DNA of 64,000 bases. It comes from Chlorokybus atmophyticus (taxonomy: Eukaryota > Plantae > Mesostigma and Chlorokybus algae). A program made the translations under genes and the position numbers. Every line of letters begins with the position of its first letter. Position 1 is the first letter of the stretch. Under the pieces are notes generated by a model. That model saw only the letters and a list, made by a program, of their open reading frames with translations. It made no database searches and had not been told where the DNA came from. Below, one piece after another: positions 1-64,000 of the stretch. The stretch covers positions 1,741,186 through 1,805,185 of the forward strand of contig RHPI01002533.1 in NCBI GenBank assembly GCA_009103225.1. The letters run 5' to 3'.

Positions 1-338
1 CACAGCTAGTGAAGTTACTGAACCTCCATGATCGCAAGCCTGCGGCCTGGCATGCAATGGAGATAAAAATGCCTGTAACGCAATCTTGCAAAATGAAAAC
101 TTTAACACCTCTGGGCTGAAGGGCTTTGGGTGCGGTTGTGACAATATGATCTAAATAGTAAAGCAACTGCAAGAAACACAGTAACGAGGCAACACTTGTG
201 TGTATATGCATGCGTGTGCTCTTGCATGTGGACTTTGCATCACTATGGGTGTGTGACAGTAAATGCCACATGTTAACGAATGGCGGCTCCCCTACAGTTC
301 ATTGTCTTATCATGCAGGGACGTATTACACAAGCAACA

Positions 339-364
339 TGTGTGTGTGTGTGTGTGTGTGTGTG
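339..364. repeat. (TG)13 microsatellite
   Basis: Direct reading of the tgtgtg run. Confidence 0.95.
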
Positions 365-1259
365 CGCAAGTGTCTTGACTTGCTGCACTGTGTGCATGCA
401 ATTCTGTGTTGCGTTTTCGTTACTGCCTGCAAGCTCACAATCCTACTGATGCGGTAACCAGTGTGTGAATTGATTGCATTACAGCAATATCAATTTGCAA
501 CCGTTTTCAAACACCTACAAGATTGTAACACACGAATGTTGTTACGTGCTAAGTGGCGCCATTTGCAATCCCGCCGGTGGAACCCTCCGGCAGGAGCGCT
601 GGGACAGCCCAACCCTCACTGTATAACTTCATGTCCTTAGCAGTATGAAATGCTGTGGCTTAAACCAACCCACCAAGACGTCCTAACAGTTAACAAAGCA
701 CTAAGCTGCAACGGACTTGGCTCCCGCCGCCAGCTATGCCCCTCACACCCCCACCCATACCCCCGCCCAAAGCCAGACTCATTTACCACCTACCGCACCT
801 AACTTGTTAACTTGCAACTTACCGATTGCAAGCTTCAGCTACACTCTAAACAGTGCCAACTATTGAGAAGCACTAGTGGTCGGCTGAAACACAACCGCCG
901 CCGCCAACGACGATTACAACACCGCCACCGCCGCTATACCGGAGTGCTACCGCTATGCGGTTCCCCGCCCTTATTTAATGAGAAATAAAGGTCCCAACGG
1001 GATAAACACAGCCATTAAAGTCGTTTTATGGCCTTTATAGTCCCTAATAAGGTGTTATGTTACTTAACACCGATATGGACTTGAGACATGAGTCTCAAGT
1101 CGATATCGGCCGCATGGCGGCGCTGCTAACGCAGCGACCGCCATGGCCAGGGGAGTTTTCAATCCCCTGGCTGCCAGCAGCGGCGGCGGCGACGTGGCTG
1201 TGGTTGGTGGTGTTGGGGTAGGGGATTAAAGGGGGCGGTAGCACCCCCCTCTTTACATT

Positions 1260-1271
1260 TGGTATCGGAGC
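1260..1271 (+). promoter_or_regulatory. Primer binding site (tRNA-iMet-type) of family A element
   Basis: TGGTATCGGAGC, 2 nt after the LTR-terminal CA; matches the canonical TGGTATCAGAGC with one mismatch. Confidence 0.8.
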
Positions 1272-2163
1272 GAGGGCGTGGGGGCCTGGGGGGGCGGCGA
1301 CAGCTTCGGCGGCGGCGGGGCGCAGAGTCGGCAGTCGGCACAACTCAATGCCGACGTCAGACCGGCGGCCTGACAGCGGCGGCAGCGGCGGCAACTAGCA
1401 GCCGCTACCCACTAGGGTGGGTAGTGATAGTTGTAAGCTAGTTGTTGTTGTTGTATAGTTGTATAGTTGTATAGCGCTGCTGTTGGCCTAGCCTAGCCTT
1501 GCCTTGCTTGCTTAGCCTAGCCTAGCTTGCCTGGCCTAGCCTAGCTTGTTAGTGTGAAGGGGAGGCGGCCACTCAGGCAGCCTCACCTCAAGTATTGCAT
1601 CCCAGCACATCACTTGTAACTTAATATCACATATTACTTGTGATTGTGCTCGTAGTTGGGGCTGCCACCACGTGGATTCGTGGTGGTGTAAGGGGGGGTT
1701 GTGGTTGTTTACACTTCTCCCACCCCAAGAAAGCAGTTTAACGCCAACTTGGGCTGTTTTGGCCGCCATTCAGTGCGGTAGGGCCGCCAGATTCAATCTA
1801 AGCGGTCGATATCAAACCCTCGACTCACAACTTGTTGATATTGGCCTGTAGGGCTAATTCAACGAGAGTTTGGCAACTTTTGTGTCATTTACAATCGTGA
1901 GTTGAGCAGGGTTGTACAAAGTGCAAACTTTGAGTTGTTGTAGCTTGTGAACCGTTGCGTGGATTCGCGTGTGGTTTGTTTACAGGCGAGTGTCTTGTTG
2001 AGAGGTGTTGGGCAGTCATGTTATGGGCTGTTTAACCCAAGTATAGCACCTTAAAATCAACGAAAAAGAAGCAACAAATTTTGACACTTTCAGAGTGCAC
2101 AACTCGTGTGCTTGTGCACTCGTGCACTTGCAGACTTCTTGACGGCTTGTCTCCTTGGGCAGG

Positions 2164-3593
2164 ATGTCTCACCAAGGAGAGGAAGGAGGGATGTATCCCG
2201 TACCTGAGGATTCGTCCTATGAGCCATCAAGTGATGAGGAAGTGAAGCACTTAAAAACGAGTGGTGGTTACAGTGTTATTGAGGAGGAAGAAGCCAAGTC
2301 CAAGAGTGGTGAAGCTTCTTCAAAGAAGTCCTCTCATGATGACCAACCTATGGACGCTCAGAGCATCATCGGGGTGGCCATAGCGAAGTACGCAACAGAG
2401 CTTGAAGCTCTTCTTGCTGCACACCCCCAGCTTCGCAAGGAAGTGTGGGATGAGTGGGCGCAGCAAGTCCGTAACGCATATGAGACGGACTTCGCGGCAC
2501 TCCCCCGCGCAAGCAAGGAGATGGTGATTCGCATGATCGAGCACGAGGTGACGCGTAATGTACCGCAACTCATGCACAGATTCGGCAGTGGCCACTCTTA
2601 TGGCTACTTATGACAAACCAGGCCCGTATTTAGGCCAGAGGTTGGCGTTCGAGGCTCTCGCCTTATTGACGGTGGAAACTCAGCAGCGTTGCAAGGACCT
2701 CTTCTGGTACTTAAGGCCTGAGCTGGAGGAGAAGTTAGCTCGAGAAGAGCGCTCGACTGCACGCCTCGATGCTATGCAGTCCGAGTTGGTGGCATTACGC
2801 TAGCAGGTGGCCGGGGCTACCACAACTGTAGCAGGGACATCAGTTGGCCTACCCGTCACAGCGCTGAACAAGCCCGAGAAGTTCAAACCCAATGGGGCTG
2901 TGAACATTCATGATTGGGTGGTGAATGTAAAGCGCTACTTGGCTGCACTTCAGCAACCAGTTAGTGAGCATACATCTGTTGCTGAGTTGCTCATGCCACC
3001 TGACGCTTTGGCCAAGTGGGCGCGTCAAACGGAGGATGGTGCTTCCAAGACTGTAGAGGCATTGTTTCATTTCTTGGTGGCATGGACCCGACTGCTGCTG
3101 CTCGCATCAAGCTTTACCGGTTTGCGCAGAATGGTCGGGCGGCTTCAGTGTACTTGCAGGAGTTTCAGGCACTTGTTGGCCGTGTTAACAGTGGGCTCAT
3201 GCCCATGGACAAGGCTGAGCAGTTTGACCTGTACAAGCGCGGCTTGGATGCGCGCTTGCGCGACCAGTTGTAGTACAACACGTCAACGGGGCAACCGTGG
3301 ATTCCCGCGGACCTCGCAACCTTGCAGAGGTTGAGTGTGTATCTGTTCAACGACATTGCTGCGGCTGTGCAGGACAAGTCACAGGTGGTGGCTTCAGTCA
3401 AGCCACATCGGGGAGGGGGGAAGCGGTTCCCTCCACAAAGTGCGCATGCGGCGAAAAAGGCCAAAACCGCATACGCACCTGCGAGTGATGCTACGCTTAT
3501 TGCAGCACGCGCCTGCTACGTGTGCCATCAGCCAGGTCACATTGCGAGAACTGCCCAACCCAGGGAAAGGGCAAGGCCAAGAAGGTTGAATAG
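2164..3593 (+). pseudogene. gag: gag pseudogene (capsid-like region plus CCHC zinc knuckle)
   Basis: ORF fragments 2155-2613, 2558-2803, 2807-3334, 3016-3273 and 3322-3606 align with family B Gag (KPEKF/RPAEF, LRQNGR..Y.Q.FQ, LF.RGLD). Zinc knuckle CYVCHQPGHIAR(N)C. Confidence 0.85.
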
Positions 3594-6500
3594 GATTACG
3601 TCGTGACTGATGTACCTTCATTTAGTGGCCAGTTGCTAGTGTTACATGCAGCAAACTGGTTTAATGAATTGTCTCGTGTACACGTAATGACACATGCATG
3701 GCAAGCACATGATGAGCTGCCACTTTTTGATAGTGGAAAAGCGGATGACCAGGCTTGTGTGCTAGTGCATGTAGAATTTAACATGCTACCAGAAGTTTTG
3801 CGCACATTGTGTGAGTTATAAAATAAACACACGATTCTGAGTGTGGTTGTCATTGTGCCGAAGTATCATGGACTGTGGCTAAAGCATACTCGGGGGGGGA
3901 CTGTGTTTAAACAATTCACAAAGCGTGAGACAGGGACATTGCGGTTTTCAGCAATATTGATTAACCCGCGCATCAGTCAAGGAATCTTGGCTACTTTCAA
4001 GGGCGAGTAGTATCTTTATTGTGGACCTTCATAGGCACGGCACAGAGTATTACTAGCTCGTTCTTGGTTGACACCGGGGCAACGCATAACTTCGTCGAAG
4101 AAAAATGGGTTATGCACAATAAGATAGCGTGTAACACCTCAGCATTCTCAGCTACTGGTGCTAGGGGTACGTTATCGGTAAAAGGTGAAATCAAGTTGAA
4201 AGTTAAGATTGGTAGTTATCAAGCAAAATTAACTTTCATCGTAGTACCCATTGACATAGTTGGTGTTGATGTGGTATTTGGCCAAGAATGGCAGAATGAA
4301 GTGTTTATGACATTGGATACTGCTGCACGACTGTGCACAGTAAAGAAGGGGCGTAAGCGCATCACTTTGTCCGTGCAGAGGTCGGATAGCTTGGAATACA
4401 AGCAAACAGACCCTGCGTTACTTACGGCGCTTTAAGTGAAGCGTGCGTTACATAAAAACACACCTGCTTTTCTAATGCACTTAACGTCGAATGATGATAT
4501 AGTGCCTGGCAATATAAAAGGTGTGGCGGACATCATTGAGAAATTTCAAGATGTGTTCTCAGATGAGTTGCCGGGCTTACCCCCTGATCGAGGTGTCGAA
4601 CACACAATACCTTTACTTCCTGATAGTGAGCCTCCAGTTCGGCCTATATACAAGTTGAGCCCTCGTGAGAGGGGGGAAATGGAAACAGAGATAGAAGAGT
4701 TATTGGAAAAGGGATTGATTGAACCAAGTTCTTCACCGTTTGGCGCACCCATATTGTTTGTTATGAAAAAGAATGGGAAGTTGCGCATGTGTGTGGATTA
4801 CCGTGCTCTGAATAAGATCACGGTAAAGATCAGATACCCGTTGCCAAGAATTGATGATGTGTTTGACAAGTTGTCAGGGAATGCGTACTTTAGTACGCTA
4901 GACTTGACAAGCTGCTAACATCAAATCCGGATTCATCCTTTTGATGTCTATAAGACAGCATTCCGGACACCTACGGGCCATTATCAATACAAAGTGTTAC
5001 CTTTTGGATTGACTAATGCACCCGCTGTGTTTCAGAAGGAAATGAGTAAAATGTTTTGTGACATGCTTGGTCAACATGTCAGGATATACTTGGATGACAT
5101 CATTGTATTTAGTAAAACAAAGGAAGAACATAGGCAACACTTGGAAGCGGTGTTTGCAAAATTGCACAAGCATCGTTTGTTGGCAAATCTCACCAAGTGT
5201 GATTTCTGTGGAACGGAGTTGCCCTTTCTTGGTCACATTGTGAGTGGTGCGGGTATCAAACCTGACCCTCGCAACGTGCAAATTGTGAAAGAGTGGCCCC
5301 AACCTCAGAATATCCATCAACTACGTCCTTTCTAGGGTTGGCAAACTATTTTCGCAAGTTCATGATGGGGTACTCGACAGTTGTCATGCCTTTGATTAAA
5401 CTGTTGCATAAAGATGCCCCGTTCACTTGGACAACATCACAAGAAGTTGCTATGCAGAAGGTGAAGTTGGCTTTAACATCGGCGCCGGTGTTAGCACTGC
5501 CCAATTGGGACAAACACTTCACAGTGGTCAGTGACGCATCAACACTTGGGTGTGGTGCGGTACTATTGCAAGATGGTAGACCTTGTGCTTATGAGAGTAG
5601 GAAGTTCATTCCTGCAGAGGTGAACTACACTACGACAGAGCAAGAACTATTGGGTATAATTCATACTCTCGAGACATGGAGATGTTACTTAGAGGGTGTT
5701 CAATTCACTGTTGTGACTGATCACAACCCGTTGGTGTAGTTCTCTACACAGCAAAACTTGTCGAGACGGCAAGCGCGCTGGAATGAGTTTTTGTCCAGGT
5801 TCACCTTTGATTGGGTGTATCGGCCGAACAGAACTGATGTGGCTGACCCTTTAAGTCGCTGCCCGTCATTACTGTCGGTGTTGCGCGCGCAGTTACTCGC
5901 GACACGCAGCACATTGTCTTCCAATGATTTGTGGAAACTGTTGTACAGGGGTACACTTTGGACTCGTGGTTTTCTAATGCAAACAACTTGCGAAAATTTA
6001 ACAAACGTGACAATCTGTATCACATGAGCAGCAGTTTGGCGATCCCGAATCATGCTGAACTGCGTGTAAAATGCATAGCGGATGTACATGATCCACCTTA
6101 CGCTGGACACTTTGGTACTCGCAAGACCACTAAGGCAGCGCAACAGTTGTATTGGTGGCCATCGTTGCCTGCTGATGTGAAGCGGTATGTGGACACGTGT
6201 GACAAATGTCAACGTGACAAACCGTTACGTCAAAAGCCCGCTGGGCTACTGCGGCCGTTACCAGTTCCTGACAGTAAGTGGGAAAGTGTGAGTATGGACC
6301 TTATCACTGAGCTCCCTGAGACAGCGTTGGGTCATACTGCGGTTGCAGTGTTTGTGGATCGTTTGACCAAAGTAGTTCACATTGTTCCTTGCCGTACGGA
6401 GCTAGGCTCCCGTGGTGTAGCAATGGTTTTTGTCGCGTCAGTGTTCAAGTTGCATGGCTTGCCTCACAATATTATCTCTGACCGTGACCCGAGGTTTGTG

Positions 6501-7200
6501 GCTTAGTTTTGAAAGTCGCTATGCAAACTCCTGCAGATACAACAGCACATGAGTATCGCTTATCATCCGCAGACTGATGGTCAGACTGAACGCACCAATT
6601 AAGTGATTGAGGAAACCATTCGGCATTATGTGAGTCCGAATCAGTCTGATGGGATATTTATCTTCCAATGGCTGAGTTCGCGATTAACAATGCAAGAGAG
6701 CGTGCAGGAAACTCCGTTCTTCTTAGATTACGGAGTGCATCCACAAAGTCCTGCGAGTATTAAGTTGCCAGCTAACGACTTGACTCGCGTGCCTGTAGCG
6801 CGCGAGATGGCTGCGGCCATGCAAGACAGGTTAGCATTTGCAAAGAGCTGTCTGCGCGCAGCGCAAGACCGACAGACATCTTAAGCTGATAAGCATCGTA
6901 GGCATGGGGCCCGACTATGACGTGGGCAATTCGGTGCTTTCAAGCACTAAAACCATATCTATCAAGGGAGTGGGTACCCGCAAATTTTCCCTCGCTGGAT
7001 AGGCCCTTTCAAAGTGGTTGATCGGGTCGGCACTCACACGTATCGTTTGGACTTACCACATTCCAAACGAATACATGATGTGTTTCATGTGAGTTTACTG
7101 AAACCGTACCGTTTAAATGGTCGGGTTCAACCTCCTCCACCCCCAGTCGCAGTGGATGGCGATGATACTTTTTAGTATGAGGAGGAAAAAATCCAGAAGC
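3594..7200 (+). pseudogene. pol: pol pseudogene (extra N-terminal domain, PR, RT, RH, IN, partial chromodomain)
   Basis: [70 protein letters not shown]; interrupted by stops and frameshifts. Confidence 0.92.
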
Positions 7201-7986
7201 GCATAGAAGCGCATCATACTATGCAAAAGCATATCATAACTTCAATAACGTGGGCACTTCATTAACCTTTGCATCTTTGCTCCAATGCATTAAAACAGAT
7301 AAAAAATTCCACGGACATTGCGTACATACATGTTGATCTTTTAAATCTACAAGCTCAGCTGATAGCGTTGACTGCAGTATTGTATGTTTATATGATACTA
7401 AGTATACCCGATAGTTATTTATTGGATTGGAAAAGATGAGCATCAGTTGGTGGTCTTCCATGTTCATTACGGATGCTACCATGTACTTATCTTTTTTATG
7501 CATACTTAATGCGTAAGGAATTACTGAGTTCAAATACCATTTCCACTTGTATGCGTACCATGTGAACATACGCGCCAACGCTTATCGTCACATTGTGTTG
7601 CAATAACATTTACGCATACGGCTCGTTGATAAGTATACATGTAAGCTGCAAGATTTTGTTGTGCAAGAGTCTATAGCACGGTGTATTATTTTATGAAGTC
7701 ATATGGAGGTAGTGGTTAGTTGTAGTTTGTAAAAATAATTCAACAGCAAGAGTATAAAAATGAACATATGTGTAATATACTGCGTTGCCGTTTTACTATT
7801 GCAGTAAAACGGCAACGCAGTATATTACACATATCACGACCTTGCATACTGCCTTGCTCAAATGTTGGGTAGTAGTTTAAAAGTTCATGCACCATCAGTT
7901 GAGACCGTAAACCTACGGTGATCAACTTATCGGCAATCATGTACTTAACTATATATTAATATTGAGTGATTAATTCGTGTATGCCG

Positions 7987-7990
<4 letters not shown>

Positions 7991-8020
<30 letters not shown>
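7991..8020. repeat. (AT)15 microsatellite
   Basis: Direct reading. Confidence 0.95.
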
Positions 8021-8022
<2 letters not shown>

Positions 8023-8023
<1 letters not shown>

Positions 8024-8310
8024 ACCTCTTATATCACGAGAGCTACTCCGACAGAGTTGCTCTCATACCGCGACAGCAACTCCGACGGAGTAGCTCTCGC
8101 GGTATGAGAGGTAGCGCCCAATCACTTAGGGTTTCTCGCCTTGGCAGCCATAGCCTTGGCAGCCATAGCCAGAAACCCTAATGTTTAGGGGCGCGTTGGC
8201 GTTGGCGTTGGCGGCGTTGGCAGGGGCAGAGACGGTGTTGGGGCTTAAAGGGGTGTAGGAGTTTGAGAAGCGGTGCCTCCGTTGGTGGGGACATGGTGGA
8301 TTGGGGCGGC
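8023..8310 (+). repeat. LTR-like fragment beginning with a ~39-bp-stem imperfect hairpin (8023-8113)
   Basis: tacctcttatatcacgagagctactccgacagagttgct pairs imperfectly with agcaactccgacggagtagctctcgcggtatgagaggta. Downstream gccatagccag and ggtgttgggg..ttaaagggg weakly echo the family A LTR. Confidence 0.4.
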
Positions 8311-10307
8311 GTGGGCGTGGGCGCCAGGGGCTGGTGCAGCAGCATGGGGGGGTCAAAGCGCAAATCGACCAGGTTTGTTTTGTGTTGTGGGTAGTGTTTG
8401 TTATTGCAATGCTTGCTTCTGATTGCTGCTGCTGCTGTCGCTGCTAACTGTCACTGCTATAGCAGCAGCACCATCTTCCTTGTAGTTGATTGCTGCGCAC
8501 AGCAACTTGTGTGTGCAGCAATCAACTGGTTGCTGAATTGCTGTGTGTTATGTCCTAGTAGCTAACAATAGCTACTAGGACATAACACACAGCAATTCAG
8601 CAACCTTGTCACTAATTGCAGTTGATTGCTGCGCACCGCAACTTGTGTGCGCAGCAATTGACTTGTGGCTGAATTGAAGTTGCTGCGCTGTTGTTAACTT
8701 GTTATGACATTGCTGCTAGTTGCTAGTTGTTGTTAATTGCTACGTACAGCAACTTGTGTGTGCAGCAATTAACTCGTTGATGTTGTGCAACTCTCAGAGG
8801 AGGCTCCGCGCAGTAACCTGGTTAGTTATTGTAGTCAATTGCTGCGCACAGAAATTGCTCTGAAATTGAGCTGCGCTGTTACTCAATTGCTGTGTTGAAG
8901 TTGCTACTAGTTACTATTTGTAGTTGCTATACCTTGCTTGTTGTTGTACATTGCTGGTAGCTGTATCTTGCTATCGGCACAGCCACCAGCAACACCTTGT
9001 TGTTAAGTGCTATTGCCGTTGTAGACAATGGATTAATGGTGTATACTGCTATGCAGTGCAAACAAGGACACTCTAGAGGGGGAGAAAGCACAGGAGGACA
9101 CTACTCCGCGCAGATCAAAGCATTTACGTCTGCCCCCATCATTTCAGTACGCCTCCTGCTGCTCCTTGTCCTGCTGCTAAGATCTTGGAACTCGAAAATC
9201 TTGGAGTTCTTGACCTTGGAGGTCCAAGATCTTAGACCTCCCTTAGCTGCCTGCTCTTAGAGGTTTAAGCATACATGGTGGCAGCACTGACAAAGAATAC
9301 TCGTATGTCAATGATAAAATTTAAAGAGGGGTTGGACACAGCCTACCCTACTTGAAGGTATATGTGCTAACCAGGCAATGATGCGACCGCCATAGCAAAT
9401 GGACGCACACAACCCGGTGCTGGCATGCTTCTCGGCACTCAAAGAAGCGCAGCGCAAAGCGAAGGGGTGGAAGACAAAGCGGAGGACAGAGGGAGTAGAC
9501 AGAGCGAGTCTGTCCATCCTGTGTTCAACCCCACCTCCTGTTGTACAAGAAGTAACAGCGCCGATTTGCTGAATCGATAGGATAGCGCGTGTGCGCTGCA
9601 ACGCGCAGAGTTCCTAGCCATTATAGAGCGTGGAGCGGCGACGGCAGCGGCGATGCCAGGCTAGGCGCCCGTGCCCATTCAATTGGCACCAATAATTGGT
9701 CTAGCCTCTTGCGACCTTTGCTTAATGCTTGCTTGCTTGCTTGCTGGTTATTGCATATGCTGCATAGTATGCTACGCATTGCCTAACGGACTTGCATTCG
9801 CATCATGCATTCACGGCTATTACCTGTGTAAGCATGGATGCATATGCATTGCATCGTTTCAATGTGACTAGTCTTGCTGTTGTGCTTGTTCGAAGGGGCT
9901 CAGGGCAGGCATGGTTGGAACTCCATTTGCTTCATTGTGTGGAGTTCTCCAAATTCATAGCGATCCTGGCTTCTACCTAGCTATAGCATGTTTATTGCGT
10001 TATCGAGTGATTGTTGTATTTGTGACATTGCATATGCACGTAGGTTTGCATGTGCGAATTGCCTCTTGAATCTTTTGTGCACACCACACAGTAATCAACT
10101 TACTAAGTCAACGTGTTGTTGATTAACAAGGCCACATCTTATACAACACCATTAATGCAAATATTAAATGCATAGCATAAATTGGTAATAGTGGCAGTTC
10201 CGCCGTCCTGAGCATCGCAGTTGCAAGCTGCTGTTGATGTTTGTTCCACTGTTGCCAGTGCTACTGTTTCCTTACGTCTTATTCGGTCACAATTTATACG
10301 CTCCTAT

Positions 10308-12376
10308 CACACGGATTGACGTTCAAGGACCATGAATGGTCCGTGACGCAGGACCGGGATTTCCCCCTGCTAAATGAAATCGGTAGACCTTGCATGGTCT
10401 GTTTTTCATCGACAGTCGGACCATTCATGGTCCGAATTTCACGTGAATGGTACCATTGTCCCTTGGTACGCACCACTTAAGGTCCGGCCGATTACTGTTG
10501 CGTCAGGACCAGGTATGGTCCGGCCATCGGACCAGGGACTAAATCATATCATTACAAAACTTCAATTATAACTGGTCCGGCCAGCGGACCATGGACCGAA
10601 ATTATTATGGACCAATGTAAATATGAGTGCAAATGCAGTAAAAGTTGACACATCTTTGCCGGCGGCACCGGCCACGCCCAACCTGCGGCGCACGAGGCCG
10701 CGGCCAGCTCCGCGGCGTTAGTGGAATGATTAGTCAAGAACACACGCATCGACCAGATTCGAACCCAGCACCTTTAGCATATCACAGACGACGCCATAAC
10801 CACTAAGCTACAAGTGCACGTACCGGTAGGGTCGCAGGGCAACCTATATCATGTAGTTTATTGCATGCGCCGACAGCCGCTTGGCGACTGTCGGCCGGCG
10901 GCAGTAATTGCCGATGGACAGTCGGAGATTGTGTGTCGCTTTGATAGGCCCACAGGCTGAGCCTATGCAATTGTAGCATCTATAGGCTGTACCAGTTACA
11001 TGGACGGTGGTAAACTACATACCGGTAGCCGCGAACTCGGCGGTTGTCAATACGCCAGTACAATTTGTAGACTTGTTAGGGGCTGTCATTGTGACAATGC
11101 TTAGTGATAGTAGCCAAATTGCGACTGTCAATGCAGCCAGTGTACCTTATCGGGCTGTCGATGATTCTGTGATCGCATGAGGCTTTTATATGCCATTGAT
11201 GAGGTTATACCAGTAAGGCTATAAGTCATAACATCTGACATTGCTTGCGCTTTCGTTTTATACAAAATATTAAAACCAATCATACCATAAACTACGCTTA
11301 GCAATGCAACATGCGAACAGCATCAACATATGTATTCATGGTATGATGTTAACGGTTGTGAACATTATGATAATGTAATAACCAACGAATTATACTTAAT
11401 GCAATTAACACGCGCAATGCATGGATGTAAATTTGATATAGTTATTATTTTAGACTATGTAATTGTACAGTAGTCATAACACTTTGTACAATCATATTTT
11501 CATACATTATTTAAGATGTATATAATTTTGCATATGAAAGGTCTAATGCACATGTGTACGCGCATCAATATACTTACAACAATGTATGTACATGAAATGA
11601 TAGATATGAAGTAATTGCACGGCTGCAGATTGCGGCCGCAATACGTCAACAATTTCTGCTTGTATACCTTAAGCCTATTCCTACATGCACACACACACAC
11701 GTATATTTGTCAACATATATATACATATGCATGTATACATATATATATATGTGTGTATATATACACATATATTTATATGTATACACATATCCATTTATAC
11801 ATATATAGGCCACAAGTGGACAGCCGCAACTGGTCGGCGGCTGTCAAGTTAAAATGTACATGGACAGCCGGCTGTCAATATACATTGACAGCCGCCGACC
11901 ATTTGCGACTGTCCACTTTATGGTAAGCAGCGACAGTCGGTGCGGCCTGTCATTTATTAAATGATACACACAATGTACCTATGTACTCGTACATGCAATA
12001 ACGATACTTCAGTCATGGTACACGTGTAGCGCGCCCTGCAGGGCCGCCAACCAGCAACATTGCTGGTCCATGCCGCCCCATACATGGTGCGGCACGGACC
12101 ATGTACGGTGCGCGGCTGCCGGGCCGCTGAGCCGCGGGCCCACTCCTGGTCCGCATCCAGGAACCAGCGTAGAGTACTAATCCGTGCCGCACCATACAAG
12201 GTGCGGCACGGACCATATGTGGTGCGCGACTGCGCGCCAGGTGTTGGGGCCCCACAAGAACCATGGACGGTCCGTCCCTCGCGGACCAGACACTCGTGGT
12301 CCGCGGGGACGGACCATGTATGGCCCGCGGGGTCCGTGGAAGGACCATGCATGGTCCCCGAACGTCAATCCGTGTG
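10308..12376. mobile_element. Non-autonomous TIR DNA transposon, CACTA/CMC-like (2069 bp)
   Basis: 17-bp perfect TIR CACACGGATTGACGTTC, extending to ~35 bp with 3 mismatches. 3-bp TSD TAT at 10305-10307 and 12377-12379. Many subterminal ggaccatg/catggtcc motifs at both ends. No transposase ORF. Confidence 0.85.
10746..10817 (-). pseudogene. tRNA-derived sequence (His GTG-like pseudo-tRNA or SINE head)
   Basis: Minus strand GCACTTGTAGCTTAGTGGTTATGGCGTCGTCTGTGATATGCTAAAGGTGCTGGGTTCGAATCTGGTCGATGC carries an A-box (TAGCTTAGTGG) and B-box (GGTTCGAATC) at tRNA spacing. Stems pair poorly. Confidence 0.55.
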
Positions 12377-12689
12377 TATGTGTTTGACAACAAAATTAAC
12401 GCAAACACTAGATGCATAGCACAAAACGATCACGGTGGCATTGCCGCCTACCTGAGCAAAGGAGCTGTCAGCTGCTTTTGATGGTGGTTCCACTGTTGCG
12501 AGTGCTACTGTTTTCTCACGTCTTGTGCGGTCACAATGTACACACTCCCAGATGTCAATTGGTTGAAATTTCAGGTAATTGATGATGAAGCGAAACGCTT
12601 TTTCCTCTCCTCAGTCAGGAACGAGCTTCCCATTGTAGGCTCTCTGCAGCAAACGTCACTTTTAGCTCCTTCATTGACAAGGTGCCGTG

Positions 12690-12962
12690 ACGGCCGCTGT
12701 AAGCCGACACTGTGTCGGTGACCGCCGCCGCCAGGGGCAACCGCTGGAGCAGAAGATCTCCTGGCTATGGCGGTTGCTGCATTAGCAGTGCCGCCATACA
12801 GCACATGTCGACATGAGACTCATGTCTCATGTTGATATCAGTGTTACAGATAAATAACACTATATTAAGGCCTTAACATTAGTTCAACGGCCCTTATACG
12901 GCTTAATTAGTTGTATATACCCGTTTTGACCCTTATTTAATCTTAAATAAAGATGGGGAACC
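12690..12962 (-). repeat. LTR fragment related to the family A LTR, inverted orientation
   Basis: The reverse complement resembles 955-1190, including the ga(c)atgagactcatgtctca hairpin and ggcggc.ctgctaa.gcagc.accgccat.gccagg. Confidence 0.7.
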
Positions 12963-13156
12963 TCTATAGAAATAGCACTTCGTTTTAGCCGCTGACAGCA
13001 AGGCCATGGTTCTGGACACTTCCTTCAGGTTGCTTCGTTCAGGCACCATGTCGATGTCGAGCTAGCTGTCATATGGGGCTTGTCAACTTTAAAGTGCAAA
13101 AAATAGAGGATGAACAATGGTCCTTATGGGTGCTAATTGAGTGTGGACTCCCCCCC

Positions 13157-13277
13157 NNNNNNNNNNNNNNNNNNNNNNNNNNNNNNNNNNNNNNNNNNNN
13201 NNNNNNNNNNNNNNNNNNNNNNNNNNNNNNNNNNNNNNNNNNNNNNNNNNNNNNNNNNNNNNNNNNNNNNNNNNNNN
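13157..13277. other. Assembly gap (N), flanked by poly-C
   Basis: N run. Confidence 1.
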
Positions 13278-14059
13278 CCCCCGTCCCCCCGTAGCCTGCA
13301 CCTGATCACAGGAGCATTCACTCTGGTTCATTCAACCTTGGTGTTGTCTCACCCCTAAGGAGTGAGACAACAAATCAATAGGCTAAAAGCACTCTCAAAC
13401 AGCTAGAGTGCCAGCATGCAACCTGCTTAAATGAGGAATAACACACCACAACTACTTGCATGCAACGAGACTGCATGCATAGAACGATGAACAACTTAAG
13501 GATTATTTGCGCAACACAAGCAGCCAAGCAGTCATTGCAAGTACTGGTGATACTAATGAGCATGCACGTGAACAAGCAAGCAACTAGTATGAGCACAGCT
13601 CACATCAAGGTAGAGCATTGGTTTACTCCGCTTTCACTTGCTAGAACACTTGCTGAAACAGTTGCTGTCTCACTAACTGTTACACAAGTATGCATGCTTG
13701 AAAAGGGCCTAGCTGCAAGCTAAGGACAACGAACCCAGCGCTGAAGGTCGTTCCCGCCACAATTCTTCCCGCCGAAGCCCTTCGCCACTACTCACGCCTT
13801 TTACCGTACCGCTACGCCGCCAAGTCTCCCGCTCTTCCCAAACTTGCCGCCGCCAACTGCAGGTTGATCTTACGCCCGCTGTTGTTGGTCGCCACGTATG
13901 CATCGACCCATGCGTTCTTCGAGGCGTGCACTGACGTCGATGTTACAAACATTATAAAAACATGCATATATGCTTCAAGCAAATATGCATCATCAACTGG
14001 AGTCCAATTGATTATACGATTTGCGATATGATTTGCTGTCTTGAGACGAAGTCGCATGA

Positions 14060-14445
14060 CAAGGCCAACATGTGCGCGGCGGAGCGTGAGTCGCTTATGA
14101 GATATGCTTACATACTTGCCGACTACATGCGTGACATCAGCGTTGATGGCATCGGTCTTGACCTCACTCTTAATGCCACTCCCCCCATAGATACGCACAT
14201 CGAGGTGACAAGCACGAACAACACTCATCAGTTGTATGCACTTGGTAGTAGCACATCGAACATAACGTTAATGACTATGGTGTTGATGTTGCAATGGTAC
14301 TTTGTGCATATGTGCGTGAAAAGGCAGGGAAGAATTTCAACCAGGCAAAGGGGACTGTGCATTTGGAGGCGGGAACGGTGCACTTCTTTAGGCGCGATCA
14401 TCACCGGTGGAACTTCTCATTGCGCAGGGACTACTGAAGCACTGA
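14060..14445 (+). pseudogene. PSF1: GINS complex subunit PSF1/GINS1-like pseudogene fragment, copy 1
   Basis: NMCAAERE..RY...LADYMR..SVDGIGLDLTLNATPPIDTHIE, then a putative intron, then KGTVHLEAGTVHFFRRD..VELLIAQGLLKH*. This matches the Psf1 C-terminal signature (LDLT.D..PPKD.YIEV ... HFL.R.D.E.LI.QG.LEH). Frameshifted. Confidence 0.65.
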
Positions 14446-14815
14446 TCGTGATTGAGACGATGCATGGCCAAATCGATCATTACATCTATAAACAAACACG
14501 GCTACTTTGACCACTACAAGTCTTGGCTGGCAACTCATAAGACATCACACTGGGTTGAGTTTGGGTAGAGAGAAGGCGTGGTCACTCCAAGTATTACTTT
14601 GAAGCTGTCGTGTTGAACGTCTTTCAATAATAAATGGTTATATGAGGTGCTTGTAGTCTAGTGGCACAAACTGTTTTATTTTATGTTTTATTTTATTCAA
14701 GCAGGGTTAACTGCTGTCTGCGCATAGTGCTGTTCATGCTGCGGCATTATGTGCACAGCAACATGCACTCACACGAACGGACAATGCATTGCAGGCAAGT
14801 GTCTAGGATACCGTA

Positions 14816-15750
14816 NNNNNNNNNNNNNNNNNNNNNNNNNNNNNNNNNNNNNNNNNNNNNNNNNNNNNNNNNNNNNNNNNNNNNNNNNNNNNNNNNNNNN
14901 NNNNNNNNNNNNNNNNNNNNNNNNNNNNNNNNNNNNNNNNNNNNNNNNNNNNNNNNNNNNNNNNNNNNNNNNNNNNNNNNNNNNNNNNNNNNNNNNNNNN
15001 NNNNNNNNNNNNNNNNNNNNNNNNNNNNNNNNNNNNNNNNNNNNNNNNNNNNNNNNNNNNNNNNNNNNNNNNNNNNNNNNNNNNNNNNNNNNNNNNNNNN
15101 NNNNNNNNNNNNNNNNNNNNNNNNNNNNNNNNNNNNNNNNNNNNNNNNNNNNNNNNNNNNNNNNNNNNNNNNNNNNNNNNNNNNNNNNNNNNNNNNNNNN
15201 NNNNNNNNNNNNNNNNNNNNNNNNNNNNNNNNNNNNNNNNNNNNNNNNNNNNNNNNNNNNNNNNNNNNNNNNNNNNNNNNNNNNNNNNNNNNNNNNNNNN
15301 NNNNNNNNNNNNNNNNNNNNNNNNNNNNNNNNNNNNNNNNNNNNNNNNNNNNNNNNNNNNNNNNNNNNNNNNNNNNNNNNNNNNNNNNNNNNNNNNNNNN
15401 NNNNNNNNNNNNNNNNNNNNNNNNNNNNNNNNNNNNNNNNNNNNNNNNNNNNNNNNNNNNNNNNNNNNNNNNNNNNNNNNNNNNNNNNNNNNNNNNNNNN
15501 NNNNNNNNNNNNNNNNNNNNNNNNNNNNNNNNNNNNNNNNNNNNNNNNNNNNNNNNNNNNNNNNNNNNNNNNNNNNNNNNNNNNNNNNNNNNNNNNNNNN
15601 NNNNNNNNNNNNNNNNNNNNNNNNNNNNNNNNNNNNNNNNNNNNNNNNNNNNNNNNNNNNNNNNNNNNNNNNNNNNNNNNNNNNNNNNNNNNNNNNNNNN
15701 NNNNNNNNNNNNNNNNNNNNNNNNNNNNNNNNNNNNNNNNNNNNNNNNNN
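14816..15750. other. Assembly gap (N)
   Basis: N run. Confidence 1.
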
Positions 15751-16112
15751 GGGGGGGATCCTCTATCATAGTAAATACGGTACGAGCCACTTCAAGTGGT
15801 CCACTAGCAGCAATTCATTCAGCTGCAGGACAGCTTGTGCTCATCATCTGCAAATAAGGCAGACAACTGTTTGCAACAAGACGAGCAACTAGTGTGATCA
15901 CGTGTGTTTATGTGCTATGGAGGGTCTTCAAAAGCGACTGTACAGGACAGCTAAGGTTTTACCAATCAAGTTGTACCTAACTGAAGTTTACACCTCATTT
16001 ATGGAGATGGGGTTGCTGCACGGTGCACCAATTGACAACTAGTAGCGACTGATACAAGTTTGTATGCTAAGGAATGCAGCAGCCAAATGCTGGCTCAGCT
16101 GTACTAACAAAT

Positions 16113-18330
16113 TTAATAATCATTGTCTGAAGACCTCACAAATTTGTTCCATCGCGCAAACATGGAATTGGGCTTGTCTGTTGTTGCGCAAGAACTCCGT
16201 TCGCCCTTACGAGCGCGCCAGCTGACAACAAGCGGAAGCGTTGCGACGAGTATGCCAACAATCCAACGTCCGTAAAAGGCAACCCAGAACGGCGCAAGCA
16301 CAAGATACTCCGTGCCTGCAACTTCAGGTGGTATTGCCGCCATTCCCGCTGCGGTGAACGCCGCAGCCGCGCACATCAAGGATAACTCAACGAAGAAGGC
16401 CACAGCCATGACCAACGCTTGTCGGCGAGCAAAAGCCACACTCCACGGGCTCATTTCGCGCTTGAGCACCACCGCGAACCATGCAATTGTGGTCAGCACC
16501 GGCGATGGAACTATCGACATGCGGGTTGCGCCTGTGGATATCGCGGCCCAGGCAAAGAAGAACGACAGCGCATTGCAGACTGTCCATACGCGCACGCTTG
16601 TGAGGCGTACAGAGAGGTAAAGAATGTTGGGGTCCGAGGATGAGTTGACTGGTGGGGCTTCTACCCACCCGAGGGGAGGCTGATTGAACCCCTGGTATGT
16701 GATGCTGAAGACGAGCGCAGCCACGACAAGCAGCGCGTTGATGGTGTTGTTGAACCGGTCCTTGTCTGCGAAGGGTATCCGCCGCCACCACCTGCGCGCG
16801 TCGCCGGTGAGGCAATGGTCAAGCGTCTTTCCGCAGTACGTGATGAGCGTCTCATCGCTGCCGTGTCCGAGAAGGAAGCGCACGCAGGCCTCGCTGCCGG
16901 ACTGCGCCGCGCGATGAAGAGGCGTGAACCCGCCGCAATCTACCACATCAAGGTTCTTGTACCGTCCCAGTTGGAAGAGCCCTTCGAGCAGGCTTTCATC
17001 CCCACGTGCAGCAGCGAGGTGTAAACAGGTTGCGCCCTCGTTGTTGCGTGCGTTTTGCGTGACGCCCGCCACGTGAAGCGCATGCAACATGTCAAGCTCG
17101 GCGTTGCCCACAACACATTGTGCTATGTGTCCGTGCTTCAGAAACAGATGTAATGGCGTGTTCCCATGCGATGTCGTGCGCGTTATGCCATCCGCATCAG
17201 TGCACACAAGAGCATGGATGATGCGCGTGTCAACGTCGTTGCCTACAACAGCATGGTGCAGAGGCGTGTAGCGCGTGTCGTGCGGCCTCGCGCCAAACTC
17301 GTCCTTGCGCGACACATCCTCCATGCTGATGTCGGGTGGCGAGCTGAACTGCATGCAGACATTGCGCAGCTTCGCATCTGCGCCGTGACGCAACAGACAA
17401 GAGACAGCTGGCACATTGCGCTCTATCACTGCCACATGCAGAGCGGTCTGCTGCTCGTACATGCCAAAACACACAGCGGCGTTGATGTCGGGCGTCATTG
17501 ATGAGCCGGCAGGCGCAGCTGCCATGCTCGGATCATGGTTGTTGACAAGCTTTGATGCTCCAATCGGCTCACCGCTGATGTCCCAGCCAACATCACGTAG
17601 CAAACAGCGACGCACATCGTGCCAGTCCCCACTCAAGGCTGCCTCAAGTGCTTTGTTGATGAGCTCATCATCAGCACCTGCCAGAAAAGGAACATGTTCG
17701 AGCATGTTGATATGTGTTGATTGACAACTGCGCACCTGTTGCTGTGCAGTGCTTGACAATGTGGTGCACAACGCCTGCCTTGTTGACTTCAGCAAGCCCA
17801 TCTTCAATGGCTATGCACATGTCGCCCCATCTACCCTCCGCCGCAGCACTCCGCAATCGCTCAGTGGCTGAGCACAATGCCATGTGTCACGTGTAACACT
17901 CACATATTCACAGGATTACCGTCACAAACAGCATAGCAAATGAGTTCATCAGGAAGCTTTGCATTCTTGACTGCAGTGTTTCAGCAGTTATGCACAGCTG
18001 CGAATGAATTCAGTTGTGCACGAACCAAGCGCATGTACCTGCGCGTTGGGCTGCGGCATCGTCCAATGTGTTTGCAAGCGCTCTGCATGAAAGACGTATA
18101 ACGAAACTCAGTGCTGATCTGAGTGCAATTAATCAGACAGCAACTATGTTGCGCTGGCAGTCTGACGTTTCAAACTCACTGTTGCTGCAAGAAGTGTGCG
18201 ATCTGCTGCAAGATGTCCTGCAGCTGTTGCTTGGTCCCATCTGGGAGGTGGACACCAAATCCATCACGATCCACGGTGAAGGTCAATGGTATACTAGCAT
18301 ACCCATGCTACTATCCTGCTGCTAGTATCA
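16113..18330 (-). CDS. Ankyrin-repeat + PGG-like transmembrane protein (ACD6/ITN1-type architecture), multi-exon; 5' end unresolved
   Basis: Main exon 16113-17677 is open: ANK motifs QTALHVAV, YTPLHHAV, GNTPLHLF, GATCLHLAA, GFTPLHRAA, then ALLVVAALVFSITYQGFNQPPLGW (PGG-like) and 4-5 hydrophobic helices. Intron 17678-17735 (GT..AG) and small upstream exons (~17736-17867, ~18040-18083, ~18179-18300) join in frame. Confidence 0.85.
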
Positions 18331-20229
18331 TGCTTGCTTGACCAGCGTCACCATAGACGCATCAAGCAGCACGCATGCCAAATGTGTGTATTGCCTGCCA
18401 TAGTAGCCGCTGAACTCATAGCGTCGAACGCATCTCAGCAAATGCAGGCATGCGCGGAGCACCTGCCCACTGACAGGAAACGCAGATTAGGGTTGGTGTA
18501 CCAAGTTGCGTTACAGAATTGGGAGGCTTGTGTTGAACAACAAAACAGCAACTCCCAATTCCATTCAAGCCATGCAGCAACAAGCAGTTTGTCCCCTTAT
18601 CTAAGATACAATATTCGTCACTGCATGCTTAGTACAGCGTGAGCAGCACATGCAACAACATGTGTAAGTGGTCGCAGTCATGGCAGTGTTGGCAACAGCG
18701 TGCAAGCCAGTAGTTCTCGACCTGCCGGAGGATCGAGCACCACTGAAACGTAGGCGCTAGTATCATTTGCTACGTTACATGCAGTCTAGCTCAGCCTCAG
18801 CGACCACAAGAGTACGGTGCTCAGCCAAGTGCATGGCAACTTGCCCAATGCAGGACCGTCTGTTTTGACACAGCCACGGCCAGTCGACACACGCCAAGCA
18901 CTGATTACGCTGAATTAAGCTTGGCAAACGAGGCTGCGGCAAGATTCCGCTTGAGCATTGAGTCAACGAGTGAACAATGAGCACGGCATGGGGACTACTG
19001 CTCACTTCACTGTTACGGCGGCCAAGGACCTACCTTGGATTTGATGCCAGCCCAGCAGATCTGCCTCTCCCTATCTCGGTGTCTGCTGCAGGTACACTTC
19101 GCTGCTGGTGCTGCTGCTCCGCCGCCGACGCCGCCGACGCCGCCGTCCCCCACCTTCCCGACCACAGCTGCACTGTACCAGCGACATGCTCAGCACCAGA
19201 TGTCTTACAGATGTACCATGTGTACGTTTCAAACCATACAATGCAAGCGCTGTGCCGGTCACTTGCCAAACAGACCGTCAGAGCGCTTGTTTAGGCCTAC
19301 CAAACATGTAAACGACCGGCACAGGCTGTGCCACACTGCGTTGCAGACTGCAACTTGCAGTGGTGTCTGCAGGCCGCAGATTTCATTTCATCTGTACGGT
19401 GATACAATTGTGTCGTGTTGTCAATGTCACACAATATGTCACGGCCTTAAACAAATGACTGAAACACACCACTACCGTGATACATGATGGTGTCAATAAT
19501 GCCTTTTGCTTGAGTGATGTGATTGATGCTTGATACATAGGCAAGTACAATGCGGTCTTACATCTCTTTTCAAAAATAGCTTATGTACATCATGCGACTC
19601 ACAATTATCATGCTACTGAAGGGCATCGAGAGAATCGTTAAGACGGTATTTAGTTGAAAATGTTAAAGATTAGCTGCTTTAACTGATAATAATCACAGAA
19701 TCCGTCATTACAGTCAAATAAACCATATTCAAAGACGTGATATATGAGTTTTAAACTAACAGCTGCTGCCTATCGACATCATTTTTATGGTCGTTGCATA
19801 AATTTCACATGTAATGGAAGGCTTGTGCCAGTGCATGAAGATCACCATATTGCTTTAATGCTATATAACATGAGGGTGTTTATAAACAATAGAAGTAGCG
19901 CTTTGCTAATGCCAATTAACTAGCGCTAAAATTAACCACTTGCCGTCAGTGACAATATTGGCGTTACGGTACCTCATTCATGGCTTTACAAACAGCTTGC
20001 ATTGAAGTGGCTTGACGCACAAGTTAAAGTTGAATATCATAAACATCATCATGATCGCGTCACGGTGACCACTGCATTTGAGTGTGGGTATGTAATAAAA
20101 ATGAGCACATAGTAGCAACAGTAAAGAGCTGTAATGCAGCATTGAAGACTGGCAATTACATCAAGGTTTATTTGATTATCGTAATTATAATGTGCGAAAT
20201 TAAATACTAGGTGTCTGGGTTTTCAAAGC

Positions 20230-21060
20230 CAAGCACAATATGAGCTAAGCGCACATGGATTCAATATTGAATACATCGTATTGTTGCTCATCCACCCTTC
20301 GACGTTACTTGACTTCCCACTCTAGCCGCTTCATGTCCGGAACGGTGACGGAGCGTACGCGAGCTTATCGATACCATTTCCGTAGTGCAAAATCATGCAA
20401 AATACTTTGTGCTTTGCGTGTACAAAATAATAAGCGTTTTTTACCATACCATTCTTCGCCGTTCCCACTATCGATGACAACATTGGAAAAGACCTCATGG
20501 CCATGGAAGTTCCTAGAACATCGGCCTCTTTGCACGGTGACATCCCCATAGCCGTTGACCACCTCCAATGTAAACGCACTTTGCTAAACTGATGCGATTT
20601 ACCTGCGAATTACAATAAACTGCAATTCATGCACAACAATTGTAGCTGCTGAAGTATAAAAGACTGCAAGTGTGCATTATTGACTGTGTGCAAAGGCTGG
20701 CCATACAAGAGATGAAGGAGATATACAAACGCCAGCACGTACCTTTGGCCATGTTGATTGGTGTCATATGTCACCCCCGTCCCCACCTGCGTCTTCATCC
20801 ATCATGTATATGAAGCGTTGAGAAAGAAGATCACCCAACATGCCAGGCATGATAAACGCATAATTATGTAAGACATGCACGTTTTGGAAATCACTTGTTA
20901 TGAGAACCATTAGCAATTTGGCATTCATGGTTGCTTAGTCTTCCCTTGAGGTATTACCCCATTCGATGGTGCCAGTGGTGCTAGTGGGACTTCCATCAAT
21001 AAGGTGCAATCTTAATGCTGGTGCATATGTTTATCAAGCCGACCAGTGAGTATGTAAGTG
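20230..21060 (-). mobile_element. Degenerate Plavaka/CMC-like transposase remnant
   Basis: Fragments in order: DKHMHQH..GSPTSTTGTIEW; QRGRCSRNFHGHEVFSNVVIDSGNGEEWYGKKRLLF..FALRKWY; QYDVFNIESM. They resemble the K.H...H..G..st..E core and the C-terminal R....f.G...fd.V ... YG.l.llF ... Al.qWy ... Y.vi.v.sI motifs. Confidence 0.5.
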
Positions 21061-21214
21061 TGGAATCGTAATATGTCTGTTGTAGTATAAGCAGTTGATT
21101 AATGAATTGGCATTACGTACGGGCTTAACATTGACTACCATTGCAAGTTGTTTAACACATAGATAGACATGTCGTGGCAGCTGGTTCGGCGCGGTCGGAG
21201 CATGTGTAGGCCAA

Positions 21215-21594
21215 CACGTCGAGGCAGCACACGATTTGTATAAGAGCTAGCAGAGCATACTTGCCGAGTACATGCTTGATAGCAGCGCTGATGGCATTAG
21301 CGTCGATCTTACCCTTGCAATTGATGCCACTCCCCCAAGACCCCCACATCGAAGTGGTAGACACCAACAACATCCATGGATTGTGTGCATACCCCAAGCA
21401 TTGAACATCACTTTACCGCTTGTTGTGTTGATGTTGCAATGGCGTGTTCATAGATGCACATGCTGGAGGAGGGGAGATCTCCTCTAGAATTGCAGCCTAG
21501 AAAGGGGACTGTGCACTTGGAGGCGAGAACGGTGCACTTTATAAGGCGTGACAAGATGGAGCCTCTCATTGCATAGGGATTGCTGGAGCACTGA
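21215..21594 (+). pseudogene. PSF1: PSF1/GINS1-like pseudogene fragment, copy 2
   Basis: ILAEYMLDSSADGISVDLTLAIDATPP(fs)DPHIEV ... KGTVHLEARTVHFIRRDKMEPLIA*GLLEH*; terminal TGA at the same position as copy 1. Confidence 0.65.
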
Positions 21595-22405
21595 TCTTGC
21601 CAGCGCAATGCATGTCCGCCAACATCACAAACATGTCGCTTATAAAGTCTGCTGAAGCATTAAGCGTTAAGATGCTGCCTACAAGCATGCGAACAAACAG
21701 GACGACTTCATCGAGAAGCAGTCTTGGCTGGCAACTCACACGACATCACACGTACTGGATTTCTTTTGGCGCAAGGGAGCGGCGCCCATGCAAAGTGCCG
21801 TTAGCTGCTAGCATTCCAAACCTGTTACAATAGTAAGGGTGCTAGCAGTCTGGTGGGCACAAACTGCAATGCAGTGATTGTATTATGTAAGGGTATTTGC
21901 TGGAGCAATAGGTAAGTGCTAATATGTCTGAAAAGTTCAATCAGCATTATCCGCTGTCTGCACAGAGAGCTACTTAGGCTGCGGCTTGATATGCACAGCT
22001 ACACGCCACTGTACTTGAGGACAAGTCAATACAGGCAGTTCTCTAGGTATGTGCACTTGAACTTCTTGAAGTGCCCCGGTGGCAGCAGTCTACATAGCTG
22101 CAGGACTCCTCCTCATGATCTGTAACAAAGGCAGGCGACTGTCCGCAACAAGCTTAAGGCGGGCGACCAACGCGGTCGTGTGCTTATGTGCGATAAGGGT
22201 CTTCTCAAGCGACTGTTCAGTGCAGTAGCCAAGGGTATCAAGGTTGACCTAACTGAGATCTACCAACAATTCATCCATGGAAATGGGGTTGCTATGTAAA
22301 ATGCTCAGCCCCACCATAGCATGGTACACAGTCAGACAACTGATAGTGTTTGATACGAGTGTGTATGCTAAGGAATGCAGCAGCCATATACTGGCTCAGC
22401 TGCAC

Positions 22406-24690
22406 TCACAAGGCTAGCAATTGTTCTCTCTCTGAAGACCTCACAACGCTGTTCCATCGCGCAAACAAGGACTTGGGCTCATCTGTTGCCGAGCACAAAC
22501 TTCGCTTCCCCTTGCGAGCACGCCAGCTGGTGACAAGCGGCAGTGTTGCGACGAGTATACCGACACTCCACCGCCCAGGAAGAGCAACCCCAAACGGCAC
22601 ATACACGAGCAAGTGCATGGCCCCAACTTCAGGTACTGCGGCAATTCCCGCTGCAATGAACGCCACAGCAGCGCAAACCAGTTACAACTCCACGAAGAAG
22701 GCCACAGCCATCACCAAGGCTTGCCGGCGAGCAAAAGCCACACTCCATGGGCTTGTGTAGCACTTGAGCCACACCGCGAACCACGCGGTGTGGCTCAAGT
22801 GCTACACACGATTGTGGTCAAAATAGGCGATGGAACCATCGACAATCGCGAGTCGCACCTGTTATATTGCCGCCCATGCGGAGAAGAATGACAGAGCATT
22901 GCGACTGTCCATATGCACACGCTCGTGAAGCGAACAGCCATACAGAATGTTGGAATCTGAGGAGTTGCCAGGTGCGCTTTACTACCCACTCGAGGGGAGG
23001 CTGATTGAACCCCTGGTATATGACGCTGAAGACAAGCGCAGCCACGACAAGCAGTGCGTTGATGGTGTTGTTGAACGCGGTCCTTGTCTGCAAAGGGAAT
23101 CCGCCGCCACCACCTGCGTGCGTGGCCGGTGAGGCAATGGTCGAGCGTCTTCTCGACGTGCGTGATAAGGGTATCGTCGCTGCCGTGTCCCAACAGGAAG
23201 CGCACGCAGGCCTTGCTGCCGGACTGCGCCGCGCGATGAAGAGGCGTGAACCCGCCGCAATCTACCACATCAAGGTTCTTGTACCGTCCCAGTTGGAAGA
23301 GCCCTTCGAGCAGGCTTTCATCCCCGCGAGCAGCAGCGAGGTGTAAACAGGTTGCTTCCTCATTATTGCGTGCGTGTGGCGTTGCGCCCTCCACATGAAG
23401 CTCATGCAAGATATCAAGCTCCTCGCTGGCCACGCGCTGGTCAAATTGTCTGATGTGTCCGTGCATGAGGAACAGCTGCAACGGCGTGTTCCCATGTGAC
23501 GTCGTGCGCTATGCCTTCTGCATCAGAGCGCACGAGAGCATGGATGATGCGCGTGTCAACGTTGTTGCCTACTACAGCGTGGTGTAGAGGGGTGTAGCGC
23601 GTGTCATGCAGCCACGCCTTAAACTCGTCCCTGCGCGACACCTCTTCTGGCCTCATGTTGGGCGGCATGCTGAACTGCATTTGAATATATTACGCAGCTT
23701 TGGGTCGGCGCCGTGACGCAGCAGACAAGAGACAGCTGGCACACAGCGCTCTATCACTGCCACATGCAGAGCGGTCTGCTGCTCGTACATGCCAAAGCAC
23801 ACAGCAGTGTTGATGTTGGGTATGACCGGTGAGCCGGCAGTGCAGCTGTCATGCTCGGAATGATGTTGTGGTCGACAAGTTTAGATGCTCCAAAGGGAAC
23901 ACCGTTGACATCCCAACCGACATCCCGCAGCAAACAGCGACGCACGCTGTGCCAGTCTCCGCTTAAGGCTGCCTCTAGCACCTTGTTGATGAGCTCATCG
24001 CCAACACCTGCAAGAGCAAGACAATCAATGATGTTGTGTGAAGAGGGTATGTTGCAACGGTCAAACACTGCGCACCTGTTTCTGCGCAGTGCTTGACAAT
24101 GTGGTGCCAAACGCCTGCCTGGTTGACGTTGGCATGCTCATCTTCAATGGCTGTGCACATATCGCCCCATCTACCCTCCGTCGCGGCACTCCACAGTCGC
24201 TCGGTGGCTGAGCACAGTGTCACATCATGATGCATTGGCACATGCTATCGTCTCTCAGCCAGAGGTTGAACAATGTCGTCACATCAAAGCATCACTGGCA
24301 CGAACTACGACATTAGCATAATGAGACGAGTACACTAGTTTTCTGTGCATACCCGAGTGTACAAGTGTGCAAGTATGGTATACAGTTGCATAGGTGTACA
24401 CCAAAGGCATGTACCTGCGTGTTGAGCCGTGTTGTCTGCTGCTTCTGCAAATGTTCTGCTTGGACAAGAGTGTTGATGAGCTGAGCTGAATGCAGCAGAA
24501 GACGAAGTAGCTGCGCTTGCATGCTGCACATGTTTACAAACACTGTAGCTCACCCATGCTGCACGTGGTCTGCAATCCGTTGCAAGTTGTCCAGCAGCTG
24601 TTGCTTCGTCTCACCTAGTGTAAGCACAATATCAGCGACTATCAACGGTCAAAAATACTGGACCAACTACAGCCATGCTAGTCTTGTTGA
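22406..24690 (-). pseudogene. Ankyrin-PGG paralogue, frameshifted pseudogene
   Basis: Colinear with 16113-18330 with the same exon/intron junctions (acceptor at 24008-24010). Coding sequence is split across frames (ORFs 23441-23680, 22982-23481, 22818-23093, 22406-22666). Confidence 0.85.
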
Positions 24691-26806
24691 CCATGTAAGC
24701 AACAAGCAGCAGCGTTGCATGCCTCACAGTGCATGCGCAATGTGCACATTGCCTGCCGTTGTAGCCGCTGAACTCATGGCCACAACCGCATCTCACCACT
24801 CCCACCTAGTTAGTTCTGCAGAGCCAGCTGCATACCAGGTTGACACAGATTAGTGCAGCCAACGTGCATGACAGAGTTCAAGCAGAGTCACTTAAAGCAG
24901 AGACGGTCTCTCCTTCAAGACTCACTGCGTGCCTTGTTGCATTTGAGCTTGATCAGCTCAACAGGACATGCAATAAAACGCGTGAGCAGTGGTAGTGATG
25001 ACAGTCACTGTCATCACAATGGTGTCAGCTACGTGCAAGCAAGTGACTTGTCGAGTAATAGGGCATCATTTGAAACCCAAGGGCTTGTAGCCGATAAAAC
25101 TTACATGCAGACCAGCTCAGCAACGGCGACATCACGAGTGCGATGCAGCAAGGCCAAGTGCATGGCAGTTCACCCACTGGCAATGCAGCATAAGTATAGA
25201 CACAGCCTGCCTAGCGCACAGACAAGGCACTGCAACAGACGTCTGCTGAGCGACGGCCACATCCGAGACTACATGAAAACCCTTTAGCATCATGTCACAC
25301 ACTAAGCATGGCATGGAAAGTATTGAACACTCCAACCATTTCACCAGCGGCAGCCAAGCACCTACTTTGCCTTCAATGTCAGCTCTGCGAGTCTGCCTGG
25401 CTCATTGTAGTCTTCTGCATGTACCACCCGCTGCTGCTCGTCCTCCTCGTTCTCCACCGCCCCGAATACAGCTGCCAGCGGTATACTGCTTGGCACCAAG
25501 CACACTGTAAGCTCTGCACAGTGCAGTCTGCACCAAGACTGTTTTGGCACAGCGCGCTTGCAGTTGTCTGTAGCCGACGATTTCATCTGTATCAATCTGT
25601 ACGGTAGGAGAGAATTGTCGTGTTGTCATTGAGTTGCTAAGCGCACCATGATACATAATGTGTAGCGAATTGCTACGCATTGCTACACATTGCTACATTG
25701 CTATTAGCAATGCACTCTGCTTGTCAAGCAATGCCTGAGTGGTTTACTCAATTCATGTAATGTGACAAAAGGGTTGCTTTTATACAATTGATGGATCTAT
25801 TGTTTCATGCCATTCACAACAATGTTACCTTCTTATCTAGACAATTTCGTTTTAAATTATATAAACTTCGTATTTAATTGTTAAATTGTTATGGAAAACT
25901 ATAAACAAATCTAAGATCATGTGTTGAATTGGTTATTGTTGTATAATACATAATAGCGTTAAGCTTGATTACGATGATGTTGATACATAATATTTTGAAC
26001 ATAGGCTCAATGCAATGCTGCTGTGTGATTGTTGCATGCAACACCTACTGTAACACTGGCACTTTGATCAATAGACAATGGCAAAAAAAGTCGCTACCAT
26101 GTGAAGAGTCACATATTTCATGTTGTATCAAGTGTGTGAGTTCAGCCCACAGTTGTTAATTTATCAAATATGATACATACTTGTATTAGTATTTAATTCA
26201 ATGCATATATATGCATATACATGTATATATATATACATGTATATTTTTATATGGAAAAGTTTATTATACAGCAAAAATTTATGTAATTATAACCGTAAAA
26301 TGAGCAAGAGGTATAGATAATGGCGTGTGTTGAATACACTCTGATGTTAAACATCATCATCGTCGTATGGCACGCTTGTGTCCACACACCCTAGCAAAAC
26401 AAAAGTTAGAGCTTTGGATTTAGGGCAATGCAGCATTGCCCCCCCCATTGTTTGCGAACTCACCCATCAAAAGATTCATCTGGGGCCTTGCCCTATGGGC
26501 CCTATGGGCCGTAGGCAATGGTTCAGTGGCCCTCTCCCCTTGCGTTTGCGCCAATTGCACCAACCGTCGATCCTGCGGCCAGGACCATCCAACGGCCTGA
26601 GCGGCCGGCTGACATGGCAGATCCGCGCAGCTGCTGCTGCATGCAAGCCAAGGGCAGCATACAGATCTCCTGCCATCACTGAGGTTGTTGGTGGTAGTGC
26701 TGGTGTGCGCGTGGACGTGCTTGCGGAGAACGTGGGTGGCGAAGACGTTTTGCAGGGGACAGGCGGAGTGGAGTGGTGAGTTCGATTTTGTGTTGCGGTG
26801 TTAAGC

Positions 26807-28410
26807 ATGGCGTGGGTGGTGCGTGGAGGGTCGCTGAGGCGCCTGGTGCAGCAGCAGAGGTGGATGCTGGCGAGGGCTGCTGCTGTTGCGCCAGCGGACG
26901 GAGCAGCCTCGGTTGCGCTGCAGCAGTCGAGGCTGGTGCACTTTACGCCTGCGGTGCGTGGACGCTTGTAGTCGTGCTTGTCACAGCAGTACCTATGCTA
27001 GAAGAGCTGAAGCCCCTTTGTCCATCATGCTAGCACCGTGCACACAATGACTTGCTTGCAGAATGCAAGTGCAAGCATGCATATGCACGGAGTGCGAGTA
27101 TGACAGGTGTAAGCTGTCAATTTGAGGCTGTGAAGCCTGAGTGAAGCAGTTGTCAAAATTTCGTGTGCGGCAATGCCTGCCTGTAGGCACGAATCAGGTG
27201 ACCAGCTGGCATGACCAAATGCATGTTCTGCTGTGCCACGGTGCAGCTTGCTGCTCAAACACGGCCTGGTCGCTACGACGAGGCGACGGAGCGAACCCCG
27301 AAGGCGATCTTCAACCAGGCGGATGATGTCCCGAATTACAACAAGGAGGACCCAAACGAGCAGCAGAGCAGCGACCAATCTGGTCAGCCGGACGCCTTTG
27401 ACGAGCGCGGCAGCCTGCGCACGACTACCATGCGCAGTATACTGAAACAGCAGGTGGCAGTGTGGGAGTCATCACGAGTGGGGTTGTTTTCTCAACTGCA
27501 ATACTCGTCTGTAACTTACTCATGGTTTGGCTTCAGGAAGGCGCAGAAAAAGGCAAGTGGCTGTGGGTGTCTGAGGACGATGACGTGATGAAGGCTGTAC
27601 ATATGGTAGGTGCACTCCTTACAACAGCGCAGGCTTGCAAGCGCAGCTTCTTCGTTCAATTCACAGCCACGTGTGCATGTGTAACAATGCATGCATAAAA
27701 TTGCATGTGGTAATCTAAGCACACATGCAGATGGTGAAGGAGAATGTGGGAGCTGTGGTTGTTATGAAGGCCAGTTCCACAGCACCTGCTAGTGGCGGTG
27801 GAGCGGGCAAGGAGGCTAAAGCAGACGCAGGACAAGAGAGGACTGTGGCAGGCATATTGAAGGAACGAGGTGAGGCTTGTGACCACGTCCTGTGTCCCTG
27901 TCACAACGATTATGATACATTGCACAACAATGCCTGCCGCTTATTGACATGCATGTTGCAAGCAGTCCTACTGACATGCAGTCCCACTGATGGTTTCTGC
28001 GTCATTTTCACCGTCTTGTATGTCTGGTGACTTAATGCAGATGTTCTGAGCAAGGTCGTGACAGCCGGCAAGGATATGTCCTCAACACATGCTCGGGACA
28101 TCATGACGCCAAAGCACGAGATGGTCAGCGTGACACCTGATACCACAGCTTTGAGCGCACTCGACACAATGGCCAAGCACCGAATCAAGCACATTCCTGT
28201 GATTGATGGTGAAACACTCAATGGAATGGTGTCTATGGGAGACTTGGTAAGTACGCAAAGTCGGTATGTCTACTAGTATGCGTGTGCTTATATACTGCCT
28301 GGCGGACAATGACAGAGTGTTGCGTGGTGCAGATTGAGCGGGTTGTCCAGGAGCTATCACGAGATACCGATGAGTTGAGACAGTACGTGTCTCGGAGTGA
28401 GTACATGTAA
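26807..28410 (+). CDS. CBS-domain (Bateman) protein, CBSX3-like, probable mitochondrial transit peptide; 6 exons
   Basis: Exons ~26807-26953, 27247-27453, 27537-27605, 27731-27869, 28041-28246 and 28333-28410 join in frame through GT..AG introns. Motifs WLWVSEDDDV..AV..MVKENVGAVVV, VAGILKERD, DIMTP, TVTPDT-like, IKHIPVID, GMVSMGDL. Arg/Ala-rich N-terminus. Confidence 0.88.
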
Positions 28411-29280
28411 ACAGTACGTGTAAGAATAGCACAAATTTAGTGCAAACCTTCGGTTGCACATGCTTGGCCAACTCGTGGTAGAAAGCGTAGTGTTGTCCAC
28501 ATTCCTGTGTAAATTATTTTTGCTGTTAGTGGTCTCATGGTGAGGTGTCCAGGGGCAACTGTCCATTGACTTGACGTGTTTAATAGCACCGAGTGCTAGC
28601 CTGCTGGAACTGGTAGGAACAATGGACTTGCGATTTGCTTGCCAGTGTAATGTGGCAACTAGGACAACTTAACGTGGTGGCGGCGAACAGATTCAATGTG
28701 GAACATTCTGACTCGCACAGAGCTAACAACTGGCTGCATTTCTGTTGCTGTGCGTGCATGCCATATGTTTCAGTTGGCCAATGATAATATTACTGTCCAA
28801 AAACATGCTGCAAGGTCCACATTTGTACATACTGGTAGTTCTCTGCACAAGTCTACCACCAGATGAGAAACGCCTGAGCACTCATTGACTACTATGTACT
28901 GATGCACGCTTTACTGCATATGTTTATGCATACCTTGTTCTTTCCTCGGACATAATGTCACACAGTTGCAAGCTCGTTGTTCTGTTGCCTTGCATGCGAA
29001 GCTACAAACCTGAAAATCTTACTCACAGCTTAGCAAGCAAGTAGACACTGGTACCAACGCAACAAGCACATTAGCCCTTGTGACATCGGTTGAAACATCT
29101 TGGCTCCAAACTTGCATCTGATGTTCAATTGGAGACCTGAACTGTGCAACGTTAACTTCAGCATTTGCGACAACCTGACTTCGGAACCAAGCTCACCTGA
29201 CAATATGCATGCCTCCTATTTTAATCAGCCCTTTCCAACTTACTCTGCCACAGCAAAATACAACACACCGCAAGCTACTG

Positions 29281-32200
29281 TCAAGTCCTCTGCTTCTTGC
29301 CTGTTTTCTGCTTTTTCTTTTTACTATCACTCTTTGACATGTCCCCGTTGTGATCCTCTGCTGCTGCTGTCGTGCCGTTAGCTTCCCTCTTCTTGCTGCT
29401 TTTGACACTCACTCGGCCACTGGCCGGCAGTCGGGCACCTGTCTCTAATGCAGCATCCAGGTCCTTCTCTCGCCCGCCAATGGAGTACTGAGATAAAGTC
29501 GACGCATCAAGAAGCTTCGCAGCCCGGTCTTTCAGCACCGCCCGCACTTCCCGCGCAGCCTCGTTCAGCTCTTCATCCACTGTAACAGGGTGAGGCTCCA
29601 TATTTACTTCCTTGACTGCAGGAAGAGTGCTCTCAACTCGCTTCTCATTCACCTGCAGCATAATCATGCATTTGAACAAGCCCTCAACTCAGAGTCCTTG
29701 ATGTTGAAAGTGCTGAGATCGAGGTGCGCTTATGACAACACACAGGAAACAGCTCAACACTATGCAGATGCACACACTGTCACATGCTGACCCAACACTT
29801 CGACATCATATAGCCAAACACCTAGCAACCCCGCTTACCTGCTGGATGAGGCCTGTCAACTTTCGTATCGCTTTGTTGAACAATGCCAAAAGCTGGTTTG
29901 ACGGCAACTTGAGATGCTTCTGCAACAGCAACATTGTGTCAAATACCAAAACCCACACACGCAAGAGCAGGCCCAGCTTAACACTGATGTGCGGCCTTTT
30001 CTACATAAACATGCAAACTGCTCACAACACACAATACCTCTATCCACTCCAACTCTTGGCGCTGAAGCCCAAGTGACAGCAGGATCGCTGCTTGACCGTA
30101 CGACAAAGTGGCAGGCAGCCCTTGTGCAAAGTACCCGCGTGCAAGGGACGGCACCAAGTCCAGCACCATGTGATAGTCCACAAGGTTGCGGGAGTACGAG
30201 TCCAACCTCTTAAGGTCGTATGGGGAGAACCCCGACACGAGCTCTTGTGAAGGGCCTTTGTTGGTCTCCTGTTCTGAGTATGTCAGCCGCGGGTCGAGTA
30301 TGCTTAAAGCAAGTGCGGGCGGGAAATCTTTAAAGCCAAACCCAAGCAGCTCACGCATGCGCGCTTTGAAGTCAACAGCAAATGGAGCAAGCCAGCTGTC
30401 GCCGTCCAACGGCTTCTCCACATCATCTGTTCGCAGCGGTCTCAACATAATGCACGTGTGCTCTCCAGTGATGTCATTTGGGGTCTGGCGCAGATACACT
30501 GGTTGGAAATCGTGCTTGCGCCAGAAGTTGAACAGTCCTTGCGTTAGCCCAGATGACGTGCCAACATACTGTAAATGCTCAGGGCGGCGCTCGCTCAGGT
30601 TCATCAAAAGAGGAGGCAGATTGCTGCGCGGCTTGATCTGTTCTGTCAACAAGGACTCGCCCTCATCGACAGCAGGCTTTGCAACCGTTGTGGTGCTGGG
30701 CAGTTCTGTCTCACTTAGGTCTGTCAGCTGTCCTTCGAAATACCTGGCAAACAATGTACCAACAACTTACTCACTGACTTCTCTTAGCGACCCGACACAC
30801 TGATTCCCGGCGATTGCAACAAGTTACAGATCTTTGCGTTGCACTAACTCACCTTGACAGCAGCTCCACAGCTCGGCCTCCATACCCGGCCCGCATCAGG
30901 TCTGGGTGGCACGCTATCCTCACAATGCGTGCGCCAGACAGCCTTGGAAACTCTGCGTCCTGCAGTGCAACAGTAAGAGCTCTTCATAAACTCAAGCACT
31001 CAACCAGGCATGAACACGCATGCGCACAAGCACGTGCACACATGCATACGTACGCGCGCACACACAATCACCTGAAACTGCTGTGAGATTGTCCAGGGAA
31101 TCAAGTCTCCCTGCGGCTGGAACCCTTGAGACAAGCCCTTCAAGGCGGACTGTTTCGATATCTCTCCTTCCAAGCACACCTGACAAAGAAACACCACTTG
31201 ACCCACCGCAAACTCCAACAGCATCATACATGTGGACTGCTAACAGGAGACATACCTGGACAACACAGAGTATGTCTGGCAAAGCATTCTTGGTCTCATC
31301 AACAGGTCCGAGCAGCACAAACAAATGATGTGCGGGTGCATCGGATATCATCTGCAGGTCATTGGGAGTATTTTTGTAGTGACTTGCCACATACAGAGCC
31401 ATCATGCGCTGCAGGAAAGCTTCGCTGGCTTTGTGGAAGGAGAACAGCGTGTCTCTGTTGACATAATAGAGGTCGCACTCGCCCGGGTGAGGCAGCCGGC
31501 CTGTGATGTGCGGGATGTGCTTCGCAGCATCAAGACACAACAACTCGTTCAACCAGCTCTCAATGACGTCACCGGAAGCATAACGGATGGGTTCAGCAAG
31601 CTCAACCTCCTTGAACACGCGGCCCGAACCACTCACTCCACCAGCTTGATGTTGCTCCTTCTCCGACGTGGATAAAAACTTTGTGCTTTGCTCCCGCAAC
31701 TGCTGTATCAACTTGAGAGACAATGAGCGCCCTGTGCCTTCATACCTGTGGTCCACCTGTCAGTAATGACAAATCTACAACACAGTGCTTTTCACCATGC
31801 ATGAGGAGTTCAGCCATACCCATTGATAGTAGAGCACATGAAGACCAAATAAGGCCCCAGCAGCTTCTTGACAACAGGCAACGGGATGGCCGCCGCCTCG
31901 TCAATGACCAGCAGCTCAGCCTGGGCGAGCCGCTCATGGTGCTGCGGCTGTATGTACTGGATGGTTTGCCGATGCTGCCTGAACACGTTCACGCGCACGA
32001 TGGCTTTGTTAAAGGACGGGTTCGTGCTTTCCACCAACTCGTAGTCAATGTGCTCCTGCAAAGATCATAATTGTGTCAGCACACCTGAACCATGATTCAA
32101 CAAGCCTTTGTCTCAAGAAGGTGCATGACGCATGAAACTTACCTTGTAGTCCATCGCGTCAAAGCCTTTAAACACAAACTCAAACAACGTCTTCAAGTTC

Positions 32201-34354
32201 TCTGGGCTTGGCGAGGTCACAAAGATGTTGGAATACCTGCAAACATAACAGAGAGCTTACTACTGTTGACTCAAGACAGCGACGAGTAAAGTTTCTTCAA
32301 AACCCAAGAGTGAGTGAGTGGTAAAATGCATATGCATTATGCAAACTGGTAAGTGCACTTGCAGCCTGTACAAACCAACAACCAACATGTGTCATAACAC
32401 GACGCGTTGACATGTGCTTAAACCATACCCGAGAGCCACCGCACCGGCCATGGCCAATCCCAATGCAGCAGACTTGCCGCGCCCTCGCGATGCTGTGAGA
32501 GCCACTGTGCTGCGAAGCGTCTTTTCGGACACGGCATCCAGAAATGTAATCACAGCTTTTGCCTGCAATCACAAATGTCAAGTCCGCTGCTACAGCATTG
32601 GCATACTCTCCCCCTGCAATGCACGTTATCTATGGGAGCTTCGCATCAATAGCAGACCTGGTCCAGTGTCCTGCACTTGTCAATGAGGCTCCCGACAGGC
32701 TGCGTGTCCTTCAAAGACAGCTTCAAGTCCCTCAACTCTTGTTCAGCTTCTGTAAGCGTCTCCCCTTCCTGACACAAAGAGCGTTGACTTTGCTGCACTA
32801 CCTCTACACTGTCCCACGCACACACGCACCCGTACACAAACATTGAGCACAACGCACCTCAGTTGGTGGTACAGCTTGCAGCGAGCGTATGTGTGTAGAG
32901 ACGGGTAGGATGTTCAGCTCATCGTCCATCACAACGCATCCTCGGCAGGCCGCCAAGGACAGCAGAAACCTCTCGTTGAAGCGTGCAACCACATCTGCAT
33001 GCGATTCTGTGCGAAAGCGAGCGTGCACATCCTACATCAGCAAGACATGTCAATAGACACTTAATCCACCTAATTACATAGTACTTGAATGCAGTGTCCC
33101 GCCAATACTAATAACCACTGCAATGACAGTGAGTACCATGGTTATATTGTACAGCTTTGTGAGGGAGTTGAGGGAGCTCAGGAGCAACACGACGATGCCG
33201 CCGCCTTCAACAGTCTCGATTGTGCGTGCCAGCAGGTTGGGTGTCAAGGCCTCAAAATCCTGGTGGCAACCTAATCAGGGTAAACTCTACATGTTCATGC
33301 AACAACATTGCTAACATCGCTAACATAAACTAATGGCTGTTTGCTTGTGCAGCTGGCTTGCAAAATGTCATGCGCATGCCAGGTGAGTGTGCTCATCAGA
33401 CACTCCAATCACCTGAAGGACGCACATGCCATAAGTGTTGCCGAGGATCTTGTGCGTCTCAGCGTAGTAGCAGTAACGAATGTTTGTGGAGGCTACAAAC
33501 AGCGAGAACGGGTCATCCTTCTCCGGATCCAACAACCCGCGCTGCATCATCGTCTTGATCTGCTTCATGCGCTTTTTCTTGTGACTGCACACAACCAATC
33601 AGCACTGTTTTCCATGTTGCATGTTGTCAACAGCTGACAAATGTCAAGCAACTGCTTCTGCAAGTACCTGCTTAGGTACAAGTCCTTCTTGTAGCACCAA
33701 AGCACAGACGGTCGCGCTTTGACAACTGCTTTGGACAGCATGTAATGCAGGTTGACAACCTGTGAGCAAGGCAGCCCACACAGCTAGTCAGCAAGTGAAT
33801 TGTGAACAGTAGCATGTGCATGCGGACTATCAAACATGCATGCCTGCTATAGTAGTATGCTCAGCTACAAACCCTCATACGGTGTCTGTGAGGTAACATT
33901 GCATATACTTGTATGCACTGCAACAAACACCACAACAAGAACGCTGCATTAGCAGCAACCAAGCTGCTATACTTACAGAGTGTCAAACTTGTCTGGCAAG
34001 CAATATGCAAGTTACAGCAGTAAGGCTGTGTACAACCTGAATGCGAGCATGAAGTATCGCAGTGCGCTGCATGCACACGATGAGGTTGGATGGATTGCCA
34101 GCAAACAAACTGCGAGTGCAACTTGTAAACTTGCGCTCATGGGTAAATCTGAGCATAAATGACGTTGCAAAGGTGTAATCAGACATGCACAATATAGAAT
34201 TCAGTCGTAACCAGTAGCCCAGCCTGAGCTTGCTGCTCAACAGCCCCACCTGGTCCCGCCCCTTATCCCCAACCACCACAAACAGCGAGCGCTGCCGCGT
34301 CCTGACGCCATTCTCCACAAGCGTCCTGATACGAGCATCCACCTTCTTCCTCAT
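29281..34354 (-). CDS. NAT10: RNA cytidine acetyltransferase (18S rRNA/tRNA ac4C; Kre33 orthologue), multi-exon
   Basis: MRKKVDARIRTLVENGV..RQRSLFVVVGDKGRDQ; DPFSLFVASTNIRYCYY; RFNERFLLSL; TASRGRGKSAALG; IDEAAAIPLP; STINGYEGTGRSL; LYVASHYKNTPNDL; GDLIPW; YLRQTPN..TGEHTC; C-terminal tRNA-binding region and Lys-rich tail ending TGA at 29281-29283. Confidence 0.97.
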
Positions 34355-34700
34355 TTTGCCGACCACCTCGTCCTCCTGGTCGTCCTCCTCGCCGCCGCCG
34401 CCGCCGCTGCGGAAGGGAACTTTTGCGCCCTAAAGGTTCAATTATATTTGATCGCGATCAGCCAAACTATAACACGAGATCTGAACCGGGTCGATCGACC
34501 CACCGTTGTTGCCTGGAAAATGCTAAAAATAAGCACAGGCCTGCCAGGTGCCAGGCGGCGGCGGCGGCGGCGGCGGTCGCGTGGCTGGCGGCGTAATTGG
34601 GGTGAATTTACCCCTGAATTGGTGTCAAGGACTAGGATAGCGTGCTGTCGCGGATGGGAACGTGCTGGTGGCAGGCGTAATGGGGGTGGCACTGGAGCAG
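34355..34700. promoter_or_regulatory. GC-rich divergent promoter/5' UTR region between NAT10 and the downstream + strand gene
   Basis: (GCC)n/(GGC)n tracts and high GC between two divergently oriented genes; inferred from position only. Confidence 0.35.
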
Positions 34701-35005
34701 GGGAGATCTGAAGGTGTGCAGTGCTGTGTTCAAGCAATGTCAGTTGTCTATGTGTGTCTACGCGAAACAACGATGATACTGGAATTGAGCATCTTCCAGT
34801 GCCTGATGAGCTGTGTTGCCGTGCGTGCTAGTCTTGGAGTCACTGTTTGAGTGCCACGTGACGAGGAGTGACTCGGCCATGCTTGTGTGCCACATTGTGC
34901 TTCAACGCTTTGGCACTACTGAAATCGCATAAAACTTGCGCTTCTGAATATGAATTTCAAATTGTAACGCTTAGCAGAAATCATCCAGTCACAGCTGTCC
35001 GTAAG

Positions 35006-38000
35006 ATGAGCAGTCAACTGAGGTCCTACACTCTCCTGCTGCTGGTACAGTGTACTGCTGGCTTTCGCTTTACACAGTGCGGTGGCATTGCACAATGGTG
35101 AATAAACGGGGGGAACGTTGTCGCTGGCTCTCATTTTATGATAAACTATGCTAAACTATGGTTAAATTCATGCTAAAATTCATATGTATAAACATGTGGC
35201 TCAGGACAGCTTTGTTTTAGCACAATTGTGCTTGCTGGTCTTTGCAGTCCTCGGTGTTCAAGTGTACGGACAACTTTGCAACAACCAGATAATCAGTCTC
35301 CTGCACCTTTCTGAGACAAGTCACGCAATGCAAGAGCAACATACATTCCATCTGAGACAAATACACCACGCTTGCAGTGCGGCGCAGGTTGTTTCCGGAA
35401 GCCTCCACCAGCTCTCAGAAACCATCCGGATCAGAGCGCAGCATGCCGCACACTGAGCGCTTGAGGGTACGCTTGCAACACGTTCAAGCACAAGACAACT
35501 CCACTCTTGGTTGGCAATGCTAATACTGTAGCTTCGTGTACAGGGCGACTCAAGTACAGCCCAGTTAGCAGGCGACTATAGCAAACAACAAGGTGAGAGG
35601 AAGAAAGAATATAAACTCTAGCCCAGCCTGTTCTAATCTAGTGTAGCAACTGAGGCTTCTTCTCGTTTGTGATGTTCAGCATTGATTGATCACCTTTTCT
35701 GTGCAGACTCTCATCGGCCGCTTCTGCTAGTGCTAACAGTGGAGATTGATCAAGACCGCTCCGGCACTGTTGAGGTGAGCCAACGACAAACAACCAAGGT
35801 AGTCAATCTTGTGATGTTACATGGCCTGAACATGTGTGTTTTTCTTACAGGTGCGCGAAGGCGATGATCCGCAGGCGCTTGCGAGGAGCTTCATCGATCA
35901 GCACGGACTGGCCGAGCACATTGCAGCACCTCTCAGCCAGCACATTGCACAGAACATTGCACAAATTCCAGTCCTCAGGTGAGTGACAATAATCATGAGT
36001 GGTGAAAGACTTACAAGCAATGGCCAAGCATTGACTATATTGCATGCAGAAGGGCCCAAAGTGCGCCCACCACACCTCAGCATGCTGGCCATCCGCGTAG
36101 CGAAGACTCGCAAACTTTTGTTGATGCGCGCATGAGGCCGCAGTCGGCTGGCGAGCATCACAGGATGCGGTAAGCACACACACAGACACACACACACGCA
36201 CGCGCAGACATACACAACCCAGGTTAGCAAGCACGAATCCTCCTGCCACCTTGGTTCATGTTGGTATTTTATTGCAGGGCTGCAACGGATGGTTCTGTAT
36301 ATTCTCGACTCTATGTTGAAGCAAACGAGCAGCGAGGGCGTACTGAAAGCTTACGTCGGGTGAGTGTAACCAAGGTGATGTGTTACACAACTATGTGTGC
36401 GACAATGTAGGTGCTCACGTGTGTTATTGTACGCAGAACCTGGAGGCAGAGCGGCGTGCAGAGCTCGCGTCAACGCGTGTAGGGATCTGCAAAATAAGCA
36501 GCGAGCTCATGCGCCACCGTGGCATAGGGGCTTATGGCAACTACGGCGAGCGCTTGTATGTTGAAGGCGTCCTGCAGGTAGAGTGCATGCGCAGGCGTGC
36601 ATGTGCATTTGTGTGTACATGCGTGTGGGCGTGCACGTGTGTGTTTGTGTGCACATGCGCATGCGCGCGCGCATGTTGTTCTGTACAAGTGGAAGGATAT
36701 GGAAGCATGAGATCAACAACAATCGAATGTGTGTAGAGACAGGCCAAGCGCGTGCAAGAAGAGGCAGCGGAGCGTGAGCGCGCGGCGACAGAGGGTGCGG
36801 CGCTGCTGTTCAAACCGGAGATCAGCGACTTTGCGCGCGCCCTCGGGCGCGAACCCGCCGCCGCCGCCCTCGTGCGCAGGAGACACGAAGAGCATAAGCG
36901 CCGCAAAATGGCGCTCGTCAAACAAGAGCTTGAACAGGTGAGTGGCTACTTCATAGTTGCCTCATGTGTGCGTGCGCGCGTGCCTGCGTGTGATGTAGGG
37001 CAACATCCACACTTGTCTCCTTGTGCCTATCTCTCAGCAGCTTATCCTTCACAAGCTCCAACACAGTGTGTGTGTGCACGCGGGTGTGTCACATCGTTGT
37101 TATGATTTTCGTGCATGACGCCACCAGTGAGTACCTGTCAACATACTCAGCAATTAGTAGAGCCACAGCGAGTGGTATGACTGATGTTGATGCTTGTTGT
37201 ATCAGCAACGGTACGAGGAGTGCACCTTCCGGCCTGCAGTAAACAGAAAGAGTGAGCGCATAACACGCGAGCGTATGGAAGCCCTTAGACACCACAACAT
37301 CCCTTACCACGAGCAGCTTTTCCAAGATGCAGAACGCCGCCAACAGCGCCTTCAAGTAAGTTGTTGTACATACAAGCTGGTTTTGTGAATTACAGAGCAA
37401 ACATCTCACAACATGCGCGCCCGCAGGAGTATCAGACGTACGCTCCTCCCGACTTGACATTCCAACCACAGCTCATAGCAACCCCACCGAATCAGCGCCC
37501 ATTGGAAAGGTAACACCATCTCACACATTGCGTGAAGACAGAGTAATAAAGATTGCACCGGCATGGATAAGTGTGTATGCGCGCATGCGTCCGCGTGTGT
37601 GTGTGCGTGTGTAACTTAACAGCCGTCGCCTTTGAACAGGGAGATAGGCTTTAGCAGCAGCAGTGAGGAGGGAGACAGGGATGGGAGCAATGCGCCGGGT
37701 TGCTCGTTCCTGGAGCGCGTGGCGGCCACGCACACGCGCACGCAACGCAGACTGGAGGAGGCTCGCGCCAACGGGCTCACCGATCCCGAAACAGGCAAAC
37801 CCTTCTTCCATCCTCGAACCGGCCGCGCACCCTCTTATCAGGTACTTGTGGCTGTTCTTATACTTGTTGCCTGAGGGTTCTGTACATGTTGTTATGTTTG
37901 TCTCCTTGACATAGTGGTGCTATGTACAGCGAAACTCTTCCAACCTGCCTATTGGTGACTTCTTGTACGCTATGCGATATGAGTTCTCTGACAAGAAAGA

Positions 38001-39979
38001 GTACCTTGCAGAGCGCGAGAGGCAGATACAGGTAAGGTGGAGACACAGCGTGGCCTAGCATAACACAACATGCAACATGGTATTGACCTCTCCTTCAACA
38101 CATATTGACTGTGAGGATGATGCCTTTCACGCAGGTGGCATCTGCATCCACGCAGTACTCCACCACGCAGTCACAGAAGCTGCTGGCTTCCTTGAAAAGG
38201 CGGAAGTACCGTCAAATCTTCGAAGCGCTTGACAACGATGATGTATGCCCCACATCAGTTTGCTGCTGTCTTGTGGCACCAAGGCCATCAACACAACATG
38301 AGCTTGACAAAACACATGACGTCTCTCTCCATGCAGGATGGAGTGGTCAACACCGGTGACTTCCACCTGGAGCAGTTCCCAGAGGAGCTGACCAGAGACT
38401 TGCGGCAAGTGCAGAGCTTGGCTTCCAACACAGATATTGCGCTGGAGAAGTTCATTGAGTTGATGGAGCGCGTCCTGGTGAGCAAAATTACAATTATTGG
38501 TCGTAGTGTAAGTGCCCATGTCTCTGCGTTATTCTGTTGTGGCTATTGTAGTCATCTGCACTGTTTATGGTTAAGTTGTTTGCTGTGTCATATGGACAGC
38601 TGTTAGAGGGAATTCTCAATCTGTTTATGCTGCGCATCAATAACTTTTACAACAGCGAGTATGAGTCAAGTCCGGTCCAGTTCTGATGGGTGTCTGCCAG
38701 CAGAGAACCGGTGCAAAGTCGGGCGGAGTGAGGACGTACATGCTTCCTGATGCGCGCTACGACGATGAGAAGCGCAGGTACCGCGCGCAGAGCGCCCCAC
38801 CCTGCCGACCCGAAATATGCGAGACGTCACGCCAGATAGCTGCACGCTTGAATAGAGGGTAAGAGTGTTTGAATATGATGGCACCAATTCTAGCAAGAGG
38901 GATTTGGTCTTGCTGCATATGTAACTAAACTTGTCCTGTTGCAGGGATGGGGCAAAGATAGAGGACAAGCTGTTGCAAGCGTACAGCGAGTCTCAGCGCA
39001 AGCTCAGAGCGATGCAGGTTGGTCACTGCAACAACATCCTGGAAGCTTAGCCTACCAGTTTTGCTGACCTCTGTATGCGTGCGTGCATGAGCATGAGTGC
39101 GTGCGTGCGTGCATGTGTGCGTGCATGCATGTGTCTTTTCATCATGCAAACACTTGCAGTCCATGTGTGCAACAGGAGGACAAAGCGGCGGCAGAGATGG
39201 CGGAGTGTACATTCCAGCCTTGCACAACATCACAGGGTGGCCAAGGCAAAGTGCTGGTAAGCAGAGCGCTTCTGAGGACTGCACTGAGTTGCGTTGCTGT
39301 AGTATGCTAGTGCTTATCATGCATCCATCCCAACCTGGCTGTTGTTGGCTACAGCACTCGCTTGGGCTGTCTATCCCCAGTGGCACGCGCAACACTAAAA
39401 AGCAGGCGCAGCGAAGCTCGATGCGTTTCTCTGAACTCGACCGGGAGCTGCGCGAGGCGCTCGGGGCGCAGTACTGGGACTCAGGTGTGCTGTGTGTTGC
39501 TTGCAAGTGCATTATAGGACATTACAGTCGTCTACATGCACTCTGATGTATCTTCATGCAGTTGTTGAGGATCGCGGCGAGTCAACGGGGGCAGGGACAG
39601 AGTTCATGAACAGCAGTTCAGAACGCAGCTTTCAGGTACTACAATAGTCCTGCACTCACCACAGCATAGCATGGAGCTGTGCACACATGCTTGGACCAGC
39701 CCCTGCTGCACACTAGCTGTTAAATTACAACCGTAACCACCCTGTTTGTGCTGTATATAGTTACAACATCGTCATGCTGGACACGTGTTTGACAGAGTTG
39801 TGACATCATTAGTCGTACTGTTGCTCTCATGCATTCTTTGGTAACAGGCTCTGAGGCACAGCCTATATGGTGGAGTATCGACCGGCGATGAGGAGCTGCT
39901 GCGTCGGTTTGGGGTGTCACAGGATCAGATAGCTCTTTGGCGAAGTGCACTTGCAGGCGAACACACAGCCGCAGGATGA
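35006..39979 (+). CDS. Uncharacterised multi-exon protein with an N-terminal LTVEID..V.EGDDP..LA..F...HGL domain, coiled coils, repeated ECTF.P motifs and an EF-hand-like loop; start uncertain
   Basis: Spliced exons give RPLLLVLTVEIDQDRSGTVE|VREGDDPQALARSFIDQHGL, LLFKPEIS, ECTFRPAVN, ETGKPFFHPRTGR, RQIFEALDNDD|GVVN, ECTFQP. Last exon ends ...HTAAG* at 39977-39979. Confidence 0.75.
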
Positions 39980-40774
39980 TGAATGATTAGCTGTGCCGGG
40001 TTTTGTCAGCCTTTGACCAATCCAGCCTTGTCAATAACCCTTGAGATTAATCATTTCACTTGAGCCCATATGCTGGGGTCATGATGTTTGTCCTGAACGG
40101 TGGGGCTGCTGCAAGTAGATCTCAACACATGCGCACGCGCCCTCAGCCGACCAACTCATAAGGAAGCACGGGCCAAAGTTGAAACGCACGCACGCACGCA
40201 CGCACGCACCGTGGACCAACTTCATACAAGGAAAGCAGGGGCAAGCTACTGTTAAGTGCTCTAGCTGGTGATGTTTGTGCACTCGGCGCATCCTATGTGT
40301 TCATTGCAAGCAGAAGGTTGAACAAAGATTGTTTAGCATGTGTCGCAAGTGCATTTTGAAACAATAATCTGTTGCACAACGCCAGTTGCTGCATGCTGAG
40401 AGGCAAACAAGGTTGCAAACAGACTTGCAGTTGCTATAACTGCAGCTGCTATGTCACAAGCTGTGAGTTTGGATATACGTCCTTACCTTGCTAAGGTTTG
40501 TCTGCGATGACTTGATTTTAGTGTGGCCTCCTGTTTGGTTACATAAGGGCAAGCGCCAGCAGGGGCTGCAGTGCGCAACGCAGAGCAGCACAGACGACGC
40601 AAGAGTATTTATGTTGCACCACTTGCCACTTCTGCTGCACTACTCTAGTTTGGTGCCTGGTACATGTATAATGTGCTGGCTACCACTGTTTAATTATCAA
40701 AGAGTAACCAAGTCTGTGTTCATGTGCAGGTTAACAACGAGGAGCACCGCAATGGTGAGGCCATTTATCCAAGA

Positions 40775-40858
40775 CTAACTACAGTAACCAGCACCAGCGG
40801 CGTTGCGGTTGGCGCCGAGGCCAACCGCAACGCCGCTGGTGCTGGATACTGTAGTTAG
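40775..40858. repeat. Near-perfect hairpin, 39-bp stem (1 mismatch) with a 6-nt loop
   Basis: ctaactacagtaaccagcaccagcggcgttgcggttggc / gccaaccgcaacgccgctggtgctggatactgtagttag. Confidence 0.9.
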
Positions 40859-42312
40859 CAGCAGAAGCGGTCCGAGGTGGAAGAGCAGTCGCGTCTTGCT
40901 ACCGCACGTTGGAGGAACTGCAGGTGCGGTTGTGGTCGCATGACACATGCACGCACGCACACATGCACGACAATACGCATACACTGCCCTTCAGGCGTTC
41001 AGCGCTGAAGGTTTAGGCGTGCTGAATGCCTTGCAAGGCGTTCAGGAGTGGTGCATGCCTTCTAGGCTTGCTGGTTGCAGGCATGCAGGCAGTGTGTGCT
41101 CGTGCTTGCGTGCGCGGGGTCGGCCGCAACCCCAGCGCGCGCGCCGCGGAGGCGCAGTTTGCAGTCGCCGTTCCGCCCCTCTGGCGCGGGGGGTTTTTTC
41201 GTTCGCGGTACCGAGGTCGGGCGGGCGGTCCCGTATCCATCGGTATCTACTGGTACACCTGGTGTACCTGGCGCCAACGTGGCTGCCGGCCTTTTCTGTC
41301 ATGCTCTAACGGCGGGCAAGCTGTGATTGCCAGCTGAAAAACGTTGCTTTGAATAACGATGTGCAAAATGTGCATGAGCAACATGACACAGTGTACAGCG
41401 TGCACAAATACTCACTCGTGTGCGAGGTGTCCACGCTTGTTGTAAGTAACAGAAATTTACACATGCCATGAAATCTATTTAATTGACATGGTTCAATTGC
41501 ATGCACTTATTCTCAATTGCATGAAAGGTTTGTTTCATCAAGGTATGACTTATATATAACTTTATATTTATTTACAACATGATAATTAGTTTACGCGCAC
41601 ATGCGCACATAAATACAACCGCGTGAAAGGTTATCATTGTATCATATGGACGTTTTGAATATAGTGTAAACATCACTATATCACAACATAATTTTCAAAT
41701 GATGTACAACGAGTTGACATTTATTGTAAGTCAGCTAATATGTTACCAGTTGTATTAATTGTATTGTGACAACAAGAAACAATAAACACAATACATGTAG
41801 ACGCAATGATTCATGTGTAACAGCATAACTTATCAAGTAGGCAAGCTGTGATGCAAATACATGGATAATGTAGAATGCGCATAAGTAGTTATGATTTTTG
41901 GATGTATACATACTATGGTTACGGTTGGGTGTGTTGAACACTCTCGCCATGCCAACCCAATGGTTTCCTTGCATATTATATGTTATCAAGTATTTTGAGC
42001 ACCAATATAGTATGGTATAGTGTAGTTAATGTCTTGTGACATCGGTTGCGCTTTGTTGTGATGAGCAACCCTTAATGCAACAGACCTGAAGCTAACATTT
42101 CCACACACCTACTTGCTAGACGGTTTTTATACAACAAGGAACGACACCTTCAACACCAATAGATGGAAGTCCCACTAGCAAGACATCAAGGAAGGAGCCC
42201 AATATGACCACAAGCTCACTTCTAGCTCCCAACACACCCACGCGCACTGGTACGAAGTGGCCCATATATGCACGCGCATGCAGCACACCCACTTACACTA
42301 GGCGGTACCGGT

Positions 42313-42347
<35 letters not shown>

Positions 42348-42571
42348 CACTACCTCTCACATGAGAAGGTAGGGAGAGCCTATAAGGCTGACCATTCAAG
42401 GCCAGGTCTTTTTGATAATATAGCTAAAACGAATGCAATTGAGCACTAGCATACATGTCCATACACTGTTAGTGATACATTAATGTATACAACCCAGCAA
42501 TACTCTTTTTTAAAGTAAAAGCATCACAGCAGGGGCTAGTCTCGTGAAGTCCTTCTCTTCGGTGCAGACTC

Positions 42572-42738
42572 TTTAAACCATACCCGTAACGACGCCTGTC
42601 CTTCGATTTTCGCACACCGCTCGTAACACAACTTGTGTTACGAGCGGTGTGCGAAAATCGAAGGACAGGCGTCCTTATGGGTATGTTTAAAAGGTTACAA
42701 GGCTGGATGTTGTGTTACACAACATCCAGCCTTGTAAC
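42572..42738. repeat. Two adjacent palindromes: 41-bp perfect arms (42591-42631/42633-42673, imperfect to 42572/42691) and 21-bp perfect arms (42694-42714/42718-42738)
   Basis: Direct reverse-complement matching. Confidence 0.92.
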
Positions 42739-43255
42739 GGGAAGGTACATTGGTTTACCACAAATCGACCATAACAGCACCAAGTCTTTTATGGTCGAGT
42801 GGGCTATGACATTGGTCATCGGAGCTTGAGACCCGGGTTCAATTTCTACCTTGCACACGAATTCCGCGGTCGTTGTTTCTCGATCCAGTATCATCGTAAA
42901 TGGTCACTTTATAATTGCCATCATCGATGGGTTGCGACTTGCCTAATGGCAGTCGTGCCGGCGTTTAATCGGCGCGGTAGGGCGCGACCTGCCTGTCGTG
43001 ATGCGACATGTGGGGCCGGCAGCGGTGCGCTATGCTCGCGTTGACCGGTATGAGCCTAAATTGGCCGGTCCTTGGGAAGTGGGGCCGGTGACCGACCCTA
43101 ATCAGACCCCTGGGATAATTCCCCAGCTGATGGGAGCCAGTTGTCGAGGACGTCAGCGTCCTTAAGTGGGGGGAAATGTAAAGGGAAGATACAGTAAGTC
43201 ACCATAAATCGACCATAAAAGCATCAAGTCTTTTATGGTCGAGTGGGCTGTGACA
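42733..43255 (+). mobile_element. TRIM (miniature non-autonomous LTR retrotransposon), 523 bp
   Basis: 79-bp LTRs TGTAA..GACA at 42733-42811 and 43177-43255. PBS-like TGGTCATCGGAGC after the 5' LTR. PPT AAGTGGGGGGAAA before the 3' LTR. 5-bp TSD AGCCT at 42728-42732 and 43256-43260. No ORF. Confidence 0.93.
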
Positions 43256-45329
43256 AGCCTACCCCATATAGAGCAGAGTGAAGGCCCCTAAATCTAGTAC
43301 CGCTAAGCACCCCTCGCACAGTAGTGAGCATAAGGAACACCTATGATTGTCGAGACACTACTAGGAATGTCCTCCTATACCCCTATGCTACCTTCCACTT
43401 TGCCACGCGTTAGCAGAAGAGGTGCATTTTATAAGCGAACTGGCTAAATGCCCCCATCGTCACATTTGCTGACCTTGATCATGTGCTTCGCCACCTTAGG
43501 CTGTAGCACTACCAGTCAAGCACATCACTTAAATAAAGCTTGACTGCTCAGTGTGTGCTGATCATAGCAAAAGCACCATTACACTATTAACGCGAATTAG
43601 CCTGTCGTGAGGCAAAGTATGTCACATCATGTGACTGCGTACCGATTACCCCCGTGCTAGCTCCTCTTAGTACTGGTACCATTACCGTTACCAAAGGCCC
43701 TATGTCATGAGCCCTGTGTCATAAGCAAGAGTCAAGCTTAAGCTTTGCCTCACATGCGCGACAGAACCCCTTAAATAGCTACTAGCCAGGCACCCCTGTC
43801 ACGCCTAACATGCAAGGCATAGTCACCCTAGGGCTGCTGCAATGTCAGCATGAGTGTATGGATGTGATGTTTCCACACTAACTTACTTGCTTGTAAGCAC
43901 CGCACACTTGTGCACAAGCATGAGGACTTACTACTCCAGCTATAAGGAAGTCTAGCAACACAACACTTGTGTGCTAAGTACCACTTGGTGCAGCGACAAG
44001 ACACCATGAGCACAGCTCAGCAGCTCCACGCCAAGGAGAAAGAGGACACCCACCTCCGGAACACTTTCCCTCGCCAAGCACTCCCGCGCATACACGCTCA
44101 CACAACCACCTTAGAAGGATGGTAAGGGGGAGGGCCCCTTAAACAGCTCTCAGCCAGGCACCTCACACACAAGTGGCTCTCGAGTACTACTAGTAGTGCA
44201 TACCATGATGCCCACTCCAAGCTTACACAAGCTTATTTACTCACTTGCCGCCCTCCCGACCTGACACTATAATTGTCTAAGAACAATAAGGCCTTATCAT
44301 TATGTGCTGACCTATCACATGACATGTGCCCTACATAAGGTCTTGCGTAGTTGACCTCTGCAACATCAACATAGGCTCAAGGTGCAGTTTGAAGGCTAAC
44401 ATGTCCAACACATGTCCAGCACAGAACTTGTCCCATCACATGATGTCAGCCCAGGGTCTTTCAGAGTGTTCAACATCGGACAACACAGTATGCCATTAAT
44501 AGCTTAATGCTGCCTGTAGCGAATACATAATGCTGGTGAGGGTCAAACACTTCTGCACAAGCAGTTTAACTTACAGCACACACTGCAATAACACACTGCA
44601 AGACTCCACAAGGAGTGAATGGGGAGAGCACCCTTCAACAGCTTCAGCCAGGCACCCCACACACAAGTAGCTTTGCCAGGACAGCAACTAATTGCCACCA
44701 CAAGGTGGTAGTCACGCCCTTATACTACTTGCTGCTCTTCGATATGGCACAGAGGAAATCCAAGACCAACAAGGTCTTGCTTTGTATGCGCTGACCTGTC
44801 AGCACATGCTGACTTTATCCACCCTTGGACACATCAACATAGGCAGCACACTTCCTGCATGTACGACAATGCGCATTAACACTGTCCAGTCATGTACTTT
44901 CTGGTGGACAGTGTTTTGTGTAGCTACCATGTCAGCTACACGTGATCAGCCGCATGATATTACTTGCATGAGTGTGTTACACATGTGCAAATGCATGAAC
45001 TCGGCCTTGCATTGCCATTGCATGCTACTAGTCACCCGTTCTGGCACTAAGTGTTTAACGCTGTTGGTCATGCAACTGTCACAAGGGTGCTTAATCATGA
45101 GATATTCAATGGTCCCTTCGTAGTATCATTGTGTTATTTGCTTAACTGTCTAATCAACTTGAACGATTTGAAAACGTTGCAAAGGACCTCCGCCATCTCG
45201 TGTAGTTCTTGGTACTGGGTTACTCAGTAGCGAAGTTGGCCATGGTGCAGGTAAGTGGAAAATGTCATATATACATCCACATACAATGGTATACACATGT
45301 GGAGAGATGCAGGTACACATATACACAAA

Positions 45330-48300
45330 CTACATGTGTCCATTCTTCTCGGCATACAACTGAAGTACTTGATCCATCTTCTACACTCTTTGCGCCGTTT
45401 ATTGAACCATCTAGCGGCTGCAACCCCCCACTCTTGCCATGTAGGGCTCCCATGCATTGCTTAAATCTCTTTTGCCTTGTTCTTCAGGGCCTCCCAAAAA
45501 GGCTTGCGCTTGGCATACATGCGGCGCACGTCTTTGTCTCCCTTACGCCATGCTGTGCATGGGCCATCTGGGCGACATGTTGCTGGGCATGACGGCTCAT
45601 GCTCATCCGGCTATATCATGACTGAAGTGGTAGCATTCCCAATATCAAACTCTTTCCATGCCTGCCATGGGTAGCACATAATATTGCACTTCAACTATCA
45701 AGTCACACTTATATCAAAGTCCACTCTTGCCACAACATAGCATGCTGAGCATGCCATGCTCACGCATTGTTAGTGTAATGGTAGACATATCACCACATAC
45801 TTGTTGTGCTCTGTGAATCGTGCTGGAATGGCGCAGCTTGTATCACTCAACTTGCTCAGATGCAGATGTGTAGGCGGGCTGTGCACGCTGTTGCTGCTGC
45901 TGCTGCTGCTGCTCTGTGGATGGCTGTTGTTACTGATTGCCGCGCTCATTGGTACCTGCTCAATGTGTGCGCGTGTGTGGGTGCACATGCGCATGCAAGC
46001 GCACATGTGAGCGCGTGTGCGTTAGATCAAGTGCTGTGACAGGTGTGTTCATTTACGGTACCTGTATTAAAAAGATCGGCTAAGAGGTTGACTTGTGTGC
46101 GCACGAACTCGGGCAAGCTTGCAATGACCTTTGTTTTCAAAACAAAGGTCGTTGCGTAAAGTTTACGAGTGTTGGCAGAGCATCCACCTTGGTTGTCAAG
46201 TCTTGCTAGTTGCTGAGCACAGTTGTCGATAGACTCCGTTTACAGCACCACCGTCACGTACATCACGTAAAATGGAAGCAAGCTGCCACCCAATGCGGAT
46301 TCATGTAAAAAAGATGATACAATAATGTCATAAGCCGTACAATTGTCAAGAGGTGTGCATAGCTGGTATACTCGTACCAAGGGAGGGAAGTATGTCATGC
46401 GTGATGCCATGCACTCGCTCTATGCGCTCTTACAAGATGTCACTAACTCACGTTAGTATGCATGGAACATAGCTCTCTAAAACACTGGTGGCTTTGCAAA
46501 TAGTATGGTCGGGATGGTGTGATTGCCAGAAGATGGCAACATCCTGCACCAGCACGCATCGCAGCCACACCCACAATAACGAAAGTTTTCTGCAGCAATA
46601 TCTTCTTGACCACGTCTGGTTTCTGCAGCAATTCTGTTGCGCTGCACACAATATATAGCTGTTAGGTGTACACGCATAGTGGGCTCATTTACGGCACTGC
46701 TAGTTTATTGCTTATCTGCCTGACAAACCATAACTACTCGTTCACTCAAGGCCAGATCTGCGACAACAGCCCGTGTGGTGGCGTTTGCATATGTTAAGAG
46801 ACCGTGTCACCTATTAATGATGTACTACCAGTAGTACATAATAATTGTAGCACACGAAACTGACCAAAGTGGCTCGTGGCAGATAGTAGCCCTCAGGGTT
46901 GCCAAGCTCACAACCAACTGCTGCCAATAGAACATCGATGGGAAGATTGCTCAAGTATGAATGCACAAGGACATCCTTAGCCTGATGCGTCATCCTCGCT
47001 ATTGCATACGTGTCAACACCAGCGTTGTCGGTGTTTTGCATCCCATTGACACGCACTGCACAAAAGTGTCCAATCATTTTATTGCCATTTTCCGGCTTGC
47101 ACGCGCACTCACACACAGTTGAGTTCAGTTGGCAAATGTATAGTTGCACACACGCACACGCATATACGCGCACACAGCAAATGAAAACACGCATATGCAT
47201 GCACATTAAGTGACACACGCATTCATCCCCTCCGTCCCTTCAAGACATTCACATGGGCACACACGCGTGCGCATGCTTGCACGCACAAGTTATGAGGTCT
47301 CACCCGCATGGCAATTTTTCTTGCTGGGAATGTCAGTGGCTCGGAAAGCTGCAGAGATGTGCGTGTACTGCGTGGTGCAACTGATTGGTGTGGTCAACTG
47401 CTTCTAGCCCACCAAGCCATGTGACAAAAACCTCATATACCACGCGACCCTAGTTGTGAAGTTTGGCGGCTCCTCTTTGCGAATCTCAAGTTGATAAAAA
47501 AGCAATAGGCCGAAGCACCAACCGCGCAGACCTGATTTGTCACTGATATTGTTATTTGCTTGGCCACATGACAATTGGATGATTACGGCTTACCTCCACA
47601 TCTTTGTGGCGTAAGGCTCAAATGTAGGTTGTGTTGCCATGTGGGTTTGTAACGGGAAGGTACATTAAATTACCACAAATCGACCATAAAAGCACCAAGT
47701 CTTTTGTGGTCGAGTGGGCTGTGACAGGGTTAGTCTTTCCTGCATGTGAAACACACTAAAAATACAGAAGCCCCTCCATCTCTCTCAGGCCCGGCATCTT
47801 TAATGGTCATTGTCGCAAGGTCGCCAAACTGGAAGTAATGCGTGTAATGTGCTGTGTATGTGGCAGTAGCTTACAATCTTGACTCACCTGCCATGCGCGT
47901 GTCGTCCGACCTACGCATAGCCTGTCGTTGTCATATGTAGTCATGGCGCACTTGCGTGTCGGCACACGCTTCTTTCTCGAACAACCACTACAACACACGC
48001 CAATGTTGCTCCTTTAATACTCGATTGGCCATGGTCCCCGCTTGTCGGTCAGGGCACTCGTCTGTATTTATAACAACACAACCAACACTGAATCAGCATC
48101 ATGGTAACTCAAAAGCTTCAAGCCTATCACACTTGTAACTATCACATCAAACACAGCTTACCTGTTGCGCTGCTGTCGCCTCGATATCTGACAAGTCTTT
48201 GCCAAAATGTTTTGATCAACGAAGGCGCCTGCACTAACACCTGTGTCAAAGAGTTCACCACACATTTTAGCGTACCATCATTGGTGAGTACACGATTTAT

Positions 48301-48950
48301 TTCGCCTTTTCCCTGCCTCGTGCACTCTCGAGCAAACCGCAGTCACGGCTTTCAACGCATTGTTCAGTTCAGACCAAGTCAGATTGTCGCTATTGCACAT
48401 GACGACTGCTGTGACTCATCTCTGTCACCTCATACAATTTGAACGCAGTGTAGTCTCGGCCATTGCTGTGATCGGCCAGCACGCAATAACAAGATTTGTA
48501 GCGATTGCAACCGTTGGCGTATTGCTTCAGTGTTGAGTTGCGGTACAGTCCTTAGTAAAGCTACAAAGGCATTACTGCTAAAATGCTGATTACGTGAACC
48601 GATCAGAGCTATTGCAAGCAACACATGCATGTGCATAATATTTGGTCAGATCCTCATTGTCGTTTGTGGCGTGACGTTGGGCTCTCCTCGCTCGTCCACT
48701 TGTGGCTCTTCAGCAAATCCCGCTTCTCCAAACACCCTTTCCTGCTCGGCATCATAGCTTCAAAAGGTTGCCACTTGCTTCATTATCCTCGTTTTTTGAA
48801 CACAACAATGAAAGGTTGAGAGTTGCGCTGATGCATGCTTGTAGTTGCATTGCGAGCTCACCAACCTGCAGATCCTTGCGCAGCGCCTGCTGCACCTCTA
48901 GGCTTCCGGCTGCGGGGCATCCTTCATCGCCGGCACCCACCTAATGAACG
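45330..48950 (-). pseudogene. Crypton-type (NDC10_II-like) tyrosine recombinase with C-terminal GCR1_C-like domain; intron-containing and decayed
   Basis: Reassembled in order: AMRRSDDTR; QFGDLATMTIKDAGP; GKTNPHG (split by the solo LTR); ALRHKDVE|VCAVGA (47594-47611); EEPPNFTTRVAWY; TPIS.TTQ..HISAAF....IPSKKNCHA|VRVNG (HxxR across intron 47056-47303); AGVDTYAIAR..SYLSNLP..YYLPRA (Tyr 46955-46957); PWQAWKEFDIG..WRKGDKDVRRMYAKRK (45464-45678). Several stops and frameshifts. Confidence 0.82.
47648..47726 (+). mobile_element. Solo LTR of the TRIM family (79 bp)
   Basis: About 6 mismatches to LTR 42733-42811. Flanked by 5-bp TSD GGGTT at 47643-47647 and 47727-47731. Confidence 0.93.
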
Positions 48951-51900
48951 CTTATTAAAGAGCAATTTAAACCTTGATCTAACACACTCAATCACGCTCA
49001 CGGTGACGACCACACTCACGAACGCACACACATAGCTTATGACACACATACGCACGCAACCTTTCACACGGTGGCAATATCACCCACTTGTGGGTGCCCG
49101 TTGATTCCTTGCCAGATTTATTCACAGTTATGCACATGCCTTCCCCGAGGGGGGGAGGGGGGGGGCATGTGCATAACTGTTTCATCTACGAGCAAAGCAC
49201 CCTTTGCAAAACAGTGCAACCACCTACTTGGTGCGCCTTGCGGAATTAGCAAAGCTTGGATGACGCTGAACACGGTTCATCATGTTGTAAGCACGGAGAT
49301 CTGCAAACACGTGTTCAATAAGGTTGCAACTGCATGCCAAGTTTTGAGTAAAAGGCAGCAAGACTTGCGAGTGACATTGGCTGTTCTATGAAACAACTTG
49401 ATACCACGACATCCCCCCCCTTTTTCCCACTGAATCAACCAACCAATTGCTGTGCACTACTTGAACACACACTGACTTGGTATGGCATACACGCAAATAT
49501 GCAATGAGATGGACACCGCTAAAGGCCCGAAGTCAAAAGTCACCCTCAGCAGCATCAGACGAAGCAATGCCAGATGTTATACACATTGCCACAACTGAAC
49601 ACTGACTGCAGATGACAAGGTACATGACCAAAAAAGACAAGGCAGTGTTGATGCATCACAACTTGCTCTTGATAAACCCTGTGCTGTGTAGGCTACATGC
49701 GTTGCAAGGCCGCAAGTGCACTTGTTCAGAGTTAGGTTGCATGGGCCAGCAGTCCATCTTGTACATTTAGCATGGATCAGTCAAACGACACACCATGCAA
49801 CTTTCATAGCATGACACTGCATGATGATACACGCATGCCAGCAATAAATGCGCAATCGGCAGTAAGGGAGACGCATAGCATCAAAACCCCTAACTGCTAT
49901 GAAAAAAGATGGCCGACAAACACTCTGTGCTTATCACTCCTGGCCACAACAGCCTGCAGACTGACAGAAGGTAACAAGCGCAGTGCGCTACAAGTTGTGA
50001 GCTTGCAGCAAGTTGCTGTGCGTCGCAACTTGTACGCTGCTGGCATGTATAAACCTAGTGAGCTCTCGCTGCCGCCTTCTTCGCCGCCGCCTTCACCCAC
50101 CCTGTCCCATCAGGCCCTGGACTCTTGCGCCGGCACTGCATGCATGCGCTCAGTGAACTTGCGGTTCACCGAGTTGGCTAGGCTCACCACGCTCACCGCG
50201 CTCAGTGAGCGCAAAACGATCGGCGAGCCCGGGTCGTGCCGGCCGGCCGGCGGTCAGGCCGGCCCTGGCTCGTCACGCTGCGGGTGACGTAACCTAACGC
50301 CCGTTTACGTCATTCACTCAAAGCCTCTAAACGGGCATATGAAAGACGGGCGGGGGGCCTCGGGGCGCCCCCCACCTGGCGCGTGGCACGCCCCCTTGTC
50401 CGCCCCCTCTCTAAAAAGAATGTGATAAACTAGCAGGGTTTGAATTTGTTTGCTTCCTTATGTTCCTGCGTGCTAAATGTGCGTATTGATATTGCCGACA
50501 GTGTTGATGTGTGTGAGCGCTGTTTGCGGGCTTGACAAGTGTAGGGTATAGATCATGGGATGTCATGCACAAACATGCGTGCACATGCAATGATGCATAG
50601 CAGGGCAAGCCGAGCAGGCTCAGGTAATTCAGATGTTGTTTAAATCATAACATACATGGCAATCCTTGTCACAGCATTATAACATGAGGTTTACATAGGG
50701 CCCCTCTACGGTAGACATATACCAGCTCTGTGCTAGCCCTTATCAATGCCTTGTGTAGTACTGTGTCTAAGACTTCTAAAGAGACATGAACACGACCGCA
50801 TGAACACAATGACTCAGCAAAACTCAGCTCAACACTGGTATCACCAGTCAGTTCGTGTTACTTACATAAGAACGGAACACAGAGTGACTTTCGCCGGCCT
50901 TATGTTTGTAACATACTGCACATGCACGCTACTCAGGTTGCTAAAAAACGTCATAGAGTGAGAGGATACAGCATATGCACGTGTGCATTGCTTGTTACTT
51001 GATGTGACCTTGGTTGTGTGGGTGCACGGTGTTGGTCAACACGAGGGTGTAGTATTCACGTATTTCCGCATTCATTTGCCTCACCTAATAGTGGAAGCAA
51101 CTTCAACCTCATGCAAGGAATAGTAAAAGCAGCATTACCTCTGATGGTCGCTTGTTGACTTGGTCTGCAATGCAAGGTTATACACAGCACATTGATAGTT
51201 GATAAATTTACATCATAACATGTGTTTTTATGTTTGAACATATGCACTCACGGGGTTATTCTTCGCCTTCATTATGTTCAACTCCAGTAGAAGGCGTCTT
51301 TAAGAGTGTCACTAGTCCGCATCATGGCAATGCAATTGAGATTCATGCAAAAGCACACGACCCCGCGAGGCTCAACATTGCTAAGCATGCGGCAACCTCC
51401 ATCTCGGCCCTTTCACGGCGGGCGCGTGCGACTGCTTGATTTCAGGTCATTTATTAAAAAACTCTTATTTTTTAAGTTTCCTTGCCCTATACGAACTCAA
51501 ACTCAAATTTGTATAGTGCCCCCAATTTTAAGTTGGGGGCACTATATCCATCCATATATCAACCAATCAGCTTGCCTTGCTCACGAGCACACCGGATCGG
51601 CGGTGCGCTAGCAGTCCCGGACTTGTTGCGATAAATATACACCCAACGCCGATAATTAGGCCTACATTACCAAGTTACCGGTATACCACGTCAGACCACC
51701 CAGCATCCCCATAGCACGCCAACCGCCGACCTTGTATCACGGGCGCTGCCAGTTGACGGCGTCGTCAAAGTAACTGTCGATTAACCATACTTGTGAGTTA
51801 GTATGAGTGGTACAAACGTTATTGGGCTGAGCGAAAGGTGCATGCCTCCGGGTGTGACTAAACATTGATTGCAACTCTGCAAGCGTTGTTTATGGTAACT

Positions 51901-53898
51901 CATATTAATGGACAATAATTTTGTGTGTGAACATGCGTAATACCATTGAAGGCTCATGATATGTTTAACACAACTAGACCAAACTTGATGACAATCGCGC
52001 TACTGCGTACAATGCATTTGTTTATGACGTTAAAAACATTGGAAGGAACTTGAAAGCGTTTATTTATTTTAACATTACAAGACATCATATAATGCGCTAT
52101 AGTATACATGTAAATCAATTTCTTTACTAAATCTTCTACTTTATTAAATTCACCTCCCATTTATTATGCTCCATACACGTTTTATAGTACTGTAGCGCTG
52201 AATTGTATAAAGTATCATATTGTACTTCCCCACATACTTGCAAATTTAATTGGCTCAATTTTAAAATCAATGCTTTTGTCGGTCATCATGATAATAAGAC
52301 TCCTCTGGCTACACTTGACAATACCGTTAGTAAGACCATTATTAGCAAACCTATGAGAATCATCTAGCATTGCTTCTTCCACATATTCACATATTTTGAG
52401 CTTGTTAACGTGCCATCGCATCATTATGTGCAATAAACTAGCGCACAAGTGTCACATCCAGTGCTGAACAATTCAATTGTACCACTGGGCTACGGCAGCT
52501 AAAGTCGCTCGCGTAGGGAGAGTCATAGATATGAGAGATATATCTCAATCAAGCCCCATCATATACATGTTGCATCAATGTTATACCGATGTCAATGTGA
52601 ATCAATATCACGATAGCCATTAGATAAAATTTACAATGAAGTTTCATGCAGGGTTGTTAAGAGATTTTAACTAATTAATTACACTACAAAAAGCGTTGCC
52701 TTCAAAGTACGATACAACCGCATACAAGCCATAATATGTTTATGGCTAACATGCTTACATTTGGTAGCATATGCATGTGTTATTCAGATAATGTGCATCC
52801 ATCACCGTGATATTGAGTACATTGAGTACATTATCGTACTACATTATCCTGTTGTTGATTTGTTATTATAATACATGATAACAAGATCTTTGAAGCTCGC
52901 CTCATTCGTTAATCTGGATATGGTACACTACCGTAAGTTGACGCTGCACGTTTACCTGATTCAATAAGATATGGGTATCATAAAAGCTTGCAGTTGTTAC
53001 CACTTCATATGGGTGCACCCTTGCTAGCAAAGTTGACTTACATTTCAAGATCAATCATAGTTATGATTAATCGTAACACAAATCCATGCAGAATTGCTTA
53101 GAAGTTGTATTACTTCAAAAGTTAAATTACATTTTAACAATTTAACGATAATGTCATTCACATCAGATGGCAAAGCCATCATGGCATGCACGATTGTTGC
53201 TGCCAAAGCTGGCATTGATATAAGATGGCACGACCATCTTGGCACATCTTTGCATCATGGCAGGCACGACGGTTCCTATTGAAGCAATGCCCCGCCACCG
53301 CTTTAGACACCCAGCATGCACCGAGCGGACGCACCGGCGCCGGCACTGCTTAGCACTGTGGCACCGGCGCAAGCGCACAACAACGACGACACCCGAGTAC
53401 CAGATAACTTGCATTGCGAATGTTTAAAGGTTCATTGCCTTTTTGCTGTTTTGCCATGCATGCAGTGTCACGATGTGACGTCCCTATGAGTCCAGAGTTT
53501 CTACCGAGCGGGCGCACCGGCGCTGGCACCGACGCAAGCACACAACGACGACAACACCCAGGTGCCAGCACATTGTGCTTGTGTAGTCTGAAGGTTACAT
53601 CGCCTATTTGCTGTGCTGTGCCTTGCATGTATGATATCTGTGTGTGTGCAGGGATCCTACCAAGCGAACGCATCAGCGCAAGCGCTTAGCGACGACGATA
53701 ATCGGTGTCAGCTTGCGCATCATCCGAAGTTAAGGTATGCTCTTTCTCTTTGTCTCTTTATGTGTACCGGTAGGCGTGTCAATGCTTTTGCCTCACCGTG
53801 GTAAGATTGCAATGTTTGCTATAGCTGCTTGCGGGGAAACAGTTGATACCGTATTGAAACCGTATTGGTTGCATTGTGCACATGCAAAAAGCATATTA

Positions 53899-54426
53899 TG
53901 TAACAGCACCACCGTCGCCGGTGATGCCCCTTCAATCCTCTACCCCAACACCCACACCGCCTATGACAAGCCTTTCGACGGCGTGGCCGCCACTGAGCAA
54001 AGAACTGAAAGTCCCCCACATCAGATTGATGTGACCTTTTATATCAAGAGTATATCAACTATATAACTCTCGATAATTAACTCACAACTAGACATCGACC
54101 CTACAGATAGGGTAGGTTAGGAAATCCAGCGTGAGCCAATCACAGCTCAGATAAGGTACCTATCGATAAGGTACCTATCCAAAGATACCTATCGTAAGGT
54201 ACCTAACGAGATAGTGATCACATTATATCAAATGTGACACTAAATAGGCTTGAATAAGCGGTTCTACACCCATTGGGACTTATTTAAGCTATGATAAAGC
54301 ATCATAGCCTTTAATAAGCGAGGAACCGTAGAAAAGAGGTATAAATAAGCATATTTAAATACTTATTCATACAAAATGTGTTATTCAGGTAGCAATAATA
54401 CCCCTATTATTATTGCTCCCGTTACA
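53899..54426 (-). repeat. 3' LTR of chromovirus copy B1 (528 bp, TGTAAC...GTTACA)
   Basis: Near-identical to 60420-60945. Preceded on the minus strand by PPT AAGTGGGGGGGAA (54427-54439). Outer flank TATTA (53894-53898) is the predicted TSD. Confidence 0.97.
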
Positions 54427-54573
54427 TTCCCCCCCACTTAGGTTTTCAACGTCCTCGTTGAACTCAAGTTGATCAGGCTTGATTTCGAGTAATTGTAACC
54501 AGTGAGATAGCAGGAAATGACAGGGTGGTAATGAAACTGCACTGCCAGTCTGTCATAAAACCAAGCCCACAGT

Positions 54574-57500
54574 TTATGGGACAGGACATGAATCCCAATA
54601 AGCTCGAAGCAACTCGCGGCATTGCGTAAGATGCCTGTCGGGCTCCCAACTGTTATGTTTCGGGCCATACCCTTTCCATTTCACCAAATAGCAAGTTGCG
54701 CGTCCTCGACCATTTAGCTTATGGTGCAAAATAGCTTCCACCTCGTATTCGAGCTCGCTGTCCACCTCAACTGGCGGTGGTGGAGGCTGTGTTCTACCGT
54801 CTGAGCGGTAAGGTTTCAACAAGTTTACATGAAACACGTTGTGTATACGCACACTTGGGGGCAATTGCAGTCGATAAGCGTGCGTACCAACTCTATCAGT
54901 GATAGAGAAAGGACCTAACCATCGGGGCAGCAACTTGCGAGCACCCGTACCTTTGATGGTTATGTTTTTTGCATTAAGCAAAACTTTATCGCCGACATCG
55001 AAAGTGGCCATTTTTCGATGTGTATCAGCATAAGCTTTTTGCCTGTCCTGTGCTTCTGACAGACACAGCTTGGCTCGAGCCAAATTTTCTTGCATATTAG
55101 TGGCAAATTCCTTTGCCGCTGGTACAGTCACGGCATGGCGAGGTACACGCAATGACGCTGGTGTGTTTGGGCGAATCCCATAATTCAAAAAAAATGGGGT
55201 TTCCTTTACACTTTCCTGCCACGCGTTGTTCACAGCGAACTCTGCCATTGGCAAGTACCTGTCCCAATCAGCATGATTAGGAGCCACATAGTGGCGAAGC
55301 ATCTCTTCCAGTATTTGATTTGCTCGCTCAGTTTGACCGTCCGTTTGCGGGTGGAAAGCAGTCGACATGCTTTGTTTTACCCCCAACAATTCACAGACTT
55401 CTCGCCAAAACTTGGAGACAAAACGAGGATCACGATCTGTGACAAGTTCACGCGGTATACCGTGAACGCGAAAGACCGTGGACACAAATAAGTGTGCCAA
55501 GTCCCGTGCACTTACAGTTGTGCAACACGGGGCAAAATGCACCATTTTAGTCAAACGGTCGACAAAAACCACAATAGCAGTGTATTTAGCTGCTGTTTCA
55601 GGTAGGTCAGTAATCAAATCCATACTGACACTATCCCATTTTTGTTCTGGAATTGCCAATGATTTAAGCAATCCCGCTTGTTTTTATCGTAGTGGCTTAT
55701 TACGTTGACACACGTCACATGTGCGAACATATTGATCCACGTCAGCTGACATTGACGGCCACCAGTATAACTGTTGCGCAGATTTGAGTGTTTTGTGTTT
55801 CCCCAAATGCCCAGCATACGGCGGGTCATGCACTGAATGTAAGCATTGCTTACGCAAGTCGCCCGAGTTGGGAATTGCCAACTGCTCCCCTTTATACCAC
55901 AGATTGCTAACAGCAGTAAGCTGTTGCAAGTTGGTTTGACTGCTAAACCAAACATCTGAGTTATAACCTGCGGACACTTCCTTTAAGAAAGGATCTTCAG
56001 GCTGTTGTACATTACGCATACTTCGAGAGCGCGTAAGTGCCAAAAGAGCAGGGCTGCGACTTAGTGGATCCGCCACATTGGTGCGACCCGGACGGTATTA
56101 CCAAGTGAAAGTGAAACGAGAAATGAATTCATTCCACCTAGCTTGCCGCCTCGACAGATTTTGTTGCGTATGAAAGAATGTGAGCGGGTTGTGATCAGTA
56201 ATCACTGAAAACTCCACCCCTTCCAAGTAGCAACGCCATGTGCGCAGCGCGTGCACCACCCCGAGCAATTCCTGCTCAGTGGTTGTGTAATTACGTTCAG
56301 CAGGAATGAACTTTCTGCTTTCATATGCACATGGTCTGTCATCTTGTAGAAGGACTGCCCCACACCCAATGGTGGAAGCATCACTGATCACCACAAAAGG
56401 CTTGGTGTGGTCGGGGAAGGCTAACACAGGGGCTTGTGTTAATGCATCTTTAATGCGTGTAAAAGCAACCTCGTGTGCCTCCGTCCACACAAATTTAACA
56501 TCTTTTCTTAGTAAAGATGTTAAAGGGTTTGCCATGCCAGAATATGCTCGCATGAACTTGCGGAAATAATTGGCTAGCCCCAAGAAAGCACGTAACTGAT
56601 GTACATCCTTGGGTGGTGGCCAATCCTTTACCGCACACACCTTCTGAGGATCTGGTTTCAATCCTTCTTTGCCAATCACATGCCCTAAAAAGGGTAGTTC
56701 ATCCTTTGCAAAGTTGCATTTGGACAGGTTGGCATAGAATTTGTGTTCACGTAATCTAGCTAGAACCAATTTCACATGTTTGTGGTGGTCCTCCCGGGTT
56801 TTGCTGAACACAATAATGTCGTCTAGATATACCAGTACAAACTTGTACAATTCATCAGCAAATACCGCATTCATTGCTGTCTGAAATGTAGCCGGTGCAT
56901 TTGTTAACCCAAATGGTAACACTTTATACTCAAAGTGTCCTAGTGGGGTGCGAAATGCAGTTTTTTGTATATCCGACGGGTGGATTTTGATTTGATGATA
57001 ACCACTGGTCAAATCCAGCGTGCTGAACACTGTTGCACCTGACAGCTTATCAAACAAATCATCAATCCGAGGCAAAGGGTATCTGTTTTTCACAGTGACC
57101 TTGTTCAACGCACGGTAATCAATACACATGCGTAGCTTGCCATTCTTTTTGGGCACAAACAAAATTGGTGCACCAAAAGGAGATATGCTCTTTGTTATTA
57201 AACCTTTGTCCAATAACTCTTTGAGCTGTTTTTCCATCTCCGCGTGTTCTAAGGGACTTAGCCTGTATATAGGCCGCCAAGGTGGCTTTGCCCCCTCCTC
57301 TAACGGAATGGTATGATGTATGTTTCGATCGGGAGGCAACTCTGGGAGTTCATCCTGAAATACATCTGCGTATTGTTCCGTAAGTGACTGCACCACAGGG
57401 TCACTGATAGCCTGTTCAGCAGGTGTTTCCACCTGTCGTAAGTGCAGTAAGTATACGTCCTCACGTTTACGCATGCAACGTTTCAATTGCATAGCAGAGA

Positions 57501-58305
57501 GGAGCGGAACATTATCGCGTGGTATACGTGCGGGTACAGATGCTGTTAAAGTCATCCTACGTTTCCCTTTACGAAGGGTGCACGTATTGGCTCGAGAGTC
57601 TAATTGTAAACCTGCTTCAGTGTGCCACTGTTCCCCTAAAACAACATCCACCCCGGGGATACCAATATCCACCACGATGAAGGCTGGTCGGGTTATATGG
57701 CCATTAATAACAAAACGCCCTTTTACCTCTCCCATTGCATTGAGAGTGGAACCAGCAGCACGTACATATGACGTGACTGGTGTGAAAGGAATGTTATTAC
57801 GTTTCACCCAAGCATGTTCAACAAAGTTATGGTTTGCACCAGTATCAATCAATGCTGTACATGGTGTACCCATAAGTTGACTCTCAAATCTCCATTTGAG
57901 TGGCACTGAGTGACCATCAAATGTAGCTAATATCGGAGTGCCGTGATTGGTAGCAGACTTGATAAAGATCACTTGCAATGGTGAAGCTCCTGTATCTTTG
58001 CGTGAGAGTTGCATGATTACTTCTCCCCCTTTCAACAATCGCGACCACGGGCCATGATATCGAGGGATAACTACACATGCAGTGATAGCATGTTGTAATT
58101 GCAACTCGTGTAAGTGCTTAACAGCAGTTACTAATTCAGAGAATGGAACATTGATTAAAACACAACCGTTTGCATTTCTCAACACAGGTGGTGTGCTCAT
58201 ATCAGTCCATACATCTGATACATCGCAAAGAGAGGAAACTTTATCAAGAAGTACAGAGTTTTTAAAGTCGTTCTGCTCGACTAAGCTACCAACCACGGAC
58301 AATTC
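54574..58305 (-). pseudogene. pol: pol of copy B1 with two CAA>TAA nonsense changes (56098-56100, 55684-55686)
   Basis: ORFs 56098-58302, 55684-56076 and 54574-55671 share one frame; the stops align with Gln codons in copy B2. Motifs DTG, YLDD, DAS, HHCC, DDE, LPRWLGPF and chromodomain EYEVEAIL..YLVKWKGY..NSWEP. Confidence 0.95.
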
Positions 58306-59481
58306 CTATTTCTTTTCTCTCTGCTGCTTGGCCTTCTGTGCATTCTGTTTTGCATAGCACGTAGCCTCCCCATGACCTGTCTTCTTGCAGAAACTGCAAG
58401 TGATGATGGATTTGGCCGCATTGTAGGGGCCAGCAGGATGAGATGGTTTCGCCTTTTTCACAAAAGGTTTGTTGCCAGTGGCCGGGCGCTTTGCAGCTGA
58501 AACCGGGGCTGCCTCTTTTGCCGTGGTTTGCATGTTGGCGTGAGAGCGCTTTACACTGTCCACAGCAGCAACCATCTGCATCAGCATTGGTAAATCCGTC
58601 GAGGCCCACTCTTGCAAACTCGCGGGGTTGACGGCCACATGCTGCACGAGATCTGTGTCCAAGCCACGCCTGAACATATCCAGCTGATCAGCATCACTGA
58701 TAGGTAGTTTGCCAGCATTGATCTTGCTGACAAACGACTGAAAATCCTGGATATACTGCTGAACCGGACGCCCGTTCTGACGCAGGTTGTGCAGCTGGTT
58801 GCGAGCAACCTGGGCAGGATCTGCGCCACCATAGCGCTGCTCCATGAAAAAGCACAACTGATTTACTTCCCGCCCGAGGTTTGTATCCCGTTGCTTACGG
58901 CGGTACCACTCTGCCAGAGCATCGTTTGGGATCAGCAACTCAGCTACACGCAATTTCCCCTCCTCAGAAATGTGAAGGGAGTTGACATAGTGTCGCAACT
59001 TCACAAGCCAGTCGAAGATGGCCGCTTGCTTGTTGGGAACAAACTCGGCAGGACGAGCAAGTGCTTGAACAGGTGGACCACCGTCAGCACGCTGCAGACG
59101 CTCGATCATATTCAGAACACGTTTGCCTTCACCCATCTGCCCCTCCCAATCTCGCCCCATAAAGGTGGTGAGCTTTGAAACTTTTTCTGCCAATAGGAAG
59201 AGAAAGTTCACGAATGAGACAATTGCCTCACGAGGGTCCTGATCATAGGTGCTAAGGAAATGCTCCATCAAGTCCTGCTGTGTCATGCGAATAGAAAACT
59301 CAGGGAATATAGAAGGTAATCTATCATCCACTGAAGCTTCCGCAGCTTTGGCAGCTTGAGACTCATCAGGTGCATCATCCGGATTCGGAATATCTTCCAT
59401 GGATGGAAATTCCTCCTCACGGGAAGGTTGCTCTTTTTCCGAGCTCTCCCCTTTTGAGGTGGGCACCGAGTTTTCTTCCAT
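58306..59481 (-). CDS. gag: Gag of copy B1 (391 aa, CSFCKKTGHGEATC zinc knuckle)
   Basis: Intact ORF ending in TAG, in frame with pol. Confidence 0.93.
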   Translation of the reverse strand: MEENSVPTSKGESSEKEQPSREEEFPSMEDIPNPDDAPDESQAAKAAEASVDDRLPSIFPEFSIRMTQQDLMEHFLSTYDQDPREAIVSFVNFLFLLAEKVSKLTTFMGRDWEGQMGEGKRVLNMIERLQRADGGPPVQALARPAEFVPNKQAAIFDWLVKLRHYVNSLHISEEGKLRVAELLIPNDALAEWYRRKQRDTNLGREVNQLCFFMEQRYGGADPAQVARNQLHNLRQNGRPVQQYIQDFQSFVSKINAGKLPISDADQLDMFRRGLDTDLVQHVAVNPASLQEWASTDLPMLMQMVAAVDSVKRSHANMQTTAKEAAPVSAAKRPATGNKPFVKKAKPSHPAGPYNAAKSIITCSFCKKTGHGEATCYAKQNAQKAKQQREKK

Positions 59482-59682
59482 TTGTCTGCAAAACAGGCAG
59501 AATGGGATGGTGAGAACCTCACCAATGGACCAGGTTCAACGAGAGGATCAAAATGACCCCAAGTTGTAAAAGTCCCAAACAGAGTCCAAACCAGTCCCAA
59601 AATAGGAAAGGTTGGATCTGGAGTGTCACCAAACAGAACAAGTCTGAGTGGGACCAGAATGTCCTAACCCTGTGTTGTCCTC

Positions 59683-60127
59683 AACCAAGTCCCAATCTCC
59701 AGGCCGAAGCCAGAGGGGGAGGGTTTCAGACTAACAGGGTTTGGGAACAGATTGTCCTAGAACCTCCCCACAACTGTCCTAACCAAGTCCCGATCTCCAG
59801 GCCGAAGCCAGAGGGGGAGGGTTTGGGAACAGTTTGGTTTGGAACTTACGGACCCGGGTCAAACGACCCGGCAAAGCCGCTGGCAGGTCACAGGTACGTC
59901 ACAGGCATGCAACAGGCAAGCCACAGGCATGCAACAGGCAAGCCGTACGGTGACTAACTGTGACATGCACTGGCAAGCACAATGACAAGCAATCACCGCA
60001 TGCAATGACAGGCAATCACTGCAAGCAATGATAGTGCACTAAGTGTGACAAACAGTGATGGCACACTAGCAAGCCGCAATCACCGCATGCAATGACAGGC
60101 AATCACTGCAAGCAATGATAGTGCACT
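59683..60127. repeat. Direct repeats in the 5' leader of copy B1: 44-bp (59683-59726/59781-59824) and 52-bp (59989-60040/60076-60127)
   Basis: Direct sequence matches. Confidence 0.85.
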
Positions 60128-60419
60128 GGCAAGCCACTGTGTGATGTGCATGAAAGTACACACGTGCACTTGGCAAGCACCTGGCAAGCAGCTGACAAGC
60201 AGGCAAGCAGGCAAGTCACCGACGTGTGATGGTACCTCACACGTGGAGAGGCCGCCTCTTTGATAGGTGGCTTCAACGTGGAGGTAGCGCAGGGAAGCGA
60301 ACTTGAAGCTTGGGCTGCGTGGACGAATAGGAGGCCGCCGCCGACGCCTTCTGATTGGCCGAAAGCAGGTCGCCGCCCCCTATAAGTACCCACGTCACCC
60401 CCCAGCTCCTGGATACCAA

Positions 60420-60945
60420 TGTAACAGCACCACCGTCGCCGGTGATGCCCCTTCAATCCTCTACCCCAACACCCACACCGCCTATGACAAGCCTTTCAAC
60501 GGCGTGGCCGCCACTGAGCAGAGAACTGAAAGTCCCCACATCAGATTGATGTGACCTTTTATATCAAGAGTATATCAACTATATACCTCTCGATAATTAA
60601 CTCACAACTAGACATCGACCCTACAGATAGGGTAGTTAGGAAATCTAGCGTGAGCCAATCACAGCTCAGATAAGGTACCTATCGATAAGGTACCTATCCA
60701 AAGATACCTATCGTAAGGTACCTAACGAGATAGTGATCACATTATATCAAATGTGACACTAAATAGGCTTGAATAAGCGGTTCTACACCCATTGGGACTT
60801 ATTTAAGCTATGATAAAGCATCATAGCCTTTAATAAGCGAGGAACCGTAGAAAAGAGGTATAAATAAGCATATTTAAATACTTATTCATACAAAATGTGT
60901 TATTCAGGTAGCAATAATACCCCTATTATTATTGCTCCCGTTACA
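60420..60945 (-). repeat. Shared middle LTR (526 bp): 5' LTR of B1 and 3' LTR of B2
   Basis: PBS on one side (60405-60418) and PPT on the other (60946-60958). Confidence 0.97.
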
Positions 60946-61092
60946 TTCCCCCCCACTTAGGTTTTCAACGTCCTCGTTGAACTCAAGTTGATCAGGCTTG
61001 ATTTCGAGTAATTGTAACCAGTGAGATAGCAGGAAATGACAGGGTGGTAATGAAACTGCACTGCCAGTCTGTCATAAAACCAAGCCCACAGT

Positions 61093-63993
61093 TTATGGGA
61101 CAGGACATGAATCCCAATAAGCTCGAAGCAACTCGCGGCAGTGCGTAAGATGCCTGTCGGGCTCCCAACTGTTATGTTCCGGGCCATACCCTTTCCATTT
61201 CACCAAATAGCGAGTTGCGCGTCCTCGACCATTTAGCTTATGGTTCAATATAGCTTCCACCTCGTATTCGAGCTCGCTGTCCACCTCAACTGGCGGTGGT
61301 GGAGGCTGTGTTCTACCGTCTGAGCGGTAAGGTTTCAACAAGTTTACATGAAACACGTTGTGTATACGCACACTTGGGGGCAATTGCAGTCGATAAGCGT
61401 GCGTACCAACTCTATCAGTGATAGAGAAAGGACCTAACCATCGGGGCAGCAACTTGCGAGCACCCGTACCTTTGATGGTTATGTTTTTTGCATTAAGCAA
61501 AACTTTATCGCCGACATCGAAAGTGGCCATTTTTCGATGTGTATCAGCATAAGCTTTTTGCCTGTCCTGTGCTTCTGACAGACACAGCTTGGCTCGAGCC
61601 AAATTTTCTTGCATATCAGTGGCAAATTCCTTTGCCGCTGGTACAGTCAGGGCATTGCGAGGTACACGCAATGACGCTGGTGTGTTCGGGCGAATCCCAT
61701 AATTCAAGAAAAATGGGGTTTCCTTTACACTTTCCTGCCACGCGTTGTTCACAGCGAACTCTGCCATTGGCAAGTACCTGTCCCAATCAGCATGATTAGG
61801 AGCCACATAGTGGCGAAGCATTTCTTCCAGTATTTGATTTGCTCGCTCAGTTTGACCGTCCGTTTGCGGGTGGAAAGCAGTCGACATGCTTTGTTTTACC
61901 CCCAACAATTCACAGACTTCTCGCCAAAACTTGGAGACAAAACGAGGATCACGATCTGTGACAAGTTCACGCGGTATACCGTGAACGCGAAAGACCGTGG
62001 ACACAAATAAGTGTGCCAAGTCCCGTGCACTTACAGTTGTGCAACACGGGGCAAAATGCACCATTTTAGTCAAACGGTCGACAAAAACCACAATAGCAGT
62101 GTATTTAGCTGCTGTTTCAGGTAGGTCAGTAATCAAATCCATACTGACACTATCCCACTTTTGTTCTGGAATTGCCAATGGTTTAAGCAATCCCGCTTGT
62201 TTTTGTCGTAGTGGCTTATTACGTTGACACACGTCACATGTGCGAACATATTGATCCACGTCAGCTGACATTGACGGCCACCAGTATAACTGTTGCGCAG
62301 ATTTGAGTGTTTTGTGTTTCCCCAAATGCCCAGCATACGGCGGGTCATGCACTGAATGTAAGCATTGCTTACGTAAGTCGCCCGAGTTGGGAATTGCCAA
62401 CTGCTCCCCTTTATACCACAGATTGCTAACAGCAGTAAGCTGTTGCAAGTTGGTTTGACTGCTAAACCAAACATCTGAGTTATAACCTGCGGACACTTCC
62501 TTTAAGAAAGGATCTTCAGGCTGTTGTACATTACGCGTACTTCGAGAGCGCGTAAGTGCCAAAAGAGCAGGGCTGCGACTTAGTGGATCCGCCACATTGG
62601 TGCGACCCGGACGGTATTGCCAAGTGAAAGTGAAACGAGAAATGAATTCATTCCACCTAGCTTGCCGCCTCGACAGATTTTGTTGCGTATGAAAGAATGT
62701 GAGCGGGTTGTGATCAGTAATCACTGAAAACTCCACCCCTTCCAAGTAGCAACGCCATGTGCGCAGCGCGTGCACCACCCCGAGCAATTCCTGCTCAGTG
62801 GTTGTGTAATTACGTTCAGCAGGAATGAACTTTCTGCTTTCATATGCACATGGTCTGTCATCTTGTAGAAGGACTGCCCCACACCCAATGGTGGAAGCAT
62901 CACTGATCACCACAAAAGGCTTGGTGTGGTCGGGGAAGGCTAACACAGGGGCTTGTGTTAATGCATCTTTAATGCGTGTAAAAGCAACCTCGTGTGCCTC
63001 CGTCCACACAAATTTAACATCTTTTCTTAGTAAAGATGTTAAAGGGTTTGCCATGCCAGAATATGCTCGCATGAACTTGCGGAAATAATTGGCTAGCCCC
63101 AAGAAAGCACGTAACTGATGTACATCCTTGGGTGGTGGCCAATCCTTTACCGCACACACCTTTTGAGGATCTGGTTTCAATCCTTCTTTGCCAATCACAT
63201 GCCCTAAAAAGGGTAGTTCATCCTTTGCAAAGTTGCATTTGGACAGGTTGGCATAGAATTTGTGTTCGCGTAATCTAGCTAGAACCAATTCCACATGTTT
63301 GTGGTGGTCCTCCCGGGTTTTGCTGAACACAATAATGTCGTCTAGATATACCAGTACAAACTTGTACAATTCATCAGCAAATACCGCGTTCATTGCTGTC
63401 TGAAATGTAGCCGGTGCATTTGTTAACCCAAATGGTAACACTTTATACTCAAAGTGTCCTAGTGGGGTGCGAAATGCAGTTTTTTGTATATCCGACGGGT
63501 GGATTTTGATTTGATGATAACCACTGGTCAAATCCAGCGTGCTGAACACTGTTGCACCTGACAGCTTATCAAACAAATCATCAATCCGAGGCAAAGGGTA
63601 TCTGTTTTTCACAGTGACCTTGTTCAACGCACGGTAATCAATACACATGCGTAGCTTGCCATTCTTTTTGGGCACAAACAAAATTGGTGCACCAAAAGGA
63701 GATATGCTCTTTGTTATTAAACCTTTGTCCAATAACTCTTTGAGCTGTTTTTCCATCTCCGCGTGTTCTAAGGGACTTAGCCTGTATATAGGCCGCCAAG
63801 GTGGCTTTGCCCCCTCCTCTAACGGAATGGTATGATGTATGTTTCGATCGGGAGGCAACTCTGGGAGTTCATCCTGAAATACATCTGCGTATTGTTCCGT
63901 AAGTGACTGCACCACAGGGTCACTGATAGCCTGTTCAGCAGGTGTTTCCACCTGTCGTAAGTGCAGTAAGTATACGTCCTCACGTTTACGCAT
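61093..63993 (-). CDS. pol: pol of chromovirus copy B2 (RT-RH-IN-chromodomain); open frame truncated by the window end
   Basis: 966-aa open frame, ~99% identical to B1 and without the two stops. Confidence 0.96.
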   Translation of the reverse strand: MRKREDVYLLHLRQVETPAEQAISDPVVQSLTEQYADVFQDELPELPPDRNIHHTIPLEEGAKPPWRPIYRLSPLEHAEMEKQLKELLDKGLITKSISPFGAPILFVPKKNGKLRMCIDYRALNKVTVKNRYPLPRIDDLFDKLSGATVFSTLDLTSGYHQIKIHPSDIQKTAFRTPLGHFEYKVLPFGLTNAPATFQTAMNAVFADELYKFVLVYLDDIIVFSKTREDHHKHVELVLARLREHKFYANLSKCNFAKDELPFLGHVIGKEGLKPDPQKVCAVKDWPPPKDVHQLRAFLGLANYFRKFMRAYSGMANPLTSLLRKDVKFVWTEAHEVAFTRIKDALTQAPVLAFPDHTKPFVVISDASTIGCGAVLLQDDRPCAYESRKFIPAERNYTTTEQELLGVVHALRTWRCYLEGVEFSVITDHNPLTFFHTQQNLSRRQARWNEFISRFTFTWQYRPGRTNVADPLSRSPALLALTRSRSTRNVQQPEDPFLKEVSAGYNSDVWFSSQTNLQQLTAVSNLWYKGEQLAIPNSGDLRKQCLHSVHDPPYAGHLGKHKTLKSAQQLYWWPSMSADVDQYVRTCDVCQRNKPLRQKQAGLLKPLAIPEQKWDSVSMDLITDLPETAAKYTAIVVFVDRLTKMVHFAPCCTTVSARDLAHLFVSTVFRVHGIPRELVTDRDPRFVSKFWREVCELLGVKQSMSTAFHPQTDGQTERANQILEEMLRHYVAPNHADWDRYLPMAEFAVNNAWQESVKETPFFLNYGIRPNTPASLRVPRNALTVPAAKEFATDMQENLARAKLCLSEAQDRQKAYADTHRKMATFDVGDKVLLNAKNITIKGTGARKLLPRWLGPFSITDRVGTHAYRLQLPPSVRIHNVFHVNLLKPYRSDGRTQPPPPPVEVDSELEYEVEAILNHKLNGRGRATRYLVKWKGYGPEHNSWEPDRHLTHCRELLRAYWDSCPVP

Positions 63994-64000
63994 GCAACGT

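Follow-up and report, generated by a model that had tools for sequence, protein, structure and literature searches.

A conserved in-frame TAG between gag and pol suggests programmed stop codon readthrough in a Chlorokybus chromovirus

The stretch of Chlorokybus atmophyticus DNA analyzed here, referred to as the window, is 64,000 nucleotides long and contains elements of two retroelement families, A and B. In copy 1 of family B, the gag ORF lies on the minus strand (58309–59481, ATG at 59481) and encodes a protein of 391 aa with a match to Retrotrans_gag (PF03732). Its CCHC knuckle, CSFCKKTGHGEATC (58398–58357, minus strand), ends 16 residues before an in-frame amber codon, TAG (58308–58306, minus strand), which terminates gag and is the proposed readthrough site. 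On the minus strand the junction reads GAA AAG AAA TAG GAA TTG TCC GTG (58294–58314 from AAG onward), giving A at positions −1, −2 and −3, G at +4, and A at +5 and +6. The pol region (54577–58305, minus strand) follows in the gag frame and encodes protease, reverse transcriptase (RT), RNase H, integrase and a chromodomain, with two internal TAA codons and its own terminator, TAA, at 54576–54574. The frame is open from 58305, and the first Met is codon 36 of pol. These observations confirm two claims of the initial annotation, namely that an in-frame TAG separates gag from pol and that no ATG occurs for 35 pol codons, and a single in-frame stop at the gag/pol boundary without a nearby pol start is the layout expected for readthrough. 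The Pfam domains occur in the order PF03732, PF13650/PF08284, PF00078, PF17917/PF17919, PF17921, PF00665, PF24626 and PF00385. With a gag(CCHC)-PR-RT-RNaseH-INT organization, a C-terminal chromodomain, LTRs, a primer-binding site and a polypurine tract all present, family B is a Ty3/gypsy chromovirus.

Family B occurs as two tandem copies that are 99.2% identical and have one LTR in common, at 60420–60945 (minus strand), which serves as the 3' LTR of copy 2 and the 5' LTR of copy 1. This LTR has TG...CA ends and shows 98.9% identity with the 528-bp 3' LTR of copy 1 (53899–54426, minus strand), which is located just after a purine tract, AAGTGGGGGGGAA. A putative primer-binding site, TGGTATCCAGGAGC (TGG..., 60405–60418, minus strand), is found one base past the 5' LTR. 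The pol of copy 2 (61096–63999, minus strand) consists of 968 stop-free codons and runs past the window edge, so that the gag and junction of copy 2 fall outside and copy 1 supplies the one family B junction that can be seen. Comparison of the two copies revealed two nonsense codons in copy 1 where copy 2 has CAA: one TAA where the RNase H domain ends (56098–56100, minus strand; CAA at 62619–62617 in copy 2), and another where the integrase zinc-binding domain ends (55684–55686, minus strand; CAA at 62205–62203). Owing to these two CAA-to-TAA changes, which lie downstream of the TAG, copy 1 can no longer make integrase; the carrier of the visible TAG is a dead copy. Among the transition differences between the copies, T/A states are commoner in copy 1, and several are at CpG.

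Family A is represented by a decayed element on the plus strand (2155–7200), in which remnants of gag are followed by those of PR-RT-RH-INT and the reading frame is broken by several frameshifts and stops, such as the TAA at 3819; a pair of LTRs was not detected. Its identity to family B is 28–36% in gag and 52–70% in pol. At its gag/pol boundary it also contains an in-frame TAG (3591–3593, plus strand), in the sequence GTT GAA TAG GAT TAC GTC GTG, and the frame following this TAG shows homology to the N-terminal part of pol from family B (tblastn match at 3753–4004 in the same frame). The upstream gag frame is separated from the TAG/pol frame by an inferred 1-nt deletion within the CCHC knuckle, read from the sequence at approximately 3547–3551 (plus strand). 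The claim that family A has the same arrangement as family B therefore holds for the TAG and the pol frame, while the upstream gag is in frame only after this deletion is allowed for. The distance from knuckle to TAG is 12 residues in family A, compared with 16 in family B. DNA and protein alignments of the two junctions did not establish homology at the level of individual columns, the low-complexity stretch aligning too poorly; since the gag end and pol start cannot be aligned reliably, the "same position" of the two TAGs refers to the same boundary and not to the same column.

To place these junctions among those of related elements, relatives were reached via pol, using an RT alignment as the query, which yielded 86 related loci. 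No relatives of family B gag were found by word search, or by gag scans of metagenome and viral contigs. In 12 further elements among the 86 loci, a long gag-like ORF is separated from pol by a single in-frame stop, which is TAG in every case. These 12 include an element from Haematococcus lacustris, with the junction AAA-TAG-GGT-GTT-GCC-C, and one from Astrephomene; Haematococcus, Astrephomene and Closterium are the nearest named hosts of the related elements. Together with families A and B this gives 14 elements, in all of which the single in-frame stop is TAG and pol follows directly in frame 0 without a spacer. These elements share only ~30–70% protein identity, and in several of them the gag and pol ORFs are otherwise uninterrupted over 1200–1540 codons.

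In a phylogenetic tree, into which family A was entered with X at each break, all 14 TAG elements fall within one clade of 20 rows (SH-aLRT 99), with families A and B as sisters (SH-aLRT 99). The members of this clade without the TAG, and its sister clade, have pol in the −1 frame. The other 32 rows have pol in the −1 frame or in an undetermined frame, plus one row that the frame rule scored as +1, and two changes between "TAG" and "frameshift" suffice for the whole tree. An algae-specific chromovirus clade, Chlamyvir, has been described in REXdb (Neumann et al. 2019). The identity of the gag stop differs between the two classes, with TAG in 12 of 12 elements of the in-frame class versus 20 TAA, 12 TAG and 2 TGA in the −1 class (Fisher p = 8.6e-5); with the elements L084 (from Haematococcus) and L085 included, the in-frame class stands at 14 of 14. 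The surrounding nucleotides are also constrained across the 14 elements, with G at +4 in 12, a purine at +4 in all, A at −2 in 12, and a tendency toward U-G-C-C at positions +9 to +12. The stop and its context are thus kept among diverged relatives beyond what coding constraint would require. The initial argument that a TAG shared by two families speaks against random nonsense mutation is much strengthened by this set of 14 elements, which form one clade and always have TAG, mostly followed by G.

RNA folding predictions revealed a difference between the relatives and the two Chlorokybus families. When the 45 nt after the TAG were compared with control windows drawn from the pol of the same element, 10 of 12 relatives had a fold at least as stable as the top 10% of their controls (≤6% in nine of them), and the predicted hairpin stems start 2–8 nt after the TAG. 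A control-window comparison of 12 elements gave a combined p of 2e-5. In families A and B, the corresponding 45-nt windows lie at the 62nd and 71st percentile of their own pol controls, showing no excess stability. Folding of 80 and 120 nt after each of the two TAGs gave z values of +0.10, −0.14, +0.42 and −1.77, and the stem-loop that the initial annotation suggested looking for in the ~80 nt 3' of the TAG did not appear as a significant structure in either family. No long-range duplex stood out in families A and B when distal pairing partners were sought over 330 nt. Rfam gave no match over the whole window at gathering thresholds, and matches at the two junctions were at chance level only. 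ARAGORN detected no tRNA in the window, and hence no suppressor tRNA.

Three other explanations for the TAG were considered. A host code of the ciliate or Dasycladales type, in which TAG, or TAA together with TAG, is a sense codon and gag-pol is one ORF, is highly improbable. It was first hinted at by the frame of copy 1 (59535–54553), whose 1661 codons lack TGA but include a TAG and three TAA (the third being the pol terminator), a pattern suggestive of TAA and TAG encoding Gln. However, a host gene at 16113–17810 is 100% identical to the Chlorokybus protein Chrsp1S08785, and Chlorokybus atmophyticus uses the standard genetic code. As far as sequence can tell, reassignment of TAA and TAG to Gln is rejected on the basis of this host identity, the CAA codons of copy 2 at both TAA sites of copy 1, and codon counts, family B gag and copy 2 pol together having 70 CAA/CAG codons but none of TAA, TAG and TGA. 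A sense-codon reading is further contradicted by a family A stop that replaces a conserved Tyr in RT, by the presence of exactly one TAG per ~1800 codons in the relatives, two of which have a pol ending with TAG, and by the occurrence of the same layout in Haematococcus and Astrephomene. The TAG could instead have arisen from CAG by plain nonsense mutation in copies that are now dead and whose ancestors had a continuous gag-pol ORF. The decay of copy 1 is compatible with such an origin, given that two further C-to-T nonsense changes set it apart from copy 2 and that it has an excess of T/A at transition differences, several at CpG; family A is heavily decayed as well, and the junction of copy 2 is beyond the window. 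Yet the boundary has a single TAG in all 14 of the diverged elements, several with otherwise intact gag and pol ORFs, and the −1 relatives have their gag stops equally far past the zinc knuckle. Independent events at one site, all giving TAG, would be very unlikely, and we consider this explanation improbable.

It is also unlikely, though somewhat less so, that pol is made without readthrough, by termination-reinitiation, internal initiation, a spliced mRNA or ribosomal "stop-hopping", with the TAG serving merely as the gag terminator. In the Astrephomene element the TAG is directly followed by ATG, which would suit termination-reinitiation, but family B lacks an ATG for 35 codons past the stop, and independent initiation would require neither the frame 0 continuation nor the absence of a spacer found in 14 of 14 elements. 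As for splicing, UAG|G resembles the consensus of a 3' splice site, and in the Ogre elements of plants splicing does take place between gag-pro and the remaining part of pol (PMC6317226). Pyrimidines make up a fraction of 0.18 of the 22 nt preceding the TAG in family B and 0.23 in family A (0.18–0.55 overall). Being purine-rich, this stretch offers a splice acceptor no polypyrimidine tract, and TAG|G was rejected as an acceptor site. In addition, the exclusive use of TAG and the hairpin that most relatives have 2–8 nt past it are both hallmarks of ribosomal recoding.

The features of the junction were compared with those of known recoding systems. The Type I hexanucleotide CARYYA is absent after the UAG, family B having GAAUUG there and family A GAUUAC. 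The proposal that the 3' context differs from CARYYA is therefore borne out, and the context fits instead the "Type III" class, defined by UAG-G, of which AAA-UAG-G is the luteovirus variant (PMC3159437). UAG is followed by G in both family B (UAG-GAA) and family A (UAG-GAU), and the structure about 8 nt past the stop that accompanies Type III contexts is predicted in 10 of 12 relatives but not in families A and B. Like murine leukaemia virus (MuLV), the algal elements have gag and pol in one frame with UAG and then G between them, and most relatives have a predicted RNA structure a few nt past the stop, where the MuLV spacer is 8 nt (PMC3159437). They differ in that MuLV has a compact pseudoknot, whereas for the relatives a fold search limited to pseudoknot-free structures predicts simple hairpins with spacers of 2–8 nt, and families A and B show no significant structure downstream. 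MuLV is moreover a gammaretrovirus, and the algal elements are chromodomain-bearing Ty3/gypsy retrotransposons. The coat-protein readthrough site of luteoviruses and poleroviruses, AAA-UAG-GUA, has the same −1 codon, stop and +4 G as the AAA-UAG-GAA of family B. Distal elements have been implicated in luteovirus readthrough (PMC3159437), in contrast to families A and B, where no distal partner was found within 330 nt, and the gene context is unrelated.

The initial annotation regarded readthrough as the MLV strategy and as rare in LTR retrotransposons. It is not confined to MLV: an in-frame stop with readthrough is accepted for MuLV, Tca2, Skipper and the chromoviruses of fission yeast, of which Tj1, Tcry1 and Tosmo1-3 use in-frame TGA, and the Tj1 stop is necessary for transposition (bioRxiv 10.1101/2022.12.06.519325). 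The latter elements resemble the algal ones in having an in-frame gag/pol stop within a strictly conserved short context, with A favoured just upstream, but have fungal hosts and the sequence GAA-TGA-CT, as opposed to TAG followed by G-R-R in the algal elements. The −1 relatives (e.g., the elements L001, L017, L024 and, from Closterium, L086) share with the TAG elements the domain order, the distance of the gag stop past the knuckle, and a hairpin past the recoding site, which often starts with GCCCG as in several TAG elements. They differ in having pol in the −1 frame, with an overlap of 13–250 nt and the slippery heptamers UUUAAAC, GGGAAAC and CCCAAAA, and in their mixture of TAA, TAG and TGA gag stops.

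Taken together, the sequence evidence is consistent with the TAG between gag and pol being a site of programmed UAG readthrough of the MuLV/luteovirus "UAG-G" type, which we consider probable. Readthrough had been put forward in the initial annotation as the probable explanation, and this proposal gains support from the 14-element TAG clade, the G at +4 and, in most relatives, a predicted hairpin at a spacing typical of recoding. Counting against it, G is not the base at +4 that most favours readthrough in generic eukaryotic contexts. In the proposed mechanism, the TAG at 58308–58306 would be the true, inherited gag terminator of the Chlorokybus chromovirus, acting as a leaky stop. The majority of ribosomes would stop there, giving Gag, while in a small fraction a near-cognate tRNA would decode UAG and translation would continue in frame, giving Gag-Pol. 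The leaky TAG would in this way set the Gag:Pol ratio, as in MuLV; leaky stops with this role are textbook knowledge for gammaretroviruses. We infer the occurrence of readthrough at this TAG, as well as its efficiency and the amino acid inserted. Lacking the hairpin, families A and B may rely on their short contexts (AAA-UAG-GAA and GAA-UAG-GAU) or on an undetected signal. More tentatively, a deep clade of green-algal chromoviruses, with hosts in Chlorophyceae and in Chlorokybus, an early streptophyte, might have switched from −1 frameshifting to UAG-G readthrough with the same downstream hairpin, after which families A and B lost the hairpin and now depend on a minimal A-rich/UAG-GA context or a host factor; we regard this history as possible but doubtful.

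The readthrough mechanism itself is known, and its use by green-algal chromoviruses seems to be undescribed; no description of a leaky gag/pol stop in the green lineage was found in the literature searched. To our knowledge, few leaky gag/pol stops have been documented in LTR retrotransposons. For annotation, a lone TAG where gag meets pol should not be taken as a sign of decay in an element of this algal chromovirus clade. The compact conserved UAG-G context, with or without the hairpin, is a candidate readthrough signal for algae and plants. With sister elements that rely on −1 frameshifting and have a hairpin at a similar place, the TAG clade offers a natural comparison for the exchange of recoding strategies. 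If the history outlined above is true, a switch that kept the hairpin and its subsequent loss in Chlorokybus would provide a natural series in which recoding modes and signals interconvert.

In copy 1 of family B, a Ty3/gypsy element on the minus strand, a primer-binding site starting with TGG lies one base past the 5′ LTR (60945-60420) and precedes a leader of about 935 nt. The gag ORF (391 aa) runs from the ATG at 59481 to 58309, contains a CCHC knuckle at 58398-58357 and is terminated by a TAG at 58308-58306. Beginning at 58305, pol continues in the gag frame and ends with the TAA at 54576-54574; beyond it lie a purine tract and the 3′ LTR (54426-53899). Pfam searches matched gag to Retrotrans_gag and pol to protease, RT, RNase H, the integrase zinc domain and core, an SH3-like domain and a C-terminal chromodomain, a set that identifies family B as a chromovirus. 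The layout given in the initial annotation, with gag, a TAG and a same-frame pol whose earliest Met is codon 36, was thus reproduced. Within the leader, at 59900-60201 and 59690-59850 (minus strand), are short tandem repeats with periods of 11, 22 and 23 nt, together with a segment of about 75 nt that occurs twice, CTGTTCCCAAACCCT...GGACTTGGTT.

Copy 2, another internal region (pol at 63999-61096, minus strand), lies directly upstream of copy 1 and shares its LTR at 60945-60420, giving an internal-LTR-internal-LTR order across 53899-64000 (minus strand), the product expected of unequal LTR recombination rather than of two separate insertions. The two copies are 99.2% identical. Copy 1 pol contains two additional in-frame stops, TAA at 56100-56098 and 55686-55684, while copy 2 has CAA at both corresponding positions (62619 and 62205) and is open across all 968 visible codons, indicating that the TAG-bearing copy 1 is itself dead. 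Copy 2 is the better copy, with its gag/pol junction beyond the window end. The 21 coding differences comprise 9 synonymous and 12 non-synonymous changes (including the two CAA-to-TAA changes), several being CpG transitions, a pattern that fits neutral decay following duplication. For 13 of the transition differences, several at CpG, it is copy 1 that has the T or A, which suggests deamination-type decay of this copy.

Because the 1661-codon frame of copy 1 contains no TGA, one TAG and three TAA codons, a variant code with TAA and TAG read as Gln was first considered. This code was rejected on three grounds: an ORF at 16113-17810 is 100% identical to the C. atmophyticus protein Chrsp1S08785, copy 2 has CAA where copy 1 has TAA, and no stop codon occurs in gag plus copy 2 pol, against 70 CAA/CAG codons. 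The ORF at 16113-17810 (minus strand) is intron-less; its 565-aa product contains ankyrin repeats and weakly matches the PGG domain, and the identity, which covers 92% of its length, establishes the source genome. Neither tRNA genes nor Rfam families were found in the window. Runs of N at 13157-13277 (121 bases) and 14816-15750 (935 bases) are assembly gaps, the second of which gives rise to spurious long ORFs across 14661-15857.

Family A is a relic on the plus strand (about 2155-7200), broken by several stops and changes of frame; an LTR pair was not detected for it. Its identity to family B is 28-36% in gag and 52-70% in pol. The initial annotation had described the same arrangement here, and this held for the TAG at the gag/pol boundary (3591-3593) and for the frame after it, which is homologous to the family B pol N-terminus. 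It held only in part for gag: the frame before the TAG carries ...NCPTQGKGKAKKVE, while the remainder of the knuckle (CYVCHQPGHIAR) is shifted by one base, suggesting that 1 nt has been deleted near 3547-3551.

Word search and locus scans detected no relatives of family B gag. For pol there are thousands, with a top identity of about 55%, in metagenome contigs, Closterium, Haematococcus and Astrephomene. Related loci were fetched by protein look-up (L001-L003), by RT alignment (80 loci, L004-L083) and from named algae (L084-L086). Each was traced upstream by script from its RT match, keeping to the frame of pol, to determine the frame of the gag-like ORF. [quoted passage not shown] Slippery heptamers followed by hairpins were seen in L001, L017, L020, L023, L024, L027, L037, L053, L065, L068, L077 and others. 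A subset (L001, L036, L048, L071) has U-UUU-UAR instead, so that the likely shift site coincides with the gag stop.

A single in-frame stop separates a long upstream ORF from pol in 12 loci (L004, L005, L007, L011, L012, L013, L018, L035, L045, L078, Haematococcus L084 and Astrephomene L085), and this stop is TAG in every one. In 11 of the 12, a CCHC knuckle, weak similarity to a Pfam family or mutual BLAST links mark the upstream ORF as gag-like; for L012 the sole sign is a BLAST link to the C-terminal tail of gag in L011. L074 (metagenome contig Ga0209208_10001964; 182 codons upstream) is the only locus scored with an in-frame TAA before pol, and a zinc knuckle was not found in it; the element may have decayed, or it may break the TAG-only rule. 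Other loci were too short or too broken to be classed.

Gag stops in the -1 class comprise 20 TAA, 12 TAG and 2 TGA, compared with 12 of 12 TAG in the in-frame class at testing (Fisher p = 8.6e-5), and 14 of 14 once two named algae were added. Of the 14 TAG elements, 12 have A at -2; at +4, 12 have G and the other 2 have A. Purines predominate at +5 and +6, and +9 to +12 tend to U-G-C-C. The contexts of family B (AAA-UAG-GAA-UUG) and family A (GAA-UAG-GAU-UAC) lack the tobamovirus CARYYA signal, as the initial annotation stated, and fit the 'Type III' UAG-G class, which includes MuLV and luteoviruses (AAA-UAG-GUA) (PMC3159437).

In a tree of RT-RNase H built from 52 rows with IQ-TREE in quick mode, all 14 TAG elements, including families A and B, fell in one 20-row clade (SH-aLRT 99), which they share with the -1 elements L001, L002, L003 and L036 and with two rows that were not classified. 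Families A and B pair as sisters (SH-aLRT 99), and L005 grouped with them at 96 in the first tree run. Apart from one scored +1 by the frame rule, the other 32 rows belong to the -1 class or are unclassified, and two state changes can explain the distribution. Branches within the TAG clade are long (0.3-1.4 changes per site), so recent common descent does not by itself account for the retention of TAG over TAA or TGA.

The 45 nt past each TAG were folded into pseudoknot-free structures and compared in energy with windows every 30 nt through the pol of the same element. Ten of the 12 relatives ranked among the top 10% of their control windows for stability: eight metagenome elements had control fractions of 0.00, 0.04, 0.06, 0.01, 0.10, 0.01, 0.00 and 0.06, Haematococcus 0.00 and Astrephomene 0.04. 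The Fisher-combined p over the 12 elements of the first fold comparison was 2e-5. The predicted stems start 2-8 nt past the stop, several with GCCCG; in -1 relatives, hairpins occupy a similar position after the slippery site, several also beginning with GCCCG. GCCC(G/A) stands at the stem start, a few nt past the recoding site, in L004, L011, L012, L013 and L084 of the TAG class and in L019, L021, L022, L024, L033, L043, L047, L048 and L071 of the -1 class, which hints that the stimulatory hairpin is homologous between the two. No excess stability was detected for L005, L018 or families A and B, the latter ranking at the 71st (A) and 62nd (B) percentiles of their controls. The stem-loop sought 3′ of the TAG in the window families was likewise not borne out by shuffling (z-scores +0.10 to -1.77). 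No distal partner stood out within 330 nt, and Rfam at relaxed thresholds gave chance matches only.

The in-frame TAG between gag and pol is therefore real, and its strict choice as UAG, conserved flanks, zero-spacer in-frame continuation and a hairpin at recoding distance in most members point to a programmed readthrough site, supporting at the sequence level the reading first proposed. The TAG is probably the inherited gag terminator of a clade expressing pol in frame behind it. We infer that ribosomes read through this UAG, presumably also in families A and B, where no structure is visible. A chance nonsense mutation is less likely, as is a variant code, despite the TGA-free frame. Independent expression of pol by reinitiation or splicing is also less likely. 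In Astrephomene gubernaculifera an ATG directly follows the TAG (AAG-TAG-ATG, L085:3998-4003), where the public annotation begins pol, and termination-reinitiation is a possible alternative for this element alone. TAG|G is implausible as a splice acceptor because the upstream sequence is purine-rich.

Readthrough of an in-frame stop is established for MuLV and accepted for Candida Tca2, Dictyostelium Skipper and the fission-yeast Ty3/gypsy chromoviruses Tj1, Tcry1 and Tosmo1-3, which conserve GAA-TGA-CT, the stop being required for Tj1 transposition (bioRxiv 10.1101/2022.12.06.519325; PMC5009743). The available portion of a plant LTR element survey describes two ORFs in some groups and Chlamyvir as an alga-specific chromovirus clade, and makes no mention of an amber junction (PMC6317226). 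Literature searches combining algal chromoviruses or Chlorokybus with readthrough returned nothing relevant, which is weak evidence given their incomplete journal coverage. The algal TAG elements would form a new group within a known readthrough mechanism, and the clade-wide TAG pattern, with its frameshift and readthrough sister groups, is the more interesting by-product.
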